The position numbers and the translations under genes are program-made. The notes under the pieces are model-generated. The model worked only from the letters and a program-made list of their open reading frames with translations, was not told where the DNA came from and did no database searches. From contig MCFH01000057.1 in assembly GCA_002104945.1 (NCBI GenBank), positions 284,584 through 348,583 on the forward strand: a DNA stretch of 64,000 nt. The letters are read 5' to 3'. This document shows, one piece after another, positions 1 to 64,000 of the stretch. Positions within the stretch are counted from its first letter, which is position 1; the number at the start of each line of letters is the position of its first letter. The DNA is from Piromyces finnis finn (Eukaryota > Fungi > Neocallimastigomycota).

Positions 1-2570
1 AGATTGAAAAAAAGATTTCAGGTTTGAGAAAAGAAATTGAAGACAGAAATAGTATCATAGATCAAAAAGAAAAGAAGGAAAAATCACTTATAGCAGCTAT
101 AAATGATGTATATATTTAAAATAATATTTCGAATCAACATATAATTAAAAAAAATATAATTTTTAAAGTTTTGAAATTTTTAATATTCTTTTTTTCATTA
201 TTAAAAATATTATAAAATAAAGTTAAAAAAAGAATTTATAGAAACTGATAAAATAAAGACATTAAATAATGATTTACAGTTCAAATTAAAGAATACCGAG
301 GAAATATTACAAAAGTATACCTATAAAATTAGTATTCCCACCATAAACTATTATATATATAGTATGTTAATTATTAATATTAATTAAATAATAATTTTTT
401 GCTAAATATATTAGATCCCAAAAGAAAAATATCAAACTTAAAAATGACTTGGAAGATCTAATTAAAAATATAGGTAACAAGAATAATTTTTAATTTCATT
501 TTTTTATTCAAAAATTATATATTTATAAAATGTCTAAAATCTTATATTTAAAAATTCAATTCAATAGAAAACATTGAAAAGATTAAAAAAGAGCAAGAAA
601 CACAAATATCTATATATAAAGATAAGCTTAGTGATTTAAGAATTAAAAACAAGAAGATGGTAATTAATAATTAATTTATAGTATATATAGTATATATATA
701 TATATATATTATATGATATATATTTAATTGTACTAATTAATTTTTAAAAAAAAATACATATATTTATCTTTAATAAATAGGAAACTGATATAAAGATTAA
801 TAAAGAATTACTAAATAAGCAATCAGAAAAAATAAAAAATAAAAGTATTAGGCCAACATCAGCAAATTCAGTAAAATCTGTTTCTTCTGATTCTTCAATA
901 TCTTTAAGACCATCTTCTGCTGATGACGGTAAATTTATAAACAATTAAAATAATATATAATATATATGTGTTGAATATTAAAATAGTACGATATATATAT
1001 AATACAATAATTCTTATATAGCCTATCAAAAGTGGAATAATACTAAAAAACTTACCAAACAAATTGATATTTTAAAGAAAAAATTAGCAGAAAAGGTAAT
1101 ATTAGATAAATAAATCATAAGAAAGAAAGATTTTTTTTAAAAATAATATATAATATTATTATAATATTCATAAATATATTCAATTTTTTATTTTATATGG
1201 TAGACTTCAGAATGTGAAACACAACAAATAACTATTAAAAGACTTAAAGATATGAATAGTCGATTAGAGCATTCTGGTTTTAAAAGAAGATCTAATTCCA
1301 ATAGTAACGGAACAACCACAAATAATAATGAAAATGATACCTTCATAACGACATTAAACGAAAATGATTACACCAAGCGTTATGTAGAATTATTAAATTC
1401 TGAAGAGAAATTACAAAAACAAATTAATGATTTGAAAGGACAAAACATTTATCTTGAAGCTGAAAATGAAAAACTTCAATGTGTAAGTACTAAAAAAAAT
1501 TAAGAATATCAAAAAAAAAAAAAGAAAAACTTAAATTCAAGATATCGACAATATATTTATTTTTAAACGAAAATACAACATACTAATTCTTTAATTTTTT
1601 ATTTTATATAGGTCGATATGGTAGAAAAAGAAAAACAAGTTGAAACTTATAAACAAAAAATTATTCAATTAGAAGAAAAATTATCAATAATGAATAGGTA
1701 TGTTGAAGAATTCAAAAGAAAAGAAAACTCTAAATCAATCTTTGATGATATCCCCGATACCCAGCAATTTAATAAATTAAAGGATGAAATCAAGAAATTA
1801 GAGGATAAAAATGAAGAACTAAATAGAAAATTAGGTGAAAAAGAAATTGAGTGTATTGAATTGGTTCAAGTTATTAAAGGAAATAATATGGTTATTGAAA
1901 AACAAACGAAAAAAATGAATGATATTGAATTAGTAAGTAAATTTAGTATTATTAAGTTTAAATATATACTTCTATTAACTAAATATATATAAAATATCTT
2001 ATCTTTCCACTAAAATGAAAAATTAAAAAACAATAGGAAAAAGATGAGTTGCAGAAACAATTAAATGATACTTTAAATATGTCTGATACCAATACATTAA
2101 CTTTGAATTCCTTAATTAAAACAATGGAAAAAGACAAATACCTTTCTAAAATTGTTCCTGTATTCCACCATTTAACTAATAGTATGTTATTAAAAGTTTT
2201 ATATATACAAATATAATTCCATAATTCTACAAATTTTTTATTTTATTTATTAATCATTAAAAATAAACCTCTTTATATTAGCCAATTATAAATTAAAGAG
2301 TGAAGTTGAAAGATTATCAAGTAATTCTCTAACATTGAGAAAATATACCCAAGTAAATAATGAAATTTATTATTATATATATAACTATATATTTAATGAT
2401 ATTTTAATATTTTCATACATCTTTATTAAATCACTATTTTTCCCTTAACTGTATCTTTTAGTATGTTCAAAATAATCTATTACAACATAGGAAAAAAAAT
2501 TACGAAAATCTTAATACACCCCAAAAATCAAAAAATGATAATGAAAATGAAATTAAGAAAAGGTAGATTG

Positions 2571-2616
<46 letters not shown>

Positions 2617-3723
2617 ATATAAAGACAATATATAAATATATATAATGAATATTTAATAGAATAAAAAGTTTTAACTAACTATTATAATAATAAACTCTAT
2701 AGCAATAACAAAAAAACAATAGAATCACCCAAAAATCTAAATAATGAGTCTAAAAATACCAAATTATTGATAGAAAAGTTAAAAAAAGAAAATAATCAAT
2801 TATTGGTAAATACATAAATTAAAAAAAAAAAGTAATAAGTTATTATTATTTTATATATTAATATTATTTTTATAAAACTTTTGTTATAGGCAAGTCAAGA
2901 TGCTAAAAATAAAGAAATCAAATTGTTAAGAGAGCAATTATGTAAATTTGAATCAGATGAAGAAGATAGTAATTCAAGTAAAATAGATTCTCAAGAAGTA
3001 ATGAAACTGGTAAATAAAAATAAAATAAAGCAAGAAGAAAAACTAAATTATTTAATACTTAATTTAGATATTATATAGTATATACTAATATTTCTATTTT
3101 TTTATTAATATATATTTAATTGTAGAAATCTGAATTAAAAACTAAAGATGACATTCTTAATACAGTTATTAATACCACAGATATAAATATATCAACAAGT
3201 TATAATCAAAAATTACAATCCATTAAATATAATAAACAAGTATTATATCTATTACTATATATAAGCAATAATAATAATAAATATTTAAAAATAATTAACC
3301 TATAAATATTTATACTAAAATAACTTTGAAAAATATATATACATTGTAGGTGGAAAGTTTAAATAAAAAGCTTAAAGATCTAACTGAAGAAAAGGATGCC
3401 TTAATGAAAGAAAAGGTTAAATTAGAAGCCATAATTGCTGAAAAAGAACGTAAAAATCAACAATCACAGTATCATTTTCAATTAATAATGGAAGAAAATG
3501 AAAAATTAAAAGGTTAGTATAATTATATATAAAAAAAATAGAAAAATAATAGACATTACTTATAATATTATATATATTATTCAATTCTATAGCTGAAATA
3601 TTCAGTAATCAATTTTACGAAGAATTAGAAGATTTAAAAGAAAATTATAAAGAAGCCTTAGAACAAAATCAACATTATATAAAAGTTATCGAAAGATTAA
3701 AAAGCAAAATTCAATCAACATAA
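1..3723 (+). CDS. CEP290: 3' portion of a multi-exon coiled-coil protein, CEP290-like (ciliary transition zone); the 5' part lies outside the window
   Basis: Series of GT-AG bounded coiled-coil exons (e.g. ~1022-1096, 1204-1485, 1612-1934, 3351-3512, 3592-3723). The last exon reads AEIFSNQFYEELEDLKENYKEALEQN...*, resembling the CEP290 C-terminal F..F.EE.EDLK.NY motif from memory. KWNNTKKLTKQIDILKKKL resembles CEP290 RWEEGKKWQ. No database search was run. Confidence 0.55.
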
Positions 3724-5937
3724 TGTAACTAATTGAAATTAATTCTTAAGTTAAACTCGTTTTTATATTTTTTCTTTATATCTATTTTTATCATGATATG
3801 ATAAAAACTTTTATAATTTAAGAGATAATAAATCATTTATTTCTTTTATTCCTTTAAAAAAACAAATTAAGATAAAAAAAAAAGTATTTTATTAATACTA
3901 ATTAACATTGTAAATAATATTTTTGTCTTTTTTTAATAAAAGTATACTAAATCTATTCTGTAATAATTTAAAAATAATATAATATAAATAAATATTTGTA
4001 AAACTTTTAAACAATTACATATATCAAATAAAATACTTCAATTTATATAATAAATATGTATATATTATATTATAACTATTAAACTATTAAAATTATAAAA
4101 TCATTTTTAAACATTAATTAAACATATTCAAAGTTTAAAAAACTTTTTTTTTAATATTAATAATAATTTGTCTTATATTTAAATGCCTTCTTTTAATTAA
4201 TTTTCAAATCAATAGGATTAAAATCTATTATTTTATATTTTATATTTTTATAGCATTTAATATGTTATTAAAAAATTGGTATTTATACATAATATTTTAT
4301 TATTATTTTGTTGTTGTTATTCTTTTTTTCTTTTATGTATTTTATATATTCGTTATTGTTTTTTTTAAAAAAAAAAAAAAAAGAAAGAAAATTGATAATT
4401 GATAAGAATTTGTGGTTCTTATATAAATAAGGATTGGTTTATTATTACAATTATGATAACTTTGTTAATAGTTTACTGCATTTATTTTGATAACCCATTC
4501 CAATGAAAAAAAATAACATGAATTTATTTATTATAACTTTTATACATCAAAATCATTAATAAATACAATAATTTTATTTTATTTTTTTTATAGACTATAT
4601 ATAAGTTTACTTCATCTTTTTTGTTTATTCTATTTTTCTTAAAAAAAAAAAAAAAGAAGAAAGAAAGGGTTATAATAATTATAATAATTAAATGGGTTAA
4701 AGTTTAACTTTAATCCACCTGCTGAAAAAGTCGACTGTTTTTTTTTTTGTTTGTTTGTTTGGAGCTGAGTAACTTTAAATATTAAAATTTTTATAATTCT
4801 AGAGAAATTAAAATTATTAATTAAATTATTTTTTATTGATTTGATATTTGATTATTAATAAAGATAAAAAAAAAAATAAAAAAAGGTTTATCAAAAAAAA
4901 TAATAATGTTAATTCAATAATACCATTTTAAAATCATAAATCTTTAAAAAAAAAAAAGTTAGTAAAATTAAAAAATATATATGTAATTATGTAATATCTA
5001 ACATTAATAAATGGCTACCTTTTTATTGTAACATTAATATTGGATTCATATTCATATACAAATGTATAGCCCAAATAAAAAGGAACAATGATAAATATTG
5101 AGATTGTTAATGTATTATACATATTATACCCATTATATATAGTATATACCTAAATAGTATTCATTCCAAAAGCTCAAACTTTAAATATTTAATTACCTTT
5201 TATTATAAATGGATAAAAATTTTAATAAAAGAAAAAAATAATAATAATAGAGACAATAAAAGATATGTTTATACCTATTAAATATGATAAATATTAGACT
5301 TTAAACTTTTAAAAATATAATTGTTCTTTTATAACAAATAGGCAAAAGCCTTTTATAAATATATTTACGAGTAAATGAATATCATATGGTGTCAGTGTTA
5401 TAAGCAAATGCATCCAATAAACCAAAAAAGTTAATAATTAATAAATTCTTTATCTCTTACTTTTTTATTAAAAAAAAAAAAAAATGCTAAAAGCCTTTTT
5501 TTAGACTTTTAAAAGAAAGGAAAGAAAAATTACAAACATAAATTTACAAAATCAATTCTTTTAAATAATTAAGTTTTTAAAACTCGAAAATTTATTTTAT
5601 TTTTATTTTATTTTTTTAATTATTTAAATATATACAATTACAAATTAGCTAACTCATAAATTTTTATTATCAATTATTATTATTTTATAATTAATGCATT
5701 AAAAATCCTTATACTAGAAAAAAAAATAAATATAACAGAATAGTAAACACAAACACAAACACATAATATATATTAATTTAATTTCAATAAAATACATATC
5801 ATTACTAAAAAAAAAAAATAATTAATTTAACATTATTAAAAAAAAAAAACAATTTTAAAAAGAAAAATACAATTTTAATTTGATAAATAAATAAATTTCA
5901 ATACAATTATTTTTATTCTATCATTTCATTATTATTC

Positions 5938-8900
5938 ATGGAGAACGAAATCTCTACTTTATCAATACCAGAAGATATTAAAAAAGGGACAATGGAATCA
6001 CCAACAAATACGATGAATGTAAATGAAACAAATACACCAATCCTTCAAGTTGAAGGAAACACAAATAGTAATCACCGTCCGGAAATGGATAATTCTGATA
6101 TAACAACAGATGTTACAGAAGAAATAAAAAATGATGATTTAAATAATAGTTATGCCGAAAACGAAAAAGCAGTCAGTACTGGAATCTCAAATACTCTAGA
6201 TGATTCTAAAAATGAAATTAATGAAAATGAAATCAATGAAGATGGAATAAATGATGATACCAATAATGAAGTCAATGAAAATGAAATTAATGAGGATGAA
6301 ATAAACGATGATACCAATAATGAAGTCAATGAAAATGAAATTAATGAAGATGAAATAAATGATGATACCAATAATGAAGTCAATGAAAATGAAATTAATG
6401 AAGATGGAATAAATGATGATACCAATAATGAAGTCAATGAAAATGAAATTAATGAAGATGGAATAAATGATGATTCTAATTATGACGCTGTTGAAGTCGA
6501 TAATAATATTAGCGATGATTCCAATAACAAAGATAATCTCGCCGATGATGATAAAATTAATGAAAATGAAATCAATGAAAATGAAATTAATGAGAATGAA
6601 ATCAATGATGATATTAATAATGAAATCAATGAAGATGGAATAAATGATGATATCAATAATGAAGTCAATGAAAATGAGATTAATGAGGATGAAATCAATG
6701 ATGATATTAATAATGAAATCAATGAAGATGGAATAAATGATGATACCAATAATGAAGTCAATGAAAATGAAATTAATGTGAATGAAATAAACGATGACAT
6801 TAATAATGAAGTCAATGAAAATGAAATTAATAAGGATGAAATAAACGATGACATTAATAATGAAGTCAATGAAAATGAAATTAATGTGAATGAAATAAAC
6901 GATGACATTAATAATGAAGTCAGTGAAAACGAAATTAATGAGGATAAAATAAATGATGATACCAATACCAATAATGAAATCAATGAAGATAGAATAAATG
7001 ATGATATCAATAATGAAGTCAATGAAAATGAGATTAATGAGGATGAAATCAATGAAAATGAAATAAACGATGTTACTAATAATAATGAAATTAATGAAAT
7101 AATGGAAAATGAAGTTAATAATAATATCAATGATTTTAATAATGAACCTGTTGAAAATGAAATTAATAATAATGCCAGCAATGATTCTAATAATGACTTT
7201 GCTAAAATTGTTGATAATACTAACAATAACTTCAACAACGAAATTATTGAAAATGAATTTAAGGAGATTTCAAGCAATAATGATAATATTGTTAATGAAT
7301 TTAAAGAAAACACCAAATCATCAAATAGTGGAATTCCAGTAATAAATGTTGAAGGTATGTCAGACGATGAAAATGATGCTATTTATAGTCCAATAGATAA
7401 TGTTGATACTTCTATGGATAGTCCAGCCATCATGAAAGATACCACTGATCCTGTTTCACCAGTCTCTCCAATTAATACAGATTTACCACAAAATCAGAAT
7501 ACTAATCCAAGTTTAAATTCTGCAACTAGTACTGCAAGTGAGGCCATATCTAATGCATGGAGTTCTGTTTCTAATTATTTATGGTCTTGGTTTGAACAAC
7601 CAGCTGAAAATATACCAGAAAGTATAGAAGAAGAACAATCCCCTACTAGTAATAAAACAAATACCCAATCTGAAACATCTGGTACTAATTATTATACCAG
7701 TTTTTTTGGTTCTTTCTTTAGTCGACCAGCCGCAACAGAAAGTACTACTAATAATACTTCACTTGAGAAGAAGGTCAGTAATAGTAGTCTTTCCTCCTCT
7801 CGACTTAGTTTATTAAGTCAACAAGCTCGTATGAATTCTGTTCAATTTATTGGTCTTGAAGAAAGCGATGAAGATGTCAAGCCAATTATTAATCATGAAT
7901 TAACTGACTATATTCGACCACATTTACCTTTATATCAACGTGAATCACCAAAGTGGGTACTTCGTTATTCCACAACGCAACATGGGATTAGTTTAAATAC
8001 GCTTTATAAAAATGTTGAAAATGCTGGCCCACTTATACTTGCTATTCGCGATACCGAAAATAATGTAAATGATCGTATATACAAGTTACAAACAATAATA
8101 TCATACCTTTTCAATAATAATAAATAGATATATTAATAGATTTTTTTTTTTTTTTTCATACTAATATTTCATTTAAATAGGTATTTGGTGCCTATGTTTC
8201 AGAAAGTTTCCATGTCAGTAAAGGATTCTATGGTACAAGAGAATGGTAAATTTTAAATTATTATGAAAATAATAAGAAGAATATAATTTTTGATATTATT
8301 TATATATATATATAAAAGTACTATTATACATTATCTTACCTTGTTTTATTACCTCCTTCTAATTTTAATAATATAAATCATTATATACATATTCTTTTTA
8401 TTATTATTATTTTTTTTCTTTCATAGTTTCCTATGGAAATACGTTAAAGGGGGATTAAAAATGTACCCAACCTCAGGATATAATGAATACTTTATTCTTT
8501 CTGAATCAGATTATATTGCTATTGGTGGAGGGTAATTATTATTATTTTTTTTTTTTAATATAAATTTAAATGGGCAATTAAGGAAGAAGAAAAAAAAAAA
8601 AAAAAGATTAAAGCTATTTAAATAAAAAAATTAGATAATCTATTCTTTATCATTATTCATGATACAGTTAAATATTAATTTTTTTCTTATTTTATGTATA
8701 TATAATGATATATTATAGAAATGGTAACTATGGTTTATACATTGATGAAGGTAATTTAAACTTTAATTCTTCTCGAATATTTTAAATAACTAAATTTTTT
8801 ACTAAAACTTTTTTTTTTTTTAATAATTAATTCTCTTTTTAGATATACAAAACGGACAATCTTCTGAATGTACAGCCTTCTTTAATGAACCACTCTCCTC

Positions 8901-8952
8901 TTCGGTTCATTTCCAAATTCTTTCTTTAGAAGTTTGGGCATTTGAAATGTAG
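5938..8952 (+). CDS. OXR1: TLDc-domain protein (OXR1/NCOA7 family) with a long Asn/Glu/Asp/Ile-rich N-terminal repeat region
   Basis: Exons about 5938-8064, 8181-8245, 8427-8531, 8721-8750, 8843-8952 with GT-AG borders. Spliced C-terminus reads WVLRYSTTQHGISLNTLY...LAIRDTENNVFGAYVSESFHVSKGFYGTRECFLWK...YIAIGGG...GLYID...FFNEPL...LEVWAFEM*, a typical TLDc domain. Confidence 0.85.
6205..7150 (+). repeat. Coding minisatellite, ~54-nt (18-aa) unit NNEVNENEINEDEINDDT with 15-nt sub-repeats (NENEI)
   Basis: Repeated aataatgaagtcaatgaaaatgaaattaatgaagatggaataaatgatgatacc units, in frame in exon 1 of the TLDc gene. Confidence 0.95.
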
Positions 8953-9497
8953 ATTAGATTTAAATTTTATTTTTCTTTTCATTGTTTTACAATTTCATTT
9001 TTATAATTTTTTATTAGTAGTATTATTTTTTTATCATTTTTTTTATTAACATTTAAATAGGATATATTTATATAATATGTAATTATAAAAATATATCTAT
9101 AGTAAGCATAACTTTTTTTTTCTTTTCAATCAAAATATAAAAAATAGGATAATAATAATTTTAAATCATTTAAAACTATTTATTCCCTAAATTTATTATA
9201 ATATATATATACATTTTTTAATACGTTTATACTCATCTTTTCTTTAAAATTTAAATAAAATAAATATATTCAAATATAAAAATTGCATAATAATAATAAT
9301 AATAATAAATGATGAATAAATAGTATTGATAGCTATTAATAATTACACTATATTCTCATTTATTAATTGTTTATTCCATTAAATAAAATAAAAAAAAAAA
9401 AAAAAAAAAAAAAAGAGCCTATTATTATTGCTATATTTATATTTAATATAATATAAAAAAAAAACTAAATTTTTACTATTTATAATTTTATTATAAT

Positions 9498-10044
9498 TTT
9501 TTTTTTTTTTTTTTTTTTTTAACTTCCGAGTGCATTTCTCCCATCGATCAGAGTTAGCTCCAATGGTGGTTCTTAGAGAAACGTTGGCTCATTCCTATTG
9601 CTAGGTGGTTGTGACCCTCCTGGTCTGTCATACTGTTTCTTCAGCTTCGACGCTCACTTAATCCATGTACATTAGATGCATGTCGTTGTACGATATTTCA
9701 CAACTACAATGCTAAGCCTCTTATAGTCAATTTGATCACGTGTCAACCGCCCCCCAATGTTTACACTTAAATTGATTAAGGAATATTATGTGTTTTTGGC
9801 ATAGCCTAAGTCACCACTTATTAAGTTCTAATTTGGAATGTACCATGTACACTAGACCCTCTCAGGCCGGCTAGACGAGTGTTATTATCATAGTAGTAAA
9901 TTAGAAAGTTCATTTATACTTACCTGAATATCATAACCCAACCCATGGCAAACCCAGTGGGAAAATCCACAGGCACTGACATCTGCGGGGTCGAACCAGA
10001 AGCCTTATGTATGCTAAGGAAACGCCTTAACAACCAGGATAAAA
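9498..10044 (-). mobile_element. tRNA(Ala)-derived SINE, ~547 bp, with poly(A) tail and 14-bp target-site duplication
   Basis: GC-richer island. The minus-strand head reads ...CCTGGTTGTTAAGGCG TTTCC TTAGCAT ACATA AGGCT TCT GGTTCGACCCC: a degenerate A box, a tRNA-Ala(AGC)-type anticodon loop and a B box at exact tRNA spacing. 24-T run at 9497-9520 (poly(A) on minus). Identical AATTTTATTATAAT at 9484-9497 and 10045-10058. Confidence 0.85.
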
Positions 10045-10279
10045 ACTGGAACGAAATTTTATTATAATAACAAAATATTAGTGTTAATAATAGAGTTGTA
10101 GTTGCAGTGTAATAATATTAATATTAATATTAGTAGCAATATCAAAATTACTTTATATTTTTAAGTGGTAAAAAGGTAGTACAAATATTAAAAATAATTT
10201 GGTAAAAATTATTAAAAAAAAAAAAAAACTATAAATTTTGTATTACCATAAAATATTATATATAAATTTTCCTTTTTAA

Positions 10280-10393
10280 TTTATTTATTTATTCATTTAT
10301 TTATAAATTTATTATTTATTTATTTATTTATTCATTTATTTATAAATTTATTATTTATTTATTCATTTATTTATAAATTTATTATTTATTTGT

Positions 10394-10444
<51 letters not shown>

Positions 10445-10457
10445 TATATTTATATAT

Positions 10458-10496
<39 letters not shown>

Positions 10497-10527
10497 TTTT
10501 ACATTATTTATTTATTTATTTATTTGT

Positions 10528-10574
<47 letters not shown>

Positions 10575-10587
10575 TATATTTATATAT

Positions 10588-10618
<31 letters not shown>

Positions 10619-10631
10619 TATATTTATATAT

Positions 10632-10666
<35 letters not shown>

Positions 10667-10705
10667 GTTAGTTAGTTAGTTAGTTAGTTATTTATTTATT
10701 TATTA
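10280..10705. repeat. (TTTA)n microsatellite, preceded by a ~28-bp unit repeat and followed by (TTAG)n
   Basis: Directly visible; explains the spurious FIYL-repeat ORF at 10390-10671. Confidence 0.95.
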
Positions 10706-13700
10706 GTTATAATTATAACTTTTTAACATCATCTTTTTCTTTAAAATTAAAGATTTGTTCAAATATAAAACTTTTTTATACTAAAATTCAACATAGTAAT
10801 ACTATCATTTTCAAAAATACTATTTTTACTTTTTCATTCTATTCCATAATTAAAAAAAATAATAGAATAATTATTTATTTAATCTTTTGTTTTTTCCTTA
10901 TATCTAGAAATGTGAATTTCTATAATATTTAAAATTATCCTTTTTTTTTAGTTCATTACCTTTATTATTTTAAACGTTTTTGTATTAAAGTAATTGCTTT
11001 TAACTATTTATTATAATAATTATATTTAATAGTTTCTTTATTCTACCAGAATAGTATTATTATTAATACTAGATATACAAATTCTTCATAGAATTAGTTA
11101 TGAATAGAATTATGTTTTTTTTATATGATCTGACTCTAAATTAAATCTAGAAAATTGTTTTACAATACTTTTTCTTTCTTTTATATTATTTATTAGGAAA
11201 AGGTGCAAGATAAATTCTTTTATATTTAAAATGATCATTTTTCCTACTCTCATTTCTTTTCTTTCAACCTTTTTCTTTTTATTCCACTTTTTTTTTAAAA
11301 ATTCACTTTATTATAATTAAAATTTGAAAATTTTTAAAAATAAAAAAAAAATTAATTTTAAAATTTTAAAAAATAAAAATATATTAAAATGATAGTTTTA
11401 TTTAAATTTCCATATATTATAATATACTGTTAATATAAGTAAATTCTATGCATTTTAATTAGTTTTTATTATCATATATAGTGGAATTTACATAAATATA
11501 TCATACAAATAATACTTTATGACTATAATAATATCTATGTAAATATTACATTTATTTATGTAAATCAATATTCAAAGGCATGATTAATTCTTTAAACCTA
11601 TCTATTATGAACGGTAAAATAAAAGTTACTTAAGCATCCATTATTGAATTTGATATATCTTTATTTATGAACAATTAAAAAAAAAAGTTATCATCATTTA
11701 TAATATTCTATAATATTCTAAATTCTTAGTAGGAACAGGTCTTATAATTATTAATATAAGCCACATTAAAATAATAATGATTAAAGCCACATTAGAATAC
11801 AAATGAATAAAAAAGAATTAAGAATGAAATAAAGTTATTAAATTTTATATTAATAATATATTTGACATATTTTTTTTAATATATTTTAAATAAGCCAATT
11901 TAATTAAATATTAATTAATTAATTTATATACTATTACTATTAAATAAATAAGTAGATGAATAATTAATTAACTAAATAAAATGTTAAAAAAAAGACTAAT
12001 AAACAAAGGAAATCTTTATTTAATTAGTGAATGAATAAATAAATAAATTATTGATAATAATCAAATAAATAGATAAATACAAAATAAATATACTATTAAA
12101 ATAAGGTAATGCAGCATGCAACATGCAATATGTACCAACATCAAGCAAGGTCATAAGTTTTCGTACAATGTATGAAAAATCAATAATTAATATTTGGTCC
12201 CTTAGTAATATACTGTTGAAATTGTTAATATAAACCAAAATGAAATCCATATTGAATTCTTTAGATACAAGTTCTACTATCAAATTTTCTTTAAAATATA
12301 GACCCACTGAAAGCATCATCCGTAAAGCAAGAGCCTTTTTCAAAGAAAAAGACAACTTGAAATAATATATTATTAATGTATTATCTATATAATAATATTA
12401 TTAAATAAATTAATTGATAATATATTTATTTATTAAAATTGAATTATAAATCAATTTTATTAAGGTTTGAAAATTTATTTGATATTGGAGATATTATTTT
12501 AATTAATTTTATTTCAAAAAAAGTAATGACTCTATTTTAATATAATTATTATATATTGTAATAATATATATAATATATATTTTAATTTTAAAATAATATA
12601 AATTATTGTTTCAATTTTTATTACTTTTCATTTAACCATATATTTAAAATATATTAATTATAAACTTTAAAATTTTAAACAAAAAACGCTTCTTTAAACA
12701 TTCTTTCCTTATTTGGAAGTTATCGACTGAATGAACTTTAATTAAAAATATATATTATGACTATAGTGTAATATATTAGTCATTATTTTTTGGTTCATAA
12801 AATATTTTTAGTAATAAATAAACTATAGTTTATAATATAGTATAGTATACTCATATATTATATAAAAAGATACTGTAGTAGTCTTATAAAAAAAGGTAGG
12901 TGGGTGGGTGGGTGTTAGTATCAATGCTAGTGAAACTGGTAGTAATAACTTGATATAACATGTAAAGATGTAATAAATGAATGATTTTAAAACAAAGATT
13001 CTATTGATAATAGCCATAATATCACGTCCTTTGACCATATTTTTTGGCATTATTTCTCAGCCAAAATTTTAATTATAAATAATAATTAAAATTGAATTAA
13101 TTAAATTAAATTATATGAATTATATTGAAAAGAATGTTTATTATATTATTGAAATGTATTTGTAATATATTGATTGTGTATGATTAATTAGAATATATTT
13201 TTGATTTAATTTGATTATATTGTAATATATGTATAATATGATTTATGAAATTTCCTAACTAAAAAAGAAAATAAACAAATAAAATAGCCTATATCCTCCT
13301 GGAGTAGTGGTAAAAAAAAGTAGGCATAATAAATTTAAAAAAGTGTCAATGATACTTTATAATAAAAAAAAAAAAAACATTTCTGCATAAAACAGTGAAA
13401 GCATAGAATGGAAAGAGACCTTTTATATTGTTATTTTATACATAAAACATACTAATTTTTTAATTATTTCATTCCATCGATTAAATATTTTTTTTATTTA
13501 TTAATTTTATTAATTAGTATTAATTTAATTATTCTTTTTTTTTGTATTACAATTTTTTAATATTATTTATTATTAAATTTTAAAATAAAAAAAATAAAAT
13601 TTTATTTTTTATAAAAACTGGTCTTTTTCATTTTTTTAAAAGTTATTTAGGTATAGGATTAATACTTTTTTTACATTATATTTTGTTGTTATTATTATTG

Positions 13701-14943
13701 TTATTATAAATAATTAAATGAATTGTAAATAGAAAACTAAAAAAAAAAAAAAAACTTTTTAAAAGTAGAATAATAATAATAATAATAATAAAATAAATAT
13801 ATTTATAATATTAATATACCTAAAAAGTTTGTTTTTTAAGCCAAATAAAAAACGAATAACTCTCTATGTTTGTTTGTATATAGCATTATTAAAAGGTAAA
13901 CCTCTAAATATTTATTAAACTTTACTGAGTGAGAAATATACAAATACAAATGCAAGGGAATTTACAAAATAAAAAAATATATAGATAAAGATAATTGAAA
14001 ATTTAAAATAAACAAAAATGTAAAAATGGCAATTTAAAATTATTATAAACAATAATCAAAGTAATTTTCAGAAAAAAAAAAAAAAAAAAAAGAATTATGA
14101 AAATAGGAATGAAAAGATAACCTAATGAAAATAGTAAAAAAGTTTTAAAATACACAACAAATAAAGAATGAAAAATTGTTATTTAAAAGGATAATAACAT
14201 GTTCATTCATACAATTGTTCTTAATTCAAAATAGGCAAATAAAATACAAATACGAATTTTTAATAAAAAAAACTATAATAGGATAAGCAATTTGCTCTTT
14301 CTTTCTTTCTACAAATATATATATATTATAATAATAGTTATTACAACAAATAAATAATAAATAATTTTTTATAATTTCATTTATTTATTTATTTATTTCA
14401 ACTAACACCACCGCCATTATTCAACTATAAAATCATTTTGTTTTTTCAATTAAAATTAATTCGTTAAACACATTATTCTACTTTTAGACATATTGATATA
14501 TTTATTTTTAATTTTAAACTAAAAATTATCAACTAACTCATACTATTTTTTTGTATATATATTCTATCTGTATTTGTATATATTTCTTAAATAAATAATA
14601 ATAAATAAATTAAATTTTCACATTCATAAAAAAACCAATTCTGGATAAATTTTAAAACCAATAATTAAATTTAAAATTTGATATTCATTATATATTCTAC
14701 TATCTCTATCTATGTTTTAAAAGTATCGAAATCATTTTAATTAATTTAAGAAAAAAAAAAAATAGTTTTATAATAATAAAAAAGAAAGAGACATAAAACC
14801 AAACTTATACAAATTATAAACAAAAAAAAACAATATTATCTTTAATTTTTTTTAAAAGAAAAAGAGTTTTATCTATTTTACCTTTATAAAACTTCTTTAT
14901 TCGCATTTTTTTTATTTACATAATTTTTTTTAAAGTATACATA

Positions 14944-17900
14944 ATGTTAACAACTTCTTTGAATAATAACGTTTCTTCTTCAAATCAAACCAATTCAAAA
15001 GAAAGAGATAATAAAATGAAAAATAATAAAAGTAAAAATAATATGATAGTTGATAGCAAAGATAATGATGTTTCAATGAAAAATGCCAATTTAACAACTG
15101 ATAATTCTAATGAATCAAAGTCTGGCAAAAAAAATAAGGATGCTTCACATTTTTACAACCGTGATAATAGTAACAAAGGTTATAAAAGTAACTATCGTAA
15201 TAATCAAAACAAACTTAATCACAGAAATAGTCACAGCTCTATGACTTCAGATTTTTCTAATAATAATAATAATGGTCGTTTTCATAATAACAGTAGTCGA
15301 GGAGGAAATAAAAAAAGTAAACAAAATTATAATAATTCGGGAAATAATACTAACCCTACTACTAATAATAAAAAGTCTGTAAAAGAAATTAAAGATATTC
15401 AAAAAAAATTAAATAAAAAATTATCAAAGGAAAATACCACTGTGCCACCTTCAACAAATGACAATAACATTGTAATGGATGAAAATAAAGTTCCCTTAAC
15501 CCTTGATAATTTCGATCCAACTATTTTAAAAAGTAATGATGATACTGATCCATTTATTAATACTGAGCCAACTAATCTAACTGAAACAGAAAAAACAGAA
15601 AATGAAGATGTAGAAATGAATACAGAAGAATCTGATTTCCTTAACGGTTTTTCATCTGATAAAATAGAAAATGCAGGGTAAGTATTTTATGATTATAATG
15701 AAAAAATATATATATAAATGAATAATTTCACCACATCAGTTTATATATAAATGGGAGATATAATCTTGCTAATTTATGAATTAATCAAAAATAACAAATA
15801 GTCAATAAGAGTCAATAAAAATATATAGCAAAAATATGGACAATACCATAGTTGTTTTTACGATACTTTAACATCAATTCATCACTTGTATTCTTCAATT
15901 TTTTTTTTTTTATTTATTATTATTATTTCAAAAAAGTGCAAACAAAAGGCGAAAAGAATCATTTGATTAATTCTATAAATTAGTTATAAAAATTTAATAA
16001 AAACGATATATTAATTTAAATCATTCATATATTGCAATATAATATTTCTAATAATTTAATTTATGTATTTATTTATTAATATAGTAAAATATTTATTGGT
16101 GGTTTGACTTATGAAACAACAGATGGTAAGTCTTTTTTATTTTATAACTAAAATAATAATAATTGTCTATTTTATTATTAAAAAAAAAAAAAAAAAAAAA
16201 ACACCCTACAAAAAATGATCAAAAGCGTAGTAAATTAACCTTTTATGTAAAATTAACAATGAAAAAAAAACCCAAATTTTAAATTTTTAAAGTTTTATTT
16301 TATATCATTTTAACATTGTACCAAAAAAAAAATTCAAATTTTGAAACCTTAAAAATTATGAAAAAGACTATTAAAGTTATTAAAAATAAAAATTTTTTAA
16401 TTTAAATTGATGGTTAGGTGATACAAAACCACAGTAAAAAATTTAATAATAAAATTAAGGATAGAAAAAAAAAAAAGGAAAAAAAGGTTGGATGAAAAGG
16501 AAAAAAAAAAAATAAAAATAAAAATAAAAAAAAATATATAAAAAATATGGTGTTTTTCATTAATGGAATAATAGATAATAATGCAATAGTTTTAATAGAA
16601 ATAGGATTGAAATAAATAATCAATATGATTTATATAATAACATTTATTTTTGTTTTTTACATAAATATTATACATATTATATTATATATAATATCCTTTA
16701 ATTATTATAATAGAAAAACTTAGAGAACATTTTGAACAATTTGGTAAAATTACTGAATGTACGGTTATGAAAGATAATAGTGGTTGTTCAAGAGGCTTTG
16801 GTTTCATTACTTATGAAAATCCAGAAGTTTTAGATAAAGTTTTAGAAATGAATCATATTTTGGACGGGAAAACAGTAAATATTATTTAATAAGAAATAAA
16901 TATATACACTCTATTAAAGAATAAATTAACTCCTCATATATTTATTAAAAAATAATGATTATAATTATTATTTATATATTATTTATAAATGTTTTAAAGA
17001 TTGATCCAAAAAGAGCTATTCCAAGAGATAGACAAGATAAAACTGAAAAAATTTTTGTTGGTGGTATTCATCCAGATGTCACTGAAGCTGAATTTAAAGC
17101 TGCATTTGATTCTTTCGGTAAAGTAATTGATGCTACTTTAATTACTGCAAAGGATACTGGTAAATCTCGTTGTTTCGGTTTCATCACTTATGAAGATGGT
17201 CGAGGAGTTGAAATCGCTTATGCTAATCGTCATAACATTGTATTAAACGGAAAAAAGGTAACAATGTTAAAACAATAAAACATAGTAATAAAAAAAAAAT
17301 AGTATTAAGATTTAAAAATTGCTAAAGTAACAACAACAAGAATTATAATAATTAACAATAATAATTAAAAATATTTAATCAACACTTTTTATTAGGTTGA
17401 AGTTAAATATGCTGCATCTAAACCAAAACTTGTTGGAAATGCATTAAATCCAATGATGATTGGAATCAATAGTATGAATATGAGAATACCAATGGGTATT
17501 CCAATGGGTATGGGTGTTATTAATATGCCACCACAACCACCACGCATGCCTCCAATGAAGTTTTCAAAATCTAGTTCTTCTTCTCCAAAGGGTAAACAAG
17601 CTCAAAAATATTATCAACAAAATATACGTTCCGGTCAGGTTGGTCCAATTCGTAATCAACATAATCATGCTTATCCTCAAGATTTCCAATACTCTCATTA
17701 CAACTTAAATATGAATATGTATACCACTTATAATTATAATCCATATAATAGTACAGGTTACATAGGTTATGATTATGATAATTATAATATGCCACCTATG
17801 CCTAGCTATGTTAATCCACAACCTTATCCACCAAATGGTAATACTACTTATCCACCTAGTTATGTTAATCGAAATGTAAGCCATTATTCTCAAGGTCATT

Positions 17901-18322
17901 CCTACGACAGTAATGGAAATAATAATCGTAGTAACAGCGGAGTAAATTCATCTAATTATTATCGTAGTGGTAGTCATATCAGTTCAAATGATACTAATAA
18001 TTCATCATTTAATTCAGCCATTGCAAATGATAATAATGAGAATATAAATTCAAACTATAATGTCTATAATGGCTACAATATGAATATTTATCCACAAAAT
18101 AATTATGCTTCCTTTAATGGACCCCAAATTTCTCGTATGAATTCAACTAGTAGTTCTTCTTCTTCTACCAGTGGTAATATGAATCATCATCATCATCATA
18201 ATGGTAATAATCGTAATTCTAATGGTAGTATGAATGATGATAATGATGAAATAAATAATCCTTCTATATATATGAGTGTTAGTCCTAGAAATAATCATGG
18301 TTATCATCCATACTCTCGCTAA
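14944..18322 (+). CDS. Two-RRM RNA-binding protein (Hrp1/Musashi/hnRNP A-D family) with Asn-rich N-terminus and N/Y/P/S-rich low-complexity C-terminus
   Basis: Exons 14944-15677, 16085-16125, 16714-16874, 17000-17257, 17396-18322 splice in frame. RRM1 reads [24 protein letters not shown]...RGFGFITY; RRM2 reads KIFVGGIHPDVTEAEFKAAFDSFG...RCFGFITY; the DPKRAIPR linker is typical of this family. Confidence 0.9.
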
Positions 18323-18784
18323 ATAAATAAATAATAATAGTAATGAAATAAAGTGATTGTTGTAAGATCCATTCATACTTTTTACACAAAAAAAAAAAAA
18401 AAAAAAAAAAAAAAAAGCAATATAATCTATTTGATATTATCAAAAAAAAACATTCCTAATCTTTTTTTTCGATTATATATATATATATATATATATATTA
18501 AATCATTACAACAATTATTCATATTATTCATCATTTCAATAGCATGATTTAATTCAAAAAAAAAAAAAAAATTCTTTATAATTTTTAATTTTAATGTTTT
18601 CTCTTTTTTTTTTTTTTTCTTGTTCCACTTTTATATTATTTTTTTTCTTAATTTTTATAAATAATAAAAAATAAAAGTCTTTTAAAAAAAAAAAAATTGT
18701 ACTTTTTCTAATTCCCCTTCCTAAGAATTATTCAAGATAAAATTGAAATTTTCCAACCTGTTAATTTATTTACTTATATTTATA

Positions 18785-18815
<31 letters not shown>

Positions 18816-18885
18816 GTATAGGATAGTGATTTTTTTCACTTTTAGTTTATTTATTTGTTTATTAGTTACTTAATCATCATTATAC

Positions 18886-18933
<48 letters not shown>

Positions 18934-19166
18934 GTTTATGTTTATGTTTATGTTTATTATTATATTTTATTATTTTATTATAAAGTTATGAGATGAATTG
19001 AAAATGGATTATTCTTCTTTTAAACTTTTTTTTTTTTTTTTCCATCCCCATTGAAAAATTTATTATGGAACACTCGAGAAAGAATAAATGAATGAATGAA
19101 TAGATTAAGCTTTTCAGTTAACCTAAATGCAATGAATACTATCAAAAAAGGAATAGGAATAATAAA

Positions 19167-19203
<37 letters not shown>

Positions 19204-19772
19204 CTCAAATAATTGTTTATACATGATTCAATTAAAATAAAAATATAAAACAATTTTTTTTTTTTTTTAATTTTTTTTATTTATTTTATTAATTTTGTTT
19301 TTGGTTTTCTTTGACTATAAATGTTTGGTTTTTAATTATTTTTTTTTTTTTTTTTTTTTTTTGGTTTTTTTTTTTTTTTTTTTCGTCTATGATTTTCTTT
19401 TTTATTACTTTTATTTTTTATTTTATTTTATATAAAAGAATATATAAATTTTATAGGAAATTAAAAAAAAAATAAAATAAAATAAAATAAAAATTAAGAA
19501 TGAAGGAGAAAAAAAAAAAAAAAAAAAAAAAAAAAAGAAATTAAAAAAAAATTATATATTTATATTTATATATATATAAATACATATATAAATAAAAAAT
19601 AAAAAAAGTTTCTAATTTAATATTATTTACTCTGTGTTTTGTATTATTTTTAATTTTCGTCGTTATTGTTGTTGCTGTTTCGTTTTTGTTGGTTTTAAAT
19701 TTTGCTTTATTTTATTTTTTTCTGATAAATTTTTCTTTTTTTTTTTTTTTTTTTTGTATTATTTCTTGTTTT

Positions 19773-19808
<36 letters not shown>

Positions 19809-19884
19809 GGTATGAATAAGGTTCGATTTCTTTTTTTTTTTTTTTTTACTTTGGTATGAGTAAGATTCGATTTCTTTTTTTTTT

Positions 19885-21874
19885 TTACTTCTTTCCTTCT
19901 ATGGTATTTACTAACCAATCCATACCTTCAGTAAGACCTTCACCTGTTACAGCAGAACATTTAAAAATAGTCCAAGTACGTTCCTTTAATAAAGAAAGAC
20001 CAAGAGCATTAGAAACATCCATAACAGACATAGCTCCTTCCATATCTTGTTTATTAGCAAATACTAAAAGAGCTGCATCTTTTAATTCTTCTTCATCTAA
20101 CATAGCTAATAATTCTTCCTTACTAGTTGCTATACGATCCTTATCTACAGAATCTACTACATATATAATAGCATCGGTATTGGTATAGTAACAACGCCAG
20201 TATGGTCTAATAGAAGTTTGACCTCCTAAATCCCAAACTTGGAATTTTATATTTTTATAATTAACAGTTTCAACATTAAAACCAATGGTTGGAATGGTAG
20301 TGACAACTTCACCAATTTGAAGACGGTATAATATAGTGGTTTTACCAGCACCTTTTTTTTTTTTTTTTTTTTTTTACCGAAAAATAGAATTTATTAGAAT
20401 AAAAAAAAAAATGAAATTAAAGAATATATAATGGAGAAAGATAATAATAAATGAATAATAATAGTATATTAATAACATTATATTAAGAAATAGTATATAT
20501 ATTTAAAATTGTTAGAAATAAAATAGAAATAGATAAATAAATAGAATGATTAAATTTATTGATAAATTTATACTTTTATAAAAATAAAAATATATGGAAA
20601 AAAAAAAAGTCATCTTTTAAATGTGATGATTTCAAATGTTATGTCTTTTGTTATCGGTAAAAGTTTTATTATTGATTCATCTATGTAATATTAAAAATTA
20701 TTTTTTGAATAAAATTTCACTTTTAAATGGCATTAACTAATTTTAATATATTGTTTGTCTGTTGGTTGATTTGTTTTTCAATCGTAATTGCTTTTATATA
20801 AATAATGATTTTAGTTTTATATATAATTAATAAATAACTAAAATTATTCCATAATATAAAAATAATGATAAACAGTTGATAATATAAAATTTCTTCGATA
20901 CATTATACAAAAGGTTTTAGTTAAGTTTTGTTAACTTGTTTTTTTTTTTTTGTTTTTTTTTTTTAATATTTAACTGTATTGTACTAATGTATGTTGATGT
21001 TGTAGTTGTTTTGCTTTTAGTCATATGCAATGTTTATATATACAACATTTATTGGTAATATTTTATTAATATTATATTATATAATATTTTGATACTTTGT
21101 TTAAACTATTATGGAAAGAAAGTAATAATAAATTAATTCATTTTGTAAAGTATGCATTTCTCTATTGACATTGGAATTAAGTTTATTTCTATTAAATTTT
21201 AAAAAATATATCATTTCTGCTTTTATTAAAGGAATATCTATACACGTGTGTATATATTTATTTATATATAATTCAAAATAAATATAAATTTACTGTATAT
21301 GTATCTTTTTATGAATTAAATTAATTGCAAATTATACATTGAAATTAATTTATATAGGTTTTATTATCGTTGTTATCAGAATAAAAAAATATTTAATTGT
21401 TTATTTTATATTTAGTCGCATTATCCAGATTACTTATTAGTATTGAAATTGAACCATTTTAATTGTATTATATAAACAATAATATAAACATAAATCATTT
21501 AATTTTGATTTATTTATTTACTTTAAACAAATTAATAAGTAAATCTTGAATTTCCATTAATTTTACATTTAAAAAGCAATGCCTTTTAATTATATTTAAA
21601 AAAATTATGCTTGAAATATTTGAAATAGATTTAAGATAGATTTTATTATAAATAAACAACAATGTTTATGGTATTTCCATCTTTGCGAAATTTTTATGTA
21701 TATTGATAAATTGTAATATTATTTTTAACTATTTAGTTTTTGTTGTACTGTTGTTTGTTATTGTTGGGTTAATTATTATACATTTGAATTTAAAATGATA
21801 ACCTTTTTTTTTTCCATAATTTTAAAATGTTTTATAAATATTATAAATTATATATATTATATATTATATAAAAA

Positions 21875-21907
<33 letters not shown>

Positions 21908-22018
21908 TTTTCTTTTATTTCATTTCACAAGGTATTTACCATCTAAACCTAAAATTAATATTCTAACCTCCTTTGATCCCCAAAGGCGGCTTAATAAGGA
22001 TGAAAACATTTGACCCAT
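19885..22018 (-). CDS. ARL1: ADP-ribosylation factor-like GTPase 1
   Basis: Exon 1 at 22018-21940 ([27 protein letters not shown]). Intron 21939-20352 (1588 bp). Exon 2 at 20351-19885 ([27 protein letters not shown]...[17 protein letters not shown]...FANKQD...CSA). LGLDGAGKT and QTSIRPYW are characteristic of Arl1. Confidence 0.93.
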
Positions 22019-22301
22019 GTTTATAATATATTATATTGTTTATATTAATTATTTATTTATTTTTTTTTTTTTTACTAAAATAGAAAAAAGTTGATTGAAT
22101 AATATTTGGAAATGGATAAAAGATTTTAAATAATATAATGTAGTATATATTAGAAGTGAACATAATAAATTTATTATTAGTGGAGAGTTAATATATGATA
22201 TAAAATATATAAAAAAAGAGAAAAAATATATTAGTTAGATGCGGAAAAAAAAAAAAAAAGTAATAAATATAGAATAAATAAAAGTTATTATTTATAATGT
22301 G

Positions 22302-22350
<49 letters not shown>

Positions 22351-24210
22351 TTTTATTTCTTGATTTCATTTCATTTATTTGTTCGTTTATTTATTGAAAA
22401 TGGGTTATTCTAATTTGTTTTATTTTTATTATTTTGTATTGTTGTTGATATACATTTATAATTAAATTATTCTTTTCCTCTTTATATATATATATGTATA
22501 ATTTCCGAGTATTAGTTATATGATGTACAATGATTTACATAATTAATATGGTGTATATAACATGAATATAGTTTTTTAAAGATGTTTACTTTTTTATTTA
22601 TAATATAATAGACGAGATATTTTTATTCAATTGTTATTTGACATAGAAAATTTGATATTCATTAAAGTTATACAACTTATATATTTACTCTTATATAATT
22701 TCGGATAAAAATTATTCTTCTATTTATGATTGTACCGAAAAAAATAATCTTTTTTTTTATTTATTTATTTATTTATTTTATATAATTACAATTATACAGT
22801 CCATTCTATAACATATAAACATAACAATTATAAATTTTCAATCTCTCTTTTTTTACTATTACTATTATTGTTATTTGCCTCTTATTATTTTTCAATATAT
22901 AATTGTTATTAGTATTTCTTTTTTTTCTTTACCTTTGTTTCTCTATAAAGCTTTTAAATAAAAATAAATATAATAAGAATTAAATTAAGTTTTTATTTTT
23001 TTAAATTAAGAAAAATAAAAATTTTTTTCTTCTTTGGAAATCTTTTTTTTTTTTTTTTTGATTTAAATAATTTATATTAATAATTTTTTAATATATAATT
23101 AAATATATTAAAAAAAAAAAAGATTTATTTTTATAATTGAAAAAGTAAACTTTTTATCAAAAAAAATATAAAGGTGGAACTGTAATAAAACAAGAAGAAA
23201 TGTATAGAACAAATATAAAGAAAAGGCATTAATAATAAAAAGTAATTTTTTTATTCATTTAATGTAATAATGATAAAGTAATCCATTGACAAAAGTAACA
23301 TCATCGTTAGATTGATTTATTTAATTTATTAATAATACATTCATTCATATAATTATAATAATTTATCTAATATAATATTTTTTATTCATTAACATCATAA
23401 TATTAATTTATTTAGTATAATAACAATGTATTTATTGATATAATTATAGTAATTTATTTAATAAATATATATTTATTCATTAATTTAATTATAAATATCT
23501 TCATTCTTAAAAATAGTTCATCCTTATAATTTATTAATAATAATTATCCATCCAAATTTTTACATTTATTGATTTAATATTACAAATATATTAATAATAT
23601 ATTATAAATATATTAAATAATTTATTTATATAATTGATTTTATGGTTCATGTATACATAATGTATCAATATTGTATACAATGGAAAAGGAAAAAGTGGTA
23701 AACATGTTAAAACGAAAAAAAACATGATTAATATGCCATTTAAGCTACACCTTTAAATATGAAAAAAAGAAAAAAAAGTAATAAATATAGAGAATAAACG
23801 AAAATTATTATTTATAACTTTTTTTTTAAACTTTTTTTTATTTCTTGATTTCATTTATTTGTTCATTTATTTCGGTTTTTATTATTTATTATTTATTTTT
23901 AAAGAAAGCTCTTATTTGGTATGAATAAAATTAAATGAATAAGAAGAGGTGGAAAAAATATATATATATATTAAAAAGAAATAATTTTATATCTACAACA
24001 GTTTTATTTTTATTTTAATCTAGTGTTCTTTATAAAAAAAAAAATAAAATAAAATAAAATAAAATAAATATCTTATGGAAAGAAAATTTTGAAGAAGAAA
24101 AAAAAAGGATGGAGTTATTATATACTTATCAATAATAATTTTATGATAAACTGTAAATTATTATTTATATTACTACGTAATCTAATATGGGAAAAAAAAA
24201 AAATTTTTTT

Positions 24211-26990
24211 TTAGTTATTTGAGGAAAGTCGGAATACACGAACACAATTTGTACTACAAAATTTTTTATCCATAACATTAAATGGAACTTGACCAGGAGC
24301 AAATGGTTTTTCACACATGAAACAACATGGACCATTACTACTAGTAGCACCTTTTGATGAAGATTTTTTTTCTTCTTCTTGCTTAACAAATAAAGCTGCT
24401 GTGGAAGAAGTAACACCACCAGAAACACTAGAAGCTTTAAGACGATTCATAGCAGCTTGAGCTCTCTTTTCACGATCAAGTCGTTGACGCATTTCTAAAC
24501 TCATACCAAAAGTATTTAAAGTGGATTGTCCTAATTTTTTAAGGACACTCTTTGATCCACTTGGTTTTTTAGGGGCTTCTTCTTCTGTATTACTTTCTTC
24601 TGCTGTATCGTTGGCAGATGAAGATGTTGTAGCAGCTTTACTTGCTTGCTTCTTTTTTTGAGATTGAATACGACGTTTTTTGTCGGTTTTCTTTTTTTGT
24701 TTCTTACGTGAAGCTTCCTCTTCCATTTCTGGTGAAAGGAAGGATGTAATATGAGCATCTTGATAATTCCATTGATCTTGATGACGATAGTAATAACGAC
24801 GGAAAGTATTTCGAGTTTCTTTATCCAATGCCATATCATAGGCTGTCATATTCATTAACATATTAAATTTCTTTAATACTGAACTTTCGGATTTAATATG
24901 GGTATTCAAATTAACTTTACCAGTATACGTATCACCTTCTTTTAATCTTATGGTTGGATCTGCACCAATTTCTAATAAATAATCTACCATTTCGGATTGA
25001 CCATTGGCTGAAGCAATATGAAGTAAGGTAATTCCTTCTATATCATTGTAAAAAGGTTCATTCAATTGAATTGACGTTGAACCTGAGAATTGCTTCTTAA
25101 ACATATCAATTAAACCCTTTTTACATAAATATTTTAATTTAGAAAGTTCTTCTTCTTTAACATCTACTTCTTCATCTAAACCACCTTCTTCATCATCTGT
25201 ATTCTGTTTACTTTTATTGCCCGAACCATTTTTTTTATTATTCTTTTTTCTACCAGCACTATCCTTATTTTTAGATTTTTGTTGATGTGTTGTAGATTGA
25301 TCTTCTTCATCCTTAACTTTATTAAGTTTGACATCATCAATATCTTTTACATAAGTTGTTGATAATCTTTCAAAAATAGTTGATAATTCAGAAAGGGTTG
25401 GACGACCTGTAGTAAATGGAATATTTCTAATTCTTGGATCATCCATAGTTAAAGCATCTGTACTATTAATAATTAATTTTCTATTGGTATTTGAGGTATG
25501 AATTAAAACTAAATCTGATGCTTTAACATAATCCTTCCATTCATTCATAACTTCTTTTACTTCCTATAAAATATTAATTAGATATTATATTAAAAAATAA
25601 ATAAATATTTTATTACTCTATGATACATAAAAATCAACTTATTGCTATATACATTACTTGTTCAATCATTTGTTCATTATATCTTCTTAAATTAGCACCT
25701 GCAGATTTTGCCTTTCCTTTAGCATTATCATTACTAGCTTGACTACCACCTTGCTTTCTTCTTGTGGTATATCTATAAAGAAACAAAAAAAAAAAAAAAA
25801 AAATAAATAAATAAATAAAATTTAAATAACATTACTCATTTATGTTTATATATTTACTTCCTACTATTCTCTTATCACATTATTATTGTTATTGTATACA
25901 ATACCTGTGGAAAGTTTTTTTAGCAACCATACGACCAGTTAAACAATCAACAACACCACCAGCAAAATGACCAGAAGATAATAAGATAATAGTCCAATAA
26001 AATGGTTTACCTTCCCAGTTACTTTTTTGAAGAGCATGAAGACGAGCCATAATTTCTTTTTCAGAAATAGAAATTTCACCACGAGTTTGTTGGAAATAAA
26101 GAACAGATTTATATATTAATAATACTTTACTAAAGTCCATTTCTAAAGCAACTAATGGTTGGTCTTTAGTAAGATAAGCAGCTTGACCCTTATCACTACT
26201 CTTAACTTTAGTACCTTCTTCTTGATATAAACTTGAACCGTCACTATCTGAACATTGTGAATCTTTTATTTGCACCATTATTATCAATAAATATTATAGT
26301 GTTGAAAATAAATAATATTTAGTATTTATGATTTATTTTATCATTTTGTATATATAAAAAGGAAATGAAAATTGGCTATCTTTTGAAGTTCAAAATGAAA
26401 TTTTAAATTATTATGATTGAATTACCATCTAAACTAATTTTACTATTAAATTCTTCATCACTTATTTCTTCGTTATTTATAGATTTTAAAATGTTTTTTA
26501 TGTGTTGTTCAGAATGACAATGCTTTAAATAATGAGTAATTGATAAATTAAAAAATTATAATAATAAAGAAAAAAAAAAAAATTAATAAAAATTATAATA
26601 AAAAATTGTAATTTTTTTTTTTTTTTTAAATCATTTAATTTCTAAGAATTCAAATTTTAAATAAATATATAATTTTTAACGCTCATGGTTATAAGCATTA
26701 ATATATTTATATATAAAAATTACATCTCTTAATTCCTGATCGTTATTGAAAGAAAGTTTACACTTGTTACACCTAAAATTTTTTCTACTTTCTGAATGTG
26801 AGGAATCTTCTATAGAATCAATATCCGATTCATCTTCGGAAACTAATTTATTAATTGTTGGAAGTGAATTTGAATTTATGATTTCAATTTGTTCACTATA
26901 AATTTTTAAAGATTCAAGAATTTCTTGAGGAAGACTAAATAATGAATATGTTTCTTCTTTTGTATTTTGAATTTTTTTTGATGAATCCAT
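24211..26990 (-). CDS. VMS1: Vms1/ANKZF1 peptidyl-tRNA release endonuclease (C2H2 finger, VLRF1 domain, ankyrin repeat, C-terminal treble clef)
   Basis: Multi-exon. C-x2-C finger at ~26770. SGHFAGGVVD...KKTFHRY|TTRRKQGGSQASNDNAKGKAKSAGANLRRYNE across exons at ~25658-25960. Ankyrin TLLHIASANGQSEMVDYLLEIGADP. C-terminal CFMCEKPF...FCSTNC. Confidence 0.92.
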
Positions 26991-27630
26991 TTTAAATATT
27001 TATCAATTTCTTTGTTAAAATTATTTTAATTAGAAAAAGTTGTTTTCGCTATTTATTTTTATTGTTTATGGTATATATTAGTTTTTAAGTTATATATATA
27101 TTGTTGTTGTTGCTGTTGTTATAATTGTGTAATAATAATTGTTTTAAATGTAACAATAATACAAATAAAAATATACAATTTGAAAAATATAATTGAAAGA
27201 AAACGATAAATTATAAATAAAAATTATGTATATATTCGGTTTAAAGGTTTTTACATATAAAAAATATTATAAAACCTATGTTATATTCCAATGTTTTATA
27301 CTATATTATAAATTTATCCTTTTCAATTTTTCAATTTCTATTTTATTTTTTTTTTTTTTTTTTTTTTATTATTGAAATCTAACCAATAAAAAATTTAATT
27401 TTAAAATAAAATAAATCTTTTTAACTTTATCAAAAAAATGAATTTTAAATATTTCAAAACTGGTTCTATAATGTAATTAATTATATAGTATTATTTAAAA
27501 GTATTAACTCTATTTTTTAATTATTATATTTTGCTAAAATAAATATATTTTTATGCTATAACAATATTAATAATATCTATTCTCATAACTAGCTTTTTTT
27601 TATTTCTTATTTTTCTTCCATACCACCACA

Positions 27631-27672
<42 letters not shown>

Positions 27673-27985
27673 AATTAAATGTGGTACAAATAAATATCCA
27701 AAAACTTTGAGTTTAAAAAACGGTAAAAAACTATTTCATTATTCATTGATATATAATTTTCTTTAAAAGCTTGTAAATAAAGATAGGGAATAAAAAGACC
27801 AATATTTTAATTTTTTTTTATTATTATTATTATTTATTTAATAATAATAATATAACAATATATTATTTTTAATAATATTGCCATAAATATACCTATTTTG
27901 CTTTTTATATGGTTCATAATAAAAGTATGTAATATTTGATAAATCCTAAACTTTTTATTCATAAATTCATTCATTATAAAAAAAA

Positions 27986-28018
<33 letters not shown>

Positions 28019-28426
28019 TTTTTCATTTCAATATCATTATATAATGGAATGATATTGAAATATCTTTGTTATTTTATTCTTTCTATTATTTACTTTTAGT
28101 TATCTTTGTTATTTTATTCCTTCTACTATTTACTTTTAGTTATTTGTTGTATTTTTAATGCAACTTTTGTTTTTAAGGCATTAAATGAATCTTTCTAAAG
28201 CCTGCAATGTGTGAATACACTTACAGAAATTTTAAATTTTTGGTCTTATCAACAGCAGAAAACTAAAATAAAAATAAAATATAAATAGATAAATAGATAG
28301 ATAGACAATACTATAATTTATTAAAGAATATTTCAAATAATAAAAATAAAATAATTAAAAATAAAAATTAAGAAATTGTTCTCAATTTCATTAGGCCTAT
28401 TAGTATATATCAAGTATAAAAAAAAT

Positions 28427-28498
28427 TGCCAACTGACGGAATTGAACCACCGACCTTCGCTTTACAAGAGCGACGCTCTACCACTAAGCCAAGCTGGC
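28427..28498 (-). tRNA. tRNA-Thr(UGU)
   Basis: 72-nt cloverleaf on the minus strand, identical to 54919-54990; anticodon arm TCGCT CT TGT AA AGCGA. Confidence 0.95.
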
Positions 28499-28504
28499 AA
28501 TAAA

Positions 28505-28597
28505 TGCTCATGGCGGGGGTCGAACCCGCGATCTTCGCGTTGCATAAGAGGATCACCCTTATAAGCACGACGCCTTAAACCTCTAGGCTACACGAGC
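28505..28597 (-). tRNA. tRNA-Ile(UAU) with 19-nt intron
   Basis: 93 nt, identical to 54820-54912; acceptor stem GCTCGTG/CATGAGC; anticodon CT TAT A followed by intron AGGGTGATCCTCTTATGCA. Confidence 0.92.
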
Positions 28598-31500
28598 ATC
28601 TTGTTGATTTCAATGTTAAGGAATGAACATAAATAGTTGAATTAGCTAGAATTTTAGGAATTAATGTGAAGATATTAACTGGATTTAAAACAAATTCAGA
28701 TAATATCTATAATTAATTAAACATAATAATTATAATTAAATAATTTCAATAATTATTTTAAAACACTTTTAAAAGTCACCTTTTAAATTTTGATTCAGTG
28801 AAAGGGTTATGATTTCAAAAATTTAATATCAATATACTATAACCCTTAACCAAAAATAAGCAAGTACGAAATAAGGTGTAACTCGCCAAAAACGATCGCT
28901 ACGGTGATGAAACTAGGTTTATTGGAAAGCTTAGGAAGAAAGCTACAATTTGGTACAATCGCGGTCCTTCTAACTGATCATTTAAGGAAGTTATGATCAT
29001 TTAAAGATTTTATTAGGTAAATTAAAATCAATATGATATCAAGTATGGATCATAAATATTTCTTATGACTTGATGAAATTAAAAATATATCAATAGGAAT
29101 TTTAGTTATATTAATTTAATTAATGATAACGATTGTTACTAAAAATAGAACTAGACCCATTTAGGTGTAACAGTTAATACCTATAAATTAAATAATCTTA
29201 ATTATTATAAAATAGGTTAACGGCAAGTTTTATTAGAAATAATTTTGAAAATAATAATTATTTAGTTATAACAAATATGTTATGGTAATATCAATTAATA
29301 ATGATGAATTATTAATTGAATAGTTTTTATAATTACTAATTAGGATCAACTGTTTAAATGATTAATCATATGTTTATTTTATTTTATGTCATGACAAACA
29401 AACAAACAAACAAACAAACAATCTTATTACTTATTTAATTATATTACTAATATATTACATGTAATACTTTATTCTTATTAATATCAATTTAATAATCTGA
29501 ACAAAGAATATAAAAGAGAATGAATTGAATTCGATTTTAATTCTTTGTAAAGATTATAGTTATAATCTTAATTATATAGTTACTTATAATATCATTTATA
29601 TTATTATTAAATAAATAAAAAAATTTATAAAAAGTTATTTTAAAGTAAATATAAATTTTTCATTTTTCATTTGGGAGTTTAAGGTGTTATTTTATAATTA
29701 AATTTAATTTCTTAAAAAACATTTTTACTATATAATTAATAACATTCTGACCTGGCCGCATAACCAAACCCAAAAACTTAACAATTAACCTTCAACTATT
29801 TATATTCCTTACTAGTGTTTAACTCTATTTTTAAAATATAAAAATTATAATATATAATTTTTATACATTTTTCTAGTAATTATTAATATTTTTATTATAT
29901 AGTTATATTATTTGTATATAGTTATTTAAGACCTTTATTATTAGTATTAGTATAATTACTTATAATATTTTATACTTATAAATTTTACAAAATTTTACTA
30001 TTAAAATAATTATAGGTATTTTATTATTATTTAAGGTTTATTTTATTAATTAACCTTATTGTATAATATTTTATAATTTGAAATTATGACATAGAATTTA
30101 ATTATAATTTTTACTAAAAGAGGCAACTGTTACACACAAAACAGAAGATACCTCGACAGAAAAATTATTATTTATGTCTAAAAAAGGGCATAATTAATTG
30201 AATAATATAATTTTATTATATGTCATAATTAAATATATAATATATGATATGCAAAAATGTTACACATATCATAAATTAAAATTTTATTAATTATAAATTA
30301 AAAAATTTTTCTATTCAAATATTAAGAGATTATTCATAATATATATTAAGGATTTAATTAATATATGTTACAGTGAATGATCCATATATTATGAATGAAA
30401 TCAATTTAAATCCTTAGCTATCCAAAACCATTAAATTTCAAATAATGGATAGTTGGAAAAAGTACGAGGATTTTTGAGAAAAAATTTTAAAAATTGAAAA
30501 ATCAAAAATAAATTAAATGAATAAAAATTAAAATTAAATAAATTTTTATTTTTATAACTATTCAAGTGTTTTGTGATATCTTATTTGAACCGTAGCATCA
30601 AAATTGGTTCCGATAATCTTTAATTTGATATCATAATTGGAACAACTTCAAGGGTTATCTCTTAATTATTAATTAACATCCATAATTATTCATATATTAT
30701 AACAACTAATATTATTTGCAAATTTTAAAAAACTGTAACATTAATCATTTTATAATAGAAAAGATTACAAAAATATTAATATCATATGATAGGAACTTTA
30801 CAGCTTGAAAAATTAAATCAAACATATTAAAACAATTATAAATTTATTTAATAAATAATTTTACTTGAGTTTGAAACTAGATTATCAGTTTTTTATTTCG
30901 GACAAAAAGAGAGTATATTTTTATGGACCAAATATTAAGTAAAATAAATGCAATATTAAAACTACAAAAATTAAATCAAAAAAGCACTTTCTCTAACATT
31001 CCAAAATAATTAATAATTAGTTTTCATTTTTAATAATAAATAATATATTTATCAGTGAGAATTTGTCCTCAATCTTTTTCAGAAGTCTAACAAATAATAT
31101 GCGTACATCATATAAATATATTATTTTATTATTAAAAATAAAAAACGTAATACTTAAATTTAAATTATAAATTTAATATCTTTCTTTATTTTTATATATA
31201 TTTTAAAACTAAATTGTTTTTAATTGTATATTAATAAATACTATTAAAATTTTATTTTCTGTTTATTTTCTCTTTAGTTTTATTCCTTCTTGGCAACATA
31301 TTGACTACCACGAACAAAGAGAAATATTTCGTAATAGCTTCGATAGTGCCTTTCTCCAAATTTTCAGAAATAATATATTTATTATTTTATATTTTATAAT
31401 AAATTATTATTTCTTCTTTTTTATTACTTTCTTTTTCCTATGTTTTAAAATACTTTGAAACTAGATAAAAAAACTAGAGAGAATAAATAACATGGAAATA

Positions 31501-34175
31501 GAAAATTTTGTTTTTAAGATTAGGAAATATATATAACCAATCAGAGAGTTCTAAAATATAGCCACGATTATTCATTTGTATGCATTGTATACGATAGTTA
31601 TTGATGATGTATTTAAAATGTAATAGTGTAATTTGTAAAAGGTATTACAGAAATAAATTTCATAAGGATTAGATTTTATTAAAAAACCATTATAAATGAC
31701 TTTTAATGATTTGTTTTATATCAAGATTTTATTATCGAATTCATTAAATATTACTAGAAATCTCTACTATACTGCACATTTAGTCAAAAAGAAAATCTTA
31801 TCAAAAAATACTTATTCCTGCATTTAATGTTATATTTAAAGTTTACAATTTATTTATTCATTTTTTATTAATTAATTATGGTTGAAACATCATTAACTTC
31901 TTCTTCTTCTAGGAATTATATATAATTATATATAATTTTTATATATTAGAATATAATAAACTATACTTTGGATTTCAAAATCATGCAGAAGTTGAATAAA
32001 GTACGATATCATATATAATTTATTTATTTGAAAATGAGCAAGTTTTTTATGAATACCTTTTTTTTTTTAAAAAAAATAAAATAATATCAATTTATTTATT
32101 GAAAAAATTAATTTATATAAAAATAGTATTATTATAGAATTTTAAGATGCTTAATTAAAAAAGATTATTTAAACTCCTCTTTTAGTATTACTAAAAACAG
32201 ATTTTATTCATTATAATATAAAATATAATAATTTAATAATTACCTACCTATTCCTTTAAAAAGGAAGAATTTATATGTACATAAAGATGTCTTTCCATTA
32301 AACTAAAAAGCTATGAAAAAATAAAACAGTTTTTAAAGTTATTTGTAGGGTTAGGATATATCATTAACCCATAAAGTTTTAAATACGCTCTAATAAATCA
32401 TTACATGACATTTCAAGTTAAAAAATATTTATTGATCTATTCCTTATTTATTCCTATGAACCATGCTTTAATCAATGCATCTATTATTTATTTTTTTAAG
32501 TATATTCCTTTTTTTTTTTTTTCTAATATTATAATTGAAATGCCTCTTTCATTTTCACTTGATTTTTTCTTTTTTAGGGGATTTTCATATATTACAATAT
32601 AATAAATATGGAATGGATACTAATAATTAATAAAATAAAATAATATAAAGTGATTTAAAAATTTTTAAAAAAAAATAGAAATTAAAATTTGTAATATATA
32701 AAATTTATATATTATAGTATATTTAATTTAAATTAAAAAATAAATCAAATTGTAAAATTAAAATTACACAAAAAATAAAAACAGTATTTAAAAAAAAAGA
32801 AAAGGATTGAAAATTTAATAAATAATAATAATAAAGATTATATTAATAAATATTAATAAAAATAGAGAATATTATATATAATAATATTATAATTATAATT
32901 TTTGAATAACTAATAAAACAATATATAAAGCCAAACTGATCATCATCATCATAATAAAAATTATTATAAACAGATTGACTTTTTTTTTTTTTTTCTTTTT
33001 AATAAAAACATCTTAATTTCAATTCAATGTTGAATACTAAATTATTATAGATGCAAATTTAACATTGACATTTTATTATTTAATAATATTATATATATTA
33101 AATTTTTGATAAAAGTATTCACTTTTAACAAAGACAAATTTATATTCAGTAATATAATAGCATTAATAGTAGTAATATATTAATACATACACCTTAGTTT
33201 TTATAATTGTTATTTATAAAAAGCAATTTGGCAAATATATATATTTGTATATTAAGTAAAAAAAAAAATTATTTTTTTAAAATATTACTTCATTATCAAA
33301 GAATATATTTTTATTTAATAATAATAATTATATATAGCACTATATCCATTTAAAGTATTCACTTTTTAACAAGAACAAATAAATATCCAAAAAATATAAT
33401 ATAAATAGCAGTAGTATATTAATACCCGTGCTTTTATTTATTTATAAAAAACTATTAAATGTATATTTAATTAAAAAGAATATTGTTTTTAGAGCATATT
33501 TCTTTACTATTAATTTTATTATTCTATTTAACTAGTTCGTCATATAACAAAGACAAGCAACAATAATACATTAATAATATACACTAAGGACTTTTTAATA
33601 CAAATGAATAATTTATACAAGTGTTTTTATATATACTCTCGTTATTTCTTTATGAACTAAATTTTTAAAAATAAATTTAACAACAAAATTGAAGACTCTA
33701 CCTACATAAAAATATTTTTTATAGGATACTGGAATATTATTCCATATTATATAATTTATATAATATTATAATAATATACTATTTATTACACTATACTGTT
33801 TTTTGTAAATATTTTCACCATTCCGCATTTTACTCAATATTAAAAAACAATTAAAGTTTTGGTTTGAAATTATATTAGTAATTAATAAATATATATTTTT
33901 CAAGGATATATATATATACTATTTTAAATTTTAAAATACCTATAAATATTTTATACCATTTAAATATATATATATATATTTAAAATACTTTTAATAATTC
34001 CATAATTTATATATATAATTCTTTAAAAAAGATTTTAGTAAATATATAATTTAGAGTTTATTATTAAACAATATTCTTTAAAGAAAATTTCAAATCTTAA
34101 CATTTCATACATTCATATATTTATTTTATTTCTGAAAACAAATAAATAAACGGGAATAATAATATTTTTAATAAA

Positions 34176-36765
34176 ATGAAAAATAAGGAAGAGTGGGAAA
34201 CTTATTATTCCGATGAAGAAGATTATAATGAAAATATGAAAAATTTAAATATAGAATCAAATGATAATGAAAAAGGAAAAAATGTATCAGAGAATAAAAC
34301 TAATCAACATGAAATAATTGAACAATACGATAGTGAGAGTGTAGTTGAAGAGGAACAATCATTTGATGAAAGTAGTATTACAAACTATAGTATTGACTAT
34401 AGTATGATATCCGATATGAACGATTTTTCTTTTTTAAATGGTCAAAATTTGTCTTTAATATTAAATAATACTAATGCTGGAAATACCTTAGAAGACGAAA
34501 TTAATGATGCTATTGATAAAGAATATTTGATTAATCCAGAAACTTCATTGATTGCTAAAACTTTCTTTAATTCAAATGATGAAACAGATTTATCCTCACT
34601 TTTACCAGAATTTATTAAGAATAATAAAACCATTGAAACGGTAAAACCTACAGAAGATAAAACGGAGACGGAAATAAATACAGAAGAAAAAACGGAAGAA
34701 TCATCAGTAGAAATATCAGAAGAAAAAACGGAAAATCCAGAGCTAAGTAGTACAGAGGATATAAATACTGAATCAAATACAATGTTTATTAATCGTGTTT
34801 CTTCTTTTCCAATTGTTCAACAATCTGTTCAAGCCATTAAAAGTACTACTATTGGTAATTTTGCCGATAAAACTTTAAGAAGAGTAGCAAGTACTCGTTT
34901 ACCAGTTATTTCAGTACCAAAGTTAACAAATATTCCAAAAATGGTTGGTATCAATAAAGATAGCGAAGAAGAGAAAAAAGAAATGGCTGATTCTCATCCA
35001 AATGGCATTACTATAGAAGATATGACAAAAGTAAGTACCCCTTTATACTGTTGAATTTTGCTATTGAAATATACATAATTAAAAAAGCTTTTTTTAATGA
35101 CAAATTTTATCATGTTATATTTTGTTGTTATTTTATAGAATATTCCAGGACTTGCTACTATGAATAGTATTGGTTGTAAGACATTGGATAAACTTGAAGA
35201 AAAGTGAGTGGAATTAGTAAAAAAAAAAAAAATTATATATTTAAAATTTAATGATACTATTGCTAGATAATATTAATATTTTTAATATAACTATTATAAT
35301 TATCATTGTCATCTATCATCATCATCATCTTTGTACCATTCTTTTTTTCTCTTTTCTAAATATAGTTTCCCAATGATTAATGATCCTAAATTATTAGAAA
35401 AAATTCTTAATCGTATAGAAGAGTTAAAAGAAATTGGTGAAAATACTGCCGTCGTTCAGTCTTCATTAAATTCTTTACAAAATGTTCAAAATCGATTAAC
35501 TCGTTATAATTCTGTTATTGTTAAGAAGGATCACACTAATCAACTTGACAAAAATACACCTTCAATAAAGCATAGACATAGTTATTCAGAATCATCTACA
35601 ACTAAAGTGAAAGCAGCCACTACTACTATTCATAATAAACATTTTATGACAACTTCTACATACCAAAGTACTACCACCTCAACATCAAAAACTGCATTTG
35701 AAACTAATAATTGCTGTTGTTGTCATTGTCATTGTCATGAAAAACATAATACAACTAATTCTATAAATACCCAAAAAGTTAAAATGCAGCAAAAAAGTAA
35801 GATTTAATCAATTTATATATATATAAAATTCAAAAAATTTTCATTTGTAAATATATATCTATCTGTATCTATAAATGTTTTCAGTTATAATTAATTATGA
35901 TTCAAGTAATTAAAATTATTTAATAATGTAAATTATACATATATAAAAATAATTTCAAATAGAAGGCTTTTTTAGTATGTTAAATAAAAGACGTGACGAA
36001 TATCCACAGCAGAAGCCCGAAAAAGCAAAGTTTTTTTTAAGACGTAGTCAAAAACCAATTGCTTTTAAAGAAATCACTTCAATTCGATCCAATTTACAAA
36101 ATAATATTAATTCTATTCCTTCAATGATGTATAGTCATATTTCAAATGTTCTCACAACCATTGAGAAAAAATTATTAAATTCTACAGAATTAGAAAAAGA
36201 AATTCGTACTAAAATTGAACATCAACAAAATAGTCAAGATAGTATTGGAGATCAATCTAATTTCATTTTAAATGATATAAGTAGAATTTCATCAGATCCA
36301 AATGATATAATCACACCATCTTCGACAGAATCCACTTCAATTATAACAACTACAGCTACAACTACTTCAACTATCACTTCAACAATAATTACCGATAGAA
36401 ATAGTCAAAGCGAAGCATCTTCTTTACCTCCATATCAACATTACCGTATGACATCTGTTTCTGATTCTGAAACAGAAGGTACTGTATACAATCCATCTGT
36501 TAATTCACCTGCTTACACACCATCATCTTCATTATCTATGATAAATACTTCTTCAGTTATGGTCAATTCATCAAAACCAATTATTGAAATAAAAGATAAT
36601 GATCCTTCACAGATTAATATTAATATAAATGGTGATGGAGCTCATGTTCACGATTTATATTCATTTTTAGAAGAAGTTAACAAGTTATTAACTATTTATT
36701 TAGTTACAAGAAAAAAAACTGATCAAAATGATCAAGATACATCCATTAGTTTGGAAAATCAATAA
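34176..36765 (+). CDS. Multi-exon protein with an Opi1/perilipin-like helical segment, acidic N-terminus and Ser/Thr-rich C-terminus
   Basis: Exons about 34176-35030, 35140-35203, 35364-35786, ~35962-36765. FINRVSSFPIVQQSV... and NSIGCKTLDKLEEKFPMINDP resemble RVssLPlV...ACkgLDrlEerlP, seen in fungal Opi1 and perilipin N-termini. Family assignment is uncertain. Confidence 0.45.
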
Positions 36766-37561
36766 AGAGTAATTGGATTATTAAATCTAATATATATATA
36801 TATATTTTTTTTTTTTGCTTATTTATTTCATTATATTATCCATAGTACATCTATTAAATTAATCATACTCTATTCAATTTAAATTTACATATCTATTACT
36901 ATTCACTTGAATAAATTAAACTATAATTATTAGTAATATATTTAAATAGGCATCGTAGTAGTAACATTAAAAAAAAGTTATAGTAAAAATCTTTATATTT
37001 TTTTTTTTCTTTTTTTACTAAAAAATAAAATAATAATCTATTAATAAAAAGGTTAAAAAAATAAAATATATATACAAATGTTAAAATATAATTTTCCTTT
37101 AAATATTATTAATTTTATTAAACGAGGTATAAAAAATATACTTTTAATTTTTATAATTCATTAAAAAATATTATAAAATTGATTATAAAGGCTTTCTTCA
37201 AAACCAAATTGTATAAATTATATAAATTGTATAAATTATATAATTTTATATAATACTTATTATATTTCTTTTATTTGAATAGCACAAAAAAGGAACATAT
37301 ATAACAAATTCATTAAGGTTATTGTATGTCAACACTAAAAACTTTATTATTATTGTAACGATCACATAATTCATCAAAAGTTTTGTCATTAAAGTTTAAA
37401 AACATTAAGGTTTATTGAAATTTCGTTGAATAATACGAAATATTGATTAAATAAATGAATAAAAAATATGAATGAGAAATATAATATTTTGTATATCTTA
37501 TATTTTATATACGATATTAATTATATAAACTATTCTTTTCTTTATTTCATTCATTTATAAT

Positions 37562-37595
<34 letters not shown>

Positions 37596-38097
37596 TAATC
37601 AAAGTATCTTTTTCTATTTTTAAAAGTGTAAAATTCTCTAACCCTTTTTTTTTTTTTTATTTATCATTATTAATTAAATTTTAGTAATTTTTAAAATTTT
37701 AATAATAAATAAAAAAGAGGATAATACAAAGAAAAAAAAAAATTTAAATAATAAATCCTTTATTTATTTTTTTTTTTTTTTTTCGTTTTTTCATAAAAAT
37801 TTTTTTATATATACTATTTAGAAAATAGAGATGTTTAATCCACATTTTAAAATTATAATATAAGAAACAGTATTTTATTCTCTATTTTTACGAACTATTA
37901 ACTTTTTTTTTTTATAGATAAAGAAGGAACTTGTTATATATATATTTGTTTTTTATATATAAAAAAAAAAAAGAAATATATTTTCATTGAGAAATTCGTC
38001 AATATTTAATTAATTATATTTGTCAATGCTATAAAAATTCATCAAATATATATAGATATTTTATTTATTTTTGCACTTATTTATAATGATAGTTACA

Positions 38098-41000
38098 ATG
38101 TCTTCGCCATATAAAACTACAAATGGAAATCAACCAATTGATCATTTAGATTCAGAATCTAAAAGTTCTGTAAATATAGCAACAGAAATTCTTGAAGCTC
38201 AACGTATTGTAACACGTCGTTTACAACAAAGAAGAGAAAAAGAGAAAAATCAAAGACAAAAAATATATGAAACAACTAATGATAATATTACAGGAAATCA
38301 TTCTGCAGAAGATAATAAAACCACTACCACTACCACCACTACTACATATAATACACGATTAGATAAAAATTATTCTCCTTTATCTTTTAGAAAATCAACA
38401 CTTGTTATTGATGGTCATAGTAATAATAATAGTAGTGATGAAGATAATGATGATGCTACAAAGATTGATGATTCATTTAATAATTCAGATACAGAAGAAA
38501 TAAATATGTCTATTTCTTCTGGGTTAAAAGAGAAAACAGAAATAAGTAATTCTAATGCCGATGATGAAGTAGACGAAATGAATTATTATATGAGACCAGA
38601 TTCAAAATCAAATAAATTTAGTATTAATAAATCACTTTCTGTAAGTAATATATGTTTCTATTATAATTAAACAATAATATTTTCTCTCTCTCTCTCTTTT
38701 TTTTTTTTTTATTTTTTTTTTTATTTTATGAAATTATTTTTTATATTTTTTTTTTATATGGATGAGTTTTTATTTAAATGAATAATCTTTAATATTATCG
38801 GAAATAATTAAATTAAAAACAATTATGTTTATTATTATTCTTTTTGTGATAAAATTAAAAAAAAATTAATTGAATTTTCTTTTTCAAAATCAAATATCAA
38901 ACTAATAAATGTATAAAAATAAAAACAAAACAAAACAAAACAAAAAAAAACTAAAAAAAATAAAGAATTAGTTTTTATTGACTTAAAAATTCTATTTATA
39001 TAATTTTATTTATTATAATAAAATATAATCTAAACTGATATATAGACACCATCATCCTTCAATAAAATTTACCCCAGTATATCCAATAGTGTTTCTAAAT
39101 CAAATACCTTTTTAAAATTATCAAAAGAAGAAACATTAGTAAATGACGATAATAGAAAAGAACCATCATTGAATAAATACAATAAACAAAATATTAGTAC
39201 AAGTTATCAATCATCAGACCCTAAAGGACATGTTAATCTAGGAAGAAAAATGACACCACCTATACAACAAAATATTCAAAATAATGATGATTATTTTATA
39301 GAAGAAGAAGACATGTATAAAGATAATCGTAAGTTTTAATTAAAAAAATATATTAATATCTAAATGAAATAATACTTTCAAAAGAATAATTCTGGATATA
39401 TTCATATATATTAATTAATTATTATATAATTATATATTATATTATAACTTTAGCATTTTTATATTATTTAATATACCCATTAAAAAAAACTATAAAATTA
39501 TTATCATTAATGTTATATGGTTTATATCAACTCTTTACATCAAAGTAATTATTTATATATATACACTATTATTATTATTGTATTACAATTAATTATTTTA
39601 TCATAATTAATCATCATCTTATAACTTTTCTATTTAATTAATATATTTCTACCATATTTTAAAATGAAAATATCTTTTATTTTTTAATTCAATTGAAAAT
39701 GGAATAATAAATAATTATTAATGTGCATCAAAATTTACGTCATAAATATTAAACTCAATATGAAACCTATTATTTTTATTGTATCTTATATTTATTATTA
39801 ACATTAAAAGACCTTTCATATTACTTTTATTATTTAGTATTGGTTATTGTACAATTGATTCAAGATACATTAATTCTCTTGTTTCAGAAGCAAAATATCT
39901 TTCAGGTATACGATCAATTACAACCAGAAGTGAATATTGGAAATCATTATGGGATCATGTACGTTCACCATTTACAGCAACACCTGTTTCAACAAACCCT
40001 ACCTCTGGATTAAATAGTAACACCGAAAAATATTATAATAAGATTATTAATAATCTAAATAAACGTCTTGATAACATTCAATTTCAAATTAATGCTATTA
40101 CTGAAAAAACCGATTATTTAGTTAAAGATTCAGAAGAATTGTCAAAAGAGTTTAATAATGTAAAATATAATGAAATGTTTACAAAGTTTAATGATGATTT
40201 AGAACAAATTTCCAATGAAATTAATCATATACAAGACAGTTATAAGGACTATTTGAATTCCTTGTTTGATAAAGAATTCAGTCCAAATAATGAAAAGTTA
40301 ATAAAATTCGAAAATGAAATTAACAGTATGAAAACATTATTAGATAATTATAAGACAGAAATTGAAAAAATTTCAAGTATCAAAATGAGTGATGAAAACG
40401 ATTTTAAAAAACTTCAAGAAGAGATCAATAGTATGAACGATAAAATTATTCAATTAGATAGTAAAGCATCTTTTACTTCTACAGAGGATTCGGAAAAGAT
40501 AAATGAAAATGAAAAGAAATTAACTTTGATTCATAATGAACTTACTTCTCTTTTCAATAGATTTGAAGAGATGGAACGTCAATTTAAAAACGGTGATGAT
40601 TCGAATATTGAAAAATTCGATTTCATTCATAAGCTTTTCGAAAGTGCAAATGAAAGATTAAGTGAAGTGGAAGATAAAATGAATAAACTTAATATTGATC
40701 GTCTTCTTTCCTTTGAAGAAAGTGATCAACAACAAAATATTGTTAATTACATTGATCTTCATAATCGACAAAAAGAAGATCATGAAAAGTTGGTCGAAAT
40801 GGAAAATAAATGGGACAATTTCCAAAATGGTTATAGTCAAACTGAAAAAGATTTATCTTATATTTCTGGTGTGTTAAAGGCTCTTTCTGAAAATCAAGAA
40901 AAACTTTCTAGAGAATATGAAGAATTAGTTGAAACTTTCCCAGAACAAGTTGCTGACATTACTGAAAAAACCATACGTCAAGATTTTGTGGGATTACCCG

Positions 41001-41620
41001 ATTTTGCTTTGGAAAGTGGAGGAGCTAGAGTTATTTCTAAATTAACAAGTGAAACCTATCAACTTCAACCAGAAGGATTTGTTGGAGCATTAAGTAAATT
41101 ATTAGGTGTTGCCATTAAACCCGGTAGACCTCCAACAGAAGCAATTCAACCTACCGTTCATGCAGGAGAATGTTGGGGTATGAAGGGTTCCAGTGGTGTT
41201 TTAACTCTTAAATTATCCAAGAGTATTATACCTACTCAAATTACTCTGGAACATTTATCAAAAGAAATATCATTTTCAATTTCTTCTGCTCCACGTTTTA
41301 TTGAAATTTATGCTATCCATGATATTAAAGCTTTTTCAGCAAATTATATTGCTCATTCACTTGATTTAGTTGGTTCAGATAAACCTTATACCACTTTAAT
41401 TGGAAAAATAGAATATGATCCAGCTAAAAAATCACTTCAAACCTTTGATGTTGATTTATTATCTGATCCAATTCAATACATTCAATTCCAATTCCTTGAA
41501 AATTGGGGTCATTCCGATTACACTTGTATTTATCGTGTTCGTGTTCACGGAACACCAGTTGCCATGACATCAACTAAAAAAGAAGAAGAGGTTCCAGTAG
41601 TAGAGTCTGAAAAGTCGTAA
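38098..41620 (+). CDS. SUN-domain nuclear envelope protein (Sad1/UNC-84 family)
   Basis: N-terminal exons about 38098-38640 and 39040-39328; large exon ~39811-41620 with a hydrophobic segment, long coiled coil and SUN domain (DFALESGGARVI...GECWGMKGSSG...TLEH...SSAPR...NWGHSDYTCIYRVRVHG). The phase of the exon junction before 39811 could not be resolved. Confidence 0.9.
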
Positions 41621-41975
41621 AAAAAAAAAAGATGAATTAAATCATAATACAGTTCCTAATCATAAAAAAAAAAAAAAAAGAAAAAATTTATTTCTTTCTT
41701 TTAATCCTTATCATCCTTATCCTTATCATTACCCCATATAAAGAAAAGTCAATAATAAAATTTTTTAAGTGAATCTATCAAAAAAGGAAATATAAAATTT
41801 TCACAGGGTATTATTTTTAATTTATATAAATACCAGTACAAGCACGCATTAAAAGTATAAGCAAAAAAAAAAAAAAAAAAAAAAGAAACTATTTGTTATT
41901 TATTTTATGAAAAATTTAAAAAAAAATTTTTTTTTTTTGTTTTTTTGTTTTTTATTTTTTATTATTTTAACCTTT

Positions 41976-42013
<38 letters not shown>

Positions 42014-42454
42014 GAAATATAAACAAAAAAAAAAAAAGTTTATGAAATTAAATATAATTATTCTTTTATTATATACAATATCATTTTATAATATTTTTTT
42101 TTTCTCTATATATATTTATATCATTTTTTCACATTTATTACCAATAGTTAATATCTTTTTTTTTTTTTTTATCTCTATTTTTCTATTTTATCTTTTATAT
42201 AAATTCATCCTTTTAAATATGATTAAAAAAAAAAAAAAAGAAAAATAAAATATTTATTATATAAAAAAATTTATTGTTTTTTATTTTTTATTTTTTATAT
42301 TTTTTATTAAATTAATTCTTAATTTTCTTTATTGTTTTATTTAGTTAATAAAATATTTTTATTAATTATAATTATATATACAATAGTGATGATGATAATC
42401 TCTCTTTTTTTTTATAATTTTTATATATACAAAGTAACTTTTTTTGTATTATTA

Positions 42455-45175
<2,721 letters not shown>

Positions 45176-45489
45176 TGTAAAAATTATTTATTTAATGTTT
45201 ATAATAAATGTTGAATTGTATGAGATATTTTGTATTACAAGATTGTACTTTTAATTATAATAAAAAATACAAAGTAACAAAATTATAAGAATTTCAATAT
45301 CAATATTTAAACAGTTATTCCGTAATAAATATTTTTATTATCAATATATTTTATTTTTCTTTTTAAAAAAATAAAGAAAAAATGATAATTTTGGGTTAAG
45401 TATATTAATTATAAATTTTGTCAATTCAAATTAAATAAATAAATGAAAAAAAATAAACATTTATCATATATTATTTTTATATATGGTTT

Positions 45490-45520
<31 letters not shown>

Positions 45521-45823
45521 CATTTATAACTTTTTGCACAGTAAAAAAGAAAGTGGAAGAGCAAAAAAAAATAAAAAATAAAAATAATAATAGTAATAAA
45601 TAAAGAAATAAAGAAAAACATTAATAATACATTAATAATATAAAGTATGATTACTAGTAACATTCACAGATATTTAACAAACATTTTTAGAATAAAAAAA
45701 ATATTAACAAATTTTTTAAAAATTGACACAAAAAGAAAAGGAATATTACAATATAAATAAAAATATATAATATATACATATATACAATATAAAAATGGGA
45801 ATATTTACAATATAAAATTTTAA

Positions 45824-48150
45824 TTAGGAATGAACTATTGACTTGGCATAGTCATCAATAAGATGTTCAATTTCTTTATTGCCATAAATATAAGCAATCT
45901 TTTTAGCATTATATCCATTATTATCCTTTAATGAGGTATCAATATAAGGTTTCCAATGAGAAATACTACTATTGCGTTGAATATTTATTTCATCTAAAAT
46001 ATTTTCCAACTTCATGACATCCTTTTTGTCGAGAGTTAAAGTATTGGTTGAATTTTCAATTAATTTTGATGAAATGTCATCTATATCTGAAACAGTGACT
46101 TTCACTGTTTCTTTTGGAGAATAAGATTTAATTAATAATTCAACTATATCACTTTTTTCATTATTAACAGCTTTTATTAAAGCTGTTTCACCATACCGAT
46201 CTTGTAAATTAATATCAAGAAAAGAATATTTTAAAAGATGACTAATATTTTCTTTATCATTCACACCAACTAGAATCATAAGTAGGGTATATCCATATGA
46301 ATTTTGAGTATTAATTGTTTTTTCAATGATGTAATCTTGAATTTTTGATTTTATGTTTTTCAGATGTTGTAAATTACAAATTACTTTATTGGTATTTGAT
46401 TTTTGCAAAGTTTTTTGAGGTATTCTATTTTTGATGATATTTTTATTTTTTAAAGATTGTAAATTTAATATTTTTAAATCTATATTTTTATTACACTCTT
46501 GATAAAAGGTTTCGCTCATGGATTGTGATAAAAATGGGATGAAAGATTTATCATGTTGGAAAACATTTTGAAATATAGTTTTTGTTTTTTCTAAACTATA
46601 GCTCTTTAACCAGGTATCCAATTGAAAATCTTTTTGACATTGGCATTCAAACCAATATTTTATTAATGATGCTGTCATTTCTTCTTGTTCAAAGAAGGAA
46701 AAATCATTAAGGGTTGTTGAAAGAGCAGAAGGAGAGGATAATTTTTTAAAAAAGTTTTCTTTTTCTTCTTTAAAAAGTTTTGGATGTTGAAGGATGAGTC
46801 GTGATAAATAGAAATAGCCATGCTTTAAAGAAATAGAAAGGGCTGATTCTTTATCGCTATCTTTTAAATTAATATTAATATTTGGATGTGCGAGTAACTT
46901 TTTCACAATACCTTCATAGTTATTTTGTATAGCTAGCATTAATGGGGTAGAAAGATTTCTATTTTGAATATTAACATCAATATCTTGTCGATAAAGTAAA
47001 TCATCTACTAATGAATGCATATTCTGGTACTCAATCGCGAGAAGTAGAGGACAATCACCAAAAATGTTTTTACAGTTAATATCAATTTGTTTTTGTTTCA
47101 CAAGATATTTTGCAATTTTAATATTTTTGCATTTAATGGAAAGAAGAAGGGCAGTTTCATCATTTTCATCTTTAAGATTTAAATTAATATCTGGTTTGGT
47201 AACAAGAATATGAACATTTTCTTTATTATCTATAGCGTTACTTGTTGCATACATTAATGCCGTACCACCATAATCATTTGATAAATTAATATCAATATTT
47301 TTATGATCTAAAAGACTTTTCATGGCTTCGTAATTACCACATTCAACTGCAGTCATTAAAGAAGTATTACCACAGAGACCTCTATAGTTAATATCAAGTT
47401 TTTCCTGAGCCAGAAACAAATCAACTAATTCTTGGTTAAATTTCAGAATTGCCATATCTAATGGTGTTTTTCCAAGTTTACTAATAATATTTATATTAAC
47501 AAGGTTATCATTTAAATATTTCCGAATTATTTTTTTATCTCCCTTTTCACATGCGTTTAAAAAAGCAACACTTTTCACAATCTCTTTATACTGACTAATT
47601 TTTTTGGTCATGGAGAGTTCTTTATTCTCAATAGACCATTGATACGCATAAATAAGTAATAATTTACAAAAATGTTGAAATTCGTAAAGATAATTTATTT
47701 CAAAATTATACCGTTTTATTATTTCTTCCTCTTCTCTTGACACCAATACATTTTTTTTCTTATAGCAATTAAATATTAGGAAAAGAATGTAATCTCGTTG
47801 AATGGATATTGGGAGTTGATAAAATAATTTTCCATTTTCAATTGCAGCTTGAATAAACAATAAATTTTGGTTATTTAATACTCGAAGGAATATTATTTGA
47901 ATTTCTCTATAACATTCTATTACAAGATCAACTACATTACTTGACATAAGTGACGATTCATAATGAATTAAATTGTTTAAACAATTTTTATTATTTTTTA
48001 TTATGTTTTTTTTAATTTTATTATTATCATCATTTTCTAAATTAAGATGTTTAACTTTAACCTCATTAAACAATAATACATTAAAATTTATACAATTTTC
48101 AATTAATACAGACAGTTTTAATTGTTTTTTTGATACAGTTTCAGTTTTCA

Positions 48151-48151
<1 letters not shown>
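45824..48151 (-). CDS. Intronless ankyrin-repeat protein, 775 aa
   Basis: Uninterrupted ORF with about 8 consecutive ankyrin repeats (GKTPLDMA, GNTSLMTA, GGTALMYA, DETALLLS, GDCPLLLA, LSTPLMLA, KESALSIS) and a second cluster (GYTLLMIL, GETALIKA, GYNAKKIA). Confidence 0.85.
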
Positions 48152-48184
<33 letters not shown>

Positions 48185-49534
48185 AAAGTAATTAGTTTGT
48201 CAAATAATTACTAATATTGAAGTTTGGCATATATAAATATTAATTGGTTTATAATTATGAATTAAATACTACGAAATTTAAAAATTATATACAAAACAGA
48301 TTTCAAAATTTAAAATGCATATATAGCAATGTATTTACACAATTTATATATATTAGTACATTTAATAATATGAAAAATAAAAAGTCATTTAAATAACTTT
48401 ATATTAAACATTTTCTGTAATTAATAAATTATTTTGCTATCATTTTATAATTCATTGTATATAGAAAACTTTTTTATTTTTACTTTAAATATTTTATATA
48501 TTTTTTTAAGTTAATCTACGAATTAATTTAAAAGGATTATTGGAAATTTTTTTTTTTTTTTTTGAAATTTTAAAATAAAATACCACTTCAAAGGGTTATG
48601 TTATTTTTAAAATAATATATAATATAATTGATTTCAAATTATAACTTTTAGTAAAAGTCTACCTACCTACCTACTATATATAAAATTAAAATAGAAATAA
48701 AAAAAAGACTTTTCGGATACTACGATATAACCTAATTTTCACTACATTTTAAATTAATAATAATTAAAATTTTATACTTTTTAAATGATATTTATCAAAC
48801 TTTTCAATGGTATAAAAAAATATTTTAATAAATTATTCAGTTTTTAACCCAAAATACAGTTTTACAATTTTCGGATAAAAAATAGATATAAACTCTATCT
48901 ACAATATTACAAAATATTAACTTTACATTAAAAAGTGGACAAGACTATTTTTCCTTTTATTTTTTGTATTTTTATAATAGTATTTTTATTCACAAATAAA
49001 GTTTTATTAAAGTTTCAAAGAAAATACTTTCTGTTTTGTAAGATATATTTTATAAATCCCTAAATAATTTTATATTTTACATATTTTAATAATTTTATTT
49101 TATTATTATTTATATATAAATGATAATTAAGAATGAAAAAATATTGGGATTATTTTTAGTATGTGACATTTTTATATAAATCAAAAAAAAGATAAAGTAT
49201 AAAATATAATGTCATAACAAGTAGAAATAATAATAAAAATATATTAATATGATATAAAGTACTTAACAATTATATATATATAAAGAATATTATATCAATA
49301 AAGAATATTAACACATGTTTAAAAATATAAAAACTGAAATGTTATAGACACACCTTATTAAATTTTGTTGACAAAAAATAATTACAAATTGTATACAATA
49401 ATATACAATTTTATTTTAATAAATTTAAATGTATTAAACTTTAAAAACTTTAATTTATATTAATTTTGAAAATTTAAAAAAGATTAAAATTTACTTTTTT
49501 TTGAAAATGGAAAAATTATTAACCCAAGAAAATA

Positions 49535-49565
<31 letters not shown>

Positions 49566-51716
49566 TAATAATTATTCCATTTTTAAGGTATCAAGTTTAA
49601 GCTATTTATAAAAAAGCTATTAATACTTTTTCTTTCCAATTAATAAAAAATAAATATAATTTTGTTATTACTTTTTTATTTTTATATCATTACTATTACT
49701 CGTTTCAAATTTATATAATTTATATGGAATACTTTGACATCTAAAAATATAAATTCAATTTTATCCAATTAAAATTTTTAACTTTCAATATAAAGAATAT
49801 GATATTTTGGTATAATTATATAAGAATAAAATAAAAAAAAAAAAAAATGGAATAACTATATTTAAGTAAAAAAAAAAGTACTATTCATTATATATTTTAG
49901 AAGGATTATTATTATTGTTTTATATTATCTTACACTCTAAAATATATCTTTTTTAATTCACTAAAAATTTAATTTTAATTTATAAAAGACCACATTTTAT
50001 TTCATTTATTATATAGTATATAAAGTTTAAAATTCATGCATATCCCAAAACAAATTTAAAATAGTGGAGATGAAAAAATAATAAAATAAAATTGTTTTAA
50101 TAAAGTTATATTTTTAGATTTTAACAATTATTCATTTATCTGTAATAACCATTATAAATATGATGTTTATAGTAGTAATAACAATAACTAAAACCCTTAC
50201 ACAAAGATTTATTTATATATATACCATTAGTTAATTAAAATTACAGATGAATTTTAAGGATAATAATTAATAAATTTTTATATAAATTATAAATTATATA
50301 ATAATTATACTTTGAAGATGGCAAAAGTAAGAAATTATATATATAGGAATTGAAATTGTCAATGATAATTACATTTCAATTTATGATATAAAAGAATGAA
50401 ATGTAATAATAAAGAAAGCATGGGAATAGTTTAAGATGTGAAGTACATTAACTATAAATGAACAAAGTCGTATAAATTAAACTTTAATAATTTCAAAAAA
50501 AAAAAAGGTTTAACATTTTATTCCTTTTTTCATTAATTATCAGAATTATAAAAAAATACTATTAACTATTTTTTATATTCATTAATATATATTTTAAAAA
50601 AATGTACATTTTCATCATCTTCTTATTCAGAAAAACTAATCTTTTTTGAGGTAACAGTCACTAAAAATTAATAGCTTCACCTCTATTACAATCATGGTAT
50701 CTCGAGTAAATTTATTCATATATTATTATTATTATTTTTTTTTTCAATTTAAAAAAATCAACCATTTTAATTTATAACCAAAAAAAATAATATATGAATA
50801 ATAAATTGCGATATATAAATATTTCTATTAATTTTAAAGTTATTAAATAGCTCAATTTAAATTTATTATATAATAATAATTCAAATCTATTATTAAATCT
50901 TTAAATTAAATTTATTCAATCATATAATACAATTTTATTATAAATATAAACTTATTTATTTATACAATTAATATTTACCTATCATTTTTAATAGTTTAAC
51001 TTTTTTTTCTAAATTTTATTTACTACAATATTTTAATAATTAATTAAATAGTTTATTATAAATTTATTCACAATATATTATTAAATCAATTCTATACAAT
51101 ATCAACATAATTTTATACACGTGTTCATGGATTATACATAAATTAATAAATGATACTAATAAATTTATATTTTTTAGTCCAATTGATTTAAAGTCGTGGC
51201 TTTTTTTTAGCATCCTTCCAATCATTATCGAATTTTTTTTTTTTTTTTTTAGCTATTGATGCTTATTATAACCTATTATATGAAGATTTGGAAATCATAT
51301 AAAAGAAACGAATTTCCATAATATTATTAGTTCTTCACACATAATTTTTAAATTAGCTTCTGACACGAAGAAGCCATTAAAATATATACACTTTTTTTTT
51401 TCATTTATTTATTTTTAATATAAAGTAAGCATATTAATTATATAAAATATATAATAAATTATAAATAAAAAATTATATGAATAATAAAAAAAAATAAAAA
51501 TTATAAACAATTAAATAATTGATAAATAGTAAAATAAATGTTGGAATTTATAAAATTATAATAGATTATAATATTTATATGAAATATTATAGTATAGAAT
51601 TATATAATGAATTAATATTTCGATTAAATTTATTATTTAATTAAAGTATAATGTTGAGTAAATTCTAATAAATATATTATTTATAATTATTTGTTACAGA
51701 ACGAAATAAAGACAAA

Positions 51717-54257
51717 ATGGTTAACTTTACTATTGATGAAGTTCACGATCTTATGAAAAAGAAGCGTAACATTCGTAACATGAGTGTTATTGCTCACGTC
51801 GATCACGGTAAGTCCACCATTTCCGATTCCTTAGTTTCTAAGGCCGGTATTATTGCTTCTGAAAAGGCTGGTGACCAACGTTATATGGATACCCGTCCAG
51901 ATGAACAAATGCGTGGTATTACTATTAAGTCTACTGCCATTTCTATGTTCTTTGAAATGGAAGAAGAAAACCTTCACCTTGTCAAGGAAGAAACCGATGG
52001 TAAGGAATTCTTAATTAACCTTATCGATTCCCCAGGACACGTCGATTTCTCTTCTGAAGTTACTGCTGCCCTTCGTGTCACTGATGGTGCTCTCGTTGTC
52101 GTCGATTGTATTGAAGGTGTCTCTGTCCAAACTGAAACTGTTTTACGTCAAGCCCTTACTGAATACATTAAGCCAGTCGTTATCGTTAACAAGGTCGACC
52201 GTGCTCTTCTTGAATTACAACAAACTAAGGAAGATCTTTACCAATCCTTATGTAGAACTATTGAAAACCTTAACATTACCATTTCTACTTACCAATCTAA
52301 GGCTCTTGGTGATGTCCAAATTGTTCCAACTGAAGGTACTATTGCTTTCGGTTCCGGTCTTCAAGCCTGGGCTTTCACTCTTCTTGATATCTCTCGTCTT
52401 TACGCCAAGAAGTTCGGTATTCCAGTCGACAAGATGATGAAGAGACTTTGGGGTGACCACTACTTCAACCACCGTACTAAGAAGTGGACTACCAAGTCTG
52501 ATGATGGTAAGGGTGGACAACTCGAACGTGCTTTCTGTATGTTCGCTCTTGACCCAATCTACCGTCTCTTCGATACCATCATGAAGGGTGACAAGAAGCA
52601 AATCATGACTCTTGTTGACAAGCTCGGTATTCAACTTAAGTCTGATGAAGCTGGTCTTGAAGGTAAGCACCTCTTAAAGACTGTTATGAGAAAATTCCTT
52701 CCAGCCGCCGATGCTTTATTGGAAATGATGGTCATTCACTTACCATCTCCAGTCGTCGCTCAAAAGTACAGAGTTGACAACTTATACGAAGGTCCAGGTG
52801 ATGATGCTTGTGCCACCGCTATCCGTAACTGTGATCCAAACGGTCCACTTATGGTTTACGTCTCTAAGATGGTTCCAACTTCTGATAAGGGTCGTTTCTA
52901 CGCCTTCGGTCGTGTCTTCTCTGGTACCATCCGTGCCGGTCTTAAGGTCCGTATCCAAGGTCCAAACTACGTTCCAGGTAAGAAGGATGATCTCTTCGTT
53001 AAGAACGTTCAACGTACTGTTCTTATGATGGGTCGTACTGTCGAACCAATTGAAGATGTTCCATGTGGTAACCTTGTCGGTCTTGTCGGTCTTGACCAAT
53101 ACCTTCTCAAGTCTGGTACTCTTTCTACTGATGAAAACGCCTACAACCTTAGAGTCATGAAGTTCTCTGTCTCTCCAGTCGTCCAAGTTTCCGTTCGTCC
53201 AAAGAACCCATCTGACTTACCAAAGCTTGTCGAAGGTCTTAAGCGTCTTTCTAAGTCTGATCCATGTGTCCAAGTTACTACCAACGATGCTGGTGAACAC
53301 ATTGTTGCTGGTGCTGGTGAACTTCACTTAGAAATTTGTCTTAAGGATCTTGAAGAAGATCACGCTCAAATTCCAATTATTAAGATGGACCCAATCGTTA
53401 CCTACCGTGAAACCGTTACCACTGAATCCGACCGTGTCTGTCTTTCTAAGTCTCCAAACAAGCACAACCGTATCTTCATGAAGGCTCTTCCACTTGCTGA
53501 AGAACTCAGTAACGATATTGAAGCCGCCACTGAAGGTAAGTGCTCCCCACGTGATGATGTTAAGGTTCGTGCTCGTTACCTTGCTGAAACTTACGAATGG
53601 GATGTTATGGAAGCTCGTAAGATCTGGGCCTTCGCTCCAAACTCCAGCGGTCCAAACGTTCTTGTCGATTGTACCAAGGCTGTCCAATACCTTAATGAAA
53701 TTAAGGATTCTTGTATTGCCGGTTTCGAATGGGCCTCTAAGGAAGGTGTTCTCTGTGATGAAAACATGCGTGGTGTCCGTTTCAACATTTTAGATGTTAC
53801 CCTTCACGCTGATTCCATTCACCGTGGTGGTGGTCAAATTATCCCAACCCTCCGTCGTGTCTGTTACGCCTCCCAACTTACTGCTAAGCCAACTCTTCAA
53901 GAACCAATCTTCCTTTGTGAAATTACTTGTCCAGCTTCCGCTATGGGTGGTGTCTACACTGTCCTTAACCAACGTCGTGGTCGTGTCACTGATGATGAAG
54001 TTCGTCCAGGTACTGATATGCACGTCATTAAGGGTTACCTCCCAATTGCTGAATCCTTCGGTTTCACTGAATCCCTTCGTGCTGAAACTGGTGGTCAAGC
54101 CTTCCCTAACTGTCTCTTCGATCACTGGGAAGTCATGGAAGGTGAAATCGATTCTCCAAACGCCAACAAGTTACAAGAAATCGTTCGCTCCATCCGTAAG
54201 AGAAAGGGTCTTGCTGAAGAAGTTCCATCTCTTGATAAGTTCTTCGATAAGCTTTAA
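51717..54257 (+). CDS. EFT2: Translation elongation factor 2 (eEF2), intronless CDS with strong codon bias
   Basis: 846 aa. [60 protein letters not shown], and the diphthamide loop [17 protein letters not shown]. Confidence 0.97.
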
Positions 54258-54819
54258 GCGCCTTAACAAATACATTAAAGTTTACCATTTATTATCTAGA
54301 ATAATTAAAGGGACAAAACAAAGAATTCTTTTTATTTAAATTTCTTAGATGTAAAAGTAGTACTTATTTGTTTCTTTATTTATAGAAAATGAATTATTAT
54401 AAATTAAGCAGAATTTTATGCTTTTAAAAACAAAAATCCTACTAATATAATTATAATAACGAGTTTCATAAATTATTTAAATCAAAATTAAGCAAAAACA
54501 AATTAAACGAAAAAAAGAAGTTGTGTGAAAAAAAAAGTGAACAAATGTAAAAAAATAAAAATAAAATTTTATTTTTTTTTTAAAATAATATATATACATT
54601 ATCAAAAAAAATTGGAAAAATATAAAAATTAATAAAAACATAATATAAAATAATAAAAAATATATTATTAAAATTTTGTATGTTTTAATGAGTGTGTATT
54701 TATTTATTTCATTAATTTTATTGGAAAGAAGATATGAAAAGGTTAAGTGTATATTAAAAATTAATGGATTTGATTTGATTATATTTAAGGGTGATTAAAT
54801 AATAATAAAATTTCAACAA

Positions 54820-54912
54820 GCTCGTGTAGCCTAGAGGTTTAAGGCGTCGTGCTTATAAGGGTGATCCTCTTATGCAACGCGAAGATCGCGGGTTCGACCC
54901 CCGCCATGAGCA
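54820..54912 (+). tRNA. tRNA-Ile(UAU) with 19-nt intron
   Basis: Cloverleaf GCTCGTG TA GCCT...AGGC G TCGTG CT TAT A[agggtgatcctcttatgca]A CGCGA AGATC GCGGG TTCGACC CCCGC CATGAGC A; 74 nt when spliced. Confidence 0.92.
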
Positions 54913-54918
54913 TTCATT

Positions 54919-54990
54919 GCCAGCTTGGCTTAGTGGTAGAGCGTCGCTCTTGTAAAGCGAAGGTCGGTGGTTCAATTCCGTCAGTTGGCA
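54919..54990 (+). tRNA. tRNA-Thr(UGU)
   Basis: 72-nt cloverleaf GCCAGCT...AGTTGGC A; anticodon TGT; 6 nt downstream of tRNA-Ile and followed by a T-rich terminator. Confidence 0.95.
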
Positions 54991-55048
54991 ATTATTTTAT
55001 TTTTATTTTATTATTTTTTTTTTTTTTTGTTTAAAAGGAATATCCCTA

Positions 55049-58000
55049 CCCTCTTACCCCCCTCTTGGAAACGTGCCTTCATTTATTTAATAAATGTAGT
55101 TTCTCAAGGGGGTCTACTCATGCTCATGGTACTGAGAGAGTAGGAAGAATTAAATCCAAGCATTGCGCAATGGATGCTTGGTTAGTCTTTAAGGGAAAAT
55201 TATTAGGACTAAGCTCATGGTACTGAGCGATTAAAAAACATTTATCCATCGAATTTAAGTATTTGATGAATAAGTTGAATGTTTGATATTCAGGTAAGTT
55301 TGTATAGTATTTAATTAGAAGAGTAATACATTTTGTTGCTGTATTTTTTCTTTTATTCATGTATTCATGTAGTACTACTCTTCTCTTGTAAGAATCCAAT
55401 GTAGTCAACTTTAGCATTTGCATTGTATTTTTATATTCATGTAGCTATTGTTGTATTGTTTCTTGTAAGAGACTGATTCACTCTACATCATGTAAAAATA
55501 CTATTCACAAGCTTTCTGGTGTCGACATTCTTGATTCAAATTTTTTACCAATTTAAATATTTAATGAAAAGTAAGTCAAACAAGTTTAGTGTCAAAAAGC
55601 GAATCGAATTTACTAACAACAAACCAAAACTAGAATTTTTAAAGAAAATTTACAACTAGAATTCAAAAAAAGAAACTTTAAACAAAGCATCGTAACAATT
55701 TTTGTACTATCCAGTACTTTTAAGAAGAGAGAGAGAGACAGATTTTTTTTCCATATACGTTATATTTATAATTTTTATTAGTATTTATTTTATATTCAAT
55801 ATTTTTAATTAGAATTTATTATCATGTCAGTCCTTTATATTAAAGTCAAGAATTATATCAGACGTGGTACCCGGTCTTATGGTATCCCCTTAGATGATAT
55901 TCGCTCCTTCTTTATCCGTGGTATTCGATCATGGTCAGTAAATATGCTATGGGAAAAACTCGAGGTTATTCTAGAAGATAAATTTAATTCAGTTATTAGT
56001 GTTAAATATTTTCAGACTTTCAATGATCACTTTTTCTTAGTCAAGGTTCATGGTTCATCGAAAGATTGTATTAAAATCTTACACATGTTAAAGAAGAAAC
56101 TTTCAGTTACCTCAATTTCCTTTTCAGCTCGTAGTAGAAGGAATCACAAATACACTTTTTCCACTCTCAAACGTAAAATTTTAGTTTCTAATAAACATCA
56201 ACATTCTATTCAACAATCATTTCAACAATCAGTTCAACAATCTCATCAACAATCCGATCTTCAACTAGATCTTCAACAAGATCTTCAACAAGTTTCCAAT
56301 CATGAAAATATTCCAGATCTACAGCAAACACAATTTCAATCTCAACATTCAACAATTAATTCTAATAGCTCTATCAACTCTGATAACAGTTCAATAGTTG
56401 ATAGTTCTTCAGTTTCACAGCCATCTAGTAATAGTTCTACTTATTCCTCTGATGCATCATCCATTAATAACGATGACTTTAATAATAATAATAATAGCAA
56501 CGATTCTTCCTCATCCAACAAGCCTGATAACTTTTCTTTTTGTCTTAGTTGGAACACCAATGGGTGGAATCACGAAAAGAGAGATAGTATTAGCTATTTC
56601 ACAGCTATTTTCAAACCATTATTTTTATGTTTCCAAGAAACTGGTAATGGTTCTGGATCGAATACAGATTATCCTTGTCGTGTTACTTTGCGAAACTATA
56701 GACACTTTTTCAAGAAAGCTGACGAATCAGTTCCGGGAATGAGAGGTTTATATTTAGGTTTTCACAATTCATGTCAAGCCTCACTTGAAAACTTCTCTGG
56801 AAAGTATATTATTTCTATTTATACTTTTAGTCTCTGGAATAGATTCAAATGCTCGATTGGTAATGTTTATATGCCTCATAGTCATCACAACATCTATGTT
56901 GATCATGCAAAGTTAGAAGTTCGCTTGTGGTTACAAACTCATTCATCCCATCCATCGATTCTTGTTGGTGATTTTAATATGTCTAAAGTAAAATTATCCA
57001 ACTGGTTATCAACTAATGGATTAGGAGATTGGGAAATTCTTCCGCTTAGAGGGTCTACTATCTCTTGGACTCGAGGTGATCAATCTTCCGACATTGACCA
57101 TGCTCTTATCAATTCGAAGATGAAAGATCTTATTCACTCAGGATCATTTATAAATAATTTTTATCCTGTATCAGACCATAAGCCACTTCTTATTAATGGT
57201 AAAATTATTCCTATGGAAGATTTTTCTAATGACTTTAATGTTCCTAAGAAAATTCTGAAATGGAATAGATTAAAATGTATTGAGGAAAAGGAATCTATTC
57301 TCAGTCATAATAAATTCCAAATACTTTCAGCTAAATCCAACGATCCTAATGTTTCTACAGATGAACTTTCCAAAGAGTTTACTTCAACTGCTTTTTCAAT
57401 TGCAGACGAGCTCAGTATTACTTCAGCAAATAATGTTATAAAGTCTTCATTTCATATTTCACAACAAATTTTTAATCTTCAAAAAATCAAAATGAAGTTG
57501 TATAAGAGATTTAAAAAAGAAAGAATTTATGATATAGATGAATTTATTAAAAGAATTAAAATCTACCGTAAACTCATTGATTACATCCACAAAAGATGTA
57601 ATGAATTTAGGAAGCAAGAATATCTTCATTGGATTAAAACAGGATGTGAGTATATGAAGAGTCATAATCCTAAGAAGGCCTGGAAATGGATCAAGAAAAC
57701 TGCAAAAATTGGAAAAGATTCTTTCTTTATTGCTCAACCAATTAAAAATAAAAATGGAGAATTAGTTGTTGCTACGGAAGAACAACTAGATGTGTGGCAT
57801 GATCATTTCGAAAAGCTTGCATCAGATCCAAGTGGTGTAAGTCTTGATTTAGAGCATTGGTATGAAGAACCAATGAATAAACGTTTTTCACTTCCTATGC
57901 TTGATGAATGGGATATCAACCAAGATATTAGTATTGATGAAGTCAAGTCAGCTATCCTCACTACTCCAAATTATAAAGCATCAGGTCCGGATGGTATTCC

Positions 58001-60582
58001 AATTGAATTTTACAAAGCATTAGTTCCATCAAGTAATGATTCTAATAATGCTACAGATAATAATTCTTCTGGTAATACTACTTCAGATAATGATGCTCAT
58101 GGTTTAAATTTTATTCTTAAATTATTCAACCGTATTTGGGATGGAGATTTCCCCAACTCATGGAATGAATCCAGTATTGTTTCTATTCCTAAGAAGGGAG
58201 ATTTGACAGATTGTGATAACTATCGAGGTATATCACTTATCAATAATGGTATTAAGTTGATTTCCAAAATTGTCACCACTAGAATCTCAGAATATGGTTT
58301 AAAGAATAATTTCATTAGACCTGAACAATTTGGTTTTCGAAAAAAGGAAGAAAGTATTAGTCTTTTCATTTCAATCCAAGAAATATGCCGTAGACGTCAA
58401 TTAGATAATAAAGAGACATATTTGGCCTTTTTAGATCTCAGGAAAGCATACGATTCAGTCCCAATCGGTAATATTCTCCATAAATTAGATTGTTTAGGAA
58501 TCCGAGGTAAGAGTTTACAATTCATCAAAAATTTATATTTAACATCTAAGGCTAATGTCAAATTAGATGGACAATTCTCGAAATCTTTTGATGTGAAGAA
58601 AGGAGTCCGTCAAGGTTGCCCTCTTTCTCCTATTCTCTTTAATCTCTTTATTAATGATATATTTAGAGAGTGCGAAGATCTAGGAGTCAGTTTAGGTGAC
58701 ACTCGATGCTGTGGTGGACTTTTTGCAGATGATATAGTTATTTGTGCTCCAACAAGAGGATGCTTAAAAAAGATGCTTAGAAGAGTTAATGAATGGGCAT
58801 TGTATAATGAAATGGAATTTGGTATCCAGAAATGTTCAACGATGGTGATTCGTCCTGAATCAATAGAAAATCAGAACAAGAGAGATCCAACATTTTACTT
58901 AGCAGGACAACCCATTCCAACTACTGATTGTTATACTTATCTTGGTGTTCCATTTGATAAGAATTTGTCCCTTAAACCAGTAATTAAAGCTCTTAATAAC
59001 AAGGTTTTGAAAGGGCTTTTCTCAGTCAGTAAATTCTTAAGAAATCCTAATATTCCTATTCCTTTCAAAAAACTAGTACTTAACTCACAAGTGATTAGCA
59101 GAGTTTCATACTTTGCACCATTACTTGGATCCAACAAAGCTAGGTCTAGGATTGCTCAGAAGCATGTTAACAAAGGAATACGATGGGTTGCCGGAGTTCA
59201 TAAAGCTGTATCGTTTATATCTTTATACTCTATTTCAAAAGATTTGAATATTCCTCCATTGTCAGCCAAATGTGCGTTAGCTCAGGTTAGATGTTTTAAC
59301 AAATGGAAAAACTCAAATTGTATTATCTCACACCTTGTCAATTACATTCCTAAATTTAGAAAATACACGTGGTGCAAATCAAGTAGGACACTTGATAAAA
59401 AACTAAAGAAACATGGAGATGTTAAAGCAGTTAAAAACTTTTATTGGAAAGATCTCAAAGGGAATTCAATCAAAGCGCAATATTATGATGATAATAAATT
59501 TAGTGAAACTAAAGATTTTATTAAATTATGTTATGAGTACCCAGAGTTTGCCTATGGCTTCTACTGGCTATTGAAAGCAAGAAGCGGATACAAGTTGGAT
59601 GCTAGAGTTGCCAAAGCTGCTAAATTTGTTGATCCAGTTTGTCCTAACTACTGTCCATGTTGCAAGTGTGGAGATCAAAGTATTAAACATTGGTTATTAG
59701 ATTGTCCAACATTTAGAGATATCCGTATTAAACATTATGATTCCATAGTCCAGCTATTAAATTTTTTCAGTCAACGTAATTCCAATAGTCCTATCAATAA
59801 TAATGAAATTGATAATATCAGTAGAGATAGTAATAACATTAATAGTAATAGTAACAATAGTAATAGTAACAATAGTAATAGTAACAATAGTAATAGTAAC
59901 AATAGTAATAATAACAATAATAGAAATAATAATATTAGTAATGATAGCAATAGTGAAGATAATAATTCTAATTTAGATAGTAATTTAGTTAATGATAGTA
60001 ATAGTTCTAATAATCCGGTGAATATTAATGTGTATGATTATTCTAGTGTGTGCAGTAAAATATTTAAATTCCTTCTTGGGGGAAGAAGTTTTAACAATAT
60101 TAATTACAATTCAAGGGAATGGAAAGAACTTTGTAAGCGTCAGATTCAATCTGGTACTAATGAAGGAGCACCATTCTTGACGGTAACCGCGGAACTTCTA
60201 ACCAAAATCATGCCTTTTGCTATTGGCCAGCAATGGTCAATGTTCAAAAGGTTTGAAGCAACATCCAAGAGCGTCAATGCTGAAGAAACAGTAAGACAGG
60301 CCAGGAGGGCCAGCGCAACCAATGGAGATCATAATTTTGTTCCATGACAAAATTTTGATCTTTGGCTCGGTGTCCCATTGGAAGTCAAATACAATTATTA
60401 TACTTTAGTATGATAGTGGCTTTCTTACTTTAATTAAAATTACTAGAATACATTATACCCAATTTTTATTCATTTGTGTTTATTTAAACATATTTTTTTT
60501 ATTTTTATTTTATTTTAATTTTTATATTTCATGTATTATAATTTTAATTAAATTAATAATAAAGTTTAAAATATTTGATGCC

Positions 60583-60639
<57 letters not shown>
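55049..60639 (+). mobile_element. Full-length non-LTR retrotransposon (LINE), copy 1: one 5' monomer, ~640-nt unique 5' UTR, single ORF, 3' UTR and 54-nt poly(A)
   Basis: ORF 55824-60347; AATAAA at 60558-60563; A-run at 60586-60639; CCCTCTTACCC at both 55049-55059 and 60640-60650 (candidate TSD). Confidence 0.95.
55824..60347 (+). CDS. LINE polyprotein, 1507 aa: RRM-like N-terminus, Q/S/N linker, APE endonuclease, reverse transcriptase, CCHC zinc finger
   Basis: APE motifs: SWNTNG, LCFQET, GDFN, TISWTR, SDIDHAL, SDHKPL. RT motifs: KASGPDGIP, YRGISL, QFGFR, FLDLRKAYDSV, GVRQGCPLSPILFNLFI, FADD, YTYLG. Zinc finger: CPCCKCGDQSIKHWLLDC. Confidence 0.96.
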   Translation: MSVLYIKVKNYIRRGTRSYGIPLDDIRSFFIRGIRSWSVNMLWEKLEVILEDKFNSVISVKYFQTFNDHFFLVKVHGSSKDCIKILHMLKKKLSVTSISFSARSRRNHKYTFSTLKRKILVSNKHQHSIQQSFQQSVQQSHQQSDLQLDLQQDLQQVSNHENIPDLQQTQFQSQHSTINSNSSINSDNSSIVDSSSVSQPSSNSSTYSSDASSINNDDFNNNNNSNDSSSSNKPDNFSFCLSWNTNGWNHEKRDSISYFTAIFKPLFLCFQETGNGSGSNTDYPCRVTLRNYRHFFKKADESVPGMRGLYLGFHNSCQASLENFSGKYIISIYTFSLWNRFKCSIGNVYMPHSHHNIYVDHAKLEVRLWLQTHSSHPSILVGDFNMSKVKLSNWLSTNGLGDWEILPLRGSTISWTRGDQSSDIDHALINSKMKDLIHSGSFINNFYPVSDHKPLLINGKIIPMEDFSNDFNVPKKILKWNRLKCIEEKESILSHNKFQILSAKSNDPNVSTDELSKEFTSTAFSIADELSITSANNVIKSSFHISQQIFNLQKIKMKLYKRFKKERIYDIDEFIKRIKIYRKLIDYIHKRCNEFRKQEYLHWIKTGCEYMKSHNPKKAWKWIKKTAKIGKDSFFIAQPIKNKNGELVVATEEQLDVWHDHFEKLASDPSGVSLDLEHWYEEPMNKRFSLPMLDEWDINQDISIDEVKSAILTTPNYKASGPDGIPIEFYKALVPSSNDSNNATDNNSSGNTTSDNDAHGLNFILKLFNRIWDGDFPNSWNESSIVSIPKKGDLTDCDNYRGISLINNGIKLISKIVTTRISEYGLKNNFIRPEQFGFRKKEESISLFISIQEICRRRQLDNKETYLAFLDLRKAYDSVPIGNILHKLDCLGIRGKSLQFIKNLYLTSKANVKLDGQFSKSFDVKKGVRQGCPLSPILFNLFINDIFRECEDLGVSLGDTRCCGGLFADDIVICAPTRGCLKKMLRRVNEWALYNEMEFGIQKCSTMVIRPESIENQNKRDPTFYLAGQPIPTTDCYTYLGVPFDKNLSLKPVIKALNNKVLKGLFSVSKFLRNPNIPIPFKKLVLNSQVISRVSYFAPLLGSNKARSRIAQKHVNKGIRWVAGVHKAVSFISLYSISKDLNIPPLSAKCALAQVRCFNKWKNSNCIISHLVNYIPKFRKYTWCKSSRTLDKKLKKHGDVKAVKNFYWKDLKGNSIKAQYYDDNKFSETKDFIKLCYEYPEFAYGFYWLLKARSGYKLDARVAKAAKFVDPVCPNYCPCCKCGDQSIKHWLLDCPTFRDIRIKHYDSIVQLLNFFSQRNSNSPINNNEIDNISRDSNNINSNSNNSNSNNSNSNNSNSNNSNNNNNRNNNISNDSNSEDNNSNLDSNLVNDSNSSNNPVNINVYDYSSVCSKIFKFLLGGRSFNNINYNSREWKELCKRQIQSGTNEGAPFLTVTAELLTKIMPFAIGQQWSMFKRFEATSKSVNAEETVRQARRASATNGDHNFVP

Positions 60640-60641
<2 letters not shown>

Positions 60642-60661
60642 CTCTTACCCTCTTGGGAAAT

Positions 60662-61334
60662 CCCTCTTGGGAACGTGCCTTCATTTATTTAATAAATGTA
60701 GTTTCTCAAGGGGGTCTACTCATGCTCATGGTACTGAGAGAGTAGAAAGAATTAAATCCAAGTATTGCGCAATGGATGCTTGGTGCCCTCTTAGGAACGT
60801 GCCTTCATTTATTTAATAATGGAGTTTATCAAGGGGGTCTACTCATGCTCATGGTACTGAGAGAGTAGAAAGAGCCCTCTTGGGAACGTGCCTTCATTTA
60901 TTTAATAAATGTAGTTTCTCAAGGGGGTCTACTCATGCTCATGGTACTGAGAGAGTAGAAAGAATTAAATCCAAGTATTGCGCAATGGATGCTTGGTGCC
61001 CTCTTAGGAATGTGCCTTCATTTATTTAATAAATGTAATTTCTCAAGGGGGTCTACTCATGCTCATGGTACTGAGAGAGTAGAAAGAGCCCTCTTGGGAA
61101 CGTGCCTTCATTTATTTAATAAATGTAGTTTCTCAAGGGGGTCTACTCATGCTCATGGTACTGAGAGAGTAGAAAGAATTAAATCCAAGTATTGCGCAAT
61201 GGATGCTTGGTGCCCTCTTAGGAATGTGCCTTCATTTATTTAATAAATGTAATTTCTCAAGGGGGTCTACTCATGCTCATGGTACTGAGAGAGTAGAAAG
61301 AATTAAATCCAAGCATTGCGCAATGGATGCTTGG
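60662..61334 (+). repeat. Six-unit tandem array of LINE 5' monomers (124, 89, 124, 90, 124, ~122 bp)
   Basis: Units start at 60662, 60786, 60875, 60999, 61089, 61213 (CCCTCTTRGGAA). Long units carry an extra ~34-bp module, ATTAAATCCAAGYATTGCGCAATGGATGCTTGGTG. Confidence 0.95.
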
Positions 61335-61980
61335 TTAGTCTTCAAGGGAAAATTATTAGGACTAAGCTCATGGTACTGAGCGATTAAAAAACATTTTATT
61401 CATCAAATTTAAGTATTTGATGAATAAGTGAATGTTTGATTTTTCAGGTAAGTTTGTATAGTATTTAATTAGAAGAGTAATACATTTTGTTGCTGTATTT
61501 TTTCTTTTATTCATGTATTCATGTAGTACTACTCTTCTCTTGTAAGAATCCAATGTAGTCAACTTTAGCATTTGCATTGTACTTTTATATTCATGTAGCT
61601 ATTGTTGTATTGTTTCTTGTAAGAGACTGATTCACTCTACATCATGTAAAAATACTATTCACAAGCTTTCTGGTGTCGACATTCTTGATTCAAATTTTTT
61701 ACCAATTTAAATATTTAATGAAAAGTAAAGTCAAACAAGTTTAGTGTCAAAAAGCGAATCGAATTTACTAACAACAAACCAAAACTAGAATTTTTAAAGA
61801 AAATTTACAACTAGAATTCAAAAAAAAAAGAAACTTTAAACAAAGCATCGTAACAATTTTTGTACTATCCAGTACTTTTAAGAAGAGAGAGAGAGACAGA
61901 TTTTTTTCCATATACGTTATATTTGTAATTTTTATTAGTATTTATTTTATATTCAATATTTTTAATTAGAATTAATTATC

Positions 61981-64000
61981 ATGTCAGTCCTTTATATTAA
62001 AGATAAGAATTATATCAGACGTGGTACCCGGTCTTATGGTATCCCCTTAGATGATATTCGCTCCTTCTTTATCCGTGGTATTCGATCATGGTCAGTAAAT
62101 ATGCTATGGGAAAAACTCGAGGTTATTCTAGAAGATAAATTTAATTCAGTTATTAGTGTTAAATATTTTCAAACTTTCAATGATCACTTTTTCTTAGTCA
62201 AGGTTCATGGTTCATCAAAAGATTGTATTAAAATCTTACACATGTTAAAGAAGAAACTTTCAGTTACCTCAATTTCCTTTTCAGCTCGTAGTAGAAGGAA
62301 TCACAAATACACTTTTTCCACTCTCAAACGTAAAATTTTAGTTTCTAATAAATATCAACATTCTATTCAACAATCATTTCAACAATCAGTTCAACAATCA
62401 GTTCAACAATCTCATCAACAATCCGATCTTCAACAAGATCTTCAACAGGATCTTCAACAAGTTTCCCATCATGAAAATATTCCAGATCTACAGCAAACAC
62501 AATTTCAATCTCAACATTCAACAATTAATTCTAATAGTTCTATCAACTCTGATAACAGTTCAATAGTTGATAGTTCTTCAGTTTCACAGCCATCTAGTAA
62601 TAGTTCTACTTATTCCTCTGATGCATCATCCATTAATAACGATGACTTTAATAATAATAATAATAGCAACGATTCTTCCTCATACAACAAGCCTGATAAC
62701 TTTTCTTTTTGTCTTAGTTGGAACACCAATGGGTGGAATCATGAAAAGAGAGATAGTATTAGCTATTTCACAGCTATTTTCAAACCATTATTCTTATGTT
62801 TCCAAGAAACTGGTAATGGTTCTAGATTGAATACAGATTATCCTTGTCGTGTTACTTTGCGAAACTATAGACACTTTTTCAAGAAAGCTGACGAATCAGT
62901 TCCGGGAATGAGAGGTTTATATTTAGGTTTTCACAATTCGTGTCAAGCCTCACTTGAAAACTTCTCTGGAAAGTATATTATTTCTATTTATACTTTTAGT
63001 CTCTGGAATAGATTCAAATGCTCGATTGGAAATGTTTATATGCCTCATAGTCATCACAACATCTATGTTGATCATGCAAAGTTAGAAGTTCGCTTGTGGT
63101 TACAAACTCATTCATCCCATCCATCGATTCTTGTTGGTGATTTTAATATGTCTAAAGTAAAATTATCCAACTGGTTATCAACTAATGGATTAGGAGATTG
63201 GGAAATTCTTCCGCTTAGAGGGTCTACTATCTCTTGGACTCGAGGTGATCAATCTTCCGACATTGACCATGCTCTTATCAATTCGAAGATGAAAGATCTT
63301 ATTCACTCAGGATCATTTATAAATAATTTTTATCCTGTATCAGACCATAAGCCACTTCTTATTAATGGTAAAATTATTCCTATGGATGATTTTTCTAATG
63401 ACTTTAATGTTCCTAAGAAAATTCTGAAATGGAATAGATTAAAATGTATTGAGGAAAAGGAATCTATTCTCAGTCATAATAAATTCCAAATACTTTCAGC
63501 AAAATCCAGCGATCCTAATGTTTCTACAGATGAACTTTCCAAAGAGTTTACTTCAACTGCTTTTTCAATTGCAGACGAGCTCAGTATTACTTCAGCAAAT
63601 AATGTTATAAAGTCTTCATTTCATATTTCACAACAAATTTTTAATCTTCAAAAAATCAAAATGAAGTTGTATAAGAGATTTAAAAAAGAAAGAATTTATG
63701 ATATAGATGAATTTATTAAAAGAATTAAAATCTACCGTAAACTCATTGATTACATCCACAAAAGATGTAATGAATTTAGGAAGCAAGAATATCTTCATTG
63801 GATTAAAACAGGATGTGAGTATATGAAGAGTCATAATCCTAAGAAGGCCTGGAAATGGATCAAGAAAACTGCAAAAATTGGAAAAGATTCCTTCTTTATT
63901 GCTCAACCAATTAAAAATAAAAATGGAGAATTAGTTGTTGCTACGGAAGAACAACTAGATGTGTGGCATGATCATTTCGAAAAGCTTGCATCAGATCCAA
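61981..64000 (+). CDS. LINE copy 2 polyprotein, N-terminal ~673 codons, apparently open to the window edge
   Basis: Same frame and sequence as copy 1 with few substitutions and one 12-bp in-frame insertion. No in-frame stop was seen at the differences checked. It is absent from the ORF track, probably because it has no stop inside the window. Confidence 0.85.
   Translation, partial: MSVLYIKDKNYIRRGTRSYGIPLDDIRSFFIRGIRSWSVNMLWEKLEVILEDKFNSVISVKYFQTFNDHFFLVKVHGSSKDCIKILHMLKKKLSVTSISFSARSRRNHKYTFSTLKRKILVSNKYQHSIQQSFQQSVQQSVQQSHQQSDLQQDLQQDLQQVSHHENIPDLQQTQFQSQHSTINSNSSINSDNSSIVDSSSVSQPSSNSSTYSSDASSINNDDFNNNNNSNDSSSYNKPDNFSFCLSWNTNGWNHEKRDSISYFTAIFKPLFLCFQETGNGSRLNTDYPCRVTLRNYRHFFKKADESVPGMRGLYLGFHNSCQASLENFSGKYIISIYTFSLWNRFKCSIGNVYMPHSHHNIYVDHAKLEVRLWLQTHSSHPSILVGDFNMSKVKLSNWLSTNGLGDWEILPLRGSTISWTRGDQSSDIDHALINSKMKDLIHSGSFINNFYPVSDHKPLLINGKIIPMDDFSNDFNVPKKILKWNRLKCIEEKESILSHNKFQILSAKSSDPNVSTDELSKEFTSTAFSIADELSITSANNVIKSSFHISQQIFNLQKIKMKLYKRFKKERIYDIDEFIKRIKIYRKLIDYIHKRCNEFRKQEYLHWIKTGCEYMKSHNPKKAWKWIKKTAKIGKDSFFIAQPIKNKNGELVVATEEQLDVWHDHFEKLASDP

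Follow-up and report, generated by a model that had tools for sequence, protein, structure and literature searches.

A double-hairpin RNA module in the ORF end of an L1-like LINE as a candidate recognition handle for an abundant SINE of anaerobic gut fungi

The window, i.e. the whole stretch of 64,000 nucleotides that was analysed (GC content 22%), contains one copy of a short interspersed element (SINE) and two copies of a long interspersed element (LINE). The SINE copy occupies positions 9498-10054 of the minus strand and measures 557 nt, including a 23-nt A-tail (9498-9520). Stops in all three frames make it non-coding, and it is flanked by identical 14-bp target-site duplications, ATTATAATAAAATT, which can be read directly on the minus strand upstream (10055-10068) and downstream (9484-9497) of the element. 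Its head carries a B-box-like sequence, GGTTCGACCCC (9984-9994, minus strand), which is a candidate Pol III promoter element. ARAGORN called no tRNA in this head, which may resemble tRNA-Ala, and a search of positions 9000-10600 against Rfam at E values up to 1 returned no known RNA family and no match to a tRNA model. Collectively, its short length, lack of coding capacity, high copy number, target-site duplication and A-rich 3' tail identify this element as a SINE.

The SINE is highly repeated and remarkably uniform. In one DNA run, 927 contig pieces match the copy of the window, 403 of them at 99% identity or above, and the summed k-mer depth of the element is very high. In three further organisms, RNA-library contigs contain it at about 99.8% identity. 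Only four of its sites have a variant share of at least 5%, and the variant at site 9755 is private to the window copy. Several contigs from the DNA run, in the region corresponding to 9868-9766, skip 66-216 nt of the body or swap about 90 nt of it, which suggests, from the contig sequences, that SINE subfamilies with internal deletions or exchanged middle parts exist. Positions 10390-10671, some 330 nt away from the SINE, consist of a long stretch of simple tandem repeats of the TTTATTTA type (FIYLFIYL in one reading frame).

The first LINE copy is full-length and lies on the plus strand at 55044-60639, its 5' end being approximate and located about 50 nt downstream of a tRNA-Thr gene. It contains an intact ORF of 1507 amino acids (55824-60347, plus strand) encoding a reverse transcriptase (residues 788-1043), a Cys/His motif, an Asn/Ser-rich linker and a conserved C-terminal domain. 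The reverse transcriptase domain matches the Pfam family RVT_1 (1.2e-35) and its best match in the PDB is human L1 ORF2p (E value 8e-33), with R2 at 2.5e-18. Among solved structures, the domain is thus nearest to L1 ORF2p. No Pfam match to an APE-type endonuclease was obtained in the ORF of the window at E values up to 0.01; relatives of this LINE have precomputed matches to PF03372 (APE-type endonuclease), some of them weak. The 3' UTR (60348-60585) comprises conserved blocks, GGAGTCAAATAYAATTATTATAC, TACTAGAATACATTATACC and TTAATTAATAAAG...TTTGCTGCCNTT, the last one followed by a 54-nt poly(A) (60586-60639, plus strand). These blocks are split by variable AT-rich filler and are common to the window LINE and to the related lineages L001, L002, L003, L005, L007 and L009. 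The 3' terminus of the element contains AATAAA.

A second LINE copy, 98% identical to the first one, follows head to tail on the plus strand (61213-64000) and ends at the edge of the window. Its 5' side (60641-61212, with the monomer repeats themselves at 60662-61211) consists of about five tandem units, in which 123-nt and 89-nt forms of the first ~123 nt of the element alternate, the single-copy equivalent in the first LINE being located at 55060-55182; these monomers resemble the promoter monomers of mouse L1. The tRNA-Thr(UGU) gene and an adjacent "tRNA-???" with a 2-nt anticodon called by ARAGORN are present twice in the window, in inverted orientation and 98% identical (54820-54991 and 28419-28598). 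LINEs are found only at the copy located at 54.9 kb, where they are stacked head to tail about 50 nt past the T-rich terminator. Immediately upstream of this tRNA-Thr/LINE stack lies an intact and intronless gene for elongation factor 2 (51717-54257, 846 amino acids), whose nearest structural cluster is chytrid-type. Stacked LINE tails are also seen in JGI metagenome contigs (L009-L016), in which 5'-truncated tails of different lineages succeed one another (e.g. L009:1750-1830 and 2140-2260). Some of these stacked tails are decayed copies of the motif described below, one with a deletion inside the module and another one with many C>T and G>A changes.

A previous sequence-only reading of this DNA had noticed that the SINE and the LINE share a 44-nt motif with 39 identical positions, and direct reading of both loci gives the same count. 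On the minus strand, the SINE copy of the motif (9655-9612) reads GAGCGTCGAAGCTGAAGAAACAGTATGACAGACCAGGAGGGTCA; on the plus strand, the LINE copy (60269-60312) reads GAGCGTCAATGCTGAAGAAACAGTAAGACAGGCCAGGAGGGCCA and lies inside the ORF, with the codons SVNAEETVRQARRA and 35 nt between the end of the module and the stop codon. The mismatches fall at motif positions 8, 10, 26, 32 and 42. Positions 32 and 42 form a G-C pair in the LINE and an A-U pair in the SINE, as had been proposed for a compensatory change in the second of two hairpins, and positions 8, 10 and 26 indeed belong to an internal loop or bulge; the change at position 10 additionally removes from the SINE one U-A pair present in the LINE. 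The SINE also has the TGA stop in the LINE frame that had been described (it reads SVEAEETV*), and the motif is internal in both elements, with 91 nt from its end to the SINE A-tail and 273 nt to the LINE poly(A).

With blastn, the match stretches a little further, to about 50 nt (9606-9655 against 60269-60321). Across the 64 kb, only the SINE and the LINE sites fit a degenerate pattern of the motif with up to 3 mismatches, for a chance expectation of 0.00, and a covariance model run with filters off scored the LINE at 84.3 bits, the SINE at 61.8 bits (E value 2e-17) and the next best site at 9.8 bits. This block, SINE nt 398-447, is the sole similarity of the SINE to the window LINE and to eight fetched relatives: blastn with word sizes of 7-9 found no further SINE/LINE similarity outside it, including between the SINE tail and the LINE 3' UTRs. 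Neither the 3' UTR blocks nor the hairpin over the LINE stop codon (see below) were detectable in the SINE by blastn, and the 91 nt that end the SINE look unrelated and include a long hairpin. Over the ~53-nt match, identity to the SINE is 85% for the window LINE and 79-81% for most other lineages; L004 likewise reaches 85%, over a shorter match of 40 nt. When DNA contigs of one organism (organism A) were placed on the SINE, depth was maximal over 9604-9647, and loose contig ends at 9615 and 9655 continued as LINE flanks, so that the boundaries of the shared block are marked independently. A pattern of the motif had no match in JGI metagenome contigs, which hence provided no extra SINE copies. 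In a global alignment of the SINE tail with the LINE segment after hairpin 2, the window LINE reached a z-score of 3.3 and the other lineages -0.6 to 2.4; from this weak alignment in a single comparison, a shared origin of the SINE 3' end and the LINE segment past hairpin 2 is possible.

Both 44-mers have the predicted double hairpin as their minimum-energy structure, with folding energies of -11.3 kcal/mol for the SINE (z-score -1.95) and -13.7 kcal/mol for the LINE (z-score -3.03). The fold was kept in three of four longer contexts, fully in an 84-nt LINE and a 145-nt SINE context; an 84-nt SINE context kept hairpin 2 only. In the SINE module (9612-9655, minus strand), which is delineated by direct reading, the minimum-energy fold and the covariance model, minimum-energy and consensus folds place hairpin 1, GUC..CUG-AAGAAA-CAG..GAC, at 9627-9651 and hairpin 2, GACC-AGGAG-GGUC, at 9613-9625. 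In the LINE module, likewise supported by direct reading, folds and the covariance model, hairpin 1 lies at 60273-60297 and hairpin 2, GGCC-AGGAG-GGCC, at 60299-60311 (plus strand). RNAalifold predicted exactly this structure de novo. In longer LINE contexts, it also proposed an alternative closing stem, GCGU/GCGC, which is able to enclose both hairpins and competes in the LINEs with the outer stem of hairpin 1 (GTC/GAC). This stem was rejected as part of the shared module, as it shows no covariation, is broken in the lineages L017, L020 and L022, and does not exist in the SINE, where its 3' strand is missing.

Selection on the module was examined in the LINE lineages. Seven LINE relatives, 58-64% identical over the C-terminal 113 residues, were fetched and their DNA obtained; their sources are metagenomes of gut and rumen as well as NCBI assemblies, the latter being presumably Piromyces and Anaeromyces genomes. 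In a codon alignment of eight LINE ORFs with 1203 usable columns, nucleotide identity is highest in the motif window (0.92) among all 1189 windows of 15 codons. Where amino acids agree, codon identity reaches 0.98 in the motif window, against 0.58 overall and about 0.62 in the reverse transcriptase core, the protein sequence of which is 95-100% identical in the same alignment. Synonymous sites are thus frozen in the motif, for which constraint on the protein cannot account. The motif has a GC content of 54.5%, against 32% in the surrounding ORF, where GC3 is 24%.

Hairpin 2 is GGCC/GGCC in the window LINE, L003 and L007, GACC/GGTC in L001, L005 and the SINE, GGAC/GTCC in L004, GGTC/GACC in L009 and ATCC/GGAT in L017. 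L002 retains a G.U pair (GGCC/GGCU), and L006 has one A.C mismatch (GACC/GGCC). On both arms the changes replace amino acids (Ala>Thr with Ala>Val, Ala>Asp with Ala>Ser, etc.): the peptide differs and the helix stays. In the outer stem of hairpin 1, a single compensatory change is seen, in L020, where Val>Ala and a synonymous AGA>AGG turn U-A into C-G, along with one U.U mismatch in L009; the inner stem of this hairpin is invariant across LINE lineages, with a fixed G.U pair, and its loop varies freely (AAGAAA, AUAACA, AUAUAA, AAAUAA, AAAAAA, AAAAUG). The G.U pairs, invariant in hairpin 1 and occurring as variants in hairpin 2, favor the sense RNA over the complementary strand as the structured molecule. 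In a set of 14 sequences, in which three decayed or divergent copies were included on purpose, 94% of the pairing cells are filled, against 18-45% when the 3' partner is slid by 1-3 columns. Double changes occur at four pairs, three of them among the four pairs of hairpin 2. None of 500 shuffles attained the covariation score and 12-14 of 500 attained the pair-based measures. In some divergent or decayed copies (L021, L022, L006), pairs are broken or the register of hairpin 2 is shifted. Covariation, on which the sequence-only reading had staked its proposal, is thus present among the LINE lineages, and the two hairpins are supported as a real, selected RNA structure in these LINEs by evidence extending far beyond the single compensatory pair initially noticed.

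The same pattern was sought in protein sequences. Searched against 1.84 billion representative proteins, a C-terminal domain profile gave 186 matches, among which 82 distinct fragments span the site; the arms of hairpin 2 encode residues X and Y of Q-X-S-R-Y. Arm residue pairs were A/A in 37 of these fragments, S/D in 6, V/T in 5, D/S in 3, T/V in 2 and P/G in 1; the wobble-compatible pairs V/A, I/V and V/I were also observed. Among the 23 pairs altered on both sides, 17 are Watson-Crick complementary at codon positions 1-2, and 20 if G.U is allowed. None of 10,000 shuffles equalled the observed pairable count, although such counts are inflated by relatedness. At least five different complementary pair types occur, and the V/T and S/D codons, deduced from protein, were verified on DNA (L009 and L017). 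A more distant group (P/A; L022) is without the same register, a shifted 3-bp helix being possible there. Protein constraint as the source of conservation in the LINE was rejected on this codon-complement evidence together with that from synonymous sites.

A third, long hairpin spans the LINE stop codon (60319-60381, plus strand), as judged from per-lineage minimum-energy folds, and is not found in the SINE by sequence. In the window LINE and in L001, L002, L003, L005 and L009, the stretch encoding ..T-N-G-D-H-N-F is base-paired to the opening ~40 nt of the 3' UTR. From lineage to lineage, the basal stems change in sequence and stay complementary (CCAAUGG/CCAUUGG, CCGUUG/CAACGG, CCAAUAA/UUAUUGG), and this predicted hairpin appears to be under selection too.

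In the SINE family, the motif has not been lost. Two motif variants reach at least 5%: G>A at position 8, in the internal loop, and A>G at position 32 (9624, a common subfamily), which forms a G.U pair with U42. Both correspond to the states found in the LINE and the fold is kept, so that the other copies gave no sign of the loss or free mutation of the motif that would have spoken against the earlier proposal. The position-32 variant suggests an intermediate on a path from G-C through G.U to A-U. Since the whole SINE is uniform and young, conservation of the motif within the SINE family is no separate evidence of selection; SINE copies were likewise dropped as covariation data, being too uniform with only four sites at 5% or more.

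Several observations link the SINE to the LINE family of the window. The loops AAGAAA and AGGAG of the SINE are found jointly only in this family, the loop of hairpin 2 being AGCAG, AGUAG or AGUAA in other lineages. As the SINE has the family-specific version of the module, the foremost candidate for its partner is the window LINE or one closely related to it. DNA and RNA runs of organism A that contain the SINE also contain the 3' end of the LINE, and the two occur in the same gut metagenomes as well. The two elements display a shared LINE-derived segment, a conserved stem-loop and a potentially active LINE with an intact ORF co-occurring with the SINE, as stringent partner pairs do; unlike in such pairs, the shared segment is not their 3' tail, as it is followed by 91 nt (SINE) or 273 nt (LINE) of unrelated sequence. 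The sequence-only reading had gone further, proposing the motif as the cis recognition element through which this LINE family or a close relative mobilises the SINE. This proposal gains from the selected RNA structure and the family-specific loops, and draws nothing separate from the SINE copies.

We regard it as rather probable that the LINE machinery recognises the module as a cis-acting RNA handle and that the SINE exploits it. According to this mechanism, an L1-like LINE clade of anaerobic gut fungi keeps a sense-strand module within the last ~27 codons of its ORF, where the LINE reverse transcriptase protein or RNP would recognise it on its own transcript. The young, very high-copy and poly(A)-tailed SINE would have taken the module from the window LINE family or a close relative. 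By offering the module and an A-tail, the SINE RNA would be loaded onto the LINE machinery, which would reverse-transcribe it at target sites, with 14-bp target-site duplications as the outcome. We infer that the LINE protein binds the module and that mobilisation needs it. Since the module is 3'-terminal in neither element and other LINE 3' features are absent from the SINE, it may be insufficient, or the true recognition domain may be larger. Both LINE copies adjoin a tRNA gene, just downstream of tRNA-Thr, and the SINE lies in plain AT-rich DNA; if the LINE is targeted to tRNA genes, a SINE copied by it would be expected near such genes too, and the partnership would need re-examination. 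The broader proposition, namely that an L1-like clade across gut fungi uses stringent recognition through a coding-embedded handle, in which codon-complementary residue pairs (A/A, T/V, D/S, V/T, S/D) keep a 4-bp helix, and that a thousand-copy SINE hijacks this handle and not the 3' tail, is in our view evenly poised.

The block might instead be a relic of the origin of the SINE, whose 3' part would once have come from the end of the LINE ORF, mobilisation now depending on the A-tail only in a relaxed, Alu-like manner, with hairpins not yet eroded. L1-clade LINEs generally recognise poly(A) and usually need nothing else, stringent L1 lineages being rare (monocots and a green alga) and L1 accounting for only 3 of 58 catalogued SINE/LINE tail pairs (PMC3472496). 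The uniformly young SINE copies have had no time for decay, 91 nt separate the module from the A-tail, and there is weak possible homology farther downstream (z-score of 3.3 in one comparison). However, the rest of the SINE has no detectable similarity to any of about 10 LINE lineages and the block is still 85-89% identical, which amounts to differential retention. In addition, both stem positions at which the SINE departs from the LINE change in a compensatory way, a common SINE subfamily carries the G.U intermediate, and within the LINE this block is under the strongest RNA constraint. We therefore consider a mere relic unlikely.

Another possibility is that the hairpins serve a different function of the LINE RNA, such as cis-preference through pausing of ribosomes or control of termination where the ORF ends, or the stability, export or LINE-RNP localisation of the RNA; the SINE would gain something or nothing from it. 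The location of the module in the last ORF codons, ahead of a third hairpin embedding the stop codon, is a layout suggestive of translation-coupled events, and the further conserved blocks of the LINE 3' UTR could be the true entry site of the reverse transcriptase. A role linked to translation cannot, however, explain retention in a SINE that is untranslated, with stops in all frames, and among the conserved LINE 3' features only the module was captured or kept by the SINE, which makes this explanation quite improbable. That protein constraint on the LINE C-terminal peptide accounts for the block, the SINE match being fortuitous or a dead-LINE fragment, is hardly credible: although the peptide KSVNAExTVRQxSRxSAT..DHNF is conserved across relatives, its synonymous sites are frozen (0.98 versus 0.58), its two most variable residues change as codon-complementary pairs, the SINE combines an in-frame stop with full SINE anatomy, a target-site duplication and no other LINE sequence, and the chance expectation in the window is 0.

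If true, the broader proposition above would represent a SINE/LINE recognition architecture new to description and the first SINE/LINE partnership in Neocallimastigomycota. A literature search on SINEs in Neocallimastigomycota, Piromyces or anaerobic fungi found nothing relevant, and the present case gives a first description of an abundant SINE for anaerobic gut fungi, a group of biotechnological interest with poorly annotated repeats. How LINE reverse transcriptases choose their templates is only partly understood, notably for the L1 clade, in which recognition of poly(A) is assumed to be the rule. The module offers a compact element of ~44 nt, backed by covariation and open to direct test by stem mutation and restoration, and a SINE retaining only this module out of the LINE constitutes a natural experiment. 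The LINE itself provides a clear case of an RNA structure imposing amino-acid covariation on a protein tail.

This organisation is reminiscent of the eel UnaL2/UnaSINE1 pair and of zebrafish ZfL2-type LINEs, in which the SINE also has a LINE-derived stem-loop, thought to be recognised by the partner LINE protein, and in which loops and stems are likewise specific to the partner family (PMC4176376). In contrast to the UnaL2/UnaSINE1 type, the block described here is internal, in the LINE ORF and 273 nt before the poly(A), with unrelated sequence after it in the SINE as in the LINE; poly(A), and not short tail repeats, terminates both elements, and the LINE is L1-like and not L2/CR1-like. Closer in clade are maize LINE1-1_ZM with ZmSINE2/3 and a green-alga pair, in which an L1-clade LINE has a conserved structured RNA element in common with a poly(A)-ending SINE (Ohshima, 2012; PMC3472496). 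These pairs are an exception to relaxed L1 recognition (PMC3472496). There, the shared element is the 3'-end sequence itself, whereas here it is embedded in coding sequence, upstream of a long 3' UTR, and found in an early-diverging fungus. LINE sequence in the middle of a SINE, and not at its end, has similarly been described in LINE-derived SINE bodies (Kojima, 2018; PMC5786205), but those derive only from the 5' regions of RTE and Vingi LINEs, while the piece described here is a small pair of covarying hairpins from the 3' ORF end of an L1-like LINE. Finally, the SINE shares with the relaxed Alu/L1 system an A-tail, a target-site duplication of ~14 bp at an AT-rich TT|A-type site and a very high copy number; unlike Alu, which has no L1-derived sequence, the SINE of the window carries sequence derived from a LINE.

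Follow-up and report, generated by a model that had tools for sequence, protein, structure and literature searches.

A young L1-like LINE of an anaerobic gut fungus nests in its own copies and occurs in excess downstream from tRNA genes

In the window (the whole stretch of 64,000 nucleotides that was analysed), two LINE copies follow each other head-to-tail directly past a tRNA-Ile/tRNA-Thr pair, and our analysis confirmed this arrangement in the assembled sequence. The two copies belong to a young, very abundant, recently active and autonomous poly(A) LINE family of an anaerobic gut fungus. The family is probably that of a generalist L1-like LINE which has a strong tendency to nest in its own copies and, in addition, a minor hot spot downstream of tRNA genes that resembles the one used by the TRE3 elements of Dictyostelium. 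The window locus shows both biases together.

All features of this locus lie on the forward strand. The first gene of the dimeric tRNA pair (54820–54912; ARAGORN; Rfam RF00005, 55 bits) carries an intron and is probably a tRNA-Ile(UAU), judging from the anticodon loop CT-TAT-AA as read by eye. It is followed 5 nt further on by a tRNA-Thr(TGT) (54918–54991; ARAGORN; Rfam, 67.9 bits). The host spacer next to it (54992–55043), as read from the sequence, is T-rich with a T15 run at 55014–55028, and its last part (55030–55043) is predicted to be the target duplication made when copy 2, the original insertion, landed; its length is assumed from the 11–14 bp observed elsewhere, and its partner would lie beyond the contig end. 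Then come a short 5' stutter, CCCTA (55044–55048), which would originally have belonged to copy 2, and the left copy of an 11-bp duplication, CCCTCTTACCC (55049–55059), both assigned by the sequence and by comparison with analogous nested insertions. The distance from the end of the tRNA (54991) to the first LINE-derived base is 53–69 bp, and the tRNA and the LINE have the same orientation.

Copy 1 is full length (5580 bp, 55060–60639), as determined by TRF and by its 99.9–100% identity over ~5565 nt to copies on contigs C201 and C1. The canonical 5' end of the element (CCCTCTTGG...), defined by five other full-length copies, is found at 55060, and the 3' end (...GATGCCGTT) is followed by a tail of 54 A residues at 60586–60639. 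A single 5' monomer of 123 bp (55060–55182; TRF) opens the 5' UTR, which extends to 55823, and the ORF list and translation reveal a single intact ORF of 1507 aa (55824–60347). This ORF consists of an N-terminal region of ~240 aa without any family match, an APE-type endonuclease (aa 241–452, 56544–57179; Pfam PF03372, E 2.8e-6, 27.7 bits versus a cut-off of 24.5), a reverse transcriptase (RT; aa 788–1043, 58185–58952; Pfam PF00078, E 1.2e-35) and a C-terminal, CCHC-like Cys/His motif (59643–59717), which is seen in the translation as C-x-C-x7-H-x4-C and matches zf-RVT weakly (E 0.002, under the Pfam cut-off). There is no separate ORF1, as the main ORF is the only sense-strand ORF of at least 100 aa before its stop. 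The best solved relative of the RT is human L1 ORF2p (8e-33), followed by R2 (2.5e-18), L1 and R2 being the only solved structures available for the comparison. Relatives of 54–70% identity were also recovered. Judged by its domains and the best solved match, the element appears to be an L1-like APE-type poly(A) LINE. It shares with L1-type elements the endonuclease located N-terminally to the RT, the poly(A) tail, frequent 5' truncation and duplications of ~11–17 bp. Mouse L1 has a monomeric 5' UTR, and the fungal element likewise carries tandem 5' monomers in variable number. In contrast to L1-type elements, it has the 240-aa N-terminal region fused to its ORF in place of a separate ORF1, and a TTTT/AA-like nick signature is absent from its 14 mapped sites.

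An exact pattern count gave at least 712 family 3' ends in the 56-Mb Neocallimastigomycota genome of 232 contigs, while the reversed-pattern control gave none, and some copies are 99.9–100% identical to one another over ~5.57 kb. Poly(A) tails, variable 5' truncation and target-site duplications are all present in the family, and the 5' ends carry from 1 to 6 or more tandem monomers of 123 or 89 bp. Nine solitary copies are flanked by exact duplications of 11–14 bp in ordinary AT-rich DNA, and copies 99.9–100% identical to copy 1 also reside in such DNA with clean duplications. No tRNA gene was found at ~25 other family loci (~200 kb examined), and the nick-site consensus of the 14 mapped sites displayed no L1-like TTTT/AA signature. 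The element would transpose through target-primed reverse transcription at loosely defined sites, generating target duplications of 11–14 bp, and the loose definition of these sites would place most copies in ordinary AT-rich DNA. The 123-bp 5' monomers may act as its promoter.

In addition, LINE 5' ends are over-represented immediately downstream of tRNA genes. A B-box followed by a 5' monomer at 15–215 nt gave 8 hits at 7 loci, and a looser B-box added the locus on C184; the final tally was seven tRNA loci with a LINE 5' end ~25–95 bp downstream, all of them co-oriented with the tRNA. It should be underlined that these statistics use short exact patterns as a proxy for a full tRNA and repeat annotation, and that the count refers to copies with a 5' monomer and excludes 5'-truncated copies beside tRNA genes. 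The anchored loci outside the window, at C13 (176.6 kb), C152 (296.4 kb), C170 (246.0 kb), C184 (370.5 kb), C212 (168.0 kb) and C223 (121.8 kb), are known from 80-nt pattern matches; the tRNAs at C170 and C223 were confirmed by Infernal, and those at C13, C152, C184 and C212 were recognised solely by the combination of a B-box, a T-run and a 3' end resembling an acceptor. At three loci (the window, C152 and C223) two successive landings occurred within ~160 bp of the tRNA. Truncated copies beside tRNA genes (gaps up to 500 nt) gave 4 hits compared to ~1.5–2.3 expected, two of which were at anchored loci already known. Behind the poly(A), the duplication k-mers predicted for C184, C223 and C152 did not turn up, which could reflect complex arrays, old 3' ends, contig breaks or a different joining mechanism. 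As to the cause of the hot spot, we favour a weak guiding influence of the Pol III complex or of adjacent open chromatin. Targeting of T-tracts was considered as a cause of the tRNA link and rejected: a T13 run with a 5' monomer 9–24 nt further on was seen at 3 loci compared to ~1.8 expected (based on 0.5 T-runs of at least 13 per kb per strand).

The bias towards the family's own copies is evident from the nested insertions. At least ten other copies lie inside older copies of the same family with exact duplications, every one of them co-oriented with its host (exact duplications were seen at L005, L028, L031, L036, L038 and L039, and for three events at L033). The duplicated stretches of the interrupted copy are exact and 9–17 bp long at at least ten junctions and ~31 bp at one; the nesting at L041, also co-oriented, has a small target deletion in place of a duplication. 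Neighbouring 3' ends within 10 kb were on the same strand in 30 of 30 cases. Long-range orientation domains, as would arise from an effect of replication direction, were rejected (on C1, the 20 independent loci formed 10 runs versus 10.9 expected). At L037, an insertion into the ORF of another LINE family was also observed. Frequent landing inside older copies of its own, always co-oriented, would build head-to-tail stacks of the kind seen in the window.

Since nesting is so frequent and co-oriented, the stack in the window could be due to self-nesting only, a first copy having landed near the tRNA by chance and a second having been drawn to the 5' promoter region of the older one. In line with this, the two nestings away from tRNA genes at L038 and L005 likewise fall in the first 253 nt of the interrupted copy. 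However, seven independent first landings behind tRNA genes would be left unexplained, and a landing at most 11 nt from the end of a 5.6-kb host would be rare if nesting were uniform, and we consider this explanation unlikely.

The junction between the two copies bears on how the pair arose. The right copy of CCCTCTTACCC (60640–60650, from the sequence) leads into the rest of copy 2 with no intervening DNA. Copy 2 (60640–64000; TRF and sequence comparison) is cut by the contig end at position 348,583 of the contig, where the window also ends. It starts with 5' stutters (60640–60661), which are followed by five extra 5' units of 123, 89, 123, 89 and 123 bp (60662–61211) ahead of its own first monomer; its body runs from 61213, and its ORF, which starts at 61981, shows no stop over the 673 codons up to the contig end at 64000. 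Over 2790 nt, copy 2 is 98.1% identical to copy 1. CCCTCTTACCC stands on both flanks of copy 1, whose first base is exactly the canonical one. Since the 11-mer is made of bases with which the element itself starts, the target duplication is non-unique; a target duplication appears to be the more economical reading, favoured by the exact duplications of like kind at at least ten other nested copies, although a chance stutter could also account for it. The tandem is best read as a nested insertion, and the locus is best explained if copy 1 landed at the very 5' tip of copy 2, among its first bases, and thereby duplicated the 11 bp CCCTCTTACCC; we infer that copy 2 was inserted first and copy 1 later. 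The account of the locus given in the earlier note agrees with these data: it had described a LINE ~58 bp past tRNA-Thr, beyond a T-rich stretch and in the same orientation, a second copy right after the first poly(A) with no host DNA between them and the same 11-mer on both sides of copy 1, as expected had copy 1 landed at the very 5' start of copy 2, and its caveat that the duplication could not be assigned uniquely was justified.

The pair could also have been formed in one event, in which the RT reached the 5' end of a LINE RNA and jumped to the poly(A) of another one, with no duplication between the copies, or it could be an assembly artefact. Some junctions in the C1 sample, such as L027, do lack a duplication, the 5' stutters hint that slippage occurs at the 5' ends of the RNAs, and the contig breaks within copy 2. 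Against this stand the exact CCCTCTTACCC flanks, the start of copy 1 at the canonical base and the analogous junctions with duplications of the interrupted copy; moreover, the two copies differ by 1.9%, indicating different source RNAs at the least. Such an origin is judged to be quite improbable.

With at least 700 copies and ~500 tRNA genes, some adjacency is to be anticipated, and that at the tRNA genes might be pure coincidence; most copies are elsewhere, and transposable elements abound in the genome. However, the seven loci compare with an expectation of 0.43, calculated from genome-wide pattern counts of 323 monomers and 741 B-boxes (Poisson P ~3e-7), and the seven are alike in orientation, with positions that vary over a range of 70 bp. 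The control geometries behaved differently: a gap of 215–415 nt gave no new loci, the opposite orientation and the head-to-head arrangement upstream of the tRNA gave no hits, and a LINE 3' end upstream of the tRNA gave one, i.e. 1 hit for the four combined versus ~2–3 expected. Coincidence is very unlikely. That the family is dedicated to targeting tRNA 3' flanks and works as an equivalent of TRE3, as the co-oriented landings and the double landings near the tRNA might suggest, can hardly be upheld when the ~25 loci without a tRNA gene include copies 99.9–100% identical to copy 1, when the hot spot holds only ~3% of the ~230 full-length 5'-end loci, when none of the 18 Infernal-scored tRNA genes on those contigs for which the exact 3'-end matches are listed completely has such a 3' end within 7 kb downstream, when the second tRNA-Ile/Thr pair in the window (28426–28598) has no element downstream, and when TRE3 copies are described as essentially always located at tRNA genes (60 of 67 for TRE3-A; PMC5006619).

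The overall reading of the earlier note survives in part: the locus structure, the self-nesting and the excess at tRNA 3' ends stand, whereas a tRNA-targeted family does not. The TRE3-like targeting that it proposed is seen in the co-oriented excess and fails as a rule for the family, given the loci without tRNA genes and the low share of 5' ends. The comparison of 5'-end and tRNA positions that it suggested, run here as pattern counts, revealed an excess specific for position and orientation, while most copies ignore tRNA genes. Its alternative of self-targeting gained strong support from the co-oriented nestings and the uniform strand of neighbouring 3' ends.

Retrotransposon landing downstream of tRNA genes has been described for dictyostelid amoebae (TRE3, Skipper-2) and stated to be exclusive to them (PMC5911963), and no paper dealing with anaerobic fungi and their LINEs or tRNA-linked retrotransposons turned up in the literature searched. 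TRE3 elements (TRE3-A to -D) are L1-type and share with the fungal LINE the poly(A), APE, RT, a putative zinc-finger-like motif and pile-ups at one tRNA gene. They insert 40–150 bp downstream of the tRNA in the same orientation (PMC5911963), and the tRNA-linked fungal copies have a similar geometry, with none in the opposite orientation. In contrast, nearly all copies of a TRE3-type LINE should be ~14–300 bp downstream from tRNA genes, whereas the fungal LINE is so at 7 of ~230 5'-end loci; 61% of the tRNA genes in Dictyostelium carry a TRE (PMC5006619), compared to ~1.4% occupied by the fungal LINE; and TRE3 has two ORFs, ORF2 being expressed via a -1 frameshift, whereas the fungal LINE has one. 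The hosts are an amoebozoan and a fungus, and the likeness rests on geometry and domains.

Besides the generalist reading with two biases, it is conceivable, and we suggest it only tentatively, that both biases have one cause, namely a preferential, co-directional integration into transcribed DNA, be it the family's own copies, the ORF at L037 or Pol III read-through past the tRNA. This might proceed via a weak contact with Pol III/TFIIIC or via 3' ends laid bare by the stalling of replication at tRNA genes, and would represent a facultative TRE3-like habit, possibly intermediate toward strict targeting.

Nesting has a parallel in the Zepp LINEs of Chlorella and Coccomyxa, which cluster by inserting into each other (PMC3446292); in the fungal LINE all nestings are co-oriented. 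Zepp has roughly one such cluster on each chromosome, probably at a centromere or telomere, whereas C1, a single contig of 2.6 Mb, has many scattered LINE clusters plus many solitary copies. Tandem dimers of transposable elements that arise by double insertion are reported to seed satellites (McGurk and Barbash 2018, PMC5932611). Like these dimers, which form head-to-tail by repeated insertion at one site, the fungal LINE has given rise to a repeat, since on C1 a unit of 942 bp made up of a duplication, a truncated copy and a tail has been amplified three times; the dimers, so far as that account goes, are described mainly for Drosophila elements with a strong site preference.

For annotation, the locus is an ordinary one, a pair of young LINE copies. 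The near-absolute co-oriented self-nesting of the family shows how LINE arrays, and then satellite-like repeats, build up in a genome of 17% GC, and self-nested arrays explain assembly breaks within them. A fungal LINE with a small share of its insertions at a TRE3-like spot and in a TRE3-like direction would be an independent origin of this habit, and it would offer a rare opportunity to study a targeting preference that is partial, not fixed.

The P. finnis genome (56.46 Mb, 232 contigs) has a G+C content of about 17%, and the window is the end part, 64 kb, of a contig of 348,583 bp. At 51717-54257 (forward strand) lies an intronless gene for elongation factor 2 (EF-2, 846 aa); its G+C content is about 45%, compared with the background of about 17%, and its product clusters with Neocallimastix proteins at ≥90% identity, which places the host among the anaerobic gut fungi. 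About 560 bp past its end begins a dimeric tRNA pair (54820-54991, forward strand), in which an intron-bearing tRNA, read as Ile-UAU, is followed 5 nt on by tRNA-Thr-UGU. A second copy with the same layout (5-nt gap; anticodons read TAT, then TGT) is located at 28426-28598 on the reverse strand, and a short motif (...TCAACAA) is common to the upstream flanks of both copies; the pair looks like a co-transcribed unit. Downstream of the first pair is a T-rich spacer that includes a run of 15 T, and LINE-derived sequence starts with a stutter at 55044, the left target-site duplication at 55049 and the canonical first base at 55060. Every feature that the earlier note described at this locus is present.

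The full-length LINE at 55060-60639 (copy 1, 5580 bp) has a single 123-bp 5' monomer, a single intact ORF of 1507 aa and a 54-A end. The ORF contains an APE endonuclease (aa 241-452), a reverse transcriptase (aa 788-1043) and a C-terminal Cys/His motif, while a domain search of it detected neither RNase H nor a restriction-like endonuclease. Among solved structures the best match is human L1 ORF2p; relatives with 54-70% identity are present in data sets from gut fungi, Orpinomyces included, and from the rumen. Directly after the copy 1 tail, at 60640, stands CCCTCTTACCC, and copy 2 starts at the same point; it has five additional 5' units and matches copy 1 at 98.1% identity, and the contig ends before its ORF does. 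Genome-wide, the 3'-terminal 24-mer gave 712 matches with up to 2 mismatches (reversed control, 0) and a 19-mer of the 5' monomer 323 matches at roughly 230 loci; by rough estimate the family makes up about 3% of the genome. Since copies on contigs C201 and C1 match copy 1 at 99.9-100% identity across ~5.57 kb, the family is, as judged by sequence, young and probably active.

Members of this family are nested as a rule. In the C1 sample, copies interrupt older same-family copies at loci L005, L028, L031, L033 (three events), L036, L038 and L039, all in the orientation of the host copy and with exact host-copy duplications of 9-17 bp, plus one of ~31 bp; at L041 a 7-nt target deletion is found in place of a duplication. 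Of the 100 3' ends listed, 44 lay within 10 kb of another, and each of the 30 neighbouring pairs was on one strand. The claim that copy 1 had inserted into the 5' end of copy 2 is supported by the 11-bp repeat flanking copy 1 and by the exact duplications of nested copies elsewhere. Copy 2 would then probably have inserted before copy 1; entry of copy 1 into its first bases would explain both the 11-bp repeat and the start of copy 1 at the canonical first base. Some junctions elsewhere, such as that of L027, have no duplication and may reflect template jumping. At L039 (G000:C1:1532048-1542047), three tandem repeats of a 942-bp unit lie at ~6280-9116 in element orientation. Each comprises the 11-bp duplication TGCTGAAGAAA, a 5'-truncated LINE (element positions 4598-5555) and poly(A), and all share one truncation point; the array is a satellite-like amplification of a nested insertion.

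Very short units, with a 5' monomer and then the LINE 3' end and tail within 100-300 nt, occur at G000:C223:121730-121971, C152:296256-296490 and C35:106780-107101; these represent either very small nested insertions or a non-autonomous derivative with an internal deletion. At G000:C179:261013-261130 and in L045 (upstream of 5530, element orientation), a repeated tRNA-like head (B-box GGTTCGACCCC), for which ARAGORN makes no call, is fused to part of the LINE 5' UTR (element position ~225) and to the LINE 3' end. The pattern A16GCATTT had 53 matches in the genome against 3 for the reversed control, far over chance, and it is possible that GCATTT regularly stands behind the tail of some other poly(A) repeat.

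The proposal that the LINE is a tRNA-targeted family did not hold. A tRNA gene was absent from five other full-length copies and from 20 further C1 loci (~200 kb, ~35 copies), and no element lies behind the tRNAs of the window's other Ile/Thr pair. Nine solitary copies, not nested in the same family, are flanked by exact duplications of 11-14 bp; the target was ordinary AT-rich DNA except in one case, where it was the ORF of another LINE family. In L037 (G000:C1:1475883-1484583; flanks of 6860-7227), a co-oriented 368-bp LINE 3' fragment with a 13-bp duplication sits in the ORF Cys/His region of a second, related family. In the 3' flanks of L029 and L039/L040, two independent LINE stacks lie ~30 nt apart within copies of another repeat (…TTGGTGGAAYTTTAG…ACATTTGAATRAAC…), and at the C152 tRNA locus the LINE is preceded by a short motif similar to that repeat. 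Whereas Dictyostelium TRE3 elements are always found near tRNA genes (PMC5006619), only a few per cent of the gut-fungal insertions lie at a tRNA hot spot.

That hot spot is nevertheless genuine. We searched the genome for a tRNA B-box followed after 15-215 nt by the LINE 5' monomer, which gave 8 matches at 7 loci among copies retaining the monomer; a looser B-box added one further locus. After one tRNA-like repeat had been discarded, seven tRNA genes were left (on C13, C152, C170, C184, C186, which is the window contig, C212 and C223), and Infernal supports the tRNA call at two of them (C170 and C223). This compares with 0.43 matches expected from 741 B-boxes and 323 monomers (P ~3e-7). Four control geometries were all at chance level: an unchanged order with a 215-415 nt gap gave no new locus, the opposite orientation 0 matches, the LINE 3' end upstream of the tRNA 1, and a head-to-head arrangement upstream 0. 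At all anchored loci the LINE-derived sequence begins ~25-95 bp past the tRNA end and in the tRNA orientation, alike in downstream distance and co-orientation to TRE3, which lies 40-150 bp downstream (PMC5911963). The excess over expectation and the controls thus demonstrate a statistically solid, minor hot spot with TRE3 geometry, and the suggested tRNA-3' targeting stands as a co-oriented excess behind tRNA genes, not as a family-wide property. Long T-runs as a preferred target do not account for it. Thr-type genes (B-box GGTTCAATTCC) constitute three of the seven (C170, C186 and C223) compared with ~9% of the B-boxes listed (binomial P ~0.02). Target duplications were sought by pattern after the poly(A) of the anchored copies at C184, C223 and C152 and were not found. 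Repeated landing near a tRNA is plausible, because C152 and C223 also carry a second short unit within ~160 bp of the tRNA, though it is not separable from attraction to the 5' end of an older copy.

The copies bear the hallmarks of target-primed reverse transcription (poly(A) tails, truncated 5' ends and duplications of 11-14 bp), and the 5' monomers probably serve as promoter. That the LINE strictly keeps the direction of its own older copies, of the ORF of another LINE and of tRNA genes may point to a link between insertion and transcription; an alternative for the LINE-in-LINE cases may be that inverted pairs, being unstable, are lost. The hot spot itself may arise because the Pol III complex, or the open chromatin that goes with it, weakly guides insertion. 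Within the literature library searched, no paper described such LINE self-nesting and tRNA landing in fungi. The first reading is partly supported. Overall, the element is an L1-like generalist; it nests strongly in its own copies, co-oriented with them, and has in addition a TRE3-like landing habit that is minor but statistically solid.

Follow-up and report, generated by a model that had tools for sequence, protein, structure and literature searches.

A covarying RNA fold at the 5' end of a Piromyces finnis LINE and the probable origin of its tandem copies by template switching

Results

Two LINE copies downstream of tRNA genes

The window, that is, the whole stretch of DNA analysed here, spans 64,000 nucleotides of very AT-rich sequence from Piromyces finnis (GCA_002104945.1, MCFH01000057.1:284584-348583). 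Two tRNA genes (54820-54991), one at 54820-54912 and a tRNA-Thr(UGU) gene on the forward strand at 54918-54991 (ARAGORN; Rfam tRNA model, 67.9 bits), are followed by two LINE copies arranged head to tail. Copy 1 starts 52 nt downstream of the tRNA-Thr(UGU) gene and runs from 55060 to a poly(A) tail at 60586-60639, with a single forward-strand open reading frame (ORF) of 1507 amino acids (55824-60347) that matches the reverse transcriptase domain RVT_1 (Pfam, 1.2e-35) and, weakly, the APE endonuclease domain Exo_endo_phos (4e-4) and zf-RVT (2e-3). Copy 2 begins at 60640, directly after the poly(A) tail of copy 1, and extends past the end of the window. An exact-protein look-up with the copy 1 ORF returned no match, and homologues with APE and reverse transcriptase domains and 45-62% identity were found on contigs from other anaerobic fungi. 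The AT-rich DNA and the position after a tRNA gene had suggested a Dictyostelium TRE3 identity, which was dropped because the named homologues of the ORF belong to Orpinomyces and Neocallimastix. The element is a young, very active single-ORF LINE with an APE-type endonuclease. Its UTR holds 9-14 upstream AUGs, and a candidate 5' UTR intron (GTAAGT, at about 61447) was discarded, the site not being conserved in other families.

Architecture of the head arrays

Copy 1 carries a single head unit of the A-type subfamily on the forward strand (55060-55182). The sequence-only reading of this DNA had rightly seen one monomer here and had placed it at 55061-55181, bounds that are now corrected. The unit is preceded by micro-heads (CCCTA, CCCTCTTA and CCC; 55044-55059, forward strand), short re-starts of unit bases 1-8 of a kind also seen at many other loci. 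Two micro-heads also open copy 2 (60640-60661, forward strand), adjoining the poly(A) tail of copy 1 and consisting of bases 1-7 plus A and bases 1-12 plus AT. Micro-heads, 5-14 nt in length, are present before both copies of the window.

Read base by base, the 5' array of copy 2 comprises six head units of 124 or 89-90 nt in the order L-S-L-S-L-L (60662-61335), all on the forward strand, which bears out the six monomers first counted. Unit 1 (60662-60785) is an L unit of 124 nt and canonical type; unit 3 (60875-60998), also L and identical to unit 1, served as the reference unit, and unit 5 (61089-61212) is a further L of the canonical type. Unit 2 (S', 60786-60874) is 89 nt long, consists of H1 and H2 only, has a AATAATGGAG-type body and ends at base 89 plus G, and unit 4 (S, 60999-61088), 90 nt long and of the same type as unit 6, is likewise cut at base 89 plus G. 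Because the short units end at this point, they lack the third hairpin of the fold (H3). The last unit, unit 6 (61213-61335), is of the B type (G8A, C13U, G40A) and runs into the unique UTR. A 214-bp period with 3.0 copies and 98% matches is detected at 60662-61301 (TRF), and the expansion as a 213-214-bp dimer that had been proposed is correct for the lineage of the window. The diagnostic bases on which that proposal drew are as described, with units 4 and 6 alike; unit 2, however, is no plain copy of unit 4 but a mosaic, with a first half of the AATAATGGAG type, known at three other loci (L015, L037, L040), and an end at the usual S junction.

Predicted fold of the head

The head unit is predicted to fold well on the sense strand (z = -4.7, with 0/200 shuffles as good), as against z = -2.9 on the antisense strand, and the copy 1 head (55060-55209) gives z = -4.0. 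The minimum-free-energy fold of the sense strand contains all the stems that had been named from the sequence. H1 is a stem formed from the extreme 5' end, pairing CCC... with ...GGG and holding a bulge of about 8 nt; H2 is a hairpin with a six-base loop; and H3 closes on the loop UGCGCAAUG(G). In unit 6 these parts lie on the forward strand at 61213-61265 (H1), 61266-61297 (H2) and 61309-61334 (H3). A pseudoknot is proposed between the H1 bulge and the H2 hexaloop, with GUGCC as its 5' strand (unit bases 14-18; 61226-61230 in unit 6, and the same role in every unit) and GGUAC as its 3' strand (61281-61285), the last five bases of the hexaloop at 61280-61285. The hexaloop hairpin, GCUCA-UGGUAC-UGAGC, occurs an additional time in the unique UTR, at 61366-61381 on the forward strand, with a counterpart in copy 1 at 55213-55228, exactly where the sequence-only reading had placed it.

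Conservation of the fold in related LINE families

A metagenome scan with the conserved UTR block yielded 64 loci, only 7 of them relevant. The 5' end could be read in about six families (L051; L052/L059/L105/L119; L053/L121; L054/L120; L076/L093; L123), with L124 as a partial seventh; the families compared number about six independent ones, some of them closely related to each other, and L053/L121 was added to the comparison by script and not via MAFFT. The 5' end begins with CCC in all of them, and the first 90-150 nt of the related heads (eight other loci) have z values of -2.3 to -5.0, well below shuffled controls.

Pairing in H2 is retained in 85% of alignment cells, versus 59% after shuffling (0/500 shuffles as high), with 6/6 pairs changed on both sides and 33-46% pairing when the partner strand is slid. 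For H3 the corresponding values are 92.6% versus 66.5% (0/500 as high), with 7/9 pairs changed on both sides and 24-54% for the slid partner. In H1, scored by plain stacking, 62/77 cells are paired, and 28/5040 permutations of the 3' arms reach this count; the excess of G.U pairs (7) over A.C mismatches (2) in this stem points to the sense strand as the one that folds. Compensatory changes show the predicted H1, H2 and H3 to have been kept in at least six related LINE families of other anaerobic fungi.

In the window element, L052/L119, L076 and L123, the 5' strand of H1 is interrupted by the bulge of about 8 nt, and in L053/L121 the same bases sit in a large H1 loop instead. In the window element, L051, L052/L119/L076/L124, L123 and L121/L053, bases 14-18 (or 15-19) show complementarity to the final five bases of the H2 hexaloop. 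The two strands, given as bulge and hexaloop, are GUGCC and GGUAC in the window, GUACC and GGUGC in L051, GUACU and AGUAC in L052, L119, L076 and L124, ACACC and GGUGU in L123, CCGUA and UACGG in L121, and CCGUA and UGCGG in L053. Across seven sequences in an unedited MAFFT alignment, 35/35 pseudoknot cells are paired, versus 90.6% in shuffled alignments (0/500 as high), with 3/5 pairs changed on both sides and 12-46% for the slid partner. Among five independent families all cells are again paired (25/25), a result that 2/120 permutations equal and that slid controls, at 4-11/25, do not approach. Taken alone, shuffling the bulge region within each family is a weak test (p = 0.03-0.2 each); the case for the pseudoknot rests on the cross-family comparison. 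The L054/L120 family keeps H1, and a clear counterpart of the pseudoknot was not found in it. A 5-bp pseudoknot between bases 14-18 and the H2 hexaloop is hence a well-supported, though not a proven, component of the predicted fold. The structured RNA envisaged by the sequence-only reading, which had counted a lack of covariation against itself, finds support in these comparisons: covariation is present in the three hairpins and, in addition, in the pseudoknot.

Head number across the genome

A 33-nt core of the unit occurs 593 times in the P. finnis genome (56,455,805 bases in 232 contigs) and is absent from the reversed control. The genome contains 359 junctions between a last unit and the UTR, 242 junctions between an L unit and the next unit, and 5 S junctions, of which two lie in the window and one each on contigs C179, C68 and C65; the flank of the C65 locus is as at C68, and this locus looks like an assembly duplicate. 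A search of the same genome with the conserved UTR block found no second family. Elements carry from 1 to 6 heads, most commonly 2, so that the six of the window constitute the largest array seen.

Of 40 head-to-UTR junctions drawn as an unbiased sample, about 31, or some three quarters of the sampled copies, belong to arrays that start at unit base 1 (within 2 nt) beside unrelated flanking DNA, and about 8 to arrays truncated within a unit. Among those that start at base 1, one unit is present in 13, two units in 16, two units plus a partial one in 2, and three units in 1. Sampled arrays of at least three units are private or present at no more than 3 loci. In the common two-unit form, the second unit is never the starting point of a sampled copy. 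This second unit carries G8A, which creates an A.C mismatch in H1, and the single-unit copies with a precise start all belong to the other subfamily. C179 and C68 carry the L-S-L-L part of the window array with 100% identity between different flanks, indicating that a four-unit array was inherited by retrotransposition; the window copy consists of this L-S-L-L array plus one further L-S step.

When distinct unit starts were classed (n = 106), 62 followed unrelated flank, 2 followed a poly(A) tail and 42 followed element sequence. All 42 internal junctions are of the form [1..x][1..], with the downstream partner restarting at base 1 and x ranging from 12 to 745. The 28 of these 42 that are not of the L type cover the same range of x (12 to 745), in which 65-68 is a hot spot, and contain 0-2 A/T filler bases. 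A G precedes the L and S restarts, but the 5' genomic junctions show no excess of G and the other junctions have A/T fillers, and the notion of a cap-derived extra G as a signal was dropped.

Comparison with known ribozyme classes

Positions 54500-64000 of the window and nine related loci were searched against Rfam at E <= 10, and no match was obtained in the heads of the window element or of the related loci. Hits within the window were limited to the two tRNAs and a chance-level preQ1 riboswitch inside the ORF (18.7 bits, E = 4.8). Neither the HDV-type covariance models nor those of hammerhead, twister, twister-sister, pistol and hatchet found a match in 54500-64000 or in the nine related loci, in line with the initial failure to fit the hammerhead, HDV-like, twister, pistol or hatchet consensus by eye. 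A hammerhead reading of CUGAGAG...GAAAG in H2 was rejected, as it leaves no room for stem II, and so was a pistol-like reading, whose cleavage site would fall within the part of the head kept by all copies. H1 starts at base 1 and the strands of the proposed pseudoknot follow the nested order of HDV-like ribozymes, but the 3' strand lies within a hairpin loop. An HDV-like P3/L3, P1.1 and catalytic C were not found across the families: the inner hairpin varies and is missing from L053/L121, and the position just ahead of the 3' pseudoknot strand is occupied by U, C or G, which leaves no conserved catalytic C.

Discussion

Taken as a whole, the data are probably best explained by an array made up of copies of the folded 5' RNA head of the LINE, generated by template switching, with the head acting as an RNA in cis. 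The genomic copies suggest that unit base 1 corresponds to the 5' end of the element RNA. All internal junctions restart at this base, which is a mark of template switching by reverse transcriptase and suggests that the arrays are mostly by-products of copying. Template jumping and the addition of untemplated bases are known from the reverse transcriptases of non-LTR elements (PMC8857657, PMC8594491, PMC2718515). On reaching the 5' end of an RNA, the reverse transcriptase would move onto a second template at an internal position x and recopy the head, producing a junction of the observed form; a switch at x = 123 with an added G would create an L unit, and a switch at x = 89 with an added G an S unit. 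Once repeats are present, the new DNA end could re-anneal at any unit start of another RNA, and the resulting in-register growth may have given the 214-bp L-S step of the window. Finished arrays would then be passed on by retrotransposition. Head copies beyond the first one or two would hence appear to be by-products and not a tuned dial.

The arrays might instead represent an additive or tunable internal promoter. Every unit would then be a Pol II module acting at the DNA level and would initiate transcription at its own first base, so that more units would yield more transcription. This is a possibility of some weight, if clearly short of an even chance. Having at least 359 heads scattered over many different sites, the LINE needs a promoter of its own, and the existence of hundreds of near-identical, full-length dispersed copies makes the head the obvious place for it. 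The 5' ends fall exactly at the unit start, and the unit opens with a pyrimidine run, CCCUCUU, which we take to resemble a TCT/TOP-type initiator. A precedent exists in Pr77/L1TcRz of the Trypanosoma cruzi element L1Tc, where the first 77 nt are both an internal promoter and an HDV-like ribozyme, with base 1 as the cleavage site and also as the start of transcription (PMC3185411, PMC3383444). The pattern of conservation, however, argues in the opposite direction. Across families it is the pairing that is conserved and not the sequence, with GUAC-like motifs swapped for ACACC/GGUGU and CCGUA/UACGG while the pairing stays intact, which is unlike the evolution of protein-binding DNA motifs. Furthermore, the private or nearly private status of arrays with at least three units means that a benefit of extra units is not visible, sampled copies never begin with unit two of the common two-unit arrays, and the junction pattern marks the arrays as by-products of copying. 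A promoter is nonetheless compatible with the RNA-fold explanation, and a putative DNA-level promoter overlapping the head is possible and may even be its main function.

Several known systems invite comparison with the head and its arrays. The A, Gf and Tf monomers of mouse L1 and the A-module of Dictyostelium TRE5-A are 5' repeats of the promoter type. As in those elements, the repeats described here are tandem, lie at the 5' end, ahead of a unique UTR and the ORF, vary in number between copies and show a higher-order dimer step. Unlike theirs, the unit is a covarying RNA fold whose promoter activity is only putative, all unit junctions restart at the first base of the RNA, and the host is an early-diverging fungus. 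With L1Tc the element shares a conserved structured module at base 1 of an APE-type LINE that is common to related elements; it differs in lacking both an HDV-like core (P3/L3, P1.1, catalytic C) and a match in Rfam, and in carrying its module as tandem repeats that are passed on without being cut.

A further parallel is provided by R2, whose protein binds the 5' pseudoknot RNA of the element. The 5' RNA of R2 comprises an HDV-like ribozyme and a conserved 5' pseudoknot (PMC3774820), and R2 shows variable 5' junctions and template jumping by its reverse transcriptase (PMC2718515, PMC8857657). Both R2 and the window element are single-ORF LINEs with a conserved pseudoknot in the 5' RNA, a likeness that implies no homology of sequence or architecture: R2 encodes a restriction-like endonuclease and is specific to rDNA, whereas the window element is of the APE type and dispersed, and the two folds differ in architecture. 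Protein binding by the head is proposed by analogy with R2. The topology of the head, with a hairpin loop paired to a bulge or internal loop in the 5' strand of a neighbouring two-part stem, resembles that of pistol, a likeness that we do not take as membership. In the head the order of the two parts is reversed and there is no Rfam match. Furthermore, pistol cuts inside its fold, and such a cut would remove bases 1-37, which are present in every genomic copy. By analogy with R2, the most likely role of the head is that of a handle in the RNA, acting in cis and serving both the protein of the element and the handling of its 5' end.

A more far-reaching interpretation, with perhaps one chance in several of being right, would make the head a new functional RNA class of the APE-type LINEs of early-diverging fungi, either as an unrecognised self-cleaving or nuclease-guiding fold that makes the C-initiated 5' end or as a kissing or dimerisation module. 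In the dimerisation version, which is part of this speculative interpretation, pairing between two RNAs through the bulge and the hexaloop, or through the palindromic UUGCGCAA of the H3 loop, would hold templates together and so lead to template switching at the 5' end.

It is rather doubtful that the array grew after insertion through DNA events, by unequal crossing-over or replication slippage, and not through template switching by reverse transcriptase. The extra L-S step of the window is in register and without filler, as crossing-over between repeats would yield, and the 214-bp period is clean. Growth at the DNA level would leave unexplained the base-1 restart of all 28 out-of-register junctions, with their A/T fillers, as well as the micro-heads of both copies, and the mosaic of two unit types in unit 2 fits copy-choice between two RNAs. 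The in-register gain of units, including the last L-S step of the window, could equally have come from unequal DNA crossing-over.

A new self-cleaving ribozyme in the head is the least probable of these explanations. It would cut the RNA at its own first base and so release the LINE RNA from a read-through transcript, a service that HDV-like ribozymes perform in R2, RTE and L1Tc. HDV-like ribozymes cut at base +1 of P1 and usually have a G.U wobble at that base. The 5' end of the element is precise, C-initiated in every family and placed where a helix begins, the order of the helices (H1(5')-PK(5')-inner hairpin-H1(3')-...-PK(3')) resembles the P1-P2-P3-P1'-P2' of HDV, many copies directly follow the poly(A) tail of another copy or a tRNA gene, the UTR contains numerous upstream AUGs, and the 5' junctions lack an excess of extra G; against this, the window and the nine related loci give no family match at E <= 10, the unpaired core is not conserved and has no catalytic C, the inner hairpin that would stand in for P3/L3 varies and is missing from one family, and base +1 is a C. 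The 242 L junctions, moreover, have been inherited uncut, as has the L-S-L-L array, with an internal unit identical to its first, and on these sequences efficient self-cleavage in every unit is unlikely. The ribozyme in each unit that the sequence-only reading entertained is accordingly disfavoured, arrays whose internal units match the 5'-most one having been inherited whole; a putative new ribozyme of weak or context-dependent activity would still be compatible with the sequences.

The 5' monomer arrays of LINEs have long been known, and their origin has been poorly explained. Here, dozens of young copies keep the intermediates (micro-heads, partial heads, L and S units), all of them restarting at base 1, which makes an origin by template switching readable and testable. 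The head itself is a covarying, predicted pseudoknotted RNA not found in Rfam and common to LINE families across anaerobic gut fungi, and sequence changes that leave the pairing intact would allow a DNA promoter and an RNA function to be told apart. The head offers a defined target for studying how the 5' end of a single-ORF APE-type LINE is recognised and completed by the element itself and, if the dimerisation version were true, the genome of P. finnis would be a readable record of the birth of LINE 5' monomers.

Junctions and composite copies

Among the 28 out-of-register junctions, all of which restart at base 1, entry into the head falls at unit bases 65–68 in 10 (e.g., at loci L008, L031, L032, L034, L036, and L151). 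These bases lie just 5' of the pseudoknot-forming hexaloop, and no microhomology that would account for the preference was found at the out-of-register junctions. Four further copies, located on contigs C1 and C79 of the genome assembly containing the window (L044, L128, L129, and L162), have lost part of the head, with truncation points at bases 57, 54, 45, and 29 of the unit, respectively, and directly abut the preceding poly(A) tail of another copy, an arrangement that could have arisen either through a jump of the reverse transcriptase (RT) from one RNA to the 3' end of another or through insertion of new copies into A-tails. At two other loci, L042 (C1:861100–863300) and L155 (C68:118700–120000), a full head is directly preceded by a short stretch of RT-coding sequence from the element itself (GGAGTCCGTCAAGGTT...), with breakpoints that differ between the two; at L042, this piece in turn follows the poly(A) tail of another copy. 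The RT-coding pieces preceding these heads are a further trace of template switching.

One locus, L154 (C65:6630–7930), repeats L003 (C68:457885–461098) with an identical flank and single-base homopolymer differences. C65 is a small contig and L154 is probably an assembly duplicate of the C68 locus, and it should therefore not be tallied as a separate insertion. The window also contains one tRNA gene pair twice, in opposite orientations (28426–28598, reverse strand; 54820–54991, forward strand), in which a 93–95-nt tRNA, of a type not assignable by ARAGORN, adjoins a tRNA-Thr (UGU).

Conserved features of the 5' UTR

The block GTAAGAGnnTGATTCACTCTA..TGTA (window 55465–55494 and 61619–61648) is kept in all families, and its small stem shows a compensatory change, from AGAG/CUCU to GGAG/CUCC, in L054, L120, and L124. 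In every family (as seen in the window element and at loci L051, L052, L053, L054, L119, L120, and L123), the 5' UTR also presents a cluster of 8–13 UGUA motifs spaced ~10–25 nt apart (window 55301–55495 and 61455–61650; z = 1.2 to 3.2 versus shuffles), and 9–14 upstream AUGs ahead of the ORF. These motifs and AUGs may offer an RNA-binding protein a series of binding sites, or may indicate that translation proceeds independently of the cap.

Head repetition in another LINE family

A repeated head is also seen in a different, metagenome-derived LINE family, represented by L120, where the contig start falls inside an upstream head unit of ~150 nt (L120:1–145), and by L054, which carries an internal duplication of ~58 nt (L054:83–190). 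Head repetition is hence not confined to the Piromyces finnis genome.
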